Shown here piece after piece: positions 1 to 64,000 of a stretch of DNA of 64,000 nt (the stretch's first letter is position 1; every line of letters begins with the position of its first letter). The stretch comes from an uncultured Candidatus Saccharibacteria bacterium (lineage in GTDB: Bacteria > Patescibacteriota > Minisyncoccia > Phycocordibacterales > JACOZG01), in contig CAZYXJ010000001.1 of NCBI GenBank assembly GCA_964651115.1, forward strand, positions 286,085 through 350,084, written 5' to 3'. Below the pieces are notes generated by a model, which saw only the letters and a program-made list of their open reading frames with translations, had not been told where the DNA came from and did no database searches. A program made the translations under genes and the position numbers.

Positions 1-285
1 CAATCCCACGGCGGCGCGCGTCGCTTGGGCGACCGCCTCAGACGACAAGTCGTAACCGCTACCATGGACGCCAAATTCGCGCGAGAGCCAAATGCTATTG
101 CGCCCATTACCACAACCTAAATCCAAAATCGAAGTGGTCAGATTAAGGATCCGCCCGCGATAGTGACGCTCCAACCAGCGAGTAAACTTCTGCAAATCCT
201 CAGACGGCTCCGTCGAGATCGCCAAATGAGTTGGCTTTTGATATTCGCGATTCCAAAACTTTTTGTGAGGACTATTCCGCCGCAT
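1..285 (-). CDS. class I SAM-dependent methyltransferase (partial, runs off window start)
   Basis: My minus-strand translation from the ATG at 285..283 gives MRRNSPHKKFW...ILDLGCGNGRNSIW..., which carries the SAM-binding motif I (LDLGCGNG). The ORF has no stop before position 1. Confidence 0.55.
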   Translation of the reverse strand, partial: MRRNSPHKKFWNREYQKPTHLAISTEPSEDLQKFTRWLERHYRGRILNLTTSILDLGCGNGRNSIWLSREFGVHGSGYDLSSEAVAQATRAAVGL

Positions 286-288
286 AAT

Positions 289-711
289 TTACTGCAAAGA
301 CTCAACTAATTTTTTAACCCGCTCGTTTATTTGATCGCGAATCCTTCGAGTAAATTCTAAATCTTGCCCCTTTGGGTCTGGAATTGGCCATTGTTCAAAA
401 TTACGATTAGCTAAAACATACGAAGGAATTTCACATTCATTATCTTCGATTAACACAACAATTCTATCCGCAGCCAAAGACAGATCCTCTGTAAGCTGTT
501 TACGAGTCAACCTGGAAACATCAATGCCCTTCTCCCTCATGGCATCGATCACCTCTTGAGTTTTAGGTAAAAGATCTTCCAAAGATTTTGGCTCACCAGA
601 AAGTTTAATCCCCGCTGAAATACCTATATGACCAGTTTTGAGATTGTTAAAAAAGGCTTCAGCCATTTGACTTCTTCCCACATTGCCAACACAAACAAAA
701 AGAATCTTCAT
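289..711 (-). CDS. low-molecular-weight phosphotyrosine phosphatase / ArsC-family protein
   Basis: The N-terminal P-loop FVCVGNVGRSQMAE matches the C-X5-R signature of LMW-PTP/ArsC. Length is 140 aa. Confidence 0.7.
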   Translation of the reverse strand: MKILFVCVGNVGRSQMAEAFFNNLKTGHIGISAGIKLSGEPKSLEDLLPKTQEVIDAMREKGIDVSRLTRKQLTEDLSLAADRIVVLIEDNECEIPSYVLANRNFEQWPIPDPKGQDLEFTRRIRDQINERVKKLVESLQ

Positions 712-714
712 AAA

Positions 715-1086
715 TTATTTTTGCCAATAGGCCTTAAAATTTATAATTTCCTGAAACAGTGATTCTGAGTCTTGACCTTTATAAGTGACAGACCGATCAT
801 CTACATAAACGTAAGCAATGGGCTTTCCCGGATTAGCTCCTTGTTTATTGGGATTTTCGTTAAAATAATCAACTGGAATTTCATACTTACGACAATAATC
901 TCTGAGAAAATCATTACCGCGAGTGGAATAGATGATGATTGAGTGGCCCAAATCTTTAAGCTTCCTAATAACTTCGACCATTGAGGGAATAGGTTCCCCT
1001 GCATGTTCTGTTCCCTTAAAACCATCATACTGAGCAATTACGCCATCAAAATCAAAAGCGATATCTTTGGGTTGATTATGTATCAT
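715..1086 (-). CDS. HAD-superfamily hydrolase-like protein
   Basis: The N-terminal DxDG motif (FDFDGVIA) matches HAD phosphatase motif I. Confidence 0.5.
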   Translation of the reverse strand: MIHNQPKDIAFDFDGVIAQYDGFKGTEHAGEPIPSMVEVIRKLKDLGHSIIIYSTRGNDFLRDYCRKYEIPVDYFNENPNKQGANPGKPIAYVYVDDRSVTYKGQDSESLFQEIINFKAYWQK

Positions 1087-1141
1087 TAATCCCTACCTTA
1101 CCATTGACTTGAAGGATAGTCTATTATATTCTGAGCACGAC

Positions 1142-1215
1142 AGCGGGGTAGAGTAACGGCAATTCGCGAGGCTCATAACCTCGAGATCCCGGTTCGAATC
1201 CGGGCCCCGCGACCA
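1142..1215 (+). tRNA. tRNA-Met, anticodon CAT, possibly the initiator
   Basis: Cloverleaf read by hand. Anticodon stem cgagg/cctcg with loop ctcataa. T-arm cccgg-ttcgaat-ccggg. CCA is encoded. Positions 1 and 72 are an A and a G, so they are mismatched, as in bacterial initiator tRNA. Confidence 0.7.
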
Positions 1216-1258
1216 GCTTTGCGTTATCTCTTGGTTTTGTTTAGTATAAAAAGCACCT

Positions 1259-1335
1259 GCCGGTGTAGCTCAGTTGGTTAGAGCGTGGGACTCATAAGCC
1301 CAAGGTCGGTGGTTCGATTCCACCCGCCGGCACCA
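1259..1335 (+). tRNA. tRNA with anticodon CAT (elongator Met or lysidine-type Ile2)
   Basis: Acceptor gccggtg/cgccggc with G1-C72 paired. Anticodon loop ctcataa. T-arm ggtgg-ttcgatt-ccacc. CCA is encoded. Confidence 0.7.
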
Positions 1336-1390
1336 GCTTGGGGTTTGGCAAATAGGCCAAAACCAAGTAGGATAATATTCGTTGGGAATT

Positions 1391-1464
1391 GCGGTCGTAG
1401 CTCAACTGGTTAGAGCACTCGCCTGTCACGCGAGAGGTTGCCGGTTCAAGTCCGGTCGACCGCG
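1391..1464 (+). tRNA. tRNA-Asp, anticodon GTC
   Basis: Acceptor gcggtcg/cgaccgc. Anticodon stem ctcgc/gcgag with loop ctgtcac. Discriminator G. CCA is not encoded. Confidence 0.8.
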
Positions 1465-1537
1465 CACTTGTTGACATAAATTAGGTTTTGTTATATAAAT
1501 CAAACCAGACCCAAACCAAAACAGAAAGGAGTGAACT

Positions 1538-2791
1538 TTGAAAGACCGTCTAAAGTTTGAAACGACCGTCTTGGACAACGGCATCACGGTCCACGCTAAG
1601 CCAGCGGATGTTCCGTTTGCTTATGTCCGCCTCTACCTTCCGGTGGGCCATGTCCATAACACTGGCGACATTTTGCCTGGAACCGCCCACTTCCTCGAAC
1701 ACATGCAGTGTAAACGTTCGGCGCTCTATCCCGACTGCGACAGCTACGATACCTTTGTGGCACTCGAGGGCGGGCAGTTCAATGCCTCAACTCATCCGGC
1801 CTGGACCGAGTATCGCCTGAAAATCCCCACTACTGTTTTTGTTCCCGCTTTCCAGGGGTTGATTAGCCACGTTCTTGAGCCAATCTTTGATGAGCGGGAC
1901 CTCGAACGCGAAATTGGAATCATCAGTAGCGAACGCCGGAGACGAAGTCGGTGGTACCCGGGCAGCGACGAACTTGAACACCACTGCCTGACTAAGTGGA
2001 AGTACGATCACCCTCTGACCCTGAGGCAAATTTTCGGCGAAGACCCCGATCTCAAACAGATGAGCGTCGAGAGACTGAGAAGGATGCACCAGGCCTATCT
2101 CGACCCCAGAGCGTACATGCTGGTGGGAGGGAATTTCGATCGGAGCCTGGTGTTCCAGGAGCTTTCTCGCTTCCCAACCGCCGAACACAACCTCTCCGTG
2201 CAGATAGAGACCTTACGGTGGGAACATCGACAGTATCACGAAGAGAAATTCCCATCGATTAACCGCTTCATTTATCACCTGGGCGGCATCGTGCCGGAAA
2301 GAGATCTCCAAATCCTGCAGGGCAACAATTTTCTCGGTAGACTGCTGGTCAACACGGTTCATGGGACTCTGTATAACTGGCTGAGACGGGAACTCGGCTG
2401 GTCCTACAATCTGGGTTTTGAACTTGACGGTGGTCACCCCCACAAACAGGCTGACTGGGAACTGTACTTGCCCGTCAACAGTTACGAGCAAGCGCAACAG
2501 GTACGAAAAGAGGTTCACGATCGGATCAGAAAGGCAATCCACGACCAAGATCTTTTGGCCACCGAACTAAGACGAAGAATCTCTGGACAAGTGTTCTGGT
2601 ATCAAACAATCGGGCAAGTTATCGACGAAGCTCACAGTTCGCTAATCGGCGATAAAAAGCTGACAAGTGAACTTGAACTAACGAACCTGCTCAAGCAATG
2701 CCAGAACCCTTCTTTTTTGGAGAACATTTACGAACGGTACTGGTCGCCCGAGGTTTCCGGCGAATTTCTGGCAATCCCAGATAACGTCTAA
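1538..2791 (+). CDS. M16-family (pitrilysin/insulinase-like) zinc peptidase
   Basis: Inverted zinc motif HxxEH (HFLEHM) near the N-terminus. Length is 417 aa. TTG start is preceded by an AAAGGAG Shine-Dalgarno. Confidence 0.7.
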   Translation: MKDRLKFETTVLDNGITVHAKPADVPFAYVRLYLPVGHVHNTGDILPGTAHFLEHMQCKRSALYPDCDSYDTFVALEGGQFNASTHPAWTEYRLKIPTTVFVPAFQGLISHVLEPIFDERDLEREIGIISSERRRRSRWYPGSDELEHHCLTKWKYDHPLTLRQIFGEDPDLKQMSVERLRRMHQAYLDPRAYMLVGGNFDRSLVFQELSRFPTAEHNLSVQIETLRWEHRQYHEEKFPSINRFIYHLGGIVPERDLQILQGNNFLGRLLVNTVHGTLYNWLRRELGWSYNLGFELDGGHPHKQADWELYLPVNSYEQAQQVRKEVHDRIRKAIHDQDLLATELRRRISGQVFWYQTIGQVIDEAHSSLIGDKKLTSELELTNLLKQCQNPSFLENIYERYWSPEVSGEFLAIPDNV

Positions 2792-2814
2792 GACCTGGCG
2801 ATTAGAAAAGATAA

Positions 2815-2842
2815 AGCCGCCTCATTTTTGAGGCGGCTTTTG
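2815..2842 (+). terminator. rho-independent terminator after the M16 peptidase gene
   Basis: Hairpin agccgcctc-attttt-gaggcggct followed by TTTTG. Confidence 0.6.
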
Positions 2843-2856
2843 CTAACTGCGGTCGA

Positions 2857-3546
2857 CTAACTTCGGTAGAACTCGGGGAACTGAGCCTCCACCTTTTTGA
2901 GGGGCTCGGGGAGATTGTTGTCGAGGCAGATCTGGATCGCCAGCTCCACATATAGCCGGTACTTCGATCCTCCCTGCCGGTAATACGCCGCCAAGACGCG
3001 GAAGCCGCGCACCCGAGCCAGTGGCGAGGCCTCAAGGGGTGGGCAACCTTCCGCCCCCATTAACCCCCGATACAAGTCGATCGAAGCCTTGGAGGCGTCA
3101 GCATCATCAATCCCCCCGAGGGAGACGCGAAGCTGGAGCCGGTTGGCAACCAGCAACAGCCGATTATCCGGTGAGAGGGATCGCTGTGGGCTCAGAGCTT
3201 CGTCCACCAGACGGAGCGCCCTTCTCCTCAGTCGCGCCGCGCGCAAAACCGAGGCACAGACATCGAGCTCGCTCGACGAGAGCTCGTAAAGCGAGGTTCG
3301 CGAGAGCTGCAACAGCACACAACGCAGAGCCAGCAGGAGATAGAAGGCGGCCCGCACCGGTCGCCGCACCGACCGAAAGTGCCCAGCCGCGCTGTAATAA
3401 GTGCTGGCCAGCGGCACCCAACGGTGATTGTTCTTCTTCGCTTTCTCCTCTCGATAAATGTCCCGCGCCAACCGGATCGCCCCGTCCGGACCGAGGTAAT
3501 TGCCCTGTAAAGTTAACTGGGATAACAACTTGTTATTATTCTCCAA
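2857..3546 (-). CDS. hypothetical protein (229 aa)
   Basis: Long ORF in a GC-rich segment. I chose the minus frame because the overlapping plus-frame ORF 3021..3602 has the Arg/Pro-rich composition typical of an off-frame read in GC-rich DNA. No recognisable motif. Confidence 0.4.
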   Translation of the reverse strand: MENNNKLLSQLTLQGNYLGPDGAIRLARDIYREEKAKKNNHRWVPLASTYYSAAGHFRSVRRPVRAAFYLLLALRCVLLQLSRTSLYELSSSELDVCASVLRAARLRRRALRLVDEALSPQRSLSPDNRLLLVANRLQLRVSLGGIDDADASKASIDLYRGLMGAEGCPPLEASPLARVRGFRVLAAYYRQGGSKYRLYVELAIQICLDNNLPEPLKKVEAQFPEFYRS

Positions 3547-3626
3547 AATCGTCCCCTTTCTTAGAAAAGAACCTTGATTGCCGTTTAACTACGCCACCTT
3601 AAAATATACTATATTTAAAATTAAAG

Positions 3627-4190
3627 TCAAATAAGTTCAAACTCTTCAAAGACGGTCCGGTAATCGGCAATGGTCTGTCGCGCTAAGCGATCCGTCAGCA
3701 CAAAGCCTGGTTCGTGAGCGATTTGGTTGCGGACTTTATGAGCCGACCAGGCCTGGTCAAGCGAAGTAAAATCACTAGGCTCAACGGCCTTAAGTTTCTC
3801 CCCCAACGAGTCTCCGCGATACTGCATGGACTTGAGGAGCTCATCGAGCATCTTATCGGCCTCGATAATTGCCAACTGCCAATCGGAAGGATTTGTCGAC
3901 GCAATCAACTGCTCCACCTTCTGCCAAGATTTGTTCTCCCGCGGAGTAAGTGCGGCCACTGGCACTCGCGACAAATTACCCACATAACCACGGCGCGCCT
4001 CTCGGATAGTGCGCGTCCAATAAAAAATCCGCCACAAAAAAATAGGAGTAACGATCACCAAACCCCACCACAGCAACCAACCGATTAATTTGACCGTCGC
4101 CCAACCGCCAGCCGAAGTGAGCAAGTTATAAACTTGCAAGTATAAATATTCGAGATTAAGAAAAAGTGGTCCGCTATACATGATGCCCAC
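3627..4190 (-). CDS. membrane-anchored protein with HEPN-like Rx4HE motif
   Basis: N-terminal hydrophobic segments (LIGWLLWWGLVIVTPIFLW). The C-terminal region contains AHKVRNQIAHE, which fits R-N-x3-H-E of HEPN/HepT-type RNase domains. Confidence 0.4.
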   Translation of the reverse strand: MGIMYSGPLFLNLEYLYLQVYNLLTSAGGWATVKLIGWLLWWGLVIVTPIFLWRIFYWTRTIREARRGYVGNLSRVPVAALTPRENKSWQKVEQLIASTNPSDWQLAIIEADKMLDELLKSMQYRGDSLGEKLKAVEPSDFTSLDQAWSAHKVRNQIAHEPGFVLTDRLARQTIADYRTVFEEFELI

Positions 4191-5574
4191 TTTCTATTGT
4201 AGCACCCAAGGCAAAAAGTGTGTTCTCGGCAAAGTGAGGTGCCAGTAATTGCATGCCGATGGGCAGATTTTTGGCGTCACGGCCAACCGGCACCGAGAGC
4301 GCCGGCAAACCCGTTAGGTTAGCGGAGACCGTAAAAATGTCTTCCAAATACATCTGGAGTGGATCGCCAGTTTTCTCACCAATCTTAAACGCCGTACTGG
4401 GAGTAGTAGGCAACAAGATCGCCTGGACACGGCCAAAGGCGTTAGCAAAATCCTGCTCCAAAAGCGAACGGACCGCGACCGCTCGACGATAGTAAGCGTC
4501 ATAGTAACCGGCCGACAAAACATAGGTCCCTAAAATAATGCGTCGCTTCACCTCACGACCAAAGCCCGCGCCGCGAGTCCGTAAATAATCTCCCAACAAA
4601 TTATCTCCCGGCACCGAGCGACCATAACGCAAGCCATCAAAGCGCGCCAAGTTGGTCGAACTCTCTGCCGGCATAATAATGTAATAACAAGCCAAAGAAT
4701 ATTTAATGTTGGGCAATTCAATCTCTACAATTTCGTGACCGGCCGCGCGCAGGGTGGCAATTGACTGATCCAGCGCGGTCAAAATTTCTGGCGCCACACC
4801 CGACTGCAAAAAGTGTCGTGGTACGCCAATCTTTAGCGGACCAGTGGGAGCTGGCTGAACCGGCGTTGCCACCGAAGTCGCATCCAGCGGGTCAACGCCC
4901 CGGATCGTCTCAAACAATAATTTGGCGTCGGCCACCGTCTCGGCAAAGGGACCAATCTGATCGAGTGAGGAGGCCATCGCCATCAAGCCCGAACGCGAGA
5001 CCGTGCCATACGTCGGTTTAAGACCCACCACGCCACAAAAGGCGGCGGGCTGACGGATCGAGCCACCCGTGTCGGAGCCCAGCGCCGCGGCGGCCAACTT
5101 CGCCGCTACGGCCGCCGCCGAACCACCCGAGGAGCCGCCGGCCACTCGAGACAAATCTTCTGGATTGCGCGTGGGGCCAAAGGCCGAATTTTCGGTCGAA
5201 CCGCCCATCGCGAATTCGTCCATATTCGTCCGGCCCACAAACACCGCGCCAGCGGCTCGGAGTTTGGCGATCACCGTGGCGTCATAACTGGCCACATAAT
5301 TTTCTAAAATTTTTGACGCCGAAGAAGCCACTCGCCCCTTGATTAAAATATTGTCTTTGACCGCGAGCGGCACGCCGGCGAGCGGTCCAAGCTCCTCCCC
5401 CCTGGCTCGACGCTCGTCGATCGCCGCGGCTTGTTCGCGAGCGTCCTTAAAAATTTCTAAATAAGCATTGAGCTCGGGATTTTTTTCTTGAGCGCGTTTT
5501 AAATACTCCTCAACCACTTGGGTAGCCGTCCGTTCGCCCGTTTTTACTGCGCGAGCAATCTCCGCTAAACTCAT
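4174..5574 (-). CDS. gatA: Asp-tRNA(Asn)/Glu-tRNA(Gln) amidotransferase subunit A
   Basis: Amidase signature GGSSGGSAAAVAA. Length 466 aa. Typical GatA N-terminus. Confidence 0.95.
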   Translation of the reverse strand: MSLAEIARAVKTGERTATQVVEEYLKRAQEKNPELNAYLEIFKDAREQAAAIDERRARGEELGPLAGVPLAVKDNILIKGRVASSASKILENYVASYDATVIAKLRAAGAVFVGRTNMDEFAMGGSTENSAFGPTRNPEDLSRVAGGSSGGSAAAVAAKLAAAALGSDTGGSIRQPAAFCGVVGLKPTYGTVSRSGLMAMASSLDQIGPFAETVADAKLLFETIRGVDPLDATSVATPVQPAPTGPLKIGVPRHFLQSGVAPEILTALDQSIATLRAAGHEIVEIELPNIKYSLACYYIIMPAESSTNLARFDGLRYGRSVPGDNLLGDYLRTRGAGFGREVKRRIILGTYVLSAGYYDAYYRRAVAVRSLLEQDFANAFGRVQAILLPTTPSTAFKIGEKTGDPLQMYLEDIFTVSANLTGLPALSVPVGRDAKNLPIGMQLLAPHFAENTLFALGATIESGHHV

Positions 5575-5822
5575 AAAATCTTTTTGACCTTAAGCGGCGT
5601 ACCGCCCTCGGTGGCTGGTTGATTAAGCGGCTCATCCGGACGCATGACATTGAGCGGGCGATAAACCGGTAGATCGTTAGCCGCCGCGACCGGAGCTTGT
5701 TCCAGCTCGGCCACGTAACCCAAAACCGACTCCAGATCTCGCCCCAGCGCGGACAATTCTTCTGGCGTCAATTCTACCCGCGCCAAGGCGGCCAAACGAG
5801 CGACTTCTTCTGATCCCAACAT
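5571..5822 (-). CDS. gatC: Asp-tRNA(Asn)/Glu-tRNA(Gln) amidotransferase subunit C
   Basis: 83 aa, of the form MLGSEEVARLAALARVELTPEE... It overlaps gatA by 4 nt. Confidence 0.85.
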   Translation of the reverse strand: MLGSEEVARLAALARVELTPEELSALGRDLESVLGYVAELEQAPVAAANDLPVYRPLNVMRPDEPLNQPATEGGTPLKVKKIL

Positions 5823-5839
5823 ATAGCGCTATCCTAACA

Positions 5840-8412
<2,573 letters not shown>

Positions 8413-8415
8413 AAA

Positions 8416-8994
8416 TTATTGAGGGTTACCGCCCGGACCCTGACGCAATAGCTCCAGCGGCATAATTAAATTTTTAGAGGTGACGCCGTTAAACCACTGG
8501 ACCTCCACCCGCGCCACCAAGCGATCATCGGCCGTGTTGGGGGTATCATTGTCCTCGACCACCAGCGTCGCTCGACGAAGAAAGCGCGGGCCAACAATAT
8601 CGTTCTGAGTAGTCACGGGCACATACCGGCCGGCTCCGGGACTAAAGCCCAAAACGCAGGGCGAAACATTTCGCGCCGTAATCGGCCCCTGGCAACCCGA
8701 CTGTAATTGCGGAGTTGCGGCATCGATCCAAAAAGTTCCGGTTAGGCCCGCAAACACATCGGCCTCACCCAAACCCTGAGACAGCGCGGCAATCAAGGCG
8801 GTGTCGCGTAAATTGCGGATCACCTCCACACCCTCCTGAGCCAAAAAGGCGGCCACCAAATTATTGCGGGCGTACAATCCGTCACTAATCCCCCGCACCG
8901 CAATCGTCAGCGGCCCCAGCACGCCAATAACCAAAATCGTAATCGCCACCAGCGACTCAATCAAGGTAAACCCACGAGAATTAAAAGACTTCAT
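8416..8994 (-). CDS. prepilin-type pseudopilin / minor pilin
   Basis: Class III signal with a GFTLIESLVAI N-methylation motif. Confidence 0.8.
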   Translation of the reverse strand: MKSFNSRGFTLIESLVAITILVIGVLGPLTIAVRGISDGLYARNNLVAAFLAQEGVEVIRNLRDTALIAALSQGLGEADVFAGLTGTFWIDAATPQLQSGCQGPITARNVSPCVLGFSPGAGRYVPVTTQNDIVGPRFLRRATLVVEDNDTPNTADDRLVARVEVQWFNGVTSKNLIMPLELLRQGPGGNPQ

Positions 8995-8997
8995 AAG

Positions 8998-9576
8998 CTA
9001 ACGTTCGGAAATAGTGGTTTGTAATGCGAAACTAGTCTTGAGATCGCCTCGACCACCCTCCCCCAACAACACGACGGTGACGAGTGGTTGGGCACTAGGC
9101 AACCCGCCCAGCTCCTCGCTGTTTTTTACAAAAAACTTAACCGACTGCAAATCAATCAAATCTGGCGAAGTAATGGGTACAAACTCCGCGCCAGACTCAG
9201 AGACCGAGAGCACGCCTCGACCGTTGATCGTCTCACGCTTATACAAATAAGTGCGAGTGAGATCGCTGGATCGGAAGGCCAGAGATGATTCGCCCGTCGG
9301 GCAATTATGACCTTCGGTGGGAATAAACGAGGTCGAGAGCGCGGCCCCGGCCTCACAATAATAAAGTCCGCCATCTTGAAGATTGAACGAGATACTGTTA
9401 ACGGCAAAGTGGAGACTGTCCATCACCACCTTAATGGCTTGCGCCTTCTCATTGATCCGGTTGGCGGTAATCACGGCACCGCTAACAATCAAAGCCACGA
9501 TGGCGAAAATGGAAACGGCCACCATCAGCTCGATCAACGAAAAGCCGCGCGCTAAAAATTTAAGATTTCTGAACAT
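8998..9576 (-). CDS. prepilin-type pseudopilin / minor pilin
   Basis: RGFSLIELMVAVSIF prepilin cleavage and methylation motif. Confidence 0.8.
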   Translation of the reverse strand: MFRNLKFLARGFSLIELMVAVSIFAIVALIVSGAVITANRINEKAQAIKVVMDSLHFAVNSISFNLQDGGLYYCEAGAALSTSFIPTEGHNCPTGESSLAFRSSDLTRTYLYKRETINGRGVLSVSESGAEFVPITSPDLIDLQSVKFFVKNSEELGGLPSAQPLVTVVLLGEGGRGDLKTSFALQTTISER

Positions 9577-10195
9577 AAATGTGACCCGCCTTAGTGATCA
9601 TAATATCACGCCAACTCCCCACCTTATTTTGCACCCGGATCTTAAGCGCCGGCGTATTTAAGCTCGTGGGCGAACCGCGACGAGAAATATAAAAGCTGGC
9701 ATCAGTCCGCGGCCGCTGGAAAACAATGTTGACCGGCTGAGTATATTTGGAACTATCGCAACCGGTGGCCGGACAACGATAAATCCCCTCAAGCGAAATA
9801 CCGCCGCCCAAACGGAAAATCTCGCGACACTCGCTCCCCGTCTGACCACAATTTAAGGCCTTATTGTATAAGCGGTCACCCAACAAACTGCCAGGTCCGG
9901 TTGGCAAATCAGCAAACAACACAAACTGTTGAGTCTGCGCTGGATCCAAATAAATACCGTGCGAAGGGTAGACACTGCCACCAAAGGCCCGGGTGCCAAT
10001 CCCAAAAACTTGCGCCTGGCGAATCGTCAACGCAATCTCTTGGGCCACTAGATCGAGAGAAGATTTGTCGCGAAAGGACGGCAAATTAACCAGCACAATA
10101 CCCGTCACGATCACGAAGATCGAAATGACGACCAACATCTCAATCAAAGAGAAGCCCGAAGATTTAGAAAAGCGTAAAGACATTGATCGAAGCAA
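9560..10195 (-). CDS. prepilin-type pseudopilin / minor pilin
   Basis: SGFSLIEMLVVISIF prepilin motif. The start is probably the internal Met at about 10183. Confidence 0.75.
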   Translation of the reverse strand: MLRSMSLRFSKSSGFSLIEMLVVISIFVIVTGIVLVNLPSFRDKSSLDLVAQEIALTIRQAQVFGIGTRAFGGSVYPSHGIYLDPAQTQQFVLFADLPTGPGSLLGDRLYNKALNCGQTGSECREIFRLGGGISLEGIYRCPATGCDSSKYTQPVNIVFQRPRTDASFYISRRGSPTSLNTPALKIRVQNKVGSWRDIMITKAGHIYVQKS

Positions 10196-10931
10196 AAAAG
10201 GTCAGCGCCGTACCCAAAATAATAAAGGGAGCGAAAGGCAATTCACTTTTCATTGTATATGATCGCGAGCGGCCGGCAAAGCGAGACAAGATAATCAACA
10301 GGAGACCGACGACGGCTCCGAGCCAAAAGGCCAAGACCATGGCCGAGACGCCGCGCGTGGGCCCCAAGAGCAAGCCAACCGCCAGCGCCAACTTGGCATC
10401 GCCAAAGCCCATCCAACGCCCGCCCGAGAAGTACCAGAGCGCCGCAAAAAAAGCGGCCAGACCCAGCGCCGCCCCAAGCGCGGCCACCAATCGTCCCTCG
10501 CTAGCGGCCAAGAGCGCCGCCGCGGCGCTGGCGGCGTAAACCAAACCATCGGGAATAATTTGGTGCCGCAAATCGTAAACCGTGATCACCACCAACAAAC
10601 TCCAAATGATCGCCGCCAAACCGGCCCCGAGCCAAGTGGCCGACTGACTTACAATCGCGACAAACAAAAAGCCCGTGGCCAGCTCGACTAACGGATATTG
10701 CGCTGAGATGGCGCTACCACAACGCCGACAGCGACCGCCTTGCCAGATGTAGCTAAAGACGGGCACCAACTCAAACCACCGGAGCGAGCGATTGCAGGCC
10801 AAGCAACGCGAGCGGCCATTATAAATCCGCCAACCACCGGCGCCGGTGTTGTAGCGATAAATAACAACGTTAAGAAAACTGCCGACGATTAAACCAAAGA
10901 GAAAAGAGACTATTTCTAGCCAGATATCCAT
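10164..10931 (-). CDS. pilD: prepilin peptidase (A24 family)
   Basis: N-terminal TM, then a CxxC...CxxC zinc-binding region (CLACNRSL...CRRCGSAI), then multipass-membrane A24 architecture. Confidence 0.9.
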   Translation of the reverse strand: MDIWLEIVSFLFGLIVGSFLNVVIYRYNTGAGGWRIYNGRSRCLACNRSLRWFELVPVFSYIWQGGRCRRCGSAISAQYPLVELATGFLFVAIVSQSATWLGAGLAAIIWSLLVVITVYDLRHQIIPDGLVYAASAAAALLAASEGRLVAALGAALGLAAFFAALWYFSGGRWMGFGDAKLALAVGLLLGPTRGVSAMVLAFWLGAVVGLLLIILSRFAGRSRSYTMKSELPFAPFIILGTALTFFASINVFTLF

Positions 10932-11001
10932 CGCTCTAGTATATCATGAGACACGCAAAACCCCGCTCTGATTAGAGCGGGGTTTTGGAGTAGAGAAAAA
11001 C

Positions 11002-11442
11002 TTACAAACAGGTCAAATTAGTATCGGCCAAAACCGGGCTCGAAGCTAATTCGCCAGCATATCCAGTTGAATCTACACAATAGAAACCACCACTCCCAAG
11101 AGCAGAGGTTTGAATACCCCACGCGCTCGGCAGAGTGCCACCGGAAGCGTCGTTATCAAAACAGCTTACAGTAACTCCACTTCCCAAAGCTGTACCAGCG
11201 GCAGTAACCAGACGACTCAACCCTCCAGTTGCCGTAGAATCGCACACAGCGTCCACATACGAACCAGATGAATTTGCTCCGAGCTCAGCCTCGGCTCGAG
11301 CGGAAGACAAGCTTGCAACAGCCGAAGCTTCTTTGGCCTTCTGACGAGCACTACCAAGCGAGGTCAAAACAATACCCGAAAGAATACCGATGATCGCAAT
11401 GACCACCAAGAGTTCGATCAAAGTAAAACCTTTACTTTTCAT
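11002..11442 (-). CDS. pilA: type IV major pilin
   Basis: [22 protein letters not shown] prepilin leader. The start is the internal ATG at 11442..11440. The longer ORF-track start at 11637 would overlap pilC. Confidence 0.85.
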
Positions 11443-11505
11443 TATATTAATCGTTATTTTATAAACCTTTGTTCGACCAACTTTGATAAAGTTGTGACGC
11501 CTTTC

Positions 11506-11534
11506 ATTATAATACGGCCGAGGTAGCGCCACAA
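11506..11534 (-). promoter_or_regulatory. candidate sigma70-like promoter for the pilin gene
   Basis: On the minus strand, TTGTGG then a 17-nt spacer then TATAAT, inside the pilC-pilA intergenic region. Confidence 0.3.
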
Positions 11535-11569
11535 TCGGCCTGTGGACAACCGCTCCAATCAAACTCCAC

Positions 11570-12778
11570 TTAGAAGCCCGAAGCGAGATTGTAGATCGGG
11601 ACCAAAACCGAGGTGAGCAGGATGCCCACGCCCACACCCAAAAAGACGATCATCGCTGGTTCGATCAGGTCCACCAGAGTGTCGACGGCGTTATAAACTT
11701 CGCGCTGGTAAAAGCGCGACATCGTATCGAGCACAAAACCCAACTTCCCCGTCTCCTCACCGACGCGGATCATCTGGATCATAATCGTCGGCACCTCAGG
11801 ATGCTTGGTGAGGATGGCCGAAATGGCATTGCCCGACTTAACGCCCTCCGAGGCCTCTCGCAAAATGCTCTGGTAGACGTCATTGCCCACCACGTCACCG
11901 GTGATCTCTAGCGCCCGGACCATCGAGATACCGGCCGTCAACATGGTGGCGAGGTTATCGGCAATGCGCGAGAGATACAACTTTTGGTAAAGCACGCTCA
12001 CATAAGGCACCGTCAACTTAAAGCGGGCCAACTGCATCTGCCCCGACTTGGTGCGGAGCCACCGACCAACGAAAAAGCCCACCACGATTAGCAAAAAGAG
12101 GAGCAAAATACCGTAACTAACAAAGAAGTTAGAGATGGCAATAATGATCTTGGTGTAAATGGGGATCTCTTGCCCCGTCTCGAGCAAAATCGCCGAGAGT
12201 TTAGGGATCACATAGACGAGCATCAAAATCATCACCACCAAAAAGGAAAAGATGATGAAGGCGGGGTAGATCAGGGCGTTGCGGGCCTTAGAGACCAGCG
12301 CGTGCGAACGTTCGAGATAAGCCGCCAGATAAGAAAAGACTTCGGAGAGCTTGCCCGACTCCTCGCCGGCCTTAACCATATTGACGTAAAAGTCAGAAAA
12401 GACCTCCGGATGCTTGCCGAGCGCCTGCGAGATAAGGACGCCGGAGTTAAGATCGTCCGACACCGCCGTTAGCACCAAGCGGAGATGAGGCGTCTCAGCC
12501 TCTGAGGCCAAGAGGCGAAAGGTGGAGAGCGCCGAGACCTTGGCCTCAAACAGCGTCGAAATTTGCCGCGAGAGAAAGACGATCTCCTTCATCTTAACCC
12601 GACGACCACCGAACGAGAGGAGTGAGTTGAGCCGCCCACGATCCTCGACGGAACGGACATCAATAATCACCAGGCCGCGGCGCTGGAGCGAGCCGATCGC
12701 TAAATCGACGTTGGGCGCGTCAATGGTGCCGTCTTGCGGCTGGCCCTCCTTGGTCGTCGCTTTGTACTTAAAAATCAT
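11570..12778 (-). CDS. pilC: type IV pilus assembly platform protein (GspF/PilC family)
   Basis: 402 aa polytopic membrane protein with a duplicated GspF-type domain. Confidence 0.9.
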
Positions 12779-12787
12779 GGCTGGGAA

Positions 12788-13849
12788 TTATAAAATTCGT
12801 TCGAGCGCCCGGGGATTAAGCGAGAAGTGGTAAGCCACATCGGGAGCAATTTCGCCTCGACGCACCAGGTCCGCCAAGGAATGATTAAGATTAATCATTC
12901 CTTCCTCAATCCCCGTCTCGATCACCACGTCGATCTCGGCCGTGCGGCCCTCACGGATCAGGTTGGCGACGGCGTTATTATTAATCAACAGTTCGTAGGC
13001 CGGAATCAGCCCGCCCGACAATCGCGGAATAAGGCGCTGAGAAAAGATGCCGAGCAAAGAACCGGCCAGCTGGATGCGAATCTGATTTTGCTGAGCGGCC
13101 GGGAAGGAGTCGATAATGCGATCAACGGTTTGCGAGGCGCTGTTGGTGTGGAGCGTCGACAAGATTAGGTGCCCCGTCTCGGCGGCCGTCACCGCGGTGG
13201 AGATCGTCTCGGGACTGCGCATCTCGCCGATCATCGCCACGTTAACGTCTTGGCGGAACATTGAGCGCAAAGCGACTGGGAAGTCGACCGTATCGAAGCG
13301 GACCTCGCGCTGATCAATAATCGACTTATCTCCGGTAAACAAATACTCCACCGGATCCTCAATCGTCACGATGTGCTCGGCCCGATTTTGGTTAATGTGC
13401 TGGATCAATGAGGCGAGAGTCGTTGACTTGCCCTGACCGACCGGCCCAACCACCAAGAAAAATCCCTGCTTGCGCGAAGCAAATTCGAGCAGTTTATCGG
13501 GCAGATTAAGCTCGGCCATCGTCTTGATCTTGTTGGGAATCAATCTAAACGCCGCGCCCACCACTCCGCGCTGGAAAAAGGCGTTACCACGGAAGCGCGT
13601 GCCATCACTCGCCGTAAAAGCAAAATCGAGCTCCTTGGTTTTAAGAAATTCCTCGCGGTTGCCGGGCGTCATCACCTCCGAGATAAGGCCCAGCGTATCT
13701 TCGGCGGTAAGGAGAGGCTTTTTTACAATCGGGATCAAGTCGCCAGACACGCGGATCGTTGGATGACGCCCCACCGTTAAGTGGAGATCGGAGGCCCCCT
13801 CTTTAGAGACGATATAAATCAGGTCATCAAGCTCGGCTCGATAGTTCAT
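12788..13849 (-). CDS. pilT: type IV pilus retraction ATPase
   Basis: Walker A GPVGQGKSTT. Length 353 aa. PilT/GspE fold. Confidence 0.9.
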   Translation of the reverse strand: MNYRAELDDLIYIVSKEGASDLHLTVGRHPTIRVSGDLIPIVKKPLLTAEDTLGLISEVMTPGNREEFLKTKELDFAFTASDGTRFRGNAFFQRGVVGAAFRLIPNKIKTMAELNLPDKLLEFASRKQGFFLVVGPVGQGKSTTLASLIQHINQNRAEHIVTIEDPVEYLFTGDKSIIDQREVRFDTVDFPVALRSMFRQDVNVAMIGEMRSPETISTAVTAAETGHLILSTLHTNSASQTVDRIIDSFPAAQQNQIRIQLAGSLLGIFSQRLIPRLSGGLIPAYELLINNNAVANLIREGRTAEIDVVIETGIEEGMINLNHSLADLVRRGEIAPDVAYHFSLNPRALERIL

Positions 13850-13858
13850 TCTAAAAAA

Positions 13859-14251
13859 TTATTTTTTCTTGCTTTTAACAATGTCCATCACCTTGGCTAC
13901 CACCTCCGAGGGCGTGGCCGAAGCTTTAATAATGTAGCCATCGACGCCCAAACTCGTCCCCTTCTCCACGTCATCCTTTTGACCCAAGTTCGACAAAATA
14001 ATAATGGCGCCATCCTTCTGAACGCCACGCTGTTTTAACTGCTCGATCAACTGGAAACCGTCCATCTTGGGCATCAGCACATCAACCAAATAAATGTCGG
14101 CGCGCAAACCACCATCAATCTTTTCGAGTGCCTCTTGGCCATCGCGGGCCGTCACCACCTCAAAGTTATGTTCACCAAACTTGAGCGAATACATATCCAA
14201 CAGAAACTTGTCGTCATCCGTAATCAAAATTTTGTAGGTAGGTTCTGCCAT
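13859..14251 (-). CDS. single-domain response regulator receiver (CheY-like)
   Basis: 130 aa with receiver signature ILITDDD...DVLMPKMDG...K. It sits between pilB and pilT. Confidence 0.85.
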   Translation of the reverse strand: MAEPTYKILITDDDKFLLDMYSLKFGEHNFEVVTARDGQEALEKIDGGLRADIYLVDVLMPKMDGFQLIEQLKQRGVQKDGAIIILSNLGQKDDVEKGTSLGVDGYIIKASATPSEVVAKVMDIVKSKKK

Positions 14252-14283
14252 AATGCTTTAAGTATATTACTGGCCTTGCCAAA

Positions 14284-15855
14284 TCACAACTTCCCGACCT
14301 CCTCAAGTGGGATAAATCCGCCCAGCGCCTTCTTGAGCGCGTCGTCACGCATCGTGGTGAGACCTTTTTTCTTGGCCTGTTCAGCGAAACGCTCTTCGCT
14401 GGGCGCCTCAAGCAATAACTGCTCAAAATCGCGGTCCATAGGCAACATTTCAAACACCGCCATCCGGCCACGCAAGCCACCTGGGCAAGTTGGCGAGGGT
14501 TTGGGCCGATAAACCTGGCCCGGCAAAGTAAACTGCCCGCGCGCCGACTCGGGCACGTCGGACAAATACTTTTCCACCATCGTTTTTAAGCCGCCCTCCA
14601 AGGGCACTTCCTCCCGCGACTCCTCGCAGAGCGTTGGCAACAGGCGCTGAGCTACCGCCAAAATCAAGGTAGCCGAAATTAAGTAGGGCTCGACGCCCAT
14701 GTCGATCAAACGCGGAATCACGCCAGCCGTATTGTTGGTGTGCAAAGTGGAAAGCACTAAGTGACCAGTGAGCGCCGCCTGAACAGCCAGCTTGGCCGTC
14801 TCAGAATCGCGGATCTCACCAACCATGATGATATCGGGGTCCTGGCGCAAAATACTGCGCAAACCATTGGCAAAGGTGTAATGGATCTCCGGCCGGACTT
14901 GCGACTGGCTAATCCCTTCGATCGAATACTCCACCGGGTCCTCCAAGCTAACGACGTTATTCTTTTCGCGATCAATCTCTTGGAGCAAGGCGTAGAGCGT
15001 CGTCGTCTTACCCGAACCAGTCGGCCCAGTAATTAAGATCATGCCGTAAGGACGAGTGATGGCGCCCAAAAGTAGCTGTTTTTGCTCTTCGGAGAGGGCT
15101 AGATCATTAACGCGCAGACGCGTCCGTTCCGGATCCAAAATACGGATGACCACCTTTTCGCCATAGTAAGTCGGCATCGTGGAAACACGAAAGTCGATTT
15201 TGCGATTATCAATCCGCGCCGAAAAGCGGCCATCCTGGGGCTTGCGCCGCTCATCAAGCTTCATATTAGTAAGAATCTTGATACGCGCCACCACCGCGTC
15301 ATGGACCGAGACGGGCAAGAACAGCGAAGTATAGAGAACGCCGTCAACCCGGAAACGCACCTTAACCTGCTTGTCGGTTGGCTCGATGTGGATATCGGAA
15401 GCGGCCCCAGATGAGGCGTGCTGGAGGATCACCGCCACGATTTTGGTCACCGGCGCGTCCTCAACGATCTGAACCTCGCTGGGACGAGTGGGCTTTTTCT
15501 CCGTGGCAGTCTGCTTTTGCTCCTCGCTCTGGATCTCCAAATCCAAATCAGAGAGCGCCTTAGTCACCTGACTGGTCAAACCCTCATAACCCGTAATCAC
15601 CTGATCGAAATCTTTTTGACTAATGCCAAAAACTTTAAACGGCATCCCCACCTTGGTGGCGATAAACTGGAGCGCGTCGCGAGCCTCGATATTACCCGGA
15701 TCAATCATCCCCACCTCCAGCACGCCGTCACGGATCCTTAGCGGCACAAAATTATAGTACTGCGCCGAAGTCTTCGGGATGTACTTGAGAATATCTTGAG
15801 AAATTTTTTCTCCCGGTTCGATTTGCGCTACCGGAATCTCGGCGTCAGACGGCAT
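14284..15855 (-). CDS. pilB: type IV pilus assembly ATPase (GspE family)
   Basis: Walker A ITGPTGSGKTTTLYA. Length 523 aa. N1/N2 domains present. Confidence 0.9.
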   Translation of the reverse strand: MPSDAEIPVAQIEPGEKISQDILKYIPKTSAQYYNFVPLRIRDGVLEVGMIDPGNIEARDALQFIATKVGMPFKVFGISQKDFDQVITGYEGLTSQVTKALSDLDLEIQSEEQKQTATEKKPTRPSEVQIVEDAPVTKIVAVILQHASSGAASDIHIEPTDKQVKVRFRVDGVLYTSLFLPVSVHDAVVARIKILTNMKLDERRKPQDGRFSARIDNRKIDFRVSTMPTYYGEKVVIRILDPERTRLRVNDLALSEEQKQLLLGAITRPYGMILITGPTGSGKTTTLYALLQEIDREKNNVVSLEDPVEYSIEGISQSQVRPEIHYTFANGLRSILRQDPDIIMVGEIRDSETAKLAVQAALTGHLVLSTLHTNNTAGVIPRLIDMGVEPYLISATLILAVAQRLLPTLCEESREEVPLEGGLKTMVEKYLSDVPESARGQFTLPGQVYRPKPSPTCPGGLRGRMAVFEMLPMDRDFEQLLLEAPSEERFAEQAKKKGLTTMRDDALKKALGGFIPLEEVGKL

Positions 15856-15866
15856 GCGTAAAAAAG

Positions 15867-16310
15867 TTAATTATTGAGAAAATCGAACAGATCCTGCACC
15901 GCACTGCGCGGCGCGGCTGGGGCCGCCGGAGCCGCGGAGCGGCTCCCCGCCGACGAAGTGGCGGCGGCCGGCGAAGAAGTCGCCGGCCGGGCGGCATCCT
16001 TACCAATCGGCGCAAACGGATTAGGCCGACCTGGGGTTTGGGGCTTAAGCTCGGTCGAAAAGTCTTTGAAAGTTCGTAACTGGGGATAAATCTCGCTCTC
16101 CAAACTAATATTCTGCAAACTCAGCAACAGCGAGAGAAATTCGTCCGTCCCACCAGCCGCCGCGGTGCCATCCAAATAACCCACGGCCTCCACGCCCAGC
16201 AAATCCGCCGCCGGCTCTTGCCCACTCCGCCAAGCACGATAACCAAAGAACAAAGCCACGATCACAATGACCAGCAGCAACAATTTTAGCAGTGATGAAG
16301 TGCGTGACAT
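15867..16310 (-). CDS. hypothetical membrane-anchored Ala/Pro/Ser-rich protein, possibly PilP-like
   Basis: Probable start is the internal Met (MSRTSSLLKLLLLVIVIVALFF), with its ATG overlapping the pilO stop. C-terminal low-complexity AAPAAPA tail. Confidence 0.4.
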   Translation of the reverse strand: MSRTSSLLKLLLLVIVIVALFFGYRAWRSGQEPAADLLGVEAVGYLDGTAAAGGTDEFLSLLLSLQNISLESEIYPQLRTFKDFSTELKPQTPGRPNPFAPIGKDAARPATSSPAAATSSAGSRSAAPAAPAAPRSAVQDLFDFLNN

Positions 16311-16311
16311 A

Positions 16312-16854
16312 TTATTTGAGCCAATAGGTTTGAATTTCGACCGTGTAATCGTACACATCCTTCTCAGCCGAACTAAAGCCACTGGCCGTCAAATCAATCA
16401 AACGTAAACTTTGCGCCAGATCGTTGAGAAAGGCCTTAAAATTTTCGTACGAACCGGTCACCGAAAAGCCAAAGGTGACCGATCCATGCTTGTCGCTCCC
16501 CGCGGTGATCACCGACTCCTCAGTTTTGCCCTCCTCGGTCTTGATCTGGATGTTGCGAATATTCATCCCATAGGGCTTAGCGATGTTGTTGATGTCGATA
16601 ATCAAACGGACGTTATCAACGTTATCGGGCAAAAGCTTGTTAAGCCGATTAAGATCGTCTTCGGGAATTGCTCGGAACTCGGCCAAGAGCCGATCCTGTG
16701 CTTCGCGTAACTTTTTCGCATTACCGAGCGCCTGATTGAGCGTTTGCTTTTCCGTCTCGATCAAACGGATGTCGGCAAACAGGGGCTGAGTAAAGCGCAA
16801 GAAACCACCAACGGCGACGAGGATGATAATTAGTGGTCCAAGAAAGCGCAGCAT
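16312..16854 (-). CDS. pilO: type IV pilus assembly protein PilO-like
   Basis: N-terminal TM, then a coiled-coil, then a C-terminal domain. Assigned from its position after the pilM and pilN genes. Confidence 0.65.
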   Translation of the reverse strand: MLRFLGPLIIILVAVGGFLRFTQPLFADIRLIETEKQTLNQALGNAKKLREAQDRLLAEFRAIPEDDLNRLNKLLPDNVDNVRLIIDINNIAKPYGMNIRNIQIKTEEGKTEESVITAGSDKHGSVTFGFSVTGSYENFKAFLNDLAQSLRLIDLTASGFSSAEKDVYDYTVEIQTYWLK

Positions 16855-16856
16855 AA

Positions 16857-17471
16857 TTAAGAAGTTTGATTTTTAATTTGTTTGACCACCGATGGATCAG
16901 GCGTGAGCGTCAGCTTAAAGGTAACCTCTCCCGCGCCATCCAAGTTAAGGTCAGAAAAAATAAAGCTCTGGATCCGCCGCTTCTCGGCTGAAAAAACCTG
17001 CGTCTGTACCGCAATATCTTCGTAACTAGTGGCGGTGCCGGCAATGGTTACGCCCTCGGCCGAATAAGCAAAGGTTTTGTAACTAATCGTGGGCAGAGTG
17101 AGTTCTTCCAGCAAAGAAAAGAGGGGCAAAATCGTCTCGTGATCCACAATCACTCGCTCGGCCACCTCCAACTTAGAGTCAAGGCGCTGTAATTGGGTGA
17201 TGGTGTTCTGATCAATATTTTGGCGCTCCCGTTCGACCGAGGCCTTAAGACCACAACGCAAAACTCCCGTGCCATCCGCGGTACAAGGACGATCAATCTC
17301 GGCGCGCAAAATCCCCCGGTAAGCAAAAGCGCCACCGTAAATAGCGGCCGAGATCAAAAGGACGATCACGGCAATAACTAAAAGCAAGTTAGACGAGGAG
17401 GAACGCGGCCGCTCATTCTTGGTGAGCGCCGCCTTGGGAATGAACGAAGTTGGTGATGAACTCGGAGGCAT
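16857..17471 (-). CDS. pilN: type IV pilus assembly protein PilN-like
   Basis: N-terminal TM protein. Assigned from its position directly after pilM. Confidence 0.6.
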   Translation of the reverse strand: MPPSSSPTSFIPKAALTKNERPRSSSSNLLLVIAVIVLLISAAIYGGAFAYRGILRAEIDRPCTADGTGVLRCGLKASVERERQNIDQNTITQLQRLDSKLEVAERVIVDHETILPLFSLLEELTLPTISYKTFAYSAEGVTIAGTATSYEDIAVQTQVFSAEKRRIQSFIFSDLNLDGAGEVTFKLTLTPDPSVVKQIKNQTS

Positions 17472-17496
17472 ATCCGTCTAATAATAATACCACAAG

Positions 17497-18606
17497 TTAG
17501 TCTAAAGTTTGCAAATGTCGAAGCGCTAAACCAATCGCCACGGCAAAACCCGGACCCGCTTCGCTTAAAATTGGGGTTAAAAATGCGGGCGCGGCCACCA
17601 TCTCGAATGGTTTGCCGAGCGTCACCGGAATTTCGAAATTTTTTCCGGCCACTTCGACTAAGCCACGCAAGAGCGCGCCACCACCGATCAACACGATCTT
17701 ATTAACCGACCGACGATTCTTTTCTTGATACCGGCTAATCACCTTACTGACTTCCGAAAAAATAAATTCAACAATACTATTAACCGTCACCGACACATTG
17801 CGTCCATCATAATGCTCCACCAAGCCCACGGTGCGCTTAATCTCTTCGGCCTTAGCAAAATCCACCCCCAAGGAGCGCGATAAAGCTAGGGTAATGTCTT
17901 GCGAGCCCTTGGGGATGGTGTGCGAAGAACGGACAATCCCGTAATCCACAATCGCCATCTTGGTATTGGAGGCGCCGATGTCGAGCATGACAGTCGCATT
18001 CATCTCCCCGCCAAAGACAGAACGGATGGCACTAAAGGTCTCAATCTCAAAAAACGCTGGCTGGATGCCCATCTGTTTAGCAAATTCCTGATGCTGACTA
18101 ATAATGGTGTTGTGAATGGCCACCACTAAAACCTGGAGCTTGTTCTCGCTCGCCTCGGATCCACCGCCCTCACTCGGCAACACCCACCAATCCAGCGCCA
18201 CTTCGGAAATCGGTACGGGAATATATTTTCGCGCCTCAATCGGAATCACCTTAGGCAACAGATCACGACTCACCTTGGGAATCTCGATAATCGTCACCAA
18301 ACTTGAGCCCAGCGGGATCGAAAGCGATCCGAGTGTGGTAGTAACATTGGCCTCCTTAAATAGATCGCGCGTCACTTCTACCATCTTTTCGGGCGGCACA
18401 ATCGCGACCTGACCGACCGCCAAACTCCGATAAGGACCAGTGGCAATCTCGCCATAGGTTTCTAAAATCGCTCGGCCCTTTTCGCGTCGCAATTGCACGA
18501 CCTTGATTGAAGAGGTGCCCACGTCAATACCAATCACGCTGTTGGCCCGACGTTGGAAAAGATTAAAGGATTTAAAATTTAAAAGTTTTTCAAATGGACT
18601 CGCCAT
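17497..18606 (-). CDS. pilM: type IV pilus assembly protein PilM (actin-like ATPase fold)
   Basis: GIDVGTSSIKVV phosphate-1 motif. Length 369 aa. Confidence 0.85.
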   Translation of the reverse strand: MASPFEKLLNFKSFNLFQRRANSVIGIDVGTSSIKVVQLRREKGRAILETYGEIATGPYRSLAVGQVAIVPPEKMVEVTRDLFKEANVTTTLGSLSIPLGSSLVTIIEIPKVSRDLLPKVIPIEARKYIPVPISEVALDWWVLPSEGGGSEASENKLQVLVVAIHNTIISQHQEFAKQMGIQPAFFEIETFSAIRSVFGGEMNATVMLDIGASNTKMAIVDYGIVRSSHTIPKGSQDITLALSRSLGVDFAKAEEIKRTVGLVEHYDGRNVSVTVNSIVEFIFSEVSKVISRYQEKNRRSVNKIVLIGGGALLRGLVEVAGKNFEIPVTLGKPFEMVAAPAFLTPILSEAGPGFAVAIGLALRHLQTLD

Positions 18607-18648
18607 ACCGTCGTCTTAGTATATCATTAAAGAAAGTCGAGACGGAAC

Positions 18649-19305
18649 ATGCGCGCCTGGCTAACCTTCTTCGCGGATCTCCTCTTCCCACCCCGCTGTG
18701 TGGGTTGTGGTCGCGCCAAAGAATTTTTGTGCTTAACTTGCGAGGATCTGCTCCGACGCGCGCCACTCCCGCCGGAGCCAAACGTCGTCGCGCTGTATGA
18801 TTATGGCGATCGGCGCGTGCGCCGGGCGATCTGGTATCTAAAATATCGAGGAGTCCACTCCATTGCCGAACGCTTAACTGGCAATCTCTACGCCGTCCTC
18901 ATCGAATATTTGGCGGAAATTGATAGTTACTATCCTCACGTCGAGCCCTGGATCCTCATCCCCGTCCCCCTGCATCCCAAACGACTGGCGGAGCGCGGCT
19001 ATAATCAAGCCGCGCTCATCGCCCGCGCCCTCGCGGCTCGCCAACCCGAAAGCTTTGATCTACGCGAACGAGCGGTGAGAAAAATTAAGGCCACCAAAAG
19101 TCAGGTCTCGCAGGCGAGCCGCGAGGCCAGAGCGCAAAATCTCAAAGACGCCTTCGAGCTCAGCGCGCCGGCCGAGCTAGCCGGCCGGCGCGTCATCCTC
19201 ATCGACGACGTCTACACCACCGGAGCAACTCTGCGGGAGTTAGCCAAAACAATCCGCGCGGCCGGAGCCGCGCGGATTGTGAAAGTGGCACTTGCCCAGG
19301 GATAA
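18649..19305 (+). CDS. comFC: ComF-family phosphoribosyltransferase-domain protein
   Basis: N-terminal CxxC...CxxC zinc finger and a C-terminal PRTase motif ILIDDVYTTGAT. Confidence 0.85.
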   Translation: MRAWLTFFADLLFPPRCVGCGRAKEFLCLTCEDLLRRAPLPPEPNVVALYDYGDRRVRRAIWYLKYRGVHSIAERLTGNLYAVLIEYLAEIDSYYPHVEPWILIPVPLHPKRLAERGYNQAALIARALAARQPESFDLRERAVRKIKATKSQVSQASREARAQNLKDAFELSAPAELAGRRVILIDDVYTTGATLRELAKTIRAAGAARIVKVALAQG

Positions 19306-19449
19306 TTACTCCGTCTGGAAACTGCCCTCTCCGACTGGGGTCGTCGTTGACACCGTGTCGGTCGTGGTTGGAGCTTCGCTCTTATTCATCCACATACCAA
19401 CCAACACCAAAACAACTACCAGCACGATAATTGCAATAATTGTCTTCAT
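19306..19449 (-). CDS. candidate small membrane protein (47 aa) with Thr-rich tail
   Basis: My own minus-frame reading gives MKTIIAIIVLVVVLVLVGMWMNKSEAPTTTDTVSTTTPVGEGSFQTE. It is not in the ORF track, which appears to omit ORFs shorter than about 60 aa. It competes with the plus-frame ORF 19292..19486. Confidence 0.3.
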   Translation of the reverse strand: MKTIIAIIVLVVVLVLVGMWMNKSEAPTTTDTVSTTTPVGEGSFQTE

Positions 19450-19554
19450 GGGCGCCACTATAGCACAGCTAGCCTTTTTGGTCTAGGCGGCCAGCGCCCC
19501 GACCATTAAACAGTTTTTATTTGTGGTAAATTTATGATAGGTTAAAGCCACATT

Positions 19555-19641
19555 GGAGAGTTGGCTGAGTGGTCGAAAGCGCCTCACTGCTAACGAGGTG
19601 TCCCTTTACCGGGACCGTGGGTTCGAATCCCACACTCTCCG
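19555..19641 (+). tRNA. tRNA-Ser, anticodon GCT (class II, long variable arm)
   Basis: Acceptor ggagagt/actctcc. Anticodon loop ctgctaa. Long variable arm. T-arm gtggg-ttcgaat-cccac. Discriminator G. Confidence 0.7.
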
Positions 19642-19762
19642 CCTTCGCCTCGCCGTAGCTCGAAAGAGTATAGGCGAGAAGCCGCTAAGGTTTTTATATC
19701 GGTTGTACTGACGACCTTAAAATATGAGCCATGCGCGTCCCTTAAAGCGCTCAACAAACACC

Positions 19763-21286
19763 TCATTTATCTTCTAGAGAAAAAGTTGCAGGATCTTTCC
19801 CCTCGACAATATTGCCACTTAAATAAACATGGTTCTTGTCTTTTGAGTATCCGTATTCGCCCAAATCAACGAATGTCTCTGGGTCGGCACCTTCGATTAT
19901 CCTATTTCCGTAATACACATGACTCTTGTCCTTCGCATAGTAGCTGTTGATCGGGTGGAACGTGGCATGGTCAGCAGTGGCTATGATCGGACCTTCATCG
20001 AAAGAACCTTCAATGTAATAGACGTTGTTCTTATCTTTCTGATAGGCACCGATATCATCGACAATATTTTTGAGCGTATCAGGATCGCCAGTCGGGATGT
20101 ATTTGTAAGTGTAGTAAAGCTTGTCGCCATCCCTACCATATTCACTCGACATCACCATAAATGTTGCGGGATTAGCTCCTTCAACAAGATCCCCACGCCA
20201 GTAGACATGATTCGCGTCTTTCATCCATAATCCCCCGTGCTCCGAATCTTCGACACCCACAAGAGTAGCCACGTCCACGCCTTCGTAGCCCTCGTCAGGG
20301 TAGATCCAGTTAAAAACCCGACTCTTATCCTTGCCGAGGCCCGCGCTGAAGTAAACATATGTCTCGGGGTCTGCACCCTCAATCTTGTAGCTTCCAGAAA
20401 GACCGAGACCGCCAAGGTACCCATCTAAGTACACGCCGTTCTTGTCCTTCACGAAGTTTCCTTCCTCGTCAATAGCCATGAAGCTCGCCACGTCATACTG
20501 GACATCGTGCGGTGCGCAGTCGTACTTGTAGACGTAACGAGAATCCTTTGCCCATATGCTGTTGAATATGACGAAGGAAGAGAGATCAATGTCGGGACGA
20601 GGCGTATCTCCGCAGTACAGAACATCGTCTCGAAACACGAAACCATAATGCATGTTTCGAGCGGGGCTCTTCCAACTGCTGAACTTGCCGTCTGAGTAAT
20701 GCAAAGTCAGGTAGCCAGTTTCCGCAGGAAACTCTGTGCGAACGCGAGCCTCAGTCTTTCCGTCCTCGTCAAAATCCTTGAAGACGACGCCCCATTCACC
20801 CTCTCTGAGAAAGGAAGGAATTACGCCAAGGTCTTTGTGGTACACCTGTTCGTAGGAAGACCCACCATACACAAAGAGTTCAGTCCTCGTTGATTTGTCG
20901 CTTGGAATTACATCCTGCTTGAGGACAATGATTTTGCCCGGGGCAAATTTTGAATTGCTCCTGACAAGGATGTCATGCCCTCTTCCATTGGAACCGTAGA
21001 GGAGTATAGCGTTTGCATTGTCGCCGCAACTCTCGATTATCTGAGAAAGAAAAGTGTTCAATTGCTCGACCGGAGCAGGATCCTTGATGTCACCTTCTCC
21101 CTTAGAGCACATGATGTGAAGTGTATTTGCTGGAACATCAATGTTGCCGAGACGACCTTCGACATTGAATTCGGATTGGTTTGACCACGAGATGTATGCC
21201 CATAAGGCATATGCCCCGAGCAGTAGAATAATCACGCCAAAAAGTACGGCCAGTGATTTTAAGAAAATCTTAAATGGTTTGCTCAT
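19763..21286 (-). CDS. membrane-anchored secreted protein with C-terminal DKNYY-family repeats
   Basis: N-terminal TM. The C-terminal half has tandem KDKNHVYY...GADPETF repeats matching the DKNYY family pattern. GC looks lower than the neighbouring sequence. Confidence 0.7.
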   Translation of the reverse strand: MSKPFKIFLKSLAVLFGVIILLLGAYALWAYISWSNQSEFNVEGRLGNIDVPANTLHIMCSKGEGDIKDPAPVEQLNTFLSQIIESCGDNANAILLYGSNGRGHDILVRSNSKFAPGKIIVLKQDVIPSDKSTRTELFVYGGSSYEQVYHKDLGVIPSFLREGEWGVVFKDFDEDGKTEARVRTEFPAETGYLTLHYSDGKFSSWKSPARNMHYGFVFRDDVLYCGDTPRPDIDLSSFVIFNSIWAKDSRYVYKYDCAPHDVQYDVASFMAIDEEGNFVKDKNGVYLDGYLGGLGLSGSYKIEGADPETYVYFSAGLGKDKSRVFNWIYPDEGYEGVDVATLVGVEDSEHGGLWMKDANHVYWRGDLVEGANPATFMVMSSEYGRDGDKLYYTYKYIPTGDPDTLKNIVDDIGAYQKDKNNVYYIEGSFDEGPIIATADHATFHPINSYYAKDKSHVYYGNRIIEGADPETFVDLGEYGYSKDKNHVYLSGNIVEGKDPATFSLEDK

Positions 21287-21321
21287 CGTCTCTTAATTTT
21301 ATCAAAATTCGGCTCGCCCGA

Positions 21322-21360
21322 CGAAAAAATAGAAAACCGTCCGGGGTCGGACGGTTTTTA
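21322..21360 (-). terminator. rho-independent terminator
   Basis: Hairpin aaccgtccg-gggt-cggacggtt. It is followed on the minus strand by a T-rich run. Confidence 0.5.
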
Positions 21361-21387
21361 AGTAATGAACAGAAAGAGCAAAGTTGC

Positions 21388-21786
21388 CTACCTCTCAGGA
21401 TTCCCGTCGGCATCATCCTCGACCATCTGAGTCACCGACCGCTCAACGCCGGAAATGATTTCCACCTCGTCAGCGCCAAAGCAAAAAAACTGACCAGGCT
21501 TGGGGAATCCCTCTGCTCGCCACCAACCCACGGCCTCGTTTTTTCCGCTGGCCGCCAGCGCATCGAGAGCCTCGCGCTGGGGAACCAAAAATCGCACCCG
21601 ACCACACTCGGCGCAACCAACTGGCTGGCCCGTCAGCACGCCCCGATCGGGCTCGCCGTAGACGGCTCCAAAAAAGGGCAAGCACGGCAGAACTTCGCTC
21701 GGCCAAGCCTGGCGCACCCACAGCGGTGCCTCTCCTGCCGGCTCCTTAGTAATTCGGATTGATCCCGTCGCTTCGCTGTGCGCCAC
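21388..21786 (-). CDS. hypothetical protein (132 aa)
   Basis: Co-oriented downstream of rarA with a terminator just after its stop. A competing plus-frame ORF 21274..21762 exists. Confidence 0.35.
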   Translation of the reverse strand: MAHSEATGSIRITKEPAGEAPLWVRQAWPSEVLPCLPFFGAVYGEPDRGVLTGQPVGCAECGRVRFLVPQREALDALAASGKNEAVGWWRAEGFPKPGQFFCFGADEVEIISGVERSVTQMVEDDADGNPER

Positions 21787-21876
21787 GATGACCCCCTTTC
21801 GTTATGAGAGTTATCTTTATCCAAGACCCACCAAAAACCATCCTAGCAAAAATCAAAATTTATTAAAGTAGGCTAA

Positions 21877-23004
21877 TTACCAATACTTCTTTTTTTTGAG
21901 CCGCTCGGGAAAGAAACTTTTCTCGTCGTAAGGTTCGTAATCCTTGCCGTAACCGAGATCTTTCAAGAGCTTAGTCGGCGCGTTGCGGAGCGAGAGCGGT
22001 ACGGGCAAGCTGCCTAATTTTTCCACATCAGCGAGAGCGGCTTCGATGGCGTTATAAGCCCGCCGATCTTTTTTGCAGGTCGCCAAGTAGGCCGCTCCAT
22101 GGGCCAGATTGATCCGGGCCTCCGGCAAGCCGACGGTTTCCACCGCGCGGAACACGGCATTAGCCACCACCAAGGCCGTCGGCTGAGCCAATCCCACATC
22201 CTCGCTCGCGAAGATCACCAGGCGCCGGGCAATAAATTTGGGATCTTCTCCCGCCGCGATCATCCGCGCCAGCCAATAAATGGCGGCATCGGGCTGGCTG
22301 GCGCGCAAACTTTTAATAAAGGCCGAGATGACGTTGTAGTGCTCCTCGCCTTTCTTGTCGTAACGGATCGTCTTGGTCTGCAAAGTCTCTTGTAAATTTT
22401 CTAAATTGACTTCGCCATAAAGTTCGAGCGTCGCCTCGAGCATCCCGAGCGCTTGCCGCGCATCACCGTCGGCAAAATCGGCCAACCACTCCAGCGCCTT
22501 TTTCGCTAACTTAATTTTAGTGCGCTTAAGCAGGGACTTGAGCTCTTCCGGCGACAGCGACTTAAGCACAAAGATGCGGGCGCGCGAGAGCAAGGGAGCA
22601 ATCACTTCGAAGCTCGGATTCTCCGTCGTCGCGCCCACCAAGTGCAGAGCACCAGACTCAACATAAGGCAACAAAAAATCTTGCTGACTTTTATTAAAAC
22701 GATGGATTTCGTCCAAAAACAAAATCTTCGGCCGCAAGAGCGCTCCGCCCTCCACAATTTTTCTAATGTCGTCCTTGCCCGCCGAGACGGCCGAGAGCTC
22801 ATAAAGTTCGGCCTCCAGCGACCTGGCATAGATCCGTGCCAGCGTCGTCTTGCCCACCCCCGGCGGACCCCACAGAATAAAGGAGAAGAGATGGCGCTGT
22901 TCGATGGCCACCCGCAAGGGCTTACCTGGACCCACCAAATGGGCCTGACCAACAAATTGATCCAGATTTTCAGGGCGTAACTTAGCCGCCAACGGTTCGG
23001 TCAT
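21877..23004 (-). CDS. rarA: replication-associated recombination protein A (AAA+ ATPase)
   Basis: Walker A GPPGVGKTTLA. Length 375 aa. MgsA-type C-terminal domain. Confidence 0.9.
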   Translation of the reverse strand: MTEPLAAKLRPENLDQFVGQAHLVGPGKPLRVAIEQRHLFSFILWGPPGVGKTTLARIYARSLEAELYELSAVSAGKDDIRKIVEGGALLRPKILFLDEIHRFNKSQQDFLLPYVESGALHLVGATTENPSFEVIAPLLSRARIFVLKSLSPEELKSLLKRTKIKLAKKALEWLADFADGDARQALGMLEATLELYGEVNLENLQETLQTKTIRYDKKGEEHYNVISAFIKSLRASQPDAAIYWLARMIAAGEDPKFIARRLVIFASEDVGLAQPTALVVANAVFRAVETVGLPEARINLAHGAAYLATCKKDRRAYNAIEAALADVEKLGSLPVPLSLRNAPTKLLKDLGYGKDYEPYDEKSFFPERLKKKKYW

Positions 23005-23006
23005 AT

Positions 23007-24161
23007 GTGGTAGTATACTATACGCACATGCTTAAAAGAGTCTTAATCCAGAGCATCGGGATGGGCTATCGCAACGTCGTCAAACCCATTCTCTTTACTG
23101 AATCCCCCGAGACGGTTCATGAGCGTTTGGCCGCCGCCGGCGAGCGCTGGGGTCGAGGTGGCTGGATTAAATCAACCACCAGTTGGCTGCTGGAGCAAGA
23201 GTACCCGGAACTCGAGCAGACGGTCGCTGGCATTAAATTTGCTAAACCGATTGGGCTCTCGGCGGGCTTCGACTACGAAGCCCGCTTAACTCAATTTCTG
23301 CCCGCGCTCGACTTTGGTTTTGCCACCGTCGGCACCATCACTAACGAACCTTGCCGCGGCAATCCACCACCTCAGCTCGACCGCCTGCCAGAATCAAAAT
23401 CCCTCCTCGTCAACAAAGGGTTCAAAAATCCTGGGGTTACCTCCATCGCCCGCAAACTTTCTCAATTGCGCTTCGAAATGCCCATCGGTATTTCGCTTGG
23501 TCGGACCAACACCCTTAAACTAAAAAATGTTGCCGAGAGTATTGAGGACATCGTCAGCGCCTTCCGCGCCCTAGAAGAATCTCGCGTCCGCCATCACTAT
23601 TACGAATTAAATATCAGCTGCCCCAACCTGATGGGCAACATCTCGTTTTATCCACCAGAAGCTCTGCGCGATCTTTTAAGCGCCGTCACCAGTCTCAATC
23701 TTAAGCGACCAATTTTTATTAAAATGCCGATTGAAAAAAACAATCGCGACGTCCGCCAAATGCTCGAAGTGATCGCGGCCGCGCCAATCGATGGAGTCAT
23801 TTTTGGCAACTTACAAAAAGATCGCACTCACCCCGCCTTCGACCCAACCGAAATCGCCCAAGCCGGCCGAGGCAACTTTAGCGGCCACCCCACCGAAGGA
23901 CGCGCCAACGAGCTAATCTCCCTAACCCATTACCACTACCATTCGCGCTTTATCATCATCGGCTCCGGCGGCGTCTTTTCGGCCGAGCAAGCTTACGAAA
24001 AAATTTTGCGAGGCGCCACCTTAGTCCAACTGATCACCGGCTTAATCTATCGCGGCCCACAATTAGTCCACGAGATCAATCAAAGTTTAGTAAAATTACT
24101 CCACGAAGACGGTTACTCCTCAATCAGCCAAGCCATTGGCGCCGGACATGCAGCCAACTGA
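23007..24161 (+). CDS. pyrD: dihydroorotate dehydrogenase family protein
   Basis: FMN-binding motifs ...GFDYEA... and the active-site loop ELNISCPN. The true start is probably one of the internal Met codons. Confidence 0.75.
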   Translation: MVVYYTHMLKRVLIQSIGMGYRNVVKPILFTESPETVHERLAAAGERWGRGGWIKSTTSWLLEQEYPELEQTVAGIKFAKPIGLSAGFDYEARLTQFLPALDFGFATVGTITNEPCRGNPPPQLDRLPESKSLLVNKGFKNPGVTSIARKLSQLRFEMPIGISLGRTNTLKLKNVAESIEDIVSAFRALEESRVRHHYYELNISCPNLMGNISFYPPEALRDLLSAVTSLNLKRPIFIKMPIEKNNRDVRQMLEVIAAAPIDGVIFGNLQKDRTHPAFDPTEIAQAGRGNFSGHPTEGRANELISLTHYHYHSRFIIIGSGGVFSAEQAYEKILRGATLVQLITGLIYRGPQLVHEINQSLVKLLHEDGYSSISQAIGAGHAAN

Positions 24162-26283
24162 TCCCATCCTTGAGCACTTCCGACCTAATCCGCTCCAGCG
24201 ACGCGGACTAGAACGATTAGGTCTCGAGACGGTAGCTGATCTCTTGTGGCACTTCCCCAACCGCTATGCCGCTCCCGGTTTGCAAAAAAGCATTGCCACC
24301 CTCGCCGTGGGCGAACAGGTGGTCATCTACGGCCAGGTAACCAAAAGTCGAATTACTCGCGGCTGGAAAAAGAGAATCCCGATTGGCGAAATAAAAATTG
24401 AGGACGCGACCGGTAGCATCAAGGCGATCTGGTTCCATCAAGCTTTTCTCGCCAAAAAAGTGGCCGAGGGTAGTTACGCTCGGCTCTCCGGCAAAGTCGC
24501 CGAACGACGCGGCGAAAAATATTTAGCCAATCCAGAAATCGAATCAGCCGCCAATGTGCCGCCGCCCGAATCACTCTTTACCACCAATAGCGACCCGACC
24601 CTCACTCTCACCCCCGTCTATCCCGAAACGCGCGGACTCTCTTCTAGCTGGCTAGAACACGCGATCAAAAAATTAATTAGCCACAACTTACACGAAGCTT
24701 TAATCGACCCTCTACCGACGGATCTACTGGAAAAATATAATCTGCCGACACTAGCCAGCTCCCTGGTGTGGATCCACGCCCCCCGAACCGACAAAGACAC
24801 TACTCGCGCCCGCAAACGCTTCGCCTTCCAAGAAATATTTTTTATTCAACTTAGTCGCTGGCGCGATCGTCTTAACTATCAAGCCAATGGCGCTTGGCCG
24901 ATTGCCACCAAAAAAACGGAAGTCGAAGAATTTATTAAACGTTTCCCCTTTGCCGCCACCGCCGCGCAAAAACGCGCCATCGATCAGATTCTCAAAGACT
25001 TTAATCAGACCGCGCCAATGACGCGGCTCCTAGAAGGCGACGTCGGCTCAGGCAAAACGGCGGTCGCGGCCACCACGGCTTACGCGGCCGTGCGCGCCGG
25101 CTGGGAGGTGGCTTACATGGCCCCGACCGAAATTCTGGCCCGTCAACATTTCGAATCTTTTATTGGTTATTTTCGCCACCTGCCCGGCGTCCAAGTAGCG
25201 CTTATCACGGGCAGTGGTTGCTACAAATTTCCATCCAAAATTAATCCCGGCGGCTACACCAACATCTCGCGACCTCAACTCTTAAAGTGGGTGGCCAACG
25301 GCGAAATAAAAATTGTCGTCGGCACCCATACACTGATCCAAGAAACCGTTAAGTTTAAAAACTTAGCTTACGTGATTATCGACGAACAGCATCGCTTTGG
25401 CGTGATGCAGCGAGCCCGCCTCGCGCGCAAACAAGCCAGTCGCGCGCCCCATCTCCTCTCGATGACGGCCACTCCCATCCCCCGGACGCTGGCGCTCTCG
25501 ATTTATGGCGACTTAGATCTCTCCCTGCTCGACGAATTGCCGGCCGGCCGCAAACCTGTCATCACCGAGATCGTGGCGGAATCAGGTCGCGCCCGGGCTT
25601 ACGAGCACATCCGGCAAGAGCTCGCGGCCGGCCGGCAAGCTTACGTCATCTGCCCGCGCATCGACGAACCAGATCCAACCAAAGAACTGGCACTGCAAGT
25701 TAAGTCGGCCACCGCCGAACGCGAACGACTGGCAACCCAAATTTTTCCCGATTACAAAGTAGCTCTCGTCCACAGCAAATTAAAATCCGCCGACAAAGAA
25801 AAAGTGATGGCCCAATTCGCGCGAGGCGACGCCCAAATTTTGGTGGCCACCTCCGTGGTGGAGGTGGGCGTTAACGTCCCGAATGCCACCATGATTATTA
25901 TTGAAGGCGCCGAGCGCTTCGGCCTGGCGCAACTCCACCAGCTCCGCGGTCGCGTCCTACGCTCTTCCACTCAAGCTCATTGCTACCTCTTTACTTCCAA
26001 ACCCGGCGGCCACGAGAGCGCGCGACTCAAGGCCCTCGTCACCGCCAAGAACGGTTTTGAACTAGCGGAAATCGATCTGCAATTACGGGGCGCCGGAGCG
26101 CTCTCTGGCGGTCAACAATGGGGCTTATCAGATATGGGCATGGAAGCGATCAAGAATCTCAAGATGGTCGAGGCGGCCCGCACCGAGGCCCGCGCGCTGA
26201 TTGAAGCTGATCCGACCCTCAAGAACTACCCCGAATTAGCTAGGGCTCTAAATCGGCGGACACAAAACATCCATTTTGAATAG
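24136..26283 (+). CDS. recG: ATP-dependent DNA helicase RecG
   Basis: Wedge domain. Helicase motif I DVGSGKTAVA and DEQH box IDEQHRFGV. Length 715 aa. Confidence 0.9.
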   Translation: MAPDMQPTDPILEHFRPNPLQRRGLERLGLETVADLLWHFPNRYAAPGLQKSIATLAVGEQVVIYGQVTKSRITRGWKKRIPIGEIKIEDATGSIKAIWFHQAFLAKKVAEGSYARLSGKVAERRGEKYLANPEIESAANVPPPESLFTTNSDPTLTLTPVYPETRGLSSSWLEHAIKKLISHNLHEALIDPLPTDLLEKYNLPTLASSLVWIHAPRTDKDTTRARKRFAFQEIFFIQLSRWRDRLNYQANGAWPIATKKTEVEEFIKRFPFAATAAQKRAIDQILKDFNQTAPMTRLLEGDVGSGKTAVAATTAYAAVRAGWEVAYMAPTEILARQHFESFIGYFRHLPGVQVALITGSGCYKFPSKINPGGYTNISRPQLLKWVANGEIKIVVGTHTLIQETVKFKNLAYVIIDEQHRFGVMQRARLARKQASRAPHLLSMTATPIPRTLALSIYGDLDLSLLDELPAGRKPVITEIVAESGRARAYEHIRQELAAGRQAYVICPRIDEPDPTKELALQVKSATAERERLATQIFPDYKVALVHSKLKSADKEKVMAQFARGDAQILVATSVVEVGVNVPNATMIIIEGAERFGLAQLHQLRGRVLRSSTQAHCYLFTSKPGGHESARLKALVTAKNGFELAEIDLQLRGAGALSGGQQWGLSDMGMEAIKNLKMVEAARTEARALIEADPTLKNYPELARALNRRTQNIHFE

Positions 26284-26319
26284 CTTGAGAGCCGGCACGA
26301 CCTGAGCTATAGTGAACGA

Positions 26320-26393
26320 GCGCGTGTAGCTCAGTTGGTTAGAGCACCGAGCTTATACCTCGGCGGTCCTTGGTTCGACTCCAAGCACGCGCA
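26320..26393 (+). tRNA. tRNA-Ile, anticodon TAT (UAU)
   Basis: Acceptor gcgcgtg/cacgcgc. Anticodon stem ccgag/ctcgg with loop cttatac. T-arm cttgg-ttcgact-ccaag. Discriminator A. No CCA. Confidence 0.7.
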
Positions 26394-26404
26394 CTACTTG
26401 GCTT

Positions 26405-26929
26405 TTAGGACTGCTGATTAACCTCCTTTTCGGCCCGATCGGCTAATTCCATAAAAACCGCCAACTCCTCATTGGTAAATTTACGCGGCGCCGTATCTTT
26501 GACGCAGAAAACGCCAACCGGCAAACCGCTACTAAAATCGTTAAGGGCCGAACCAGCATAAAATCGCACAAAAGGCGCGCCAGTAACGTAAGGATTGTTC
26601 TTAAAGCGGTCATCCAAAAGAGTATCCTCAACCACAAAAACATGCTTAGCCAAAAGAGCGTGGCCACAGAACGAAATTTCCCGCGGACCCTCGCGAGTCG
26701 ATAATCCCTGACAAGACTTAAACCACTCACGCTCACGATCAATGAGCGAGATCGTTGCGATGGGCACACGCAATTTATCTAGAGCTTCTTTCGTAATCAA
26801 ATCAAAACGTTCCTCAGTTGGAGTTTCCAGCAAACCTAGATTTTCCAAGGCCGCTTGGCGTTCAACTTCTTGCGGGTGCAGTGGGACCATAGTAATTTTT
26901 CTTATCGATGGCCGTCTCAATCCCCACAA
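26405..26929 (-). CDS. GAF-domain protein
   Basis: GAF fold pattern ...ATISLIDREREWFKS...EISFCGHA...VVEDT...RFYAG... The start is probably the internal Met at about 26890. Confidence 0.7.
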   Translation of the reverse strand: MWGLRRPSIRKITMVPLHPQEVERQAALENLGLLETPTEERFDLITKEALDKLRVPIATISLIDREREWFKSCQGLSTREGPREISFCGHALLAKHVFVVEDTLLDDRFKNNPYVTGAPFVRFYAGSALNDFSSGLPVGVFCVKDTAPRKFTNEELAVFMELADRAEKEVNQQS

Positions 26930-27395
26930 AAAAACGAATCTCCCCCGCTACGTCTAAAACGGGTGAAATTCGCAACTGGGCGTGATAGAGCTCGCCATCT
27001 TTCTTACGATTAATAACTTCGACGGCGGCCGAACGCTTCTTGGTCTTAATCTCGTGCCATAACGAGGCATAAAATTCGGGGGACATTTGCTTGCCCCACA
27101 AAGCGGGAGTCGCGCCAACTACCTCGTCAATCGTGTAGCCGGTGATCTCGGTAACATTTTGGTTAACAAACAAAATTACTCCCTCGGGATCAGTCACGAT
27201 CACCTGCTCACACATCTCTTGGAGAATTGAGTTAAACAAGCCGCAGCGGTGACACTTAATCTCAAAACCGGCGCCGTCTAATCCGGCCTTGGCCAAAAGT
27301 TTGCCGCAACCAAAACAACGAAAATCACCCGGTTGGTGATTTTCTTCGACAGGGTAATTAGGAGAGTGGCTCATAGAAGCTAAGTTGAGCTTCAA
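26862..27395 (-). CDS. zinc-ribbon plus PAS-domain protein
   Basis: N-terminal CFGCGK-x17-CHRCG zinc ribbon, then a PAS-like core (ILFVNQNVTEITGYTIDEVVG). Its 3-prime end overlaps the GAF ORF in another frame. Confidence 0.65.
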   Translation of the reverse strand: MKLNLASMSHSPNYPVEENHQPGDFRCFGCGKLLAKAGLDGAGFEIKCHRCGLFNSILQEMCEQVIVTDPEGVILFVNQNVTEITGYTIDEVVGATPALWGKQMSPEFYASLWHEIKTKKRSAAVEVINRKKDGELYHAQLRISPVLDVAGEIRFFVGIETAIDKKNYYGPTAPARS

Positions 27396-27442
27396 GAGCT
27401 TCTCGGCAAATTATAGCGGCCGCCCACCATCAATGCAAGACT

Positions 27443-29437
27443 TTAAGCCAGGTCGCCGTCTGGCCCAGGCGCCACCACGGCCGGCTCGGGATTAATCCGA
27501 TCATGCTCCTTGGGCTTAATGCCGTTAACCAACAACAATTTTTCGAAATCTTCGCGTTCGATTGTTTCGCGCTTAATCAGTTCGGCCGAAAGATCATCTA
27601 ACGCCCCCCGATAAGTAGTCAACAAAGTCTCCGCTCGTCGCAACGCCTCGGTCATAATCCGCGAAACTTCAGCATCAACCTGAGCCGCCACCGCCTCGGA
27701 CGAATAACGTTCTGGACCAAAGTTCTGCCCCGGGTAAAGCTTGGTCGCCCCACCCTCAAAGGCAATCGGCCCCAAACTTTCGCTCATGCCAAACTTAGTC
27801 ACCATACTTCGAGCCAAGCCCGTCGCGACGGCAATGTCGTTAGAGGCCCCAGTGGTAATATCGCCAAAAATCATTTTTTCCGTCGCGTAACCACCTAGCG
27901 AAACTACAATGTCATCAAGAAATTCTCGTTTGGCTTGAAGTTTTCGTTCCTCCAGCGGCAATTTAAGCGTATAACCGGCCGCCATCCCGCGAGAGATAAT
28001 CGACACCTTATGAACCGGATCGGCATGCGGCAGAACGGAGGAGAGTAGAGCGTGACCAATTTCGTGATAAGCAGTGATCCGCTTTTCGGCCTCCGACAAA
28101 ATATGACTCTTACGCTCCGGTCCGAGCATCACCTTTTCCACGCTCCGAATTAAATCGTACTGATGGATCTCTTTGCGATTCTCTCGCGCCGCCAAGATCG
28201 CTGACTCGTTCATTAGATTAGCCAGGTCAGCACCAGAGAAACCGGGTGTTCGTTTGGCGATTTCGTGCAGATTAACGTCTTCGGCCAGCGGCTTCTTCTG
28301 CGCGTAAATTTTTAAAATCTCTTGGCGATCATTAAGATCGGGATTGTCTAAAATCACCCGACGATCAAAACGACCCGGCCGCAAAAGCGCTGGATCCAAG
28401 ACGTCTGGACGATTGGTGGCCGCCATCACGATAATCTTTTCGCTCGGCTCGAAACCATCCATCTCCACAAAAATTTGGTTTAGTGTCTGCTCGCGTTCGT
28501 CATTGCCGCCACCCAAACCCGTACCTCGGTGACGGCCAATGGCATCAATCTCGTCCACAAAGATAATCGCCGGCGCTAGGCGCTTGGCCATGCGGAAAAG
28601 ATCTCGCACCCGAGACGCTCCCACGCCCACAAACATTTCCACAAAGTCTGATCCGGACAAATACATAAACGGCACATGAGCCTCGCCCGCCACGGCGCGC
28701 GCCAACAAAGTTTTACCCGTGCCCGGCGCACCCATCAACAAAACGCCCTTCGGAATCCTGGCGCCAATATCTAAAAACTTTTTGGGCGACTTAAGAAAGT
28801 CAACGATCTCTTCCAACTCTTCTTTGGCCTCCTTTACACCCGCGACGTCCTTAAAAGTGATCTTCTGCGTTAGATCATTAGGATCAATGATTTTGGCCTT
28901 GGACTGGCCGAAGGTGAACGCCTGCATTGAAGCTCCTTTAACCTGCCGCGAAATATACCAAAAGAAGATGATGACAAAAATCAGCGGGATAATAATTGGC
29001 AACAAATTAAGAATCCAAAAACCCACCCCCGCCGAATTCTCAATCGACACGGGCAACTTGGCTAGCATCTCGGAGGTCACGCCCAAATTAAGGAGCGCGT
29101 CCGAGAGCGCGATCTCTGGCTCTTTGCGAGACTCTACCACCTCACCAGAAGTTAAAGTCACCGTTAAAACATCTCCCTCCAAAACTAGCGACTTAACCTG
29201 ACCTAGCGTAACTTGTTGGGCAACAACCGAAAGAGGCACCTCCGTGATCCCCGCCCGCTGGCCCGAGACCAAACTATAAAGACTCACTAAAACCATCAAC
29301 ACCAAAATCGCCCCCAACAAACGGGAGCCGAGCTGGCCCATCAATTGGCCGCTGGGTGGTCGACTAGCTGGTCTACGTGAAGATGATTTTGACATGGCCG
29401 TATTATACTCGAGACGGAACAAAAAGAAAGATAACAC
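27443..29437 (-). CDS. ftsH: ATP-dependent zinc metalloprotease FtsH
   Basis: Walker [12 protein letters not shown], second region of homology, and the HEIGH zinc motif. The start is probably the internal Met at about 29395. Confidence 0.95.
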
Positions 29438-29452
29438 TCGTCCATGAATTTT

Positions 29453-30577
29453 TTAATGAAGATGACCGTGGTGATGACCATGATGCTCCCCTGCGCGAGC
29501 GGTCGCACCCGGAACCAACCAAACGGCCAGCAGGGTCGCCAACGGCACCGTCAAAACCAAACCGATGCTACCAATAATCGTCCGCGCGATCTCGGCGGCA
29601 AAAATTTCTTGATTAACAATTCGGTCCAGAGAGACAACGGAGTTGGAAAAGAACAAGAGTAACGGCAGTGACGCTCCGGCGTAAGCTAGAGCCAAGGTAT
29701 TGACTAGCGCCCCCACGTGCTCGCGACCAACCCGGATGGCCTGGCGATACAGCTGATGACGATCCTTAACCGTCTTAGACAACTCCGCCACCACCGCCGC
29801 CTGAGTGACCGCGATGTCATCCAAAACACCAAGCGTTCCGATGACAATCCCGGCCAGCAACAAACCATTAAAATTAAGTGTCCCGCCGGTAGCCAAATTA
29901 AGATAAATCGCTTCGTCGCTCGCAAAGCCCGTTAGGGACAAAAACTTAATCGAAAAGCTGGCCAACCAGCCCGTCACCGCCACCGCCATCACCGTCCCCA
30001 AAAACGCCGACACCGATTCGCGATTAAGGCCGTGAGTCAAAAAAATGGCCGCGCACAAGATGGCCGTAGCGGCCAACGTTCCAACCAAAACCGGCGGATA
30101 ACCTTTTAACAACAAGGGGATCAACACCCACGCGATCACGCCAAAGCTAAGCGCCAAACTAATTAAGGAGCGGACGCCCTGGCCGCGACCAAATAAGATA
30201 ATTACGCCAGCAAACAGCGCCCCCAGCCAAGCCAACCCCGATCGTCGGTCAACATCCGAAACGGTGTACAACTCCACCCCATCAGCCGAGATCAAATAGT
30301 TAAGAAAAAAATTATCTCCTGGAGCCAGTGGCTGGTAATCATTAATCAAGTTAACCACCTGACCGCGACGCTCGCCCTCGGTAATCTCGGCGACAATCTT
30401 TTGCGTCTCAACCACCACCTCCGTGCCAGCCACAGCCTGAGGATCGGTGGCCACGGCGGTGATGACTCTCGCCCGCCACGTCCCTTGAACGTCTTGGTGG
30501 AGCGCTTGCGCCTGGCCGATCAGTGGCCAAGCGCATGAAAAAATGATGAAGCCGGCTATCTTGTATTTAAGTCCCAT
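29453..30577 (-). CDS. YibE/F-family polytopic membrane protein with His-rich C-terminus
   Basis: Signal peptide, an extracellular domain, multiple TM helices, and the tail HHGHHHGHLH. Confidence 0.6.
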   Translation of the reverse strand: MGLKYKIAGFIIFSCAWPLIGQAQALHQDVQGTWRARVITAVATDPQAVAGTEVVVETQKIVAEITEGERRGQVVNLINDYQPLAPGDNFFLNYLISADGVELYTVSDVDRRSGLAWLGALFAGVIILFGRGQGVRSLISLALSFGVIAWVLIPLLLKGYPPVLVGTLAATAILCAAIFLTHGLNRESVSAFLGTVMAVAVTGWLASFSIKFLSLTGFASDEAIYLNLATGGTLNFNGLLLAGIVIGTLGVLDDIAVTQAAVVAELSKTVKDRHQLYRQAIRVGREHVGALVNTLALAYAGASLPLLLFFSNSVVSLDRIVNQEIFAAEIARTIIGSIGLVLTVPLATLLAVWLVPGATARAGEHHGHHHGHLH

Positions 30578-30600
30578 GGCCCGTATTATACCTGATACCG

Positions 30601-31614
30601 ATGAACCAATGGGAAACTCTGCTAGAGGGTACTGGTTACGCTTACTTTACCTTGGATCGTGACTGGCGCTTTACCCATCTCAACAAACAAGCCGAGTACT
30701 TCGAAACCACCACCAAAGCGGAAGTCCTAGGGAAAAAAATCTGGGAAGCTTTCCCGCGGATTGTGGAAACCCCCTTCTACCAGCAGTATCAAAAAGTTTT
30801 TACCACGAAACAACCAGTCATCTTTGAGGAATTTGACCAAGGCATCTGGTTTGAAGTGAGAGTCTTCCCTATCGACTCAGGCGGATTGGCCGTCTACTAT
30901 CGCGACATTACTGAACGCAAACAATTTGATGAACGAAAGGACGAATTTATTCGTCTAGCCAGCCACGAATTAAAAACTCCCATTACTACTCTCCGGCTCT
31001 ACGCGGAACTGCTCCAGGAGCAGATCAAAGATCCAGAATTAATCGACCACGCCAAAAAAATTCTCAACCAAGCCTCACAGCTAGATGAGCTGGTTTCCGA
31101 ATTGTTGGATCTCTCACGCATCCAAATTGGTAAACTCAACTTCGAGATGGAAGACTTCGACTTTGTCTCCTTCGCGCGGGAGACCGTCGAGACCATCGCC
31201 AAAGCCAGTCCCACTCACCGAATCCAGTGGGTTAGCGATCTGCGGCGCGCCAGCGTACGGGGCAGCAAAGCTCGGCTGGCTCAGATTATTAACAATCTCC
31301 TGAGCAACGCGCAAAAATATTCTCCCGAACGCGCCGACATCATCGTCCGCCTCACCCGCGAACGTCGCCAAATCCTCCTCTCTGTCCAAGACTTTGGCAT
31401 CGGCATCCCCCTCGCCTTCCGACCTAAAGTTTTTGATCGCTTTTATCAAGTCCCTCACAATAATGGCGACACCTTTCCTGGCTTGGGCATCGGCTTGCAC
31501 GTCTCTAAGTTAATCGCCAACAAGCATGGCGGAGACATCACCCTCCACAGTCGACCAGGACAAGGATCAACCTTTACTCTCACCTTACCGCTAAGCAAAA
31601 AAGTTGATGCCTAA
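30601..31614 (+). CDS. sensor histidine kinase (PAS-HisKA-HATPase_c)
   Basis: H-box SHELKTPITTL. N, G1 and G2 boxes are present (GLGIGLHVSK, GQGSTFTL). Confidence 0.85.
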   Translation: MNQWETLLEGTGYAYFTLDRDWRFTHLNKQAEYFETTTKAEVLGKKIWEAFPRIVETPFYQQYQKVFTTKQPVIFEEFDQGIWFEVRVFPIDSGGLAVYYRDITERKQFDERKDEFIRLASHELKTPITTLRLYAELLQEQIKDPELIDHAKKILNQASQLDELVSELLDLSRIQIGKLNFEMEDFDFVSFARETVETIAKASPTHRIQWVSDLRRASVRGSKARLAQIINNLLSNAQKYSPERADIIVRLTRERRQILLSVQDFGIGIPLAFRPKVFDRFYQVPHNNGDTFPGLGIGLHVSKLIANKHGGDITLHSRPGQGSTFTLTLPLSKKVDA

Positions 31615-31993
31615 AAAATCTTGCTCCATCCTCCTCATCGATGACAGCCCCGAAATCACCGGGGTAGTTAGTCTGATTTTAAAAAACGCCGGCCACGACG
31701 TCGCCGTCTCGCATACCGGCGAGCCACTTTTGATTTTGCAAAAACAAGAACTTCAACCCGACATTATCATCCTCGACGTCCTTCTTTCGGGAGCGGACGG
31801 CCGAGAACTATGTCGTCAGATTAAAAAAGACGCTCTCACTAAACACATTCCCGTGTTGATGTTTTCGGCCTATCCTCAGGTCGCCGACTCCGTCTACCAG
31901 GCGGGAGCGGACGCCTTCTTGGCCAAACCCTTCGGCGGGCAAGCACTCCTCGAGTCAATCGAAAAACTCTGTGCTAAAACGGCAAAGAACTAA
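31604..31993 (+). CDS. response regulator receiver domain protein
   Basis: LLIDDSPE...IILDVLLSGADG...K receiver signature. It overlaps the histidine kinase gene by 11 nt. Confidence 0.85.
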   Translation: MMPKKSCSILLIDDSPEITGVVSLILKNAGHDVAVSHTGEPLLILQKQELQPDIIILDVLLSGADGRELCRQIKKDALTKHIPVLMFSAYPQVADSVYQAGADAFLAKPFGGQALLESIEKLCAKTAKN

Positions 31994-31995
31994 AA

Positions 31996-32035
31996 CGACG
32001 CCGTCTACCAAGATTGGTAAAACGGCGTCGTTAGT
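31996..32035. terminator. hairpin between convergent genes
   Basis: aacgacgccgt-loop-acggcgtcgtt, an 11-bp stem with weak U-tracts on both sides. Confidence 0.35.
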
Positions 32036-32193
32036 TGGGGAGAATACCTAACGGCCTCCCCCTCCACCGGGTCCGAGTATCATACTCGCGGCCTCCCTTT
32101 TCTAAAGGAGAATCATTTGACCCCTGTTCACAAGGATCTGCCATCAGACAGTATACGGAGTGAAATGAACAACAAATGAATCCTCCTCGAGAT

Positions 32194-32472
32194 CTAGGCC
32201 ACCAAGCGGCGCTCACGCGCACTGGCTCCACGAATCATCCCAACAATAGCAATCAAGACCACCGCTCCGGCTAGGGCCACCAAGAAGCTGTAGAGATTGA
32301 AGCCGGTCACGCCAGCTTGGCCAAATACGCCCATAATCCAACCACCCAATACGGCGCCCACGATGCCCACCACCACATTGAGAATTGAACCCTGTTCGCG
32401 ATCGGTCCCCATCACTAGCGAGGCCACCCAGCCGACGAGCGCACCGAAAATAACCCAAAGTAAAAAGTTCAT
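32194..32472 (-). CDS. GlsB/YeaQ/YmgE-family stress membrane protein
   Basis: 92 aa with three glycine-zipper TM helices (GALVGWVASLV...GIVGAVLGGWIMGVFG). Confidence 0.8.
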   Translation of the reverse strand: MNFLLWVIFGALVGWVASLVMGTDREQGSILNVVVGIVGAVLGGWIMGVFGQAGVTGFNLYSFLVALAGAVVLIAIVGMIRGASARERRLVA

Positions 32473-32529
32473 ATAAATTATGGTTATTGATAATAATCAC
32501 GACCATCCCCAGTCTGCACCTCGGGCATT

Positions 32530-32568
32530 AAAAAACAGTGAACCCCGTTCTCATGTGAGAACGGGGTT
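32530..32568 (-). terminator. rho-independent terminator
   Basis: ccccgttctc-atgtg-gagaacgggg hairpin. It is followed on the minus strand by TTTTTT. Confidence 0.5.
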
Positions 32569-32586
32569 TTAGCCTCCTGATTTAGA

Positions 32587-32931
32587 TCAAATTTGGTTGC
32601 GGAGAAAATTGAACCGGCCACCGCGCCAATTACGCCGACGACGCAAAGTCTCCCCCCGACTAGACGTAAACTCGGGATGCTGAAAGTGGGCGCGCCAGCT
32701 CCGAACCCCCTTAACCGACACACCAATCAACCACGGACCACCGAAAAGTTGCGGGTGGTCGTACTCCTTCCTCTTGGGCCGGACTACCTTACCCTTCACA
32801 GCAACCTCGGGACACTGGAGGTGGTAAACCACCAGCTCACTCCGACGCCGAAGCCAGCCCAAAAAGCGGTTGGGAACTTCGACCTCCAGTTCACACTCGT
32901 CACGCCCGCAACCACAAGGAATTTTTGGCAT
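32587..32931 (-). CDS. candidate small Cys-containing protein (114 aa)
   Basis: Internal ATG preceded by GGAGGA 9 nt upstream. The product reads MPKIPCGCGRDEC...LQCPEV... A terminator follows its stop. Confidence 0.3.
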   Translation of the reverse strand: MPKIPCGCGRDECELEVEVPNRFLGWLRRRSELVVYHLQCPEVAVKGKVVRPKRKEYDHPQLFGGPWLIGVSVKGVRSWRAHFQHPEFTSSRGETLRRRRNWRGGRFNFLRNQI

Positions 32932-33075
32932 CGTGCCGCTTCCTCCAGAGAACTGATTAAAGTAAAGAACCACGCCACTTTTTATCTTACGAATTATTGC
33001 CCATTTGGCAAGCAAAAATTTTACCCAAAATTTAGTGGGGATTGGGGGCCAAAGTTAGAAACGAAACTTTTGTTT

Positions 33076-33121
33076 AAAAAAGAGAAAGCCGCGGGAAAGT
33101 CCTTTGACTCTCTCCGCGGCT
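33076..33121 (-). terminator. rho-independent terminator after the 33143..33559 gene
   Basis: agccgcgg-loop-ccgcggct stem. It is followed on the minus strand by TTCTCTTTTTT. Confidence 0.5.
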
Positions 33122-33142
33122 GCTTTGGCCATTGTACTCCGT

Positions 33143-33559
33143 TTATAAACCACTCACCGTCTGACGCAAGAACGGCCGACGATCAGGGTTAAGGTAGGCG
33201 ACGTGAACCGCACCGAAATTTGCGGCGGGTCGACGGTGATAACCTTTAATGGCGCAGATAGCCACCTTATCCCCCTCGCAAATGCATCCGTCTTGAAGAA
33301 TGGCGATCACGTGACGACCGTCGCCATCAAGAACAACTAGAGCCAGCCTGATTCTGTTTTGCGGATATTCCGCCATGATCTTGCTGTCCGTTGTTGACCA
33401 TGTAAGGATCTGCCGGGCAACGCCAAGCTGGCTACCTTCCGCCTCGGTTTGAATCGAACTATCCGCGACAGCTTGGTCTGCGACATACATCCAATAAAAA
33501 AGCATGCTCAAGACTACGACCACACTCACAAAAACCGCAATTACCGTTCTTTTGTTCAT
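33143..33559 (-). CDS. hypothetical exported protein
   Basis: N-terminal signal/TM (VIAVFVSVVVVLSML). Length 138 aa. Confidence 0.5.
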   Translation of the reverse strand: MNKRTVIAVFVSVVVVLSMLFYWMYVADQAVADSSIQTEAEGSQLGVARQILTWSTTDSKIMAEYPQNRIRLALVVLDGDGRHVIAILQDGCICEGDKVAICAIKGYHRRPAANFGAVHVAYLNPDRRPFLRQTVSGL

Positions 33560-33744
33560 TGCCTAATCCACCCTATTCAAAGTTCTACTCAGACTCCCCC
33601 GCAACGCACGAAGTAACGAGTCTTTTTACATCATACTACATATATGTGTTTAAGTCAAGAAGTTGACGTTGGGTTCTAACTTCCCGCTTCCCGAACAGAA
33701 AAAACGTTAATTTTGAATCGCCCATAAGTTTAGCTCGCCGTTGC

Positions 33745-33984
33745 TCAAATTAAGTGCTTGTTGCGAAAGGCAAAACCAGAACCATTTTTTAAATACATTT
33801 CAAACTTAATCGCCTTAGTTTTGTCAGGAAAAGCACAATACCAAATCAAAACATAGGGTTTCTTACTCGAAGAATATTTCGCTGAACCGCTATTATGATC
33901 GGCTACTCTTTTTCGAACATCAGATGTAGAGCCAACATAGTAGCTGCCATCAACTTTGCTTTTTAAAACATAAACAAAATGCAT
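33745..33984 (-). CDS. GIY-YIG nuclease-family protein
   Basis: FVYVLKS...DGSYYVGSTSDVRKRVADHN matches the GIY-YIG motif. Length 79 aa. It lies in an AT-rich segment. Confidence 0.8.
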   Translation of the reverse strand: MHFVYVLKSKVDGSYYVGSTSDVRKRVADHNSGSAKYSSSKKPYVLIWYCAFPDKTKAIKFEMYLKNGSGFAFRNKHLI

Positions 33985-34056
33985 GAGTTTAATTATGCAT
34001 CAATTCGTTCTACTTCGCCCGCCTGTGTCGAGCTTCGAAGAACCACTGCTTCTCAC

Positions 34057-34082
34057 AACAAAAAACCACCTTTTGTGGTGGT
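34057..34082 (-). terminator. terminator of ssrA
   Basis: accacc-aaaa-ggtggt hairpin plus TTTTTT on the minus strand, immediately 3-prime of the tmRNA end. Confidence 0.45.
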
Positions 34083-34133
34083 AATTTGCGTCTGGCTTTT
34101 TAGTGCTTGCACTGCGAAGCCTTGGCGAAGCAG

Positions 34134-34502
34134 TGGAGATGGCGGGAATCGAACCCGCGTCCGAATGAGTCGGTCAGTTGGAATCTACAAGTTTAGTTAA
34201 CTTTAAATTTTAAACTGTGACGATAAAAAATTAACCAAACTCGTCACAATCGAGCTCATAATTTTAGGTCTCCAACCCGAGCCGAGTTGGTTTCCGATCC
34301 TGCAAGGCAACACGGAACGGATCGAGCACAGGCACTCGGATCCGCACCGCTACATTACGCTAAAGCGAACGTAGAAGTGTAGTATGGAGATACTACACCC
34401 GTATCAGATGCGTTTGCACGTATCTGGGTGCTTGTTTTTACGAGGTCAAGCGCCTCGACCTGCTTCCTCCTGCTTCGTCAATCGTCGAAGCCGATCATCC
34501 CC
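34134..34502 (-). ncRNA. ssrA: tmRNA
   Basis: On the minus strand the 5-prime end reads GGGGATGATCGGCTTCGACG and the 3-prime end reads GGACGCGGGTTCGATTCCCGCCATCTCCACCA. An internal tag reading frame ends in ...TFALA-stop. Confidence 0.85.
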
Positions 34503-34947
34503 GATTAGTTTTCAACGTTCTCCGATCTTCCCGGTCGGCCTCTCGTTTTTTTATCACTGCCCGCTTATCATATTTCTTTTTACCGCGAGCGAGAGCTAGA
34601 GATAACTTAAGCCGACCAGCCTTACTATACATCTCAAGTGGCACTATCGTCAAGCCCGGAGCAGATTCCGCGGCCCGCAACCGCGCCAGCTCTTTCGCTC
34701 CTAAAAGCAAGGTAATGCTCCGCTCGGGATTAAAGTCTGGCGGCGTATTGCCGGCCTGATAAGGACTAATCGTCGCGCCCACTAAGTACGCCGTGCTCCC
34801 CCTCACCAAAACCCTCGCGCCCTTAAGCTGAGCTCGCCCTGCCCTAATGGCCTTAACTTCGTACCCACGCAAAACCAACCCGGCTTCAAAGTGTTCGAGC
34901 AATTCGTAATCAAAGCGCGCGCGCGAATTAGCAACTAGCGAAGACAT
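34495..34947 (-). CDS. smpB: SsrA-binding protein
   Basis: 150 aa with a typical SmpB core and basic C-terminal tail. It lies immediately upstream of ssrA. Confidence 0.9.
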   Translation of the reverse strand: MSSLVANSRARFDYELLEHFEAGLVLRGYEVKAIRAGRAQLKGARVLVRGSTAYLVGATISPYQAGNTPPDFNPERSITLLLGAKELARLRAAESAPGLTIVPLEMYSKAGRLKLSLALARGKKKYDKRAVIKKREADREDRRTLKTNRG

Positions 34948-35037
34948 CTTAATTGCATTCTACCTCAAGACGGGTATAATGTCGCTAAGATGTTTTAGGT
35001 CGAGAATTATTTAAAGTTAAAATTCATCAACACGCAA

Positions 35038-35286
35038 ATGTCAAAGAATCGAGGTTTCGGCGTTGGCGCAGTTGTAGTAATTATCGCCTTGATCTTGATC
35101 ATCGGTGGTTATATGTACTACAGCCGCAATGCCGCCGTCACCACTCCTGAGACCACCACGCCAGACACCACCACGCCTGCTACTGGTATGATGGAAGATG
35201 GTAGCGCCACAGCCGCGGCGACCACTTCTGATAACGCCGCCGCCGTAGGCATCACCGCCACCGGTAGCGCCACCGTTACTCAGTAA
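35038..35286 (+). CDS. small membrane-anchored Thr/Ala-rich protein (82 aa)
   Basis: TM helix GAVVVIIALILIIGG, then a TTPETTTPDTTTP low-complexity tail. Confidence 0.45.
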   Translation: MSKNRGFGVGAVVVIIALILIIGGYMYYSRNAAVTTPETTTPDTTTPATGMMEDGSATAAATTSDNAAAVGITATGSATVTQ

Positions 35287-35302
35287 TCACTTTTTACTCT
35301 GC

Positions 35303-35342
35303 AAAAAACACCCCGTCCGCGCGAAAGCGCGGACGGGGTGTT
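35303..35342 (-). terminator. rho-independent terminator
   Basis: caccccgtccgcgc-gaaa-gcgcggacggggtg hairpin with a minus-strand T-run. Confidence 0.6.
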
Positions 35343-35349
35343 GCAGTTC

Positions 35350-36024
35350 TCAGTCTCGACAACGACCACCAGCCGGAGCCAAAAAAGTAGCCCCTTTTTG
35401 CTCCAATTTCTTAAACAGATCGTCGGCCACCTCATCCACTGAAGGACTGGCCGAAATCGTAATCACTGGCACGGAGCGTCCAGCCTTAAGGGATTCAATC
35501 ATCGGCCAAGTCGAACTTTCGAACTCTTCCCAGCGGCGACAGAAGACTGCCTCCCGATCATCTGGTCGGACATCGAGACCGGTTTTTTGGGCTTGATTAA
35601 TCCTGTTCAGGCGACGCGAATCGCTCTCTTCGCGCCCCAGCTCAAGCTCAACCACCAACGCCGGGTGATCTCGCCAGACAAATTTATATCGAGCCACCTC
35701 CAGCAGTTTCTCGGCCTGTTCAATCGTACGCGGGAACCCGGCCATGATCACACCCCGATCATGTTCGGGACGCCTGATCCTCTCCTCCCAAACTCGACAC
35801 ACCACATGATCGGGCCACAGACGACCCTCATTTTGGCGTCCAGACCAAACGGGAGATGATTCAACATCAGCCCCCCTCAACCAATCGCTCATATCGCCAA
35901 AGGGCGGCCCTCCGACCATGCGGTCGTGCAATCGGCGGGCCTGCGTGGTCTTACCCGAACCCGGTGGACCCACCAAGACAATGATCAATTTAGCGCCTCC
36001 TTTCGGCAGTAAACGGTTGATCAA
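35350..36024 (-). CDS. P-loop nucleotide/nucleoside kinase-like protein
   Basis: IVLVGPPGSGKTTQA, a P-loop resembling the adenylate kinase GxPGxGKGTQ motif. Length 224 aa. Confidence 0.55.
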   Translation of the reverse strand: MINRLLPKGGAKLIIVLVGPPGSGKTTQARRLHDRMVGGPPFGDMSDWLRGADVESSPVWSGRQNEGRLWPDHVVCRVWEERIRRPEHDRGVIMAGFPRTIEQAEKLLEVARYKFVWRDHPALVVELELGREESDSRRLNRINQAQKTGLDVRPDDREAVFCRRWEEFESSTWPMIESLKAGRSVPVITISASPSVDEVADDLFKKLEQKGATFLAPAGGRCRD

Positions 36025-36053
36025 CCAAACCTCTCTTCAAACCCTAGCATAGG

Positions 36054-36082
36054 TTGACTTCTAACGGCAAATCACCTATGAT
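36054..36082 (+). promoter_or_regulatory. candidate sigma70-like promoter of the infC operon
   Basis: TTGACT then a 17-nt spacer then TATGAT. It is embedded in an imperfect inverted repeat (ccctagcatagg ... cctatgatgctaggg). An AAAGGAGG SD follows. Confidence 0.4.
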
Positions 36083-36116
36083 GCTAGGGTTCTAAAAGGA
36101 GGTAACTTAAATCCAC

Positions 36117-36629
36117 TTGGCAGCGAAAATTAAAGTCAATCACGAAATTTCGGCACGAGAACTGCGCGTGATTGACGAGTCTGGAGAAAATCTGGGCGTC
36201 CTCTCTCGCCAAGAAGCCATGAATCGGGCTCAAGCCGCCGGACTAGATCTAATTGAGATCGGTCCCCTGGCCCAACCGCCAGTGGCCAAGATAATGGATT
36301 TTGGTAAATATCAGTACATCGAGAACAAAAAACAAAAGGCCTCAAAGTCCAAGGTTAAGGTTACCGAAACCAAGTCTCTGCAAGTCAAAATTGGTACGGG
36401 CGACCACGACCTGGAGATCAAAGCCGGAAAAGTCTCCGAATTTCTCCGGGACGGTCATCGCGTCAAAATTGATCTCTTTTTGCCGGGACGAGCCAAGTAT
36501 CTCAATCCCAAGTTCCTCGAGGAGCGACTGGAGCGACTACTTAAATTCGTATCGGAAGCTTACCGCATCTCCGATCCTCCCAAAAAAAGCACCAAGGGCC
36601 TAACCACCGTTATCGAACGAGCCAAATAA
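36117..36629 (+). CDS. infC: translation initiation factor IF-3
   Basis: IF3 N- and C-domains (ARELRVIDESGENLGVLS...). It has a non-ATG start, which is common for infC. Confidence 0.9.
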   Translation: MAAKIKVNHEISARELRVIDESGENLGVLSRQEAMNRAQAAGLDLIEIGPLAQPPVAKIMDFGKYQYIENKKQKASKSKVKVTETKSLQVKIGTGDHDLEIKAGKVSEFLRDGHRVKIDLFLPGRAKYLNPKFLEERLERLLKFVSEAYRISDPPKKSTKGLTTVIERAK

Positions 36630-36645
36630 GTTAGTAAGTTTTTAT

Positions 36646-36840
36646 ATGAGCATCAAAACCAACAAATCATATTCTAAGCGTCTTAAGATCACCCGCACGG
36701 GGAAGATTTTGGCGCGCAAAGGTGGTCAGAACCACTTTAACGCCAAAGAGAGCCGCGCCAAGCAACTAAGCAACAAGCGCCAGGTCAATTTTATAATCAA
36801 AACCAAGGCGGCCTCCCACCTCTTGCCCAATCAGCTCTAA
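36646..36840 (+). CDS. rpmI: 50S ribosomal protein L35
   Basis: 64 aa basic protein between infC and rplT. Confidence 0.9.
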   Translation: MSIKTNKSYSKRLKITRTGKILARKGGQNHFNAKESRAKQLSNKRQVNFIIKTKAASHLLPNQL

Positions 36841-36858
36841 CAAGCTAATCTACCCAAT

Positions 36859-37203
36859 ATGCCACGAGTCAAACGAGGAACTATTGCCCAAAAGCGCCGC
36901 CGCAATCTATTGGCCCAAGCCAAAGGTTTCCGTTTTGGCCGCTCCAAGAAAGAGCGCGAGGCCAAGGTGGCCGTCACTAAGGCCGGTGCCTACGCCCGCG
37001 CCCACCGTCGCGCCAAGAAGAACGACTTCCGTCGTCTCTGGCAAATCCAGATTGGTGCCGCCGTCCGCCCCTTCGACCTCTCTTACAGTCGCTTTATGGA
37101 TCTACTCAAAAAGAAGGGCATCTTGCTAGACCGCAAAATTTTGGCCACGTTGGCTCAAGAAGAACCCGCCACCTTCCAGCGAGTTGTTGAGTCCGTCAAA
37201 TAA
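36859..37203 (+). CDS. rplT: 50S ribosomal protein L20
   Basis: MPRVKRGTIAQKRRRNLL..., the typical L20 N-terminus. Confidence 0.95.
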   Translation: MPRVKRGTIAQKRRRNLLAQAKGFRFGRSKKEREAKVAVTKAGAYARAHRRAKKNDFRRLWQIQIGAAVRPFDLSYSRFMDLLKKKGILLDRKILATLAQEEPATFQRVVESVK

Positions 37204-37208
37204 CTAAC

Positions 37209-37850
37209 CTACAAAATCGTCTCACAAGTCCCGCTCGGAATCGTCCGATGTTCGGGATTTTTGTAGAACTTATAACTTTCGGTTTTCTCTTTTTTCAAAA
37301 TATCAACAATCCGACTGACCAACTTTTTAGGATCACGATCGAAAATCACTCGGTCGCTCGGACGATGACCCTTAACCATAATGTCGCGGATCACTTCGTC
37401 CGTCAGCCAATCGCCCTCCAGAATGCCGATTAACTTGCCATCCTCAAAGGCAATGGTAAATTCGTTGACCGTTCCCACCCGACCACAGCCAATTAAAACC
37501 GCGTCCGACGAGCGAGTTAATAAAAGATTGCGCCCCGAGAAACCAAAACCGGTGTAGACAATCACATCCATATAATCAATAGGCAAGCCGTAAACTTCGA
37601 CATGCTCCCGCTCCGTCGAGGCGGGCGATAAACCGATCGACATCCCGCCCGCCTCCTTAGCCCCCATCGCCGACCACAGCGGAAAGCCCGTGGTCGCCCC
37701 CGTCATCAAGACGCCACCCTGCTTAACCACCTCCTGACCAAGCGACTTAGCCAGGTCCATGGCATTGGGTCCACAGTGGCCCGTCTCGGCGGCGCCAGAG
37801 ACACAAATTTTAAACTGGAGATGGCCGTGCTTTTGCTCTCGAGTAATCAT
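37209..37850 (-). CDS. LOG/TIGR00725-like Rossmann-fold protein
   Basis: ICVSGAAETGHCG...VLMTGATTGFP... resembles the SLOG/LOG-family nucleotide-binding fold. Confidence 0.5.
   Translation of the reverse strand: MITREQKHGHLQFKICVSGAAETGHCGPNAMDLAKSLGQEVVKQGGVLMTGATTGFPLWSAMGAKEAGGMSIGLSPASTEREHVEVYGLPIDYMDVIVYTGFGFSGRNLLLTRSSDAVLIGCGRVGTVNEFTIAFEDGKLIGILEGDWLTDEVIRDIMVKGHRPSDRVIFDRDPKKLVSRIVDILKKEKTESYKFYKNPEHRTIPSGTCETIL
37229..37263 (+). terminator. candidate terminator of the infC-rpmI-rplT operon
   Basis: Nested hairpin cccg-ctcgga-atcg-tccga-...-cggg followed by ATTTTTG. It overlaps the 3-prime end of the convergent minus-strand gene. Confidence 0.35.
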
Positions 37851-37871
37851 TAATTCTAGTATAGCTTAATT

Positions 37872-39266
37872 TTAACAAGGCAGCTCAAAAGTACTCCCCG
37901 GTTCGGGGGCGATCGCCTTTAAGCCGAAGTAGTCACGCAAGCGTTGGACCAAAAACAACGCCGACTTAGGCTCGCCCATCACCACAAAAACTTGCTTGAG
38001 ACTATCGGCGGTACGATGCGCAAAATCAATCAAATCGTCAGAGCCCTTGTGCGCTGAGTAACCGTTAATCGTAATCACCTTAGCGTGCACGGGCACGCGA
38101 TCACCCAAAATCGTCACACTATCAGCGCCATCCTGCAATTGGCGACCCAAACTACCGGGCGCCTGATAGCCCACCAAGAGCAAAGCACTCTTCGGATCAG
38201 GCAAATAACGCTTCTCGTGGTGGATTACTCGCCCACCATTAGACATCCCCGAACCAGCAATAATAATCTTCGGGCCACTGTGCCCGGCAATAGACTTAGA
38301 CTCGTCCGTCGTCACCGACAAGCGCAATTGAGGGAACCGAAAAATTCCCCCATCCCCCGCCACCGCTGGCGCAACTTCGTCTTTGAGATACTGGCGGGCA
38401 TACTTCTTGTAAACCGCCGTAACGTTAATCGCTAGTGGTGAGTCGATAAAAACAGGCACGAGCGGGATCCGGGAGTGCTCCATCATCTCCTCAATCTCAA
38501 ACAGCATCTCCTGAGTGCGCTCAATGGAAAAGGCGGGGATGACTAGCGCGCCACCAGCCTTCATCGTGTTTTCGATAATATCTTCTAACTTTTGCTTACG
38601 CGCGGTCCGATCCTCATGATTACGGTCGCCATAGACGCTCTCCATAATCAAATAATTTGCATCGCCAATCACTTCCGTATCCCTAAGCAGTGGCGCTGGT
38701 GAGTTGCCCAGATCGCCAGTGAAAACAATCTTCGTGCCGTTATAAACAAACTCGTACATCGTCGAGCCCAGAATGTGCCCAGCATCACGAAGCGTGGCCA
38801 CCAACTCACCATGCTCAATCGTCTCGCCGTACTCTCTAGTTTGCCACAAACGCATCGTCTCCGTCACATCAGCTTCGGTGTAGAGCAATTCGGTCTCGTG
38901 ATTACGAGCTTCTTTTTCTAAAACACCCAAACTATCGATCAAACTAAGTTCGGCAATTTCTTTAGTCGGTGGCGTCGAATAGATTTTTCCTCGAAATCCC
39001 TGATGGACCAAGCGTGGAATCCGACCAATGTGATCAAGATGGGCGTGAGTAATAAATAAGGCACTAATTGATTTAGGATCGTAACTAAAAGGATGGTAAT
39101 TAGGATCATCAGCCACGCGCGGTCCCTGCAATAGTCCACAATCAACCAGTATCTTATCGCCAGCCTCTGTTTCTAACAAAAAATTTGCCCCCGTCACCGT
39201 GCCCGCCCCGCCGCAGAATGTCAGTCGCACCTTTTTGGTATCAGCCATGGAGTAAGTATACCGCAA
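37872..39266 (-). CDS. MBL-fold beta-CASP ribonuclease (RNase J/CPSF-like)
   Basis: HxHxDH motif (ITHAHLDHIG) and a beta-CASP arrangement. Length 464 aa. Confidence 0.7.
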   Translation of the reverse strand: MRYTYSMADTKKVRLTFCGGAGTVTGANFLLETEAGDKILVDCGLLQGPRVADDPNYHPFSYDPKSISALFITHAHLDHIGRIPRLVHQGFRGKIYSTPPTKEIAELSLIDSLGVLEKEARNHETELLYTEADVTETMRLWQTREYGETIEHGELVATLRDAGHILGSTMYEFVYNGTKIVFTGDLGNSPAPLLRDTEVIGDANYLIMESVYGDRNHEDRTARKQKLEDIIENTMKAGGALVIPAFSIERTQEMLFEIEEMMEHSRIPLVPVFIDSPLAINVTAVYKKYARQYLKDEVAPAVAGDGGIFRFPQLRLSVTTDESKSIAGHSGPKIIIAGSGMSNGGRVIHHEKRYLPDPKSALLLVGYQAPGSLGRQLQDGADSVTILGDRVPVHAKVITINGYSAHKGSDDLIDFAHRTADSLKQVFVVMGEPKSALFLVQRLRDYFGLKAIAPEPGSTFELPC

Positions 39267-39288
39267 AACCCAATAGGGCCCCGCTTAT

Positions 39289-39897
39289 TTAATTCGACGA
39301 AGAACTAAACTTAAAGGTAGACAAAATATCCATGAGCGCTTGGCGATACTGATCAATCTCCGCCTGAGAAGGAATCTTGCCGTATCCGAAATTACTTGAA
39401 ACGGTTAGAGTCTTACCTTTCACCTGGGCCCGAGCATACTCACTCCACGTCGAAGCATCGGCGTCTAAAAAGCCCGAAAGCGCGTACCCCTGACCATCAA
39501 TCGTGGCATTAATAATGATCGACTTAGAAGATACTCCCGTCCCCGTAAAGGTACAGAAATTTCCTTGGCTGTCTCCATTACCATAAGAAATCACTCCTTT
39601 CGGAAAACTAATACTAAGGCAGTCACCCACCTTGGTGATAACAGCCTCATCGGGATATCTAAAACTAAGATTATTCGCCAGATCATTGTAGGTTGACCAC
39701 CCGTTTACCGTCGACGTAAGGACAGGGGCATTTTGCCGAGCCAAAAGCTGGATCAACTGTTGCTGAAGCGCAACAACTTGACTCAACAATTGCTGAATCA
39801 GAGCACTATCCGTCACTGCCGCCCGACTGGTCAACGGAACAACCACCGCGGTTAAGACTAAAGTGCAGGCACAGAACTTAAAGATTAGTTTTTTCAT
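39289..39897 (-). CDS. hypothetical secreted protein
   Basis: Signal peptide, then a Q-rich helical segment DSALIQQLLSQVVALQQQLIQLL. Confidence 0.5.
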   Translation of the reverse strand: MKKLIFKFCACTLVLTAVVVPLTSRAAVTDSALIQQLLSQVVALQQQLIQLLARQNAPVLTSTVNGWSTYNDLANNLSFRYPDEAVITKVGDCLSISFPKGVISYGNGDSQGNFCTFTGTGVSSKSIIINATIDGQGYALSGFLDADASTWSEYARAQVKGKTLTVSSNFGYGKIPSQAEIDQYRQALMDILSTFKFSSSSN

Positions 39898-39942
39898 TAA
39901 ATTAATTTAATTAGCTGCGAACTCATCATACCACCAATGAAC

Positions 39943-39972
39943 GACATCAAAAAATCCCCCAACGGGGATTCT
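39943..39972 (-). terminator. rho-independent terminator after ndk
   Basis: aatcccc-caac-ggggatt hairpin plus TTTTTT on the minus strand. Confidence 0.5.
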
Positions 39973-40160
39973 TTGATGCGGCTATTTGGAATTTATTACC
40001 CTAGAATCGAAACCCTAGGTGGGTGCCCGCACAGACAGCCCCTCGAGACTGCCGATATTGTGACTCCCTGAAAATATAATTGATCTTAGATAATACCCCC
40101 AAATAACCGCTGACCTAATTATATACCCGCCAGCATGAACGTCCAGTTAAAGTTTTCCAC

Positions 40161-40766
40161 CTACTCGAGAAGGCCATCGAGATTAACGTCGTAAAGAATT
40201 TGTTCCTGAACAAGACGGTAATCCACCAATTCCTCGGGATTAAACCATAGCTTAATTTCCCCCTCAGCCTCCTCGGGCGAGCCAGAAGCGTGAACTAGAT
40301 TGCGGACCGAACGCCCGTCAGCATCCGACATCGCGTAAGAATCGAGCACGTAATCGCCCCGGATTGTCCCAATGTCGGAGGTTAGCGGTTCCGTCCCACC
40401 AGTTATTTTGCGCACAATCTTAACCGCGTTGGCCCCTTGCCAAACCAGGGCCCCCAAAGGACCGAGCGTCATGTACTTCTTTAACCGACCAAGCAGTCTC
40501 TCCGTCACCTCAAGTGGATCGCGAGTTGGCGGTTCCAATCCTTTGTCGAGATAGCCCTTAATCGTTTTCTCCCCCGTCACTCGGCGCCAGGCCGGATCCA
40601 GCGTGTAATGCTGTTCGATTAGCTCTGGCGTCGGAACCAAAAATTTTGCCCCCACCAACTTTAAACCGATTCGTTCGTAACGTTTAATAATTTCCCCCAT
40701 CAAACCGCGCTGGACGGCATCAGGCTTAATCAAAACCAGAGTCCGTTCTTCTTTCGGATGTGCCAT
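40161..40766 (-). CDS. ndk: nucleoside diphosphate kinase with C-terminal extension
   Basis: NDK core (LVLIKPDAVQRGLMGEII...). About 50 extra residues at the C-terminus. Confidence 0.9.
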   Translation of the reverse strand: MAHPKEERTLVLIKPDAVQRGLMGEIIKRYERIGLKLVGAKFLVPTPELIEQHYTLDPAWRRVTGEKTIKGYLDKGLEPPTRDPLEVTERLLGRLKKYMTLGPLGALVWQGANAVKIVRKITGGTEPLTSDIGTIRGDYVLDSYAMSDADGRSVRNLVHASGSPEEAEGEIKLWFNPEELVDYRLVQEQILYDVNLDGLLE

Positions 40767-40784
40767 AAGCTAAAGTATAGCAAA

Positions 40785-41549
40785 TTAGGGGGTCAAAATT
40801 TCGGCTGCCCCATCAGTGATCAAAACCGTCTTTTCAAAATGAGCGGCCGGCAAACCATCGGCCGTCCTAGTGGTATAGCCGTCCTCATCAAACAGCACCG
40901 CCTCGCTACCCAAAGTAAGCATCGGCTCAATCGCCACGACCATGCCGGGCCGGAGCTTGGGTCCAACGCCCCGTTTGCCATAATTGGGCACGTGAGGCTC
41001 CTCGTGGACCGCTCGACCAACGCCATGACCGGAAAGCTCCCGCACCACACCAAACCCCGCCTGACGCGCCAGCGCGGAAACAGCGTGGCCAATATCGCCA
41101 ACAGTATTACCCGCCCGGGCGGCCTTAATCCCGGCAGCCAGGGCCTCCTGGGTCGTCTTAAGTAGGGCGGCCAACTCGGGCTTAATTTCGCCCACCGGCA
41201 CCGTCAGCGCCATGTCGGTAAACAAGCCGGCGTGACACAAACCCAAATCCAACCCAACAATATCGCCGGCTTGCAAAACTTGCTCAGTTGCTGGCAAGCC
41301 ATGGACAATCACCTCGTTAACCGAAGTGCAGAGTGCCGCTGGGTAAGGCGTGGGCGCGCCGGCGGGCTGATAATGCAAAAAAGATGGAGTGTCGCCGCCG
41401 GCGCGCACCAACCGCTCGGCCGCCTCATTAAGTTCGGCCGTCGTTACCCCCGGCTTAACTAAGGCCGCCAAAGAATGCAAAATTTGAGACAGTCGCGCAC
41501 CCCCCGTGCGCAGGTGGGCAATTTCGGCTGGCGTCTTAATCGTAATCAT
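40785..41549 (-). CDS. map: type I methionine aminopeptidase
   Basis: Conserved metal ligands in a typical MetAP-1 fold. Length 254 aa. Confidence 0.95.
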   Translation of the reverse strand: MITIKTPAEIAHLRTGGARLSQILHSLAALVKPGVTTAELNEAAERLVRAGGDTPSFLHYQPAGAPTPYPAALCTSVNEVIVHGLPATEQVLQAGDIVGLDLGLCHAGLFTDMALTVPVGEIKPELAALLKTTQEALAAGIKAARAGNTVGDIGHAVSALARQAGFGVVRELSGHGVGRAVHEEPHVPNYGKRGVGPKLRPGMVVAIEPMLTLGSEAVLFDEDGYTTRTADGLPAAHFEKTVLITDGAAEILTP

Positions 41550-42145
41550 AGCTTGGCGATGATCTCCTGATGAACAGCCTCGATGGGCTGCTCGCCATTG
41601 ACCTCGACAAATCTATATTCGGGTCGAGAACGGAAAAAGTCAATCGCGGGCTGGACCTCAGACTCAAACCAGGTCAATCGCGCCTCAATATCGGCCGCCG
41701 AAAGATCGTCGGCTCGACCACGTCCCCGCAAGCGCTCGACGGCCCAATCATGAGAGACGGCTAGATGGAAAATCGTGGCCGGCTGACGTCCGTAAAAAGC
41801 AAAGGCCGTACCCAACATCTGAGCCTCCAGCAAAGAGCGCGGCGCGCCATCAATCACGATGTGCTCGTGGCCAGTAAAATTGGCGACGAGCGGCTGTGAC
41901 CAATTCCAAACCGCCAAAAAATCCGGAAAGCGGCCGCCGGTCTCCATCAAGCGTCGCGCTCGATCCACCGTCTCTCCCCGCCCCGTTGAGATCAGCTCTC
42001 TCAACAATTTGCCGGTTTGGATGTAGATCACCGGCACCTCAGGCGAGCGCTCTCCCAAATACTTAAGAAGCTCAGCCGACTGAGTCCCCTTGCCACAGCC
42101 CGAGCGCCCCACCAATACCACCGTCTGGGGAGCAAGATCGGACAT
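41546..42145 (-). CDS. adk: adenylate kinase
   Basis: P-loop GRSGCGKGTQ. It sits in the secY-adk-map position of the spc operon. The start is the internal ATG at 42145. Confidence 0.85.
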   Translation of the reverse strand: MSDLAPQTVVLVGRSGCGKGTQSAELLKYLGERSPEVPVIYIQTGKLLRELISTGRGETVDRARRLMETGGRFPDFLAVWNWSQPLVANFTGHEHIVIDGAPRSLLEAQMLGTAFAFYGRQPATIFHLAVSHDWAVERLRGRGRADDLSAADIEARLTWFESEVQPAIDFFRSRPEYRFVEVNGEQPIEAVHQEIIAKL

Positions 42146-42146
42146 T

Positions 42147-42344
42147 TTAGCTAAAGATAAAGTAAATAACGGCGGCGGCCACCAAACAGACCACGGCCAC
42201 GACCAACAAAAACAAGTTGGCCTTGGCCTCATCATCGGTGCCCATAATCTTCATCGCCAAACCTACCAACGCACTCTGCTTACCTCCGCGGTAGTCACCG
42301 CCAGTAAACTGGGGTTCGCCCGGGTTAAATTGTACATCAGACAT
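42147..42344 (-). CDS. candidate small C-tail-anchored membrane protein (65 aa)
   Basis: ORF lying exactly between secY and adk. C-terminal TM LFLLVVAVVCLVAAAVIYFIF. No clear SD. Confidence 0.3.
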   Translation of the reverse strand: MSDVQFNPGEPQFTGGDYRGGKQSALVGLAMKIMGTDDEAKANLFLLVVAVVCLVAAAVIYFIFS

Positions 42345-42359
42345 AGGGCTATTATAACC

Positions 42360-43631
42360 CTAGTACTCGCGCATCGCCAACTGAGCATCCACCTGTTTGG
42401 TGAATTCGAGAGCCACCGAGACCACAATCAACAAAGAAGTACCGCCAATAGCCAGTGCCGCCATCCCCGTAATTGCCTGCATGACCAAGGGCAACATCGC
42501 CACAATCGCCAAGAAGAGCGCTCCCACAAAGGTTAAGCGATATAAAACATTGGCCACGTATTCGGCCGTGGGACGTCCAGGACGGATACCGGGAATAAAC
42601 GAGCCACTGCGTTGCAAGTTATTAGCCAAGGATTCGGGATCAAAGGTGATCGCCGAATAGAAGTAGGTGAAAACGAACACCAACACAAAGTACAACGCGG
42701 CGTAAATCCAAGAGTTGCTAAGAATCGACAAAATAATATCCGAAATTGAACGGAGAGTGCCGTTATCGAGGCGCGCCAAGAAGTTAGCAATCATTTGAGG
42801 GAAGAGTAAAATCGACAAAGCAAAGATGATCGGCATTACTCCCGCCTGATTAAGCCGCACCGGCAAATAAGAAGAGGCGCCGCCATAAACCCGGCTACCG
42901 CGCACTTGCTTAGCTTGGGTCACGGGGATAGGACGCTCCGCTTCGGTTACGGTTACCACGCCACCAATGATCACCGCGATCGCCACCGCCATTCCCAAAT
43001 AGAGAGGCACTTGGCTCGGCTCAAAGTTAGCGACCAGCTGACCAATAATGCTTGGCGCGCGCGAAGCGATACCAGCAAAAATAATCAGCGACACGCCGTT
43101 GCCAATACCATACTCGTTAATCAGCTCGCCCAACCACATCAAGAGCAAACAACCAGCGGTGATCGTCAAAAGATTTAAAGCACTATCGACCACCCCCAAA
43201 GGCGAGATAATTCCTTGGCCCTCGAGCAAAGTCAACAAACCCCAACCCTGCATCAAAGCCAAGGGCACTGTTAACAAACGAGAATATTGAGTAAACTGAC
43301 GGCGACCAAGCTCTCCGGACTCATGCCAGATCTCCTTTAGCTTGGGGATCATCATCGACAACAACTGCAAAATAATTGAAGCGGTAATGAACGGCCCTAC
43401 GCCCAACATAAAAATTGAAAGATTGGATAAGCCGCCACCAGAGAAAATGTTGAGCAAACCAAAAAATTGATTGCCCGACAAAAAACGCTCCAGCGCCAAA
43501 GTGTTGACCCCCGGCACGGGGATCGCGGCGCCTAAACGAAAAACTAACAGCACCCCCACCACGAAGAGGATCCGCTTTAAGAGCGGCGCATCGTGGATAA
43601 GGAGGCGCAACTTTTGAGAAAAAGAGTTCAT
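42360..43631 (-). CDS. secY: preprotein translocase subunit SecY
   Basis: 423 aa, 10-TM SecY topology. Confidence 0.95.
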   Translation of the reverse strand: MNSFSQKLRLLIHDAPLLKRILFVVGVLLVFRLGAAIPVPGVNTLALERFLSGNQFFGLLNIFSGGGLSNLSIFMLGVGPFITASIILQLLSMMIPKLKEIWHESGELGRRQFTQYSRLLTVPLALMQGWGLLTLLEGQGIISPLGVVDSALNLLTITAGCLLLMWLGELINEYGIGNGVSLIIFAGIASRAPSIIGQLVANFEPSQVPLYLGMAVAIAVIIGGVVTVTEAERPIPVTQAKQVRGSRVYGGASSYLPVRLNQAGVMPIIFALSILLFPQMIANFLARLDNGTLRSISDIILSILSNSWIYAALYFVLVFVFTYFYSAITFDPESLANNLQRSGSFIPGIRPGRPTAEYVANVLYRLTFVGALFLAIVAMLPLVMQAITGMAALAIGGTSLLIVVSVALEFTKQVDAQLAMREY

Positions 43632-43639
43632 GAGTTTAA

Positions 43640-44071
43640 TTATTTAACACTACCGCCCACCTGCTCAATCTTTTGGCGAGCCTGAGCCGACAATGGCAAA
43701 CCCTTAATTACCAACGGCTTCGTCACCGCTCCCGTGCTCAAAATTTTGACCAGCGGCACCCGGCCACTATCACGACCAATAATCCCCGCCTCCATCAGAG
43801 TTTTCATTGTTACCACCGAACCACTCGGCAAACGATCCAGTGCAGTCAAAGTCACGACGACTGGTCGAGTTGGGACGATAGACTTAAAGCGATAGCCACG
43901 GCGCTTAGGCAGCTTCTTAATGATGTCTCGAAGCTCTGGGCGCAACTTGCGTCCCGCACGAGCCTTCTGACCCTTGGTACCGCGTCCCGCCGTCTTACCA
44001 CGCTTGCCACCGCGAGCTACCTGGCGGTGCTTGCGATTAGCGCTTGGTCGAGTTAATTCGTGGATCTGCAT
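43640..44071 (-). CDS. rplO: 50S ribosomal protein L15
   Basis: Gly/Arg-rich N-terminus GGKRGKTAGRGTKGQKAR. Confidence 0.9.
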   Translation of the reverse strand: MQIHELTRPSANRKHRQVARGGKRGKTAGRGTKGQKARAGRKLRPELRDIIKKLPKRRGYRFKSIVPTRPVVVTLTALDRLPSGSVVTMKTLMEAGIIGRDSGRVPLVKILSTGAVTKPLVIKGLPLSAQARQKIEQVGGSVK

Positions 44072-44077
44072 AAAAAT

Positions 44078-44635
44078 TTACTTACGGATAAATTGGCGCA
44101 ACGCCGTAATCGTTACTCGCGCGTTATTAAGCTTGTTCTTGCTCTTGGAAGTAAACTTGGCGGAAACATCTTTGACGCCGGCCAGCTCCAACAGGGCACG
44201 AGCCGAGGAGCCAGCAATCAAACCGCGTCCCGGGGCTGGGCGTAAAACAATCTTCGAGCTCGCAAACTTGGCTGACACCTCGTGAGGGATCGAATTGGTT
44301 TTTGACAAAGGCAAGTCCATCAAACCTTTCTTAGCATCGCGGACAGCCTTATCGATCGCGGCCGAAACGTCACCGCCCTTACCAACACCCAAACCAACCT
44401 TGCCGCGACGATTGCCGATTGCCATCACGATGGAAAAGCTAAAGCGACGACCACCACGGACCACGCGAGTCACGCGTCGGACGTCTAAGGTCTTCTGGTC
44501 GTATTCTGGTTTTGGTCGATCTTCTCGTCCTCGACCGCCGCCCGGGCGGCCGCCTCGGCCGCCGCGGCCGGCAGGCCGCTGGCCGCGATTAGCGGCTGGG
44601 GCACTGGCTGGAATGTTTGGTGTAGTTTCGGTCAT
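44078..44635 (-). CDS. rpsE: 30S ribosomal protein S5
   Basis: S5 dsRBD core with an N-terminal Gly/Arg-rich extension. Confidence 0.9.
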   Translation of the reverse strand: MTETTPNIPASAPAANRGQRPAGRGGRGGRPGGGRGREDRPKPEYDQKTLDVRRVTRVVRGGRRFSFSIVMAIGNRRGKVGLGVGKGGDVSAAIDKAVRDAKKGLMDLPLSKTNSIPHEVSAKFASSKIVLRPAPGRGLIAGSSARALLELAGVKDVSAKFTSKSKNKLNNARVTITALRQFIRK

Positions 44636-44638
44636 AAA

Positions 44639-45025
44639 TTAAAATTGAAGTCCGCCTTCGCGAGCGCCATCAGCTAAGGCCTTAACGCGCCCAGCATAAC
44701 GATAGCCACCTCGATCAAACGCTACGGCCGTGATCTTATTCTCCACCGCTCGACGCGCCAAAAGCTTGCCGACTAAAAACGCCTGAGGCACCTTGGTAAA
44801 GCCAACATCTTCGGCGCGCTTGCCCTCAGCCAAACCTTTCTCCGTCTTTAAATCTCGCTCACTGGCGGCCACCAAAGTCTTGCCCGTCGTATCGTCAATT
44901 ACCTGAGCGTAAATCACCCGATTAGAACGGAAGACCGACAAGCGAGGTCGAGCGGCCACGCCAGACACGCGAGCTCGAACTCGATGATGGCGGCGCTTTC
45001 GTTTATTTGCAAAAATAGTTTTCAT
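44639..45025 (-). CDS. rplR: 50S ribosomal protein L18
   Basis: 128 aa, in the conserved L18 position of the spc operon. Confidence 0.9.
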
Positions 45026-45029
45026 AATT

Positions 45030-45566
45030 TTAAGCCACTACGCGCTTACCCTCCTTGCGACGAACCACTTCGTTTTCGTAACGAATCCCCTTGCCCTTGT
45101 AAGGTTCTGGCTTTTTAAGGGCCCGAATCTTGGCGGCAAAACCACCGACCAACTCCTTGTCGCTACCGCTGATGGTCACCACCCCCTTCTCGACCGCCAC
45201 CGTGATTTCGTTCGGGATAGCCACTTCGACCTGGTGAGACAAACCAAGATTTAAAACCAACTTCTGGCCAGAAACAGCGGCGCGATAACCCACGCCTTCG
45301 ATAATTAGTTTTTTAGTGTAACCAGTTGTCACACCGTCAATCATATTTAAAAGATGGGAAGCATAGGTTCCCCACAAAGCTTGAGTCTCCATGTCGTGAC
45401 GTACGGGCTTAAGGTTAATCACTCCCCCCTCGATCGCAATCGTCACTACCGGCTTAAAGTGACGCGTCAAAGTTCCGCGCGTTCCCCGAACGCTGACCGT
45501 TTCGCCCTCTTGCCGGACTTCTACGCCCGCGGGAATCGTGATTTGTTTTTTGCCGACGCGTGACAT
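45030..45566 (-). CDS. rplF: 50S ribosomal protein L6
   Basis: [12 protein letters not shown]... Internal start chosen to avoid overlap with rpsH. Confidence 0.9.
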
Positions 45567-45574
45567 AAATATAA

Positions 45575-45967
45575 TTACCAAAGAGTAAACAAAATTTCGC
45601 CGCCCAACTTCTCAGTGCGGGCCTCACGGTCCGTCTTAAGACCACGCGAAGTCGAATAAACAGCTAAACCGTGTCCCTGGCGAATCGGTCGGATGTCTCC
45701 CACCTGATGATAGACTCGACGCGAAGGCTTGGAGATCCGACGGACCTCATGGATGCGAGGCTCCTCGCCCTCATAAGCCAACTCCAATTCCAAAAACTTT
45801 TTCACCTTCTTGCCGCGTTTAGTGATGACCTTAAGGTAACCCTCGCGCTTGAGCAATTCGGCAATCTGATTTTTAAATTCCGAGTAAGGGACTGACGCTT
45901 CGCGATTGCCGGTCATCCCAGCATTCTTGAGGCGAATCATCATATCAGAAATTGGATCGGTGACCAT
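45575..45967 (-). CDS. rpsH: 30S ribosomal protein S8
   Basis: 130 aa, in the conserved S8 position. Confidence 0.9.
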   Translation of the reverse strand: MVTDPISDMMIRLKNAGMTGNREASVPYSEFKNQIAELLKREGYLKVITKRGKKVKKFLELELAYEGEEPRIHEVRRISKPSRRVYHQVGDIRPIRQGHGLAVYSTSRGLKTDREARTEKLGGEILFTLW

Positions 45968-45970
45968 AAA

Positions 45971-46156
45971 TTACCAAGAAGACTTCTTAATGCCTGGCAC
46001 TCGACCCTCATTGGCCAACTCCCGGAAACAAATCCGGCACAGGCCAAAGGCGCGCATAAACGCCCGCTTACGACCGCAACGGAAACAGCGCCGAACCACC
46101 CGAGTGCTAAACTTCGGGGTTTTTTTCGATCGAGCGATGACAGACGTTTTAGCCAT
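45971..46156 (-). CDS. rpsZ: 30S ribosomal protein S14 type Z (zinc-binding)
   Basis: 61 aa with CxxC...CxxC (CFRCGRK...CRIC). Confidence 0.9.
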   Translation of the reverse strand: MAKTSVIARSKKTPKFSTRVVRRCFRCGRKRAFMRAFGLCRICFRELANEGRVPGIKKSSW

Positions 46157-46222
46157 AGGCGTAGCCGCTATCCTAACAGGAGGTCAAGCGGAAGTCAACT
46201 AAATTATTAAGCAAACTAGCCA

Positions 46223-46759
46223 TTATTTCTTAAATGGCACCCCAATTAGGTCAAATAAGGCCCGAGCTTCTTTGGGGGTGCGAGCCGAGGTGGTTAAGGT
46301 AACGCTTAAACCAAACACATCCTTAATATCTTCGTCGGCCGTCTCAGGAAAGATCGTATGCTCTTTAATGCCGATCGTTAAGTTACCCATATTGTCGATG
46401 GCCTTAGCGTCAAAGCCACGAAAGTCACGGATTCGCGGCACGGCAGCGTTAAAGAAGCGGTCCAAAAAGCCATACATGCGCAAGCCGCGAAGCGTCACCG
46501 CCAAACCCACGATGTCGCCCTGGCGCAACTTAAAGCTGGCGATCGACTTCTTAGCACCGCGGAGAGCGGGCTTCTGGCCGGTAATTCGAGTCAAACGATC
46601 AGTGATAAACTCCACTCGCTTCTTGTCGCCCTTGATCTTGCCCACCCCCGTCGAGACCACGACCTTTTGCAAGCGAGGCAAAGCCCACACGTTATCGTGA
46701 CCAGAAGTTTTCTTAAGCTCAACACTGCCTTTATTAATTTTTTCTTTAATTCCTGTCAT
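46223..46759 (-). CDS. rplE: 50S ribosomal protein L5
   Basis: 178 aa, in the conserved L5 position. Confidence 0.9.
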   Translation of the reverse strand: MTGIKEKINKGSVELKKTSGHDNVWALPRLQKVVVSTGVGKIKGDKKRVEFITDRLTRITGQKPALRGAKKSIASFKLRQGDIVGLAVTLRGLRMYGFLDRFFNAAVPRIRDFRGFDAKAIDNMGNLTIGIKEHTIFPETADEDIKDVFGLSVTLTTSARTPKEARALFDLIGVPFKK

Positions 46760-46768
46760 AAAATATTT

Positions 46769-47074
46769 TTACAAACTAGTGCCGCAGGTCTTGCAAACGC
46801 GCGTCCTTTTGCCACTTACCTCCTTGATTCCGGTCCGGACTCCCTTTTTACACTTAGCACACTTAAGGGCCACGTTAGAAACATGGAGCGGCGCTGGGCG
46901 CTCAACCACCTGGCCCTTCTTGCCCTGCTGACGAGCGCGCTCGCGGCGCTTAACCAAGTTAATCCCCTCCACCACCACTCGGTCGAGTTCTGGCCAAGAG
47001 CGGACCACCAAACCCTCGCGGCCCCGATCCTTTCCCGTCAACACTATTACGTTGTCACCTTTTTTGATCTTCAT
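46769..47074 (-). CDS. rplX: 50S ribosomal protein L24 with C-terminal zinc-ribbon extension
   Basis: KOW motif at the N-terminus. C-terminal CAKCKK...CKTCG. Confidence 0.85.
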   Translation of the reverse strand: MKIKKGDNVIVLTGKDRGREGLVVRSWPELDRVVVEGINLVKRRERARQQGKKGQVVERPAPLHVSNVALKCAKCKKGVRTGIKEVSGKRTRVCKTCGTSL

Positions 47075-47078
47075 ATAT

Positions 47079-47450
47079 TTAAACTACCTCAGGAGCCAAA
47101 GAGGCGATTTTCTGATAACCTCGCTCCGCCAACTCGCGAGGAATGGGCCCGAAAATGCGGCCACCGCGCGGATCCTGCTTACCCTTTTCCAGTAGAACGA
47201 CGGCATTCTCATCAAAACGAACATAAGAACCGTCCGTGCGCCGAAAGGGTTTGCGCTGGCGCACCACCACCGCTTGGCAAACATCCTTTTTCTTGACGGC
47301 CTTTTTCGGCTCAGCAATCTGCACCGACAAAACCACCAAATCACCGATTTCGGCATAGCGGCGCTTTGATCCACCAAGCACCTTAAAGATGCGGCCAACT
47401 TTAGCGCCGGTATTATCTGCAATTTTTACGATGGATCGTGGCTGAATCAT
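47079..47450 (-). CDS. rplN: 50S ribosomal protein L14
   Basis: MIQPRSIVKIADNTGAK... Confidence 0.95.
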   Translation of the reverse strand: MIQPRSIVKIADNTGAKVGRIFKVLGGSKRRYAEIGDLVVLSVQIAEPKKAVKKKDVCQAVVVRQRKPFRRTDGSYVRFDENAVVLLEKGKQDPRGGRIFGPIPRELAERGYQKIASLAPEVV

Positions 47451-47452
47451 AT

Positions 47453-47698
47453 TTAAGCAATAACTTCGTGATGCTTATCCTTGGAGAGCGGCCGGGTCTC
47501 CCGAATGCGAACCTTGTCGCCAACTTTAGCCCCCACCTCGTTGTGCGCCTTAAACTTCTTGGTGAGCGTCATATACTTACCATACTTCGGATGCTTTACA
47601 AAGCGCTTCACCAAAACCACGACGGTTTTTACCATCTTGTCAGAAACTACCACCCCCTCCAATACTTTGCCCTTAGTTGTAAATTTTTTCGTGGTCAT
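47453..47698 (-). CDS. rpsQ: 30S ribosomal protein S17
   Basis: 81 aa with an OB-fold S17 pattern. Confidence 0.9.
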
Positions 47699-47700
47699 AA

Positions 47701-47898
47701 TTATTTTTGCGTCACCTTAACCCCGCGCAAGGCCGTCAAAATTCGAGCAATTTGACGTCGGGTATTGCGTCCGTCCTTAACATTAGTCGTTCGACTACCC
47801 GTCGAAGCGAAACGAAATTGTCGCAAAGCGCCTCGCTTCTCGGCCAAGAGCGAAGTTAATTCGGAAACCGTTTTAGTGCTGAGTTCTTTGTATTCCAT
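47701..47898 (-). CDS. rpmC: 50S ribosomal protein L29
   Basis: 65 aa helical protein, in the conserved L29 position. Confidence 0.85.
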
Positions 47899-47902
47899 AA
47901 GA

Positions 47903-48322
47903 TTATTGGCGCAATACCACCTTGGTCTTAATTGGCAACTTGGCTCCCGCCTTGCGCAAAGCCTCTTTGGCCGTCACGGGCTCAACACCATCAACCTCAA
48001 ACAACATTCGACCTGGCCAAACCTGAAATTCGTAGCCAGAAAGATCGCCCTTGCCGCCACCCATGCCCACCTCCGCCGCCTTTTGCGTGTAAGGTCGATC
48101 AGGGAAAATTCGGATCCAGAGCTTACCCGTCTTTTTGATCTCATGCATGATCGTCTTGCGGGCCGCCTCAATCTGATTAGAACGCACCCGGCCGGCCGCA
48201 ACCGCCTTCATTCCGACAGAACCGAAAGCCAAAGTTACTCCCCGAGTCTCGATTCGAGGCTTCGCCGGGTTGCGGCGCATGGTATGCCATTTGCGATGCT
48301 TAACTTTCTTGGGGAGTAACAT
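47903..48322 (-). CDS. rplP: 50S ribosomal protein L16
   Basis: MLLPKKVKHRKWH... Confidence 0.95.
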   Translation of the reverse strand: MLLPKKVKHRKWHTMRRNPAKPRIETRGVTLAFGSVGMKAVAAGRVRSNQIEAARKTIMHEIKKTGKLWIRIFPDRPYTQKAAEVGMGGGKGDLSGYEFQVWPGRMLFEVDGVEPVTAKEALRKAGAKLPIKTKVVLRQ

Positions 48323-48328
48323 GGTAAT

Positions 48329-48985
48329 TTATTTATCAAAAATTTCTCCGCGGTAAATCCAAACCTTAACGCCAATCACGCCGTAAGACAAATAAGCCTT
48401 CTCACGAGCGAAATCAATATCGGCCCGCAAAGTCTGGAGCGGCAACCGGCCCTTTTTGTAAGACTCGTAGCGACCCATCTCGGCGCCACCTAATCGGCCT
48501 GAGAGCGCCACCTTAACTCCCTCCACCGAGCGGTTAGCCAGCACCTTCTCGACCGTCTGCTTGGCCACGCGCTTAAAGGGCATCCGCTTCTCCAGGCCCT
48601 CCACGATCATCTGGGCGGCAATGCGAGCATGAGCCTCGGGGTTCTTAACCTCCTCAATATCCAAACGAAACTCTTTAGGAATCTCGGCCTTAATCTTCTT
48701 TAAAAACTTAGCGATGTCCTGCTTGAGACGATTAGAACCTTCGCCCGATCGACCAATCACCATGCCCGGTCGTGACGTCTTAACAATCACCCGCAAAGAA
48801 TGAGCCCCGCGCTCGATCTCCAAAGAATCCACAAAAAATCCTCGAAGACGCTTTTCCAAAAACTCGCGCAACAGAACGTCGGCCTTCAAAAACTCTTGAT
48901 ACTTCCCGCGAACGCCAAACCAGCGCGACTGCCAATCGCGAATAATGCCGAGACGATGAGAATAAGGATGGACTTTGTGACTCAT
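48329..48985 (-). CDS. rpsC: 30S ribosomal protein S3
   Basis: KH domain plus S3 C-terminal domain. Length 218 aa. Confidence 0.95.
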   Translation of the reverse strand: MSHKVHPYSHRLGIIRDWQSRWFGVRGKYQEFLKADVLLREFLEKRLRGFFVDSLEIERGAHSLRVIVKTSRPGMVIGRSGEGSNRLKQDIAKFLKKIKAEIPKEFRLDIEEVKNPEAHARIAAQMIVEGLEKRMPFKRVAKQTVEKVLANRSVEGVKVALSGRLGGAEMGRYESYKKGRLPLQTLRADIDFAREKAYLSYGVIGVKVWIYRGEIFDK

Positions 48986-48988
48986 AAA

Positions 48989-49315
48989 TTATTTCTTGGG
49001 AGCGAGCTCCACTACCACGTGACTTGATCGTTTTAAAATTTGCGCTCCCCGACCCATGGCTCGCGGCATCATGCGCTTAAGCACTTGGCCACCATCAACG
49101 CGCACGCTCTTAATTACCAGTTCACCCTCGTGTTTACTATTAGTACGAGCGTTAGCGACCGCCGATTTAATCAACTTAGCCATCGGCTCAGCGCTACGCT
49201 TCGCCAAAAAAGTAAGCTGATCCAGAGCGGCTGGTACTGACTTGCCCCTCACCAAACCCGCCACCAAACGCATCTTGCGGGGAGAAATTCGAAAATTGGA
49301 GAGCGAAGCCTTCAT
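48989..49315 (-). CDS. rplV: 50S ribosomal protein L22
   Basis: 108 aa, in the conserved L22 position. Confidence 0.9.
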   Translation of the reverse strand: MKASLSNFRISPRKMRLVAGLVRGKSVPAALDQLTFLAKRSAEPMAKLIKSAVANARTNSKHEGELVIKSVRVDGGQVLKRMMPRAMGRGAQILKRSSHVVVELAPKK

Positions 49316-49323
49316 AAAATCAA

Positions 49324-49665
49324 TTATTTCTTAGCTTCGGGGGTAGCGCTCGCGGCCTTAGCAGCAGCAATCTCGCTCTCGCGCTTCTTCTGCTCTAACT
49401 CCTTTTGCATCTTACCACCATGCTTAATAAACTTACGCGTCAGAGAAAACTCACCCAACTTGTGGCCGACCATATCTTCGGTCACCAAAACCTCCACGTG
49501 GTCACGACCATTGTGGACGCCGAACTTGAAGCCGACCATTTCTGGGCTGATCGAGGAGCGACGAGCCCAAGTTTTGATCACATTAGACTCGCCCGGCTTC
49601 TTACCGGCGATTTTCTTCAATAATTTGGGGTCCACATAGGGCCCCTTGGCGAGCGATCGTGACAT
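49324..49665 (-). CDS. rpsS: 30S ribosomal protein S19 with Lys/Glu-rich C-terminal extension
   Basis: S19 core [11 protein letters not shown]... plus a charged tail of about 20 aa. Confidence 0.9.
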
Positions 49666-49714
49666 AGATAAAGGAAAACACTGTCATCCACCATGGCGGA
49701 CTAGACAGTGTTCC

Positions 49715-49742
49715 ATATTAACAGAACTCTTTTCGATGTCAA
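49715..49742 (-). promoter_or_regulatory. candidate sigma70-like promoter driving rpsS and the downstream operon
   Basis: On the minus strand, TTGACA then a 16-nt spacer then TAATAT, directly upstream of rpsS. It is followed by a perfect 9-bp inverted repeat (49677..49712) and a T-rich tract. Confidence 0.45.
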
Positions 49743-49761
49743 CTAAGCCCTGTTTTTGGTC

Positions 49762-52173
49762 CTAACGAAAGAGACTGCGCAGTGACTCGGCGACGCCCGA
49801 TAGCTGCTTCCAGGCTCCCGAACTAGTTGGGCGAGCCACCGTAACTGGGCCATCCGAGAAGTCGATCGAACCGGAGGTGCACTGGCCGCCACCCGGGGTC
49901 GTTAGGTCACACACAGCGGCCAAATAGAAGGTGCCGGTAGCTTGACCCTCAGGAACAGTCCAAGTAGCCACACCAGTATTGGGGTGCTCGGGGATCAGCC
50001 AAGCCACTGGAGCGGTCTTGTTTTCGTTATAGAGGGCGATCGAAACGGAACTATTGGCCGGGAAATTGGCGCTCGTCCACTTAATCTCATAAGTCTGACC
50101 AATGGTAAAGGTTTGGGAGGCACGTGGCGAAGTGAGGCTAATGGTTGGTTCGGTCGAAGCGGGGCACTGGGGCAACGTCACACTCGCCACGGGACTAGTA
50201 CCATAAGCGGCCGAACTAACTGAATACTCAATCGTCTTACCGCCCCAGTTGGAATACTGACGAGTGGCGGTATAATTTTTACCAGCCGTCTGGATCCGCT
50301 CGCCGCCCGTAAAGTCAAAATAGCCCGTTGAGCCGCCAATCACCTTCTCTTGAAGGCGATACTCACCAGAAACGGCTGGTTCCCATTTAATCGCCACATT
50401 CTGGTAGCGACTACCGCTCTGATCCACGCACGAGGTCGTGATTTTAGGAGCCGGAACGCCAGCTACTGGCGCCGGGGCGCTACCCACCGTCACTGTAATC
50501 TGGTCAACATCTGTCCCCCCGACTCCGACGCAACTAACCTCAAAAACCTTAGTTCCGCTGCGACTGTAAGAATAGGATCTCTCACCGGAAACGCCAACCG
50601 AACTATCGTTTTCCGGATCGCTCAAAGTACAACTCGTCGCATTAGTGCTCGTCCAGCCGATGGTAAATTTAGTGTTTTGGGCCACAACCTGGTTCTGCGG
50701 ACTGGCATTGGCCGTGACGTTCACCGTCGGAGCCGCCGCTGGATTTACAATCTTGATCGGCTTATCGGAAAAGTCCCAGCGATCACCGGGACAGGTTCCG
50801 GCCACATTTACGAGGTCACAGAACACCCCTACATAGTACTCGCCCGTGGGCTGACCAGCCGGAATTGTCCACCAATAAGCGCCAGTGTTGGCTAATTCTG
50901 GCTTGATGTAAAGATTCTCACCAGAAGTGGTGTTGGTCTTCTTGAGCGTGAGGGTAATTGAGCCGTTGGCGGGAATGTTCTCCGCCGCCCACTTAATTAC
51001 ATAAGTCTTGCCGATTTCCAAGGTTTCGCCATTGTTGGGCCAGAGAATGGTCTCTTTGGAAAGAGAATCGCTCGCTGAGCCCCTCACTTTAACTTTAACC
51101 TTATTGCTAATACCTTGGGTAAACACCATATATACACTATAAGTTTTCCCTGGAATCAGGTCAGCAGGAGCAATGGCGCGAAGCAGAGTACTCCCCCATT
51201 GCGTTACCACTGCCCGGTACTGACCATCATTTTCGAAATAAACGATGGGATCTTTTGTCGGTCCAGTGCCCAACAAATTCAAGCCCTCAATAGCAAACTC
51301 AGCACCAGCATCAACAACAAAGTCATCATTGGCCTTAGAGCTAATCCTGGTTATTGCCGTAAGAGCCGTCGCGCAGGCGGGCGTCTTGAAGCTCTTAGCG
51401 CGAGAAAATTGCCCACCGGTAGAAACACGGACTAGGTAAGTGGTTTCCGGCTCAAGAGCCAAGGTGCCAATCTTATCCCAACGGGTAAAGCCTCGGAAAT
51501 CAATCGAGTTCTCTTCAGCCGAACGATTCCAGGTCTTAGTATTGTTGGCAAACGAGTCAGAACCAGGGCGAGAAATATCAACCCAGAAATATCCGTCCCC
51601 GGAAGCCCGACCACTCCAAGAAATTGAGCCGTCCAACCCCTCGTCAGTACAAGCGACGGAGACACTCGGAGTAGTGGGAACGTTAACCCGCTCGTCCACA
51701 ATCTTAAAGGTGCCATTGCTCCAATCATAGGAGTTAGCCGAACAGCGTTCGTCTACGCCCTTTTTGTCGCAAAAAATACCCAAGGTGTAAGTCCCCGGTT
51801 CAATATCTTCACTAATCGTCCAATCCCAGTTGCCAGTATTGTCTAATTCGGTTTTCACATCACTAATCTCCCCGCGGGCATCCTTAAGTGTTAGCGTCAC
51901 CACGGCGCCAGCGGGGAAATTTACGCCACTCCACACCACCGGGTAAGTTCCTTTAGTCACCAAAACTTCGCCTCCATTGGGATAGAGGAGTTGAACGCTA
52001 GGACCAGCCGCTGGCTGACTCAAGATCAGCGCGAGTTGCTCCTGGAGCTTCACAATCATCGCCTGCAGTTGAGCAATGAGAGCACTGTCGTTATTTGTCT
52101 GGGCCTGTACCAATCCCGCCCCACCCAAAACCAGAACTGCGAGCACGATCATCGCCGTCAAAAATTTCTTCAT
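49762..52173 (-). CDS. large secreted surface protein with three Cys-pair repeats of about 100 aa
   Basis: Signal peptide, a Q-rich helix, then three copies of the pattern P-NGGE-...-GxTYxIxW-...-NTG-xWxWTIP-...-GxYxLG-FCD-...-C-...-DFSD-IV. Confidence 0.7.
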   Translation of the reverse strand: MKKFLTAMIVLAVLVLGGAGLVQAQTNNDSALIAQLQAMIVKLQEQLALILSQPAAGPSVQLLYPNGGEVLVTKGTYPVVWSGVNFPAGAVVTLTLKDARGEISDVKTELDNTGNWDWTISEDIEPGTYTLGIFCDKKGVDERCSANSYDWSNGTFKIVDERVNVPTTPSVSVACTDEGLDGSISWSGRASGDGYFWVDISRPGSDSFANNTKTWNRSAEENSIDFRGFTRWDKIGTLALEPETTYLVRVSTGGQFSRAKSFKTPACATALTAITRISSKANDDFVVDAGAEFAIEGLNLLGTGPTKDPIVYFENDGQYRAVVTQWGSTLLRAIAPADLIPGKTYSVYMVFTQGISNKVKVKVRGSASDSLSKETILWPNNGETLEIGKTYVIKWAAENIPANGSITLTLKKTNTTSGENLYIKPELANTGAYWWTIPAGQPTGEYYVGVFCDLVNVAGTCPGDRWDFSDKPIKIVNPAAAPTVNVTANASPQNQVVAQNTKFTIGWTSTNATSCTLSDPENDSSVGVSGERSYSYSRSGTKVFEVSCVGVGGTDVDQITVTVGSAPAPVAGVPAPKITTSCVDQSGSRYQNVAIKWEPAVSGEYRLQEKVIGGSTGYFDFTGGERIQTAGKNYTATRQYSNWGGKTIEYSVSSAAYGTSPVASVTLPQCPASTEPTISLTSPRASQTFTIGQTYEIKWTSANFPANSSVSIALYNENKTAPVAWLIPEHPNTGVATWTVPEGQATGTFYLAAVCDLTTPGGGQCTSGSIDFSDGPVTVARPTSSGAWKQLSGVAESLRSLFR

Positions 52174-52252
52174 AAATAAAATTAAAGCTAAAAAACTTAC
52201 GCTCTTCTTAAGCTCTAGTATAGCGCTATTTTATCTGCTACGCTAAATCGGC

Positions 52253-53056
52253 TTGTCCACAATCATGCCCTCACCGAAAAAAATTTGGCTGATTTTACTG
52301 GGCCTAGTTGGCCTCTACCTTGCCGCCTCGGCCTTGGTCTTTTTTGGTGTTAAGTACGGCTGGACCAACACGGCCGGCCTGGCTGATCCAGGCCGGCCGA
52401 CGGCGGCGGCCAACCCCGTTTGGGCCAACAACGAAGAGTGGTCAACCCTGGCCGCCGCGCTAATTAAAGATCGCTCAGTCATTGAGGCGGCCGCCGCCCA
52501 AGTCAATCTGCGTCCCCGCCTGCTAGTGGCCCTCATCGTTCCCGAACAGCTCCGCCTCTTCCACACCGAGCGAGCGGTTTTTAAACAAATCTTCGCGCCG
52601 CTAAAAATTCTCGGCAACCAGAGCCAGTTCTCCTGGGGCGTGGCCGGCTTTAAGCAAGCCACGGCCGAGCAAGTTGAGGTCCACCTCACCAATCAACAAT
52701 CCCCCTTCTATTTGGGGCCGGAATTTGAAAATTTTCTAACCTTTACCACCACCAACCCTGATCAAGAACGCTTTGAACGGCTCGTTAACGAGCGTAATCA
52801 CTTCTACTCCTATCTCTACGCGGGATTATTTACCCGTCAGATTATGGCTCAGTGGGAACGAGCGGGCTGGCCCATCAGCGATCGACCAGAAATCTTAGGC
52901 ACGCTGTTTAACATCGGTTTTGATAATTCTCACCCCAAAGCCAACCCCGTCATGGGTGGGGCGGCGATTGAGATTGCCGGCACGACCTACTCCTTTGGCC
53001 GGTTAACTTACGAATTTTACTACTCCGAACTCCTGCAAGAAATTTTTCCGCGCTAA
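52253..53056 (+). CDS. hypothetical N-terminally membrane-anchored protein (267 aa)
   Basis: TM helix IWLILLGLVGLYLAASALVFF. No recognised motif. It lies inside the insertion on the opposite strand. Confidence 0.5.
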   Translation: MSTIMPSPKKIWLILLGLVGLYLAASALVFFGVKYGWTNTAGLADPGRPTAAANPVWANNEEWSTLAAALIKDRSVIEAAAAQVNLRPRLLVALIVPEQLRLFHTERAVFKQIFAPLKILGNQSQFSWGVAGFKQATAEQVEVHLTNQQSPFYLGPEFENFLTFTTTNPDQERFERLVNERNHFYSYLYAGLFTRQIMAQWERAGWPISDRPEILGTLFNIGFDNSHPKANPVMGGAAIEIAGTTYSFGRLTYEFYYSELLQEIFPR

Positions 53057-53673
53057 CTCTGAGGGCAGATTGACTTTTGCCCCAATTGCGACCGAGCCAA
53101 CAGAGCATCACCAAGATTTAATTGACCATTAGCCGTGCCATCATACTTGGCGTTACTGCCTGCGGGGACCAAAGCAATCTTACCTTTAATGGCTAGCGCG
53201 TCGGTCATATCGACGGCCCCGTCACTATTTACGTCGCCCAAGAGATTACGAAAATAAACGTTGCGATCAGTCCCAGAAGCAGTCCCACTAATCTTGCCCG
53301 ATAACGTCACCTCATAACAACCGCCATTAGGCAAAGCACCGAGCAACAGATCCAAGCTGAGGCCATCTGGCGCCAGGGAGACCCCTACCGGCGAACTGGT
53401 CGTGCCTGTTAAGACGTGCCGGACCACAATCGGACTGCCCGTTAACTCAACCACGTCATTAAAAACTGCCCTTAACTTGGTCACTCCCCCCAACCGTGGC
53501 TCGATGGTAATCGCAGTCGTCGTCCCCGGAGCCGCCGACTTATTAAGCGTCAGCGACTGCTCACCCGCCGCACCCTGAGTCTTCACCGACGTCCAGGTTA
53601 CCGAAGTCGCCTCCCCAAAAGCCACATTCGCCCAAAGCAACAAACTTAACACCGCCAAATACTTCATAAGCAA
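53053..53673 (-). CDS. secreted protein with C-terminal dockerin-like repeats
   Basis: Signal peptide. C-terminal GDVNSDGAVDMTDALAIKGKI and DGTANGQLNLGDALLARSQL resemble the duplicated calcium-binding dockerin segment. Confidence 0.55.
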   Translation of the reverse strand: MLMKYLAVLSLLLWANVAFGEATSVTWTSVKTQGAAGEQSLTLNKSAAPGTTTAITIEPRLGGVTKLRAVFNDVVELTGSPIVVRHVLTGTTSSPVGVSLAPDGLSLDLLLGALPNGGCYEVTLSGKISGTASGTDRNVYFRNLLGDVNSDGAVDMTDALAIKGKIALVPAGSNAKYDGTANGQLNLGDALLARSQLGQKSICPQS

Positions 53674-53762
53674 AAACTAATTATTAAAGCGAACACTTCC
53701 ATAGTAGCACAAACAACCCCCGCCACTGGCGGGGGTTGTTGATAACCGAACTGAACCTAGAG

Positions 53763-54380
53763 TTAGCGAGTCGTGACTGGCTTCTCTGAGCAAGAAGCGC
53801 TGTGGCCCATGTTAAAGCGGGCAAACAGAGCGTCACCCAAATTTACTTCGCCAGTGCGATTAACGTCATAGATAGCCAAGTCCGTCGTGGTACCGATAAC
53901 GTTCTTCAGCTTAAGAACGTCAGCCCCAGAAACTAGGCCATCACCCGTAACGTCACCAGCCAAAACCTTAACGTAAACCGCCTTGTCGCCCGTCTCGGCC
54001 AAGCCATCAAAGCGCTTATTAACGTCAATTTTGTAACAAGCACCGTCAGGCAAGTTGGCATACTCAAGCTCCAAGCGCTTACCGTCGTCGCTTAAGAAGG
54101 TCGAAGTTGGACGATGAAGGATCCCGGTACTCAAGCTACGAGCATGAGTATAAACTGGGCGCTTTTGGACTGGTAAGTCAAAGTTGATCACCACCTTCTG
54201 CAAACCACCCTGCCGGGTCTCCGTCGCAGTCGCCAGCGGGCTAAGAGCCAATGATTGCTCGCCTACCACCGCGTGACTGCGGACGCTCTCCCAGCTAACT
54301 ACCGTTGCGCCAGTTGAAGCGTAGGCCAGCGTTAGGCCAAAGGCCAAAGCTGCCCCCGCGCCAATAAAGATTTTGTTCAT
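53763..54380 (-). CDS. secreted protein with C-terminal dockerin-like repeats (paralogue of 53053..53673)
   Basis: Signal peptide. C-terminal GDVTGDGLVSGADVLKLKNVI and DVNRTGEVNLGDALFARFNM. The N-terminal domain aligns with that of its neighbour. Confidence 0.55.
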   Translation of the reverse strand: MNKIFIGAGAALAFGLTLAYASTGATVVSWESVRSHAVVGEQSLALSPLATATETRQGGLQKVVINFDLPVQKRPVYTHARSLSTGILHRPTSTFLSDDGKRLELEYANLPDGACYKIDVNKRFDGLAETGDKAVYVKVLAGDVTGDGLVSGADVLKLKNVIGTTTDLAIYDVNRTGEVNLGDALFARFNMGHSASCSEKPVTTR

Positions 54381-54463
54381 GAACCGTAAAAGTTAGTCTA
54401 ATCAATAAAACCACGAAAACTCTTCCATCCTACGTAAAAAGACGGAAAAGTCAACCCCGAGTA

Positions 54464-55315
54464 TTAGCGACGACGATCAATCTTCTTGCGTCGACTAAGC
54501 ACCGCGCCGCGAGAATATTTCTTACGTCGGCGAGTCTTAACGCCGAAAGCGAGCTTGCCAGTTGGCGTCTTAGGGCCGCGGCGCAAACCAATGGGCTGGC
54601 GACCCTCACCACCACCGTGAGGATGGTCTACCGGGTTCATCGCGCTACCACGAACCGTGGGGCGCACGCCCAACCAACGCGAACGACCGGCCTTACCACG
54701 ACTGACCAACTTGTGTTCATCGTTAGAAACGGCGCCAACCGTGGCCCAAGACTTTTCGTTAATCTTGCGCACCTCGGTGGAAGGCATCTTAACCGTGCTG
54801 TAACCGGCGTCATTGCCCAAAATCTGAGCGAAACTGCCCGCCGAGCGCACCAGTCGAGCCCCGCCAGCTGGTTGAACTTCGATATTGTAAATAAAAGTAC
54901 CTACCGGGATCTTGTAAAGAGGCAGGCGATTACCGGGTTTAGCATCAGCTTCAACCGAAGCAACAAACTGGTCCCCGACCTTAACCCCACCAGGCAACAA
55001 GACATAACGGCGAGTACCGTCAGCATAAACAACCAAACCAATAAAACCGGAACGGTTAGGATCGTACTCGATCGTCTCCACGCGAGCGGGAATATTTTTC
55101 TTGTCGTAAGAAAATTCGATTTCGCGATAGAGGCGCTTGTGGCCACCACCTTTATGACGAGTAGTGATCCGGCCATCAGCGTTGCGACCAAAGGCGCGCT
55201 TGCGACCATAAGTCAAAGACTTATGTGGCTCCGAGGCCGACAAGGTCTTGCGATAATCAATCGAAATCAGCTCGCGTCGACCGGGACTAGTAGGTTTGTA
55301 TTTTTTCGTGGCCAT
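54464..55315 (-). CDS. rplB: 50S ribosomal protein L2
   Basis: 283 aa with ...HPHGGGEGR... the conserved L2 motif. Confidence 0.95.
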   Translation of the reverse strand: MATKKYKPTSPGRRELISIDYRKTLSASEPHKSLTYGRKRAFGRNADGRITTRHKGGGHKRLYREIEFSYDKKNIPARVETIEYDPNRSGFIGLVVYADGTRRYVLLPGGVKVGDQFVASVEADAKPGNRLPLYKIPVGTFIYNIEVQPAGGARLVRSAGSFAQILGNDAGYSTVKMPSTEVRKINEKSWATVGAVSNDEHKLVSRGKAGRSRWLGVRPTVRGSAMNPVDHPHGGGEGRQPIGLRRGPKTPTGKLAFGVKTRRRKKYSRGAVLSRRKKIDRRR

Positions 55316-55321
55316 AATCGT

Positions 55322-55630
55322 TTAAGAAAAATCGATCTTATCACCCTTTTTGAGATAAACCAAGGCCTTCTTAAAGCTCGCCGTGCGACCGATCTTGCCG
55401 CGAACAAAGACGCGCTTGGCCGGAACGGTCACCGTTCGGATCTGAACGGGCTTAACGTTGTAAAGAGTTTTAATCGCCGCGGCAATGGCTCCCTTGGTGG
55501 CCGTCTTATCAACAACAAAGGTATAAACCGGATGCTCCACATTCGCCGACTGCGCCGTCGAGCGCTCCGTCACGTGAGGACGTTTAATTAAAATCGTGGT
55601 CTGATCGAGGGTGTGAGCAAGTTTAGACAT
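55322..55630 (-). CDS. rplW: 50S ribosomal protein L23
   Basis: 102 aa, in the conserved L23 position. Confidence 0.9.
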   Translation of the reverse strand: MSKLAHTLDQTTILIKRPHVTERSTAQSANVEHPVYTFVVDKTATKGAIAAAIKTLYNVKPVQIRTVTVPAKRVFVRGKIGRTASFKKALVYLKKGDKIDFS

Positions 55631-55635
55631 AAAAT

Positions 55636-56304
55636 TTACTTAGTCGCGGTGCGGCCGACCAAAACGTCAATGCTCGCCTTTGGCAAAACAATATATTTGT
55701 AAACCAGAGCATCGACCGGGTTAAGATCGCGGGCCTCGCGCACGCCAGCTGAGGCGATATTGCGGAAGCTCTTAATTAACGACTCATCATAAGCCGGCGT
55801 TGCCACCAAGGCGCGACGACCACGCTTATAATCAATCTTCTCGACTCCCGACTTAGCCAAGGCCTTGAGCACGCCATGCGCCTCTTTGGTCTTAGCGGCC
55901 TTGAGAACTAACTCCTCCATCACGATCAACTCGCCATCTCGCGCCTTCTGCGACAAGATCGTAAAGAGGGCCTTTGTCTTCATCTTCTTATTGATCTTTT
56001 TGTCGTAAGACTTTTCGGCGAGCGGTCCATGCGTCACGCCACCACCCTTCCAGATCGGTGAGCGGCTAGAACCGTGACGAGCGCGGCCCGTACCCTTTTG
56101 GCGCCAAGGCTTCTTGCCACCACCGCGAACTTCGCCCCGACCCCGAGAGTCAGCCGTGCCAGCGCGGGCGTTAGACTGCATCGAAGTCACAACCTGGTGG
56201 ACCAAGGTCTCATTCCAAGGCAAAGAGAAATTGCTAGGCAACTGGATCGTGCCCGTCTCTTTACCTGTTTGATTATAAGTCTTGGTCTCCATAGTTTTAG
56301 TCAC
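55636..56304 (-). CDS. rplD: 50S ribosomal protein L4
   Basis: 222 aa, in the conserved L4 position. Confidence 0.9.
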   Translation of the reverse strand: MTKTMETKTYNQTGKETGTIQLPSNFSLPWNETLVHQVVTSMQSNARAGTADSRGRGEVRGGGKKPWRQKGTGRARHGSSRSPIWKGGGVTHGPLAEKSYDKKINKKMKTKALFTILSQKARDGELIVMEELVLKAAKTKEAHGVLKALAKSGVEKIDYKRGRRALVATPAYDESLIKSFRNIASAGVREARDLNPVDALVYKYIVLPKASIDVLVGRTATK

Positions 56305-56317
56305 GATACTTTAAAGT

Positions 56318-56872
56318 TTATTGGGCACTGCGGATCTCGAGTAAGGTGCCACGACGACCAGGTACCGCGCCACGAATATAAAGCTGGTTGGCTTCGGCAT
56401 CAACCTTAGCCACCTTAAGATTCTTCACGGTAACGCGATCACTACCCATCCGACCGGCCATTCTCATGCCCACGATCACGCGACCGCCAGCGCGGCCACC
56501 GCCACCAATGGAACCTGGTTCCCGTTCGGAATGCTTCTGACCGTGAGTTCGGGGACCGCCAGCAAAACCATGGCGCTTAACTACACCCTGAAAGCCCTTA
56601 CCCTTAGATATGCCGCTCACGGCCACCGTTTCGCCTTCGGCGAAAGCGTCAACCGTCACCTCCTCACCCACCGCCAACGGGCTCTCGGGAGCCACAAATT
56701 CGCGCTTAACGCCACTGCCCTCTAATTGGACGGCCAAGTAACCATCGCGCTCTTTGGTCTTGGTCGCCGTTACCTTGGCCGGCCCAGCGGCAACTACCGT
56801 TACGGGCACCACCTCACCGGCGTCCGTAAAGATCTGGGTCATATTCAATTTTCGGCCAATAATAAACTTCAT
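56318..56872 (-). CDS. rplC: 50S ribosomal protein L3
   Basis: Internal start [15 protein letters not shown]... chosen. The longer ORF would overlap rpsJ. Confidence 0.9.
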
Positions 56873-56924
56873 AGTACGAATGGTTACGAATCTACACGAA
56901 AGCGGGTAATTTATCAAGCCCGCC

Positions 56925-57287
56925 TTAGAGCATCTTGACGTCAATGTTGACGCCAGAAGGCAAGGTCAGATTGGTCAAACTTTCAATAATTTTCGGAGAA
57001 GGGTTCGAGATATCAATCAAGCGCTTGTGAATGCGCATCTCAAACTGCTCGCGCGCATTTTTGTGCACGAAAGCGCCTCGGTTAACAGTGTACTTTTTGA
57101 TCTCCGTGGGGAGAGGGATCGGACCCTGGATCGTCCCATCGTAACGGACGGCCGTGTCGACAATCTGCTTAACGCTCGCATCCAAGATCTTGTTCTCGTA
57201 GGCCGAGACTCGAATGCGGATCTTTTGCAGATCACCAAGCGCTTTCGGGGCGCTCTTTTTGGTTTTAGTCTCGGTAGCCATGGTCAA
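56925..57287 (-). CDS. rpsJ: 30S ribosomal protein S10
   Basis: S10 core [16 protein letters not shown] preceded by an N-terminal extension of about 20 aa. Confidence 0.9.
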
Positions 57288-57303
57288 GATCTTAAAGAGC
57301 TAA

Positions 57304-58506
57304 TTAGGCAATAATTTTGGTCACCACACCGGCACCTACCGTCTTGCCACCTTCGCGAATCGCGAAGCGCTGCTTCTCTTCCAAGGCAATTGGCGCCACC
57401 AACTTAACCGTAAAGGTGACCGTATCGCCAGGCATTACCATCTTAACGTCCTCGGCCAAAGTTACTTCACCCGTCACGTCAGTCGTGCGAACGTAGAATT
57501 GAGGCTTGTAGCCAGTGAGGAAAGGCGTATGACGACCACCCTCCTCCTTCTTTAAGATATAAACTTCGGCCGTAAAGTCGGTATGAGGCGTAACTGAGCC
57601 AGTCTTAGCCAAGACCTGACCACGAGTAATGTCCTCCTTCTTCGTGCCGCGGAGCAAGATACCAGCGTTGTCACCGGCCATACCCTCGTCCAACTGCTTG
57701 TTGAACATTTCGATACCGGTAACCGTCGTCTTGGTGGTTGGGTTAATACCCACGATCTCAACTTCCTCGCCCACCTTAACCTTGCCGCGCTCGATGCGAC
57801 CAGTCACGACCGTACCACGACCTTCGATGGAGAAGATGTCTTCGATTGGCATCAAGAATGGCTTGTCCGTTTCGCGAACTGGATCAGGCAAGTAAGTGTC
57901 CAAAGCGTCGATGAGTTCCAAAACCTTCTTAGACCACTCGTCGTCAGCGCTCTTCGCCTCCAAGGCCTTCAAACCAGAACCGCGGATTACCGGCACATTG
58001 TCACCGTCATAACCGTTCTTAGTAAGTAATTCGCGAACTTCGGCCTCCACCAAGTCGACAATCTCGGGATCATCAACCATGTCTACCTTGTTCAAGAAGA
58101 CTACAATCTTAGGTACACCAACCTGTCGCGCCAAGAGAACGTGCTCACGAGTTTGGGGCATCGCACCATCAGTCGCGGCAACTACGATAATGGCACCGTC
58201 CATTTGAGCGGCACCGGTGATCATGTTCTTAATATAGTCAGCGTGGCCTGGGGCGTCGATGTGAGCGTAGTGACGCTTAGCCGTCCAGTACTCCGAGTGG
58301 TGGAGCGAGATGGTAATACCGCGAGCCTTTTCTTCTGGAGCATTGTCGATACCATCAACTCCTTCTACCCGCGCACCATAGCCCTTGTCCTTATTGAGAT
58401 CGAGGGTATGTAAAATTGCCGCCGTGAGCGTGGTTTTGCCGTGGTCAACGTGACCAATCGTACCGACGTTAACGTGTGGCTTGGAACGATCAAATGTGTC
58501 TGCCAT
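57304..58506 (-). CDS. tuf: elongation factor Tu
   Basis: [21 protein letters not shown] and NKVD motifs. Length 400 aa. Confidence 0.97.
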
Positions 58507-58579
58507 AAAACTTTATATATTGCCTAGTAAATTTTTAATAATAAACGACGAAAGTTAGGCGCGCGTAATGCGTAGCACC

Positions 58580-58608
58580 ATCCTAGCAGAGACGAGAAAG
58601 ATGTCAAA
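58580..58608 (-). promoter_or_regulatory. candidate sigma70-like promoter for tuf
   Basis: On the minus strand, TTGACA then a 17-nt spacer then TAGGAT. It lies immediately after the cassette terminator. Confidence 0.35.
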
Positions 58609-58615
58609 TGGGCCG

Positions 58616-58645
58616 CGAAAAAGGCGTCCTCAATTGAGGACGCCT
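58616..58645 (-). terminator. rho-independent terminator of the small cassette gene
   Basis: Perfect 10-bp stem aggcgtcctc-aatt-gaggacgcct, then TTTTT on the minus strand. Confidence 0.5.
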
Positions 58646-58678
58646 GGGGCGTGACGCTGCCCCGATTACAGTCTTGAC

Positions 58679-58930
58679 TCACACCAGAAGCCAGTAGCCC
58701 GGCGCGAGCGCGAGGCGCTCGGAGCGGCCCGGATGGGCCGAGAGCGGCGGCGAAGCGCGCGCGGGCGCCTCCGTGGTGAGCGCGGGTCTCAGATGGATCG
58801 CCGGCGCCCACGTGGCGCTCGGAGACACGATTGCCGTTGAAGTATGCAACCCACTCCCTGCGGTCTCTGCCGGCGGCGGCAAGCACCACGGCAAAGCCAA
58901 ACAGAAGGCCACAACCAAGAACAGCCGCAT
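58679..58930 (-). CDS. small secreted Pro/Ala-rich protein (83 aa) in a high-GC insert
   Basis: ATG at 58930 preceded by CAGGAGGTGACC. Product MRLFLVVAFCLALPWCLPPPAETAGSG... has a signal peptide. Local GC is well above the neighbouring sequence. Confidence 0.4.
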   Translation of the reverse strand: MRLFLVVAFCLALPWCLPPPAETAGSGLHTSTAIVSPSATWAPAIHLRPALTTEAPARASPPLSAHPGRSERLALAPGYWLLV

Positions 58931-59119
58931 GGTCACCTCCTGAAAATAAAAGTGCAAACCCACCCTAGAACACTGGGAGAACTGTAAGGGAAGACCTACT
59001 TAGGATCACCTACCTTTCTTGGTTAGACAATTCATAGTACAGTCTCCCGAGCCCAACTCCTACAAGCTGAGCAATCTGGGAATTAGCGTAACGCAAACTG
59101 CGCTAGAGCGCAAGAGTCC

Positions 59120-61264
59120 TTATTGCCGGGCCTCGATGATCTTCTGCGCCACATTCGCCGGTACAATTTCGTAACGATCAAACTCCATATTGAAGGTGCC
59201 GCGACCCTCCGTCATCGAGCGCAAAGCCGTCATGTAACCAAACATTTCAGAAAGTGGCACTCGGGCGCGGATCACCTTCGCCAAGCCGCGATCTTCCATA
59301 CTTTCGATCTGACCGCGCTTACCAGACAGGGAGCCAGTAATATCGCCCATGAACTTTTCCGGCACCACCACTTCCACCTTCATCACTGGTTCGAGGATTA
59401 CCGGCTTGGCTCGCTTAGCGGCGTCCTGCAAGGCCATCGAGCCAGCAATCTTAAAGGCCATTTCTGACGAGTCCACATCGTGGTAAGAACCATCGTAGAG
59501 CTCACAAGAGACGTCAACCAGCTGGAAGCCAGCGACTACACCACGTTCCAAACCTTCCTTTACTCCCTTCTCCGTCGGGCTAATAAATTCTTGAGGCACC
59601 ACGCCACCCTTAATCGAGTTAATAAATTCGAAGTGCGCTTCGCGCGAAACGTTTTTAGGAATCTTGGCCTCGGGATCGAGCGCCTCAAGAGGCTTAATCC
59701 GGATGCGCACGTGACCGTACTGACCACGACCACCCGATTGCTTAATATATTTACCTTCAGCTTCGGCTGGCGCGGTAATCGTTTCCTTATAAGCCACCTG
59801 CGGCTTGCCCACATTGGCCTCGACGTTAAACTCGCGCTTCATGCGGTCAACAATAATTTCCAAATGTAATTCGCCCATACCCGAGATAATCGTCTCGCCC
59901 GTCTCCTCGTCCGTCTTGATGCGGAAAGTCGGATCCTCATCGGCCAATTTCTTAAGCGCGATACCCATCTTTTCCTGATCGGCCTTAGTTTTTGGCTCAA
60001 TACGCAACGAAATAACCGGCTCCGGAATATCGATGCCTTCCAGCAAGATCGGATGGTTAGGATCACAGAGCGTATCGCCAGTTTTGGTATCCTTCATGCC
60101 CACGGTCGCGGCAATGTTGCCAGCAAAAATCTCCTTGATTTCCTGGCGCTCATTAGCGTGCAGACGCACGATGCGACTAATGCGCTCCTGCTGACCGGTG
60201 CGCGTATTCAAAACATAAGAACCAGCCGTTAATTTACCAGAATAAACGCGAAAGAAAGTAAGCGAACCAACAAATGGGTCGGCCGCGGTTTTAAAAGCGA
60301 GAGCCGAAAAGATACCTTCGTCAGTGGCCTGGACCAAAAGGGCTTCATTAGTTTTTTGATCAACGGCTTTAGTGGGCGGAATATCGACTGGTGAAGGCAG
60401 GTAATAAGCCACGCCATCGAGGACTAATTGGACACCCTTGTTCTTGAGGGCCGAGCCACAAAAGACTGGGAAAATATGGTTAGCGATCGTCGCGTGACGT
60501 AAAATCTCGCGTAACTTTGGCAGAGAGATCTCCTTACCCTCCAAATAATCATTCATCGCGACATCGTCATGTTCAACGATTCTCTCCACCATCGTGGCAC
60601 GCTCTTTGGTAGCCAAATCTTTAAGCGAATCCGGGATCTGACCGCGAATAATCTTTTCCCCCTTATCGCCCTCAAAGGTTACATACTCCATCGTCATCAA
60701 ATCGACAATGCCCTTAAATTGGTCCTCGTGCCCATCAGGAATTTGAACCTTAACGGCCTTAGGTGACAAACGGTCCAAAATTGATTGGAACGAACGCTCG
60801 AAAGAGGCGCCCGTCCGATCGAGTTTGTTGATAAAACAAATTCGCGGCACCTTATAATCATCGGCGTAATGCCAGTTAGTTTCTGATTGCGGTTCAACGC
60901 CCGCCACACCATCAAAGACCACCACCGCGCCGTCGAGCACACGCAAACTGCGCTTTACCTCGATCGTAAAGTCGATGTGCCCAGGAGTGTCGATAATATT
61001 GAGCTTAACCTTCTGAGACTCTTTCTCGCTCTCACCGGCCTGGGTCGGGGTCCAAAAAGCGGTGGTCGCGGCGGCGGTAATGGTAATGCCACGCTCCTTC
61101 TCTTGCTCCATCCAGTCCATGGTGGCGGCTCCTTCGTGCACCTCGCCAATCTTATGTGACAAACCAGTATAAAAAAGAATGCGCTCCGACGTTGTCGTCT
61201 TGCCCGCATCAATGTGGGCAATCACACCAAAATTACGAATCTTCTCAATGGGATAATCTGCCAT
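59120..61264 (-). CDS. fusA: elongation factor G
   Basis: [11 protein letters not shown]-domain. Length 714 aa. Confidence 0.97.
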
Positions 61265-61305
61265 GATAATTAAAACCTAATATTAAATTTTATAGTAACA
61301 AATTT

Positions 61306-61791
61306 TTAAGCCCGAGGAGCGCTGGAGCGGGCAAAGTGGGCAAAAGCGCGGTTGGCTTCGGCCATTTTGTGAACGTTCTCACGCTTCTTAACTGCCTCAC
61401 CCTCATTCTTGCTGGCGGCAATAATCTCATCAGCTAAACGACTTTGCATTGGCTTGCCACCCTTGCCGCGAGCGAATTCGATCAACCAACGGAGAGACAG
61501 GGCCAAGCGGCGCTCGGGACTAACCTCGTGAGGAATCTGATAGTTAGCACCACCAACCCGTCGCGTCTTGATCTCCATGAGCGGGCCGGCATTCTTAAGG
61601 GCATCTTCGTAAACCTCAAGCGGATCACGCTTAGTTTTTTCGGCAATCTCAGCGAAAGCGCCATAGACAATACCGCTGGCGATATGTTTGTGGCCCTTCT
61701 CCATAATATAGTTCATCAGTTTAGCCACCTTCGGTGAATTAAACTTCTGGTCGGGATTAACTAAACGCTTGGACTTGAGTTTGCGACGCAT
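61306..61791 (-). CDS. rpsG: 30S ribosomal protein S7
   Basis: 161 aa, in the conserved S7 position. Confidence 0.95.
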   Translation of the reverse strand: MRRKLKSKRLVNPDQKFNSPKVAKLMNYIMEKGHKHIASGIVYGAFAEIAEKTKRDPLEVYEDALKNAGPLMEIKTRRVGGANYQIPHEVSPERRLALSLRWLIEFARGKGGKPMQSRLADEIIAASKNEGEAVKKRENVHKMAEANRAFAHFARSSAPRA

Positions 61792-61797
61792 AAAGGA

Positions 61798-62211
61798 TTA
61801 TTTCTTAGGCTTCTTGGCACCATACTTGGATCGGCCTTGCATGCGCTTCTCGACGCCTTCGGCATCCAAACGGCCACGAACGATGTGGTAACGAACGCCC
61901 GGCAAGTCCTTAACGCGACCACCGCGGATCACCACCACCGAGTGCTCTTGGAGCTTGTGACCAATACCAGGGATGTAGGCCGTCACTTCCATGCCATTAG
62001 TTAGACGGACGCGAGCAATTTTACGAATCGCCGAGTTAGGCTTTTTAGGAGTGGTCGTCTTAACTTGCGTGCAAACTCCACGCTTAAATGGCGAAGGATA
62101 GTAGACTGGACGATTGTGAATCGTGTTGACGCCGCGCGCCAAAGCCGTCGCTTGAGATTTGCGACGGATCTGCTTGCGACCCCGGCGGACAAGTTGATTA
62201 ATCGTGGCCAT
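61798..62211 (-). CDS. rpsL: 30S ribosomal protein S12
   Basis: [13 protein letters not shown]... and the PKKPNSA loop. Confidence 0.95.
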
Positions 62212-62355
62212 AGAACGTAGGGTACACTCTAATATACCGCTTTAAATAATGCAAGAGGAATTAGACGGAAATGATTGACGACGGCACCGCTGGGGGTCTA
62301 AAGTAGAGGTAGCCCAAGCTCAGAACCTTCCTTTTTATTTTTAAGGAGAACGGAT

Positions 62356-62544
62356 ATGGACGGACCCGGACCGTTCGGCCCAGGAAAGCCCCCACGAGTT
62401 AACCTAGCGGCTCTAGGCCAAGCTCCCCGACCAATCGCGGCCAAGCCAGAATCACCCGCAGGCCAGCACCAACAATTAGTCGAACTGGGCCAAATCGCCC
62501 TAGAAAAAATCCTAGAAAATAAAAAACCTGGCAAAAGCGGCTAG
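62356..62544 (+). CDS. small Pro/Gly-rich protein (62 aa)
   Basis: Strong SD (AAGGAG 8 nt upstream) and a strong terminator directly after the stop. Product MDGPGPFGPGKPPRV... Confidence 0.45.
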   Translation: MDGPGPFGPGKPPRVNLAALGQAPRPIAAKPESPAGQHQQLVELGQIALEKILENKKPGKSG

Positions 62545-62572
62545 CCCCGCCCGGCGTAGCCAGCTCGCGCCA

Positions 62573-62599
62573 CCGCTCCGAAGTTCGGAGCGGTTTTTT
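62573..62599 (+). terminator. rho-independent terminator
   Basis: ccgctccg-aagtt-cggagcgg hairpin followed by TTTTTT. Confidence 0.6.
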
Positions 62600-63212
62600 A
62601 AACCCCGGTTAACAAGCGGAAGAGTCCCTGGACGACCAAGCCCAAAAAATCAAATCTCGTCACCACTAGGACCAAGGCGATCAACAACGCAAATTGGTAG
62701 CGATAAGTCCAGGCCTCCAGCCAGCGCCAACGCCAGGGCAATAGAGCAAACAAGACCTTGGAACCATCAAGCGGCGGCAGGGGCAAAAGATTAAATACTC
62801 CCAACATTACATTGAGCAAAATGATCATTGAAACCAGTCCCAAGGCCGGTCCGCTAATAAGTTCTGAGGCCAAACTAAATCTCAAAAGCAGGCCAAAGAC
62901 CAGGGCCACCACAAAATTAGAGAGCGGCCCAGCCAAAGCCACCAAAGCGGGACCCCACTTGCCTCCCCGTAACTGATGGGGGTTATAGGGCACTGGCTTA
63001 GCCCAACCAAACACCAAGCCACCCAACCACACCAAGATCGCGGGCACCAAAACCGAACCCACGGGATCAATGTGGACTAGTGGATTAAGCGACAATCGTC
63101 CGGCCAACTTGGCGGTGGGATCGCCCAAAGCATAGGCCGCGTACCCGTGAGCTACCTCATGGATGACGACCGAGACAATCAAAATAGCAATAAAAAATAA
63201 GGATTCGATCAT
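62598..63212 (-). CDS. site-2 protease family (M50) membrane metalloprotease
   Basis: HEVAHG zinc motif and an LPLPPLDGS (LDG) motif. Polytopic membrane protein. Confidence 0.8.
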   Translation of the reverse strand: MIESLFFIAILIVSVVIHEVAHGYAAYALGDPTAKLAGRLSLNPLVHIDPVGSVLVPAILVWLGGLVFGWAKPVPYNPHQLRGGKWGPALVALAGPLSNFVVALVFGLLLRFSLASELISGPALGLVSMIILLNVMLGVFNLLPLPPLDGSKVLFALLPWRWRWLEAWTYRYQFALLIALVLVVTRFDFLGLVVQGLFRLLTGV

Positions 63213-63245
63213 GGCCTAGTTGCGCAATTACGGACTTATGGTAGC

Positions 63246-63464
63246 ATGATAGCCACGACTATGAAAATTTGTCCCCTATGTGCCAAAACGAGTGGAGTAG
63301 CTGGCGGTTATTCTAACCGGGTCCGTGCGACCAAGTTTAACCCCACCGGCAAGCGCCGCCAACAGCCCAATCTCCAATGGGCAACCTTAACGACTGGTCG
63401 CCGGATCAAAATCTGCACCAAGTGTCTTAAGGCCAACAAGCACCTAACGGTTAAGATAGCGTAA
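63246..63464 (+). CDS. rpmB: 50S ribosomal protein L28 (zinc-ribbon variant), tentative
   Basis: CPLC...YSNRVRATKFNP...QQPNLQ...CTKC resembles the L28 pattern (CxxC...NxxSHxxxxTKRRFxPN...CxxC). Confidence 0.5.
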   Translation: MIATTMKICPLCAKTSGVAGGYSNRVRATKFNPTGKRRQQPNLQWATLTTGRRIKICTKCLKANKHLTVKIA

Positions 63465-64000
63465 TTCTCGGCCATCAGTTTTAAAAACAATCGTCCCCCG
63501 CTCGACCGTCTTAACGACGGTCGAGCTTGTTTTGGCCACCCTAGCCAAAAGTTCGGGATGAGGATGGCCGTAGCGATTTTTTGCCCCCGCCGAAATAATC
63601 GTCCAATCCGGATTAACCGCCGCCAACCAATCATCGCCCGTCGACGTGCGCGAACCGTGATGACCGGCCTTAAGTACATCAGCCCCGAGCGTCTCGGGAG
63701 CGGCAAGCAAGCGCCGCTCCACCGAGAGCGGCGCGTCACCAGTTAATAAAAATTCGTGCTGGCCATACACCAGTCGCGCCACGATCGAAGCCTCATTCGT
63801 CTCCCAACCACTCGGATCACGATCGGGAAATAAAATTTCCAACCGCGCGCCGCCACCCAACTCCACCACCTGACCTCGCCGCGCCAGGAGCAAAGTAGCT
63901 GGTTCGCGCTCAACTAAATCCCGCAGGTTATCATCTAAACGATTGTCCGATTCCACCCCCGACTCCATAAAACCGGCCACCTGATAACGCTTAAAAACAT
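63444..64000 (-). CDS. comEC: ComEC/Rec2-family DNA internalisation protein, C-terminal MBL domain (partial; upstream part beyond window end)
   Basis: KAGHHGSRTS motif typical of the ComEC beta-lactamase-like domain. The reading frame stays open through position 64000. Confidence 0.65.
   Translation of the reverse strand, partial: VFKRYQVAGFMESGVESDNRLDDNLRDLVEREPATLLLARRGQVVELGGGARLEILFPDRDPSGWETNEASIVARLVYGQHEFLLTGDAPLSVERRLLAAPETLGADVLKAGHHGSRTSTGDDWLAAVNPDWTIISAGAKNRYGHPHPELLARVAKTSSTVVKTVERGTIVFKTDGRELRYLNR

Follow-up and report, generated by a model that had tools for sequence, protein, structure and literature searches.

Organization of the fusA-tuf junction

The window analyzed here is a single 64,000-nt stretch of DNA in which the genes for elongation factors EF-G (fusA) and EF-Tu (tuf) are separated by a 613-nt spacer (58507-59119), with all genes of the locus on the minus strand. 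The original prediction, made from this sequence alone, had placed about 600 nt between the two genes and within them an 83-aa reading frame with a Shine-Dalgarno (SD) sequence, and both are readily located. The reading frame, referred to here as ORF83, runs from an ATG at 58930 to a TGA at 58679-58681 and encodes 83 aa beginning with MRLFLVVAFCLALPWCL. In the order of transcription, the features of the locus are:

61798-62211, minus strand: rpsL, upstream of fusA and beyond rpsG
61306-61791, minus strand: rpsG, upstream of fusA
59120-61264, minus strand: fusA (EF-G, 714 aa), the upstream neighbour, assigned from Pfam domains of the ortholog in lineage L001
59085-59113, minus strand: candidate weak promoter TTGCGC-17-TACGCT, directly past the fusA stop
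59051-59072, minus strand: hairpin GCUCAGCUU-GUAG-GAGUUGGGC upstream of ORF83, kept in four lineages
59003-59020, minus strand: near-invariant element AAGAAAGGTAGGTGATCC, unique in the window and with no start codon after it
58934-58941, minus strand: SD sequence AGGAGGTG, 5 nt before the ATG, invariant in all orthologs
58679-58930, minus strand: ORF83 coding sequence, 83 codons plus TGA, conserved and the single open frame in all lineages
58646-58663, minus strand: small hairpin GGGGC...GCCCC between the ORF83 stop and the terminator
58618-58645, minus strand: intrinsic terminator with a GC-rich stem, an AATT loop and a U-run of 4-5, its pairs kept in four lineages
58580-58607, minus strand: predicted tuf promoter TTGACA-16-(TGn)TAGGAT, unchanged in every ortholog
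58507-58579, minus strand: tuf 5' leader, AU-rich, with no SD and no predicted structure, likewise unchanged in every ortholog
57304-58506, minus strand: tuf (EF-Tu, 400 aa)

The tuf gene stands at the head of the S10 gene cluster, since rpsJ begins 16 nt past the tuf stop. The fusA-tuf site is the boundary of two transcription units, rpsL-rpsG-fusA on one side and tuf with the S10 cluster on the other, and it is highly probable that the terminator and promoter between them make this an operon boundary. The earlier description of a cassette lodged in the str operon is not supported, as the site is such a boundary and not a disrupted operon. In the str operon of E. coli, tufA has secondary promoters downstream of or within fusA, and here too tuf has transcription signals of its own besides the upstream ribosomal-protein promoter. 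The arrangement differs from the model operon in that fusA and tuf are parted by a complete intrinsic terminator and an additional cistron, and that tuf is fused to the S10 cluster.

ORF83 is a conserved coding sequence

Orthologs of ORF83 (83-86 aa) are present between fusA and tuf in three further lineages, in which tuf is 94-97% identical at the nucleotide level. The conservation tests cover the window and these three orthologs, and because there are just four lineages, all shallowly diverged, they stand on few substitutions. In the codon alignment every indel is a multiple of three, and the ORF83 frame is the only one without stops in all four lineages. All seven variable sites in the final 26 codons are synonymous third positions (P = ~2e-4), whereas in the other five frames between none and four of these seven are synonymous; variable sites within the first 20 codons fall 9/2/12 on the three codon positions. 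The dN/dS ratio is 0.30-0.57 for the whole gene. For the C-terminal 28 codons dN is 0-0.035, with dS of 0.28-0.40 between the window and each ortholog and 0-0.08 among the three orthologs; as a yardstick of neutral divergence, dS is 0.21-0.27 in tuf and 0.45 in fusA. The alignment shows the reading frame to be under purifying selection, and ORF83 is very probably a real coding gene. A coding signal, which the original prediction had named as decisive, is thus found both in this selection and in the in-frame indels.

It is extremely unlikely that the GC-rich segment holds no gene and is instead a structured untranslated RNA or UTR, with the ORF a by-product of stop-poor sequence. GC-rich DNA does open several frames here (minus-strand ORFs of 121 and 94 aa and plus-strand ones of 45-56 aa), and RNAalifold gives one compensatory pair within the coding 3' part, but only one frame is open in all lineages, the seven tail changes are synonymous in that frame alone, the indels preserve it, and those same substitutions disrupt two other predicted pairs. 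The predicted folding of the ORF83 RNA is no more stable than that of shuffled controls (z = -0.32), and an Rfam search at gathering thresholds and at E<=10 gave nothing above noise (18 bits at best, where the gathering score is 70). The structured-RNA reading is rejected because of these z-scores and the codon pattern.

Two longer minus-strand frames were considered and discarded. The extension that gives a 94-aa ORF with a GTG start is deleted in the orthologs, and the 121-aa ORF in another frame runs across the terminator and promoter, has stops in the orthologs, and has none of the seven tail substitutions synonymous.

Architecture and targeting of the ORF83 product

The protein is divided into three segments that evolve very differently:

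58871-58930, minus strand: codons 1-20, with Met-Arg, a 15-residue hydrophobic helix and an invariant LPPP, a putative signal peptide or signal anchor (alignment, AlphaFold2)
58760-58870, minus strand: codons 21-57, a linker that evolves fast, carries in-frame indels and is modelled as disordered (alignment, AlphaFold2)
58682-58759, minus strand: codons 58-83, the invariant C-terminal tail RASPPLSAHPGRSERLALAPGYWLLV, with seven variable sites, all synonymous

The linker evolves almost freely and holds one conserved block, PS[AV]TWAPAI. Alanine and proline together make up 33% of the residues of ORF83, in agreement with the Pro/Ala-rich body described earlier. AlphaFold2 places a helix at residues 2-16 (pLDDT 74-82) with the remainder disordered, in a model with a mean pLDDT of 58 and low confidence outside the helix. 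Hydropathy is 2.0 over residues 1-15, and the hydrophobic character of this helix, which follows a basic residue, is conserved among the orthologs and fits Sec targeting.

The positive n-region and the h-region of a signal peptide (7-15 hydrophobic residues) can thus be recognized, as had been predicted, but the cleavage site is poor: where small uncharged residues are required at -3 and -1, the candidate c-region sites (PPPAETA↓G and PPPEAA↓x) place Glu at -3, or Pro at -3/-2. Retention as an uncleaved signal anchor is for this reason at least as likely as cleavage, and the product is not to be called simply a secreted peptide. No lipobox ([LVI][ASTVI][GAS]C) is present in ORF83, where Cys10 is preceded by V-A-F or I-T-F with Phe at -1. 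Targeting to the membrane or the secretory pathway is, on balance, probable, and the product is most likely a lineage-specific small protein that is either signal-anchored or secreted. ORF83 has no matches in Pfam or in NCBIfam at E<=10, and tblastn finds no paralog within the 64-kb window.

Expression signals

Within the locus, a canonical SD precedes ORF83 alone; its neighbours and the relatives lack one. The bases flanking the SD vary among the orthologs while the SD itself stays invariant, and its perfect match is anomalous because nearly all other genes in the genome are without an SD. Further upstream, the TTGCGC and TACGCT hexamers are invariant among the orthologs although the spacer between them varies, and the -10 matches three of six consensus positions; these may constitute a promoter for ORF83, an assignment that we make with low confidence. 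A terminator-like hairpin after the fusA stop was dismissed, since a GCGC to GTAC change in the orthologs breaks its stem. Changes in the hairpin at 59051-59072 are one-sided only (wobble). The element AAGAAAGGTAGGTGATCC is complementary, except for one extra base, to the canonical 3' tail of 16S rRNA.

Downstream of ORF83, the terminator has a perfect 10-bp stem (58645-58636 paired with 58631-58622) with an AATT loop, followed by TTTT-C. This is the perfect 10-bp hairpin that had been noted previously, and 10 of 10 pairs are kept in the four lineages, one pair having changed on both sides and three by wobble. The region including it has a folding z-score of -3.86; it was missed by a terminator scanner because its T-run is short of the minimum of five. 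Hairpins at the position of the small hairpin (58646-58663) differ in sequence among the orthologs and are missing in one lineage. An attenuator composed of this small hairpin, an antiterminator and the terminator was tried and rejected, as the alternative pairing is, by inspection, not conserved.

The tuf promoter consists of TTGACA at 58607-58602 and TAGGAT at 58585-58580, matches 10 of 12 consensus positions of the sigma-70 type, and has a TG one base upstream of the -10. It is predicted to be a sigma-70-type promoter for tuf. The hexamers are those first proposed and are invariant, with the correction that the spacer is 16 nt and not 17, within the 16-18 nt of this promoter type. The expression signals first described for the segment are supported: the SD, the terminator and the tuf promoter each show conservation or compensatory change in the orthologs.

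Nucleotide composition

The GC content of 58520-58965 is 0.608, and the richest 300-nt window (58638-58937) reaches 0.69; for 200-nt and 150-nt windows the highest values in the spacer are 0.74 and 0.767. With a mean of 0.521 across the 64 kb (sd 0.046-0.061), the peak in the spacer ranks first at every window size and lies ~3.7-4 sd above the mean, although it is not alone, with values of 0.70-0.75 elsewhere (e.g. at 15896, 10337 and 4987). The GC contrast judged by eye in the original prediction is therefore a true outlier when scanned, against a background of 52% rather than 55%.

The GC3 of ORF83 is 0.81, above all 1239 windows of 83 codons drawn from long ORFs, and compares with 0.59 +/- 0.05 for the genome and 0.65 expected from its amino-acid composition (P~0.001). 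Total GC is 0.699 observed versus 0.645 expected. Its content of Ala, Pro, Arg and Gly accounts for about two-thirds of the GC excess, and GC3 remains anomalous after allowing for amino-acid content. The high GC3 is unchanged across all orthologs, and another native Ala/Pro-rich tail in the window has a similar rise (0.70 versus 0.60).

Distribution and origin

ORF83 was detected in a single narrow group of uncultured Patescibacteria and nowhere else. Samples containing this clade include SRR14271365, ERZ15185090 and the source of GCA_964444555.1. No homologs outside the clade were recovered from 5.8 billion clustered proteins by word search, or from 1.84 billion representative proteins by exhaustive HMM search, and blastn against plasmids and phages gave no match to it. 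A scan of JGI metagenomes with a back-translated ALAPGYWLLV pattern yielded only MFS transporters and GC-rich chance matches and no orthologs, a metagenome scan with an invariant 26-mer of the tuf leader had no matches, a scan of genome collections returned a single MAG that was already known, and an exact-protein look-up with the EF-Tu of the window had no match. A literature search for a small ORF at fusA-tuf in Patescibacteria found nothing relevant.

In the nearest relatives the genes are either not adjacent or are separated by 0.9-1.6 kb containing other orphan genes, and the description of the junction as usually tight does not apply to this clade. Some of these intervening genes are on the opposite strand, and since such genes can part fusA and tuf, the site is an operon boundary in the relatives as well. 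The next-closest genomes (EF-Tu identity <=92%) are without ORF83 and have other genes in the slot; the closest outgroup, a contig in ERZ27297570 with an EF-Tu 92% identical, has a 108-aa ORF there. Related genomes likewise have, immediately before tuf, an orphan gene for an extracytoplasmic protein with an N-terminal anchor, and three of these membrane-anchored products have a weak match to PsbP_2 (L008 3312-3899, L010 3151-3888 and L022 2750-3406). The fusA-tuf junction in this group of Patescibacteria is thus an operon boundary that repeatedly hosts genes for lineage-specific, envelope-targeted proteins.

The PsbP_2-like orphans share with ORF83 the slot, the strand, a layout in which a low-complexity linker comes after an N-terminal anchor helix, and a restriction to particular lineages. 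They differ in their length of 195-245 aa, in having a globular domain and no SD, and in showing no detectable sequence homology to ORF83. Derivation of ORF83 by truncation of such a ~200-aa gene, with the anchor and linker kept and a new C-terminus, would account for the common slot, strand and N-terminal layout and for a short resemblance between PSATWAPAISNNDAFT in ORF83 and PSATAPILNTPDNSFT in L008, both placed similarly far from the anchor. It is nonetheless very unlikely: profile-profile comparison gives a match probability of 0.15%, BLAST against a tiny database yields E-values of 4-60, and a remnant of the globular domain is absent from every frame of the spacer. These values led us to reject homology with the ~200-aa products encoded before tuf.

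Horizontal acquisition of the segment, as originally proposed, from a GC-rich, SD-using organism would fit its GC3, its lone canonical SD in a locus whose neighbours and relatives have none, and its absence from the next-closest genomes, where other genes take the slot. Atypical composition, one hallmark of such a cassette, is indeed present (GC3 0.81 versus 0.65), but neither a donor homolog outside the clade nor a mobility signature in the flanks was detected. The protein, plasmid, phage and metagenome searches gave no source, the flanks are without direct repeats, a tRNA, an integrase or a transposase, and ORF83 is inherited at this one slot by all four lineages. Most of the GC excess follows from Ala, Pro, Arg and Gly content, a native tail of similar composition has a raised GC3 as well, and the high GC3 persists in all orthologs. 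We regard an import as unlikely and a horizontal origin as unproven; it is, however, compatible with the best explanation of ORF83 function.

A model for ORF83 expression and function

We favour, with moderate confidence and on the strength of comparative sequence data, the view that ORF83 is a translated, lineage-specific small-protein gene at the boundary of two transcription units. It would be transcribed by read-through from fusA, as suggested by the lack of a conserved terminator between them, with a weak promoter of its own possible. Translation would start in an SD-dependent manner, unlike that of the surrounding SD-less genes, and the helix would direct the nascent chain to the Sec translocon in an N-in/C-out topology, after which the protein may remain anchored or be cleaved. 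The linker would act as a spacer that displays the invariant tail, the putative functional module, outside the cytoplasmic membrane. The ORF83 transcript would stop at the intrinsic terminator, with tuf and the S10 cluster restarting from their own strong promoter. This model leaves the GC3 of 0.81 versus 0.65, the unique strong SD and the element complementary to the 16S tail unexplained.

The Sec/YidC arrest peptides (SecM, MifM, VemP, ApcA/ApdA/ApdP and the RQH family) are also products of small ORFs that start with a signal or TM segment, have a spacer of >30 aa with little conservation and end in a Pro-containing stretch that is strongly conserved, and ORF83 could likewise be a cis-acting regulatory nascent peptide whose tail and PPP/PP motifs stall the ribosome. 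This we consider improbable, and similarly so that its signal helix reports Sec engagement, with a ~26-residue tail of about exit-tunnel length, or that a stall tunes, for example, terminator read-through into tuf or fusA mRNA stability. Three of the four features used to search for monitoring substrates are present in ORF83, namely an N-terminal localization signal (Met-Arg plus 15 hydrophobic residues), a conserved C-terminus (26 invariant residues) and a spacer of >30 aa (~63 aa from helix end to C-terminus), whereas co-transcription as a uORF with secA, secDF or yidC directly downstream is not found (PMC10987492). The near-neutral middle is what would be predicted for a peptide in which nothing but the signal and the tunnel segment counts, ORF83 lies within a very strongly conserved regulatory spacer, and its SD is unique in an SD-less genome. 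Against this, the next gene is tuf and not a sec or yidC gene, and the conserved terminator and an invariant promoter intervene; the ORF83 stop is 33 nt before the terminator stem, beyond the ribosome footprint, and the sole conceivable antiterminator pairing in the window is, by inspection, not conserved in L001, L002 or L004. Unlike the arrest peptides, ORF83 has no SD-sequestering stem into the downstream gene and no RAPP-like, RAGP or KYxIW motif. The tail (...SERLALAPGYWLLV) is without the R/Q/H-A/G-P-P/G arrest motif (motif list in PMC10987492): RAPP, RAGP and RAPG are absent and the sequence is LAPG. The conserved PSATWAPAI is 38-47 residues from the C-terminus, at or past the tunnel exit, a position that points to a role for the mature protein.

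A broader version would make ORF83 a novel type of translation-coupled sensor between the EF-G and EF-Tu genes. It is decidedly improbable, as are its components: a Sec-targeted, SD-started nascent chain serving this role in an organism that otherwise initiates without SDs, and feedback of ribosome or translocon status on the translation-factor operons through the tunnel-length tail, the polyproline motifs and the 16S-complementary element.

The Patescibacteria (candidate phyla radiation) are a group in which most proteins of the envelope and of host interaction are uncharacterized, and ORF83 gives them a further well-supported small-protein family, with its function unannotated; the results leave current understanding standing. 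The most unusual feature is a single gene with a perfect SD amid SD-less translation genes. Rare SD-led genes occur in SD-poor genomes, such as rpsU in Bacteroidota, and ORF83 resembles rpsU in having a canonical SD on one gene while the bulk, including highly expressed genes, lack one, but differs from it in showing no evident ribosomal-protein link. If the SD reflects special initiation or regulation, it would bear on how translation starts in reduced bacteria.

Organization of the fusA-tuf spacer

All genes of the fusA-tuf region are carried on the minus strand, with rpsG and rpsL upstream of fusA, and only 16 nt separate the tuf stop codon from the rpsJ start. The fusA-tuf spacer (58507-59119) is 613 nt long and contains an 83-codon open reading frame, ORF83, together with the elements listed here.

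Features of the fusA-tuf region, in order of transcription
59120-61264, minus strand, fusA (EF-G, 714 aa)
59113-59085, minus strand, promoter-like pair TTGCGC-17-TACGCT, directly after the fusA stop
59072-59051, minus strand, hairpin
59020-59003, minus strand, element AAGAAAGGTAGGTGATCC
58941-58934, minus strand, Shine-Dalgarno (SD) sequence AGGAGGTG
58930 (ATG) to 58681-58679 (TGA), minus strand, ORF83, 83 codons
58663-58646, minus strand, small hairpin
58645-58618, minus strand, perfect 10-bp hairpin with AATT loop and T-run (terminator)
58607-58580, minus strand, tuf promoter TTGACA-16-TAGGAT
3' of the promoter up to the tuf ATG at 58506, minus strand, AU-rich tuf leader
57304-58506, minus strand, tuf (EF-Tu, 400 aa)

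At each size tried, the highest GC peak in the window falls within the spacer (~3.7-4 sd over the mean), with values of 0.767, 0.74 and 0.69 in 150-, 200- and 300-nt windows (best windows starting at 58690, 58697 and 58638 respectively) against a window GC of 52.1%. Further peaks reach 0.70-0.75, and the spacer peak thus ranks first in a spread of high values and does not stand apart from them. The GC scan bears out the original prediction of a GC-rich stretch at this position; the background GC is 52% rather than 55% and the spacing within the tuf promoter 16 nt rather than 17 nt, but the spacer was otherwise accurately described.

ORF83 is a conserved coding gene

When the 83-aa product was searched against 5.8 billion protein clusters, the identical protein was recovered along with three relatives of 83-86 aa, which match over their full length at 61-66% identity. 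All of these proteins are encoded between fusA and tuf on their own contigs. The genomes with ORF83 are close relatives, with tuf genes 94-97% identical in nucleotide sequence (dS 0.21-0.27) and fusA 92% identical (dS 0.45). Conservation was read from a nucleotide alignment of the spacers and a codon alignment of the four lineages. All ORF83-internal indels have lengths that are multiples of three. Variable sites at codon positions 1, 2 and 3 number 9, 2 and 12 in codons 1-20, and are spread almost evenly (15, 16 and 19) over the middle 33 codons. The last 26 codons contain seven variable sites, all of them third-position and synonymous (P = 2e-4, a random single change in this 78-nt stretch being synonymous with probability 0.30); read in the other five frames, the same changes are synonymous in 0-4 of seven cases. 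The ORF83 frame is also the sole one lacking stop codons in all four lineages. Given the in-frame indels, the synonymous tail changes in one frame and the restriction of the stop-free frame to that same one, the alignments indicate that ORF83 is a translated, protein-coding gene under selection, and the coding signal on which the original prediction hinged is present.

A GTG-extended version of 94 aa was rejected as the extension is deleted in the orthologs, as was an overlapping 121-aa frame that crosses the terminator and promoter and is interrupted by stops in the orthologs. The ORF83 RNA does not fold better than shuffled sequence (z = -0.32), and Rfam gave no match above noise.

Transcription and translation signals

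The predicted SD, terminator hairpin and tuf promoter are all upheld by comparison. The SD octamer is invariant while adjoining bases on both sides vary, and the terminator, which a pattern scanner missed because its U-run is short, retains 10 of 10 pairs across the four lineages, with one two-sided change (C-G to U-A) and three changes by wobble. The 102-nt segment running from the -35 hexamer to the tuf ATG does not vary among the four lineages, nor do the first 71 nt of tuf; synonymous-site divergence in the rest of tuf and in fusA is 0.2-0.45. The AU-rich tuf leader has no SD, and its predicted structure is weaker than that of shuffled sequence (z = +1.56). As rpsJ follows tuf by 16 nt, the promoter at 58607-58580 probably drives the S10 cluster.

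No conserved terminator lies between fusA and ORF83, and read-through transcription from fusA is therefore the simplest assumption. The candidate promoter TTGCGC-17-TACGCT is weak, its -10 matching at 3 of 6 positions. A hairpin placed by the scanner just after the fusA stop was rejected, since GCGC is replaced by GTAC in the orthologs; its bases read better as a variable spacer between two invariant hexamers.

ORF83 is an exception in having an SD amid SD-less genes. No SD core precedes the first start of 65 of the 69 long ORFs in the window, and none was found in the ten other called genes of the ortholog-bearing locus L001 or in genes examined in three related loci without ORF83 (L008, L009 and L022). 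This near absence extends to tuf, fusA and ribosomal-protein genes, and the leaders of tuf, fusA, rpsJ, rplD and rplW are AU-rich. In this group of Patescibacteria, most translation seems to start independently of an SD. The element AAGAAAGGTAGGTGATCC occurs once in the window and hardly varies among the orthologs. It precedes the ORF83 start by about 75-90 nt, with no start codon after it, and, one extra base aside, is complementary to the canonical 3' tail of 16S rRNA.

The ORF83 product

The protein begins with Met-Arg, a 15-residue hydrophobic stretch and an invariant LPPP, followed by a variable linker with many indels, in which one block, PS[AV]TWAPAI, is conserved, and ends in the invariant tail RASPPLSAHPGRSERLALAPGYWLLV. 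AlphaFold2, run with the four-sequence alignment, predicts a helix at residues 2-16 (pLDDT 74-82) and disorder in the remainder (pLDDT about 50); the hydropathy of residues 1-15 is 2.0. A lipoprotein is excluded because Phe directly precedes Cys10. Export, as proposed for a secreted peptide, is plausible, but Glu at -3 or Pro at -3/-2 occupies the candidate signal-peptidase sites; judging from these residues, a signal anchor that stays uncleaved and a signal peptide that is cleaved off are equally likely.

ORF83 has no match in Pfam or NCBIfam, 1.84 billion representative proteins searched exhaustively by HMM yielded the family alone plus one spurious polyproline match, and the window contains no paralog. 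ORF83 represents a new orphan family, and its kind, a small protein probably targeted to the envelope, is a familiar one. A decapeptide, ALAPGYW[LF][LF]V, is also found in MFS-type transporters of unrelated metagenomes (L011, L012 and L014-L019), where it is part of a transmembrane helix; it resembles the C-terminus of ORF83 by chance.

The junction in related Patescibacteria

The next-closest EF-Tu proteins are at most 92% identical, and their named carriers are Patescibacteria (Nomurabacteria, Vogelbacteria and Paceibacterota). The sole public MAG with an ortholog (L007) is labeled Candidatus Saccharibacteria by its submitter, a label that may be imprecise given these nearest named relatives.

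Pre-tuf regions with varying orphan genes in related Patescibacteria
L008, 2544-3899
L009, 3168-3836
L010, 2573-3888
L021, 1987-3382
L022, 436-3406

Some of these orphan genes are on the opposite strand. In L008 and L021 an opposite-strand gene and a ~200-aa gene separate fusA from tuf, L009 has a 222-aa opposite-strand gene at the junction, and in L010 and L022 rplL and hypothetical genes take the place of fusA ahead of tuf. In the closest outgroup contig, the fusA-tuf slot is occupied by a 108-aa ORF. The gene adjoining tuf upstream in L008, L010 and L022 belongs to one N-terminally anchored family with a weak PsbP_2 match; comparison with ORF83 gives no sign of homology (hhalign probability 0.15%), and tblastn found no remnants of it in the spacer. 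As the genes between fusA and tuf or upstream of tuf vary among relatives, the site is an operon boundary hosting different lineage-specific genes for envelope-targeted proteins. A disrupted fusA-tuf operon is rejected, since the junction in relatives holds other genes or lacks fusA; this synteny also contradicts the premise of a usually tight junction, and with it part of the case for acquisition.

Origin and proposed function

The GC content of ORF83 is 0.699, and 0.645 is predicted from its amino acids using the window's own codon usage, so that about two-thirds of the excess over 0.52 comes from its Ala/Pro/Arg/Gly/Leu content. Its GC3 of 0.807 exceeds the expected 0.648 +/- 0.051 (P about 0.001) and is not reached by any of 1239 83-codon windows drawn from the long ORFs; the orthologs share the pattern (0.77-0.80). 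The odd composition is thus real, and a foreign origin would predict both the GC3 and the SD anomalies. Horizontal acquisition is nonetheless unlikely: searches of protein clusters, representative proteins, a genome collection, metagenomes, plasmids and phages yielded no donor homolog, no mobility signature surrounds the gene, and within the clade ORF83 has passed down by vertical descent. Two features of ORF83 are worth noting: its GC3 is high, and its translation would begin from an SD in a genome otherwise largely without them.

We propose that ORF83 is the last cistron of an rpsL-rpsG-fusA unit, whose transcript would stop at the terminator, with tuf and the S10 cluster restarted from their own promoter. 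The helix would engage the Sec pathway in an orientation that keeps the basic N-terminus inside, and the disordered linker would act as a spacer for the invariant tail, the putative working part, displayed outside the membrane. The main functional rival, a regulatory nascent peptide, is improbable. ORF83 has three of the four features used in a published search for Sec/YidC monitoring substrates (PMC10987492), but these substrates are defined by a downstream sec or yidC gene, which ORF83 does not have; it also contains no RAPP-like motif, and the terminator, which lies 33 nt beyond its stop codon, has no conserved alternative pairing.

Other features of the window

At the second-highest GC peak (15867-16382, minus strand), the sequence codes for a C-terminal tail rich in Ala, Pro and Ser. 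The tail belongs to a membrane-anchored ORF of about 150-170 aa, with the gene for a PilB-like ATPase (14284-15855) directly downstream, and the GC3 lift of the tail (0.70 against 0.60) is smaller than that of ORF83. A tmRNA gene at 34131-34502 (minus strand) encodes the tag peptide ANASDTGVVSPYYTSTFALA. ARAGORN identifies a tRNA-Ile with anticodon UAU at 26320-26394 (plus strand), an uncommon means of reading AUA among bacteria.
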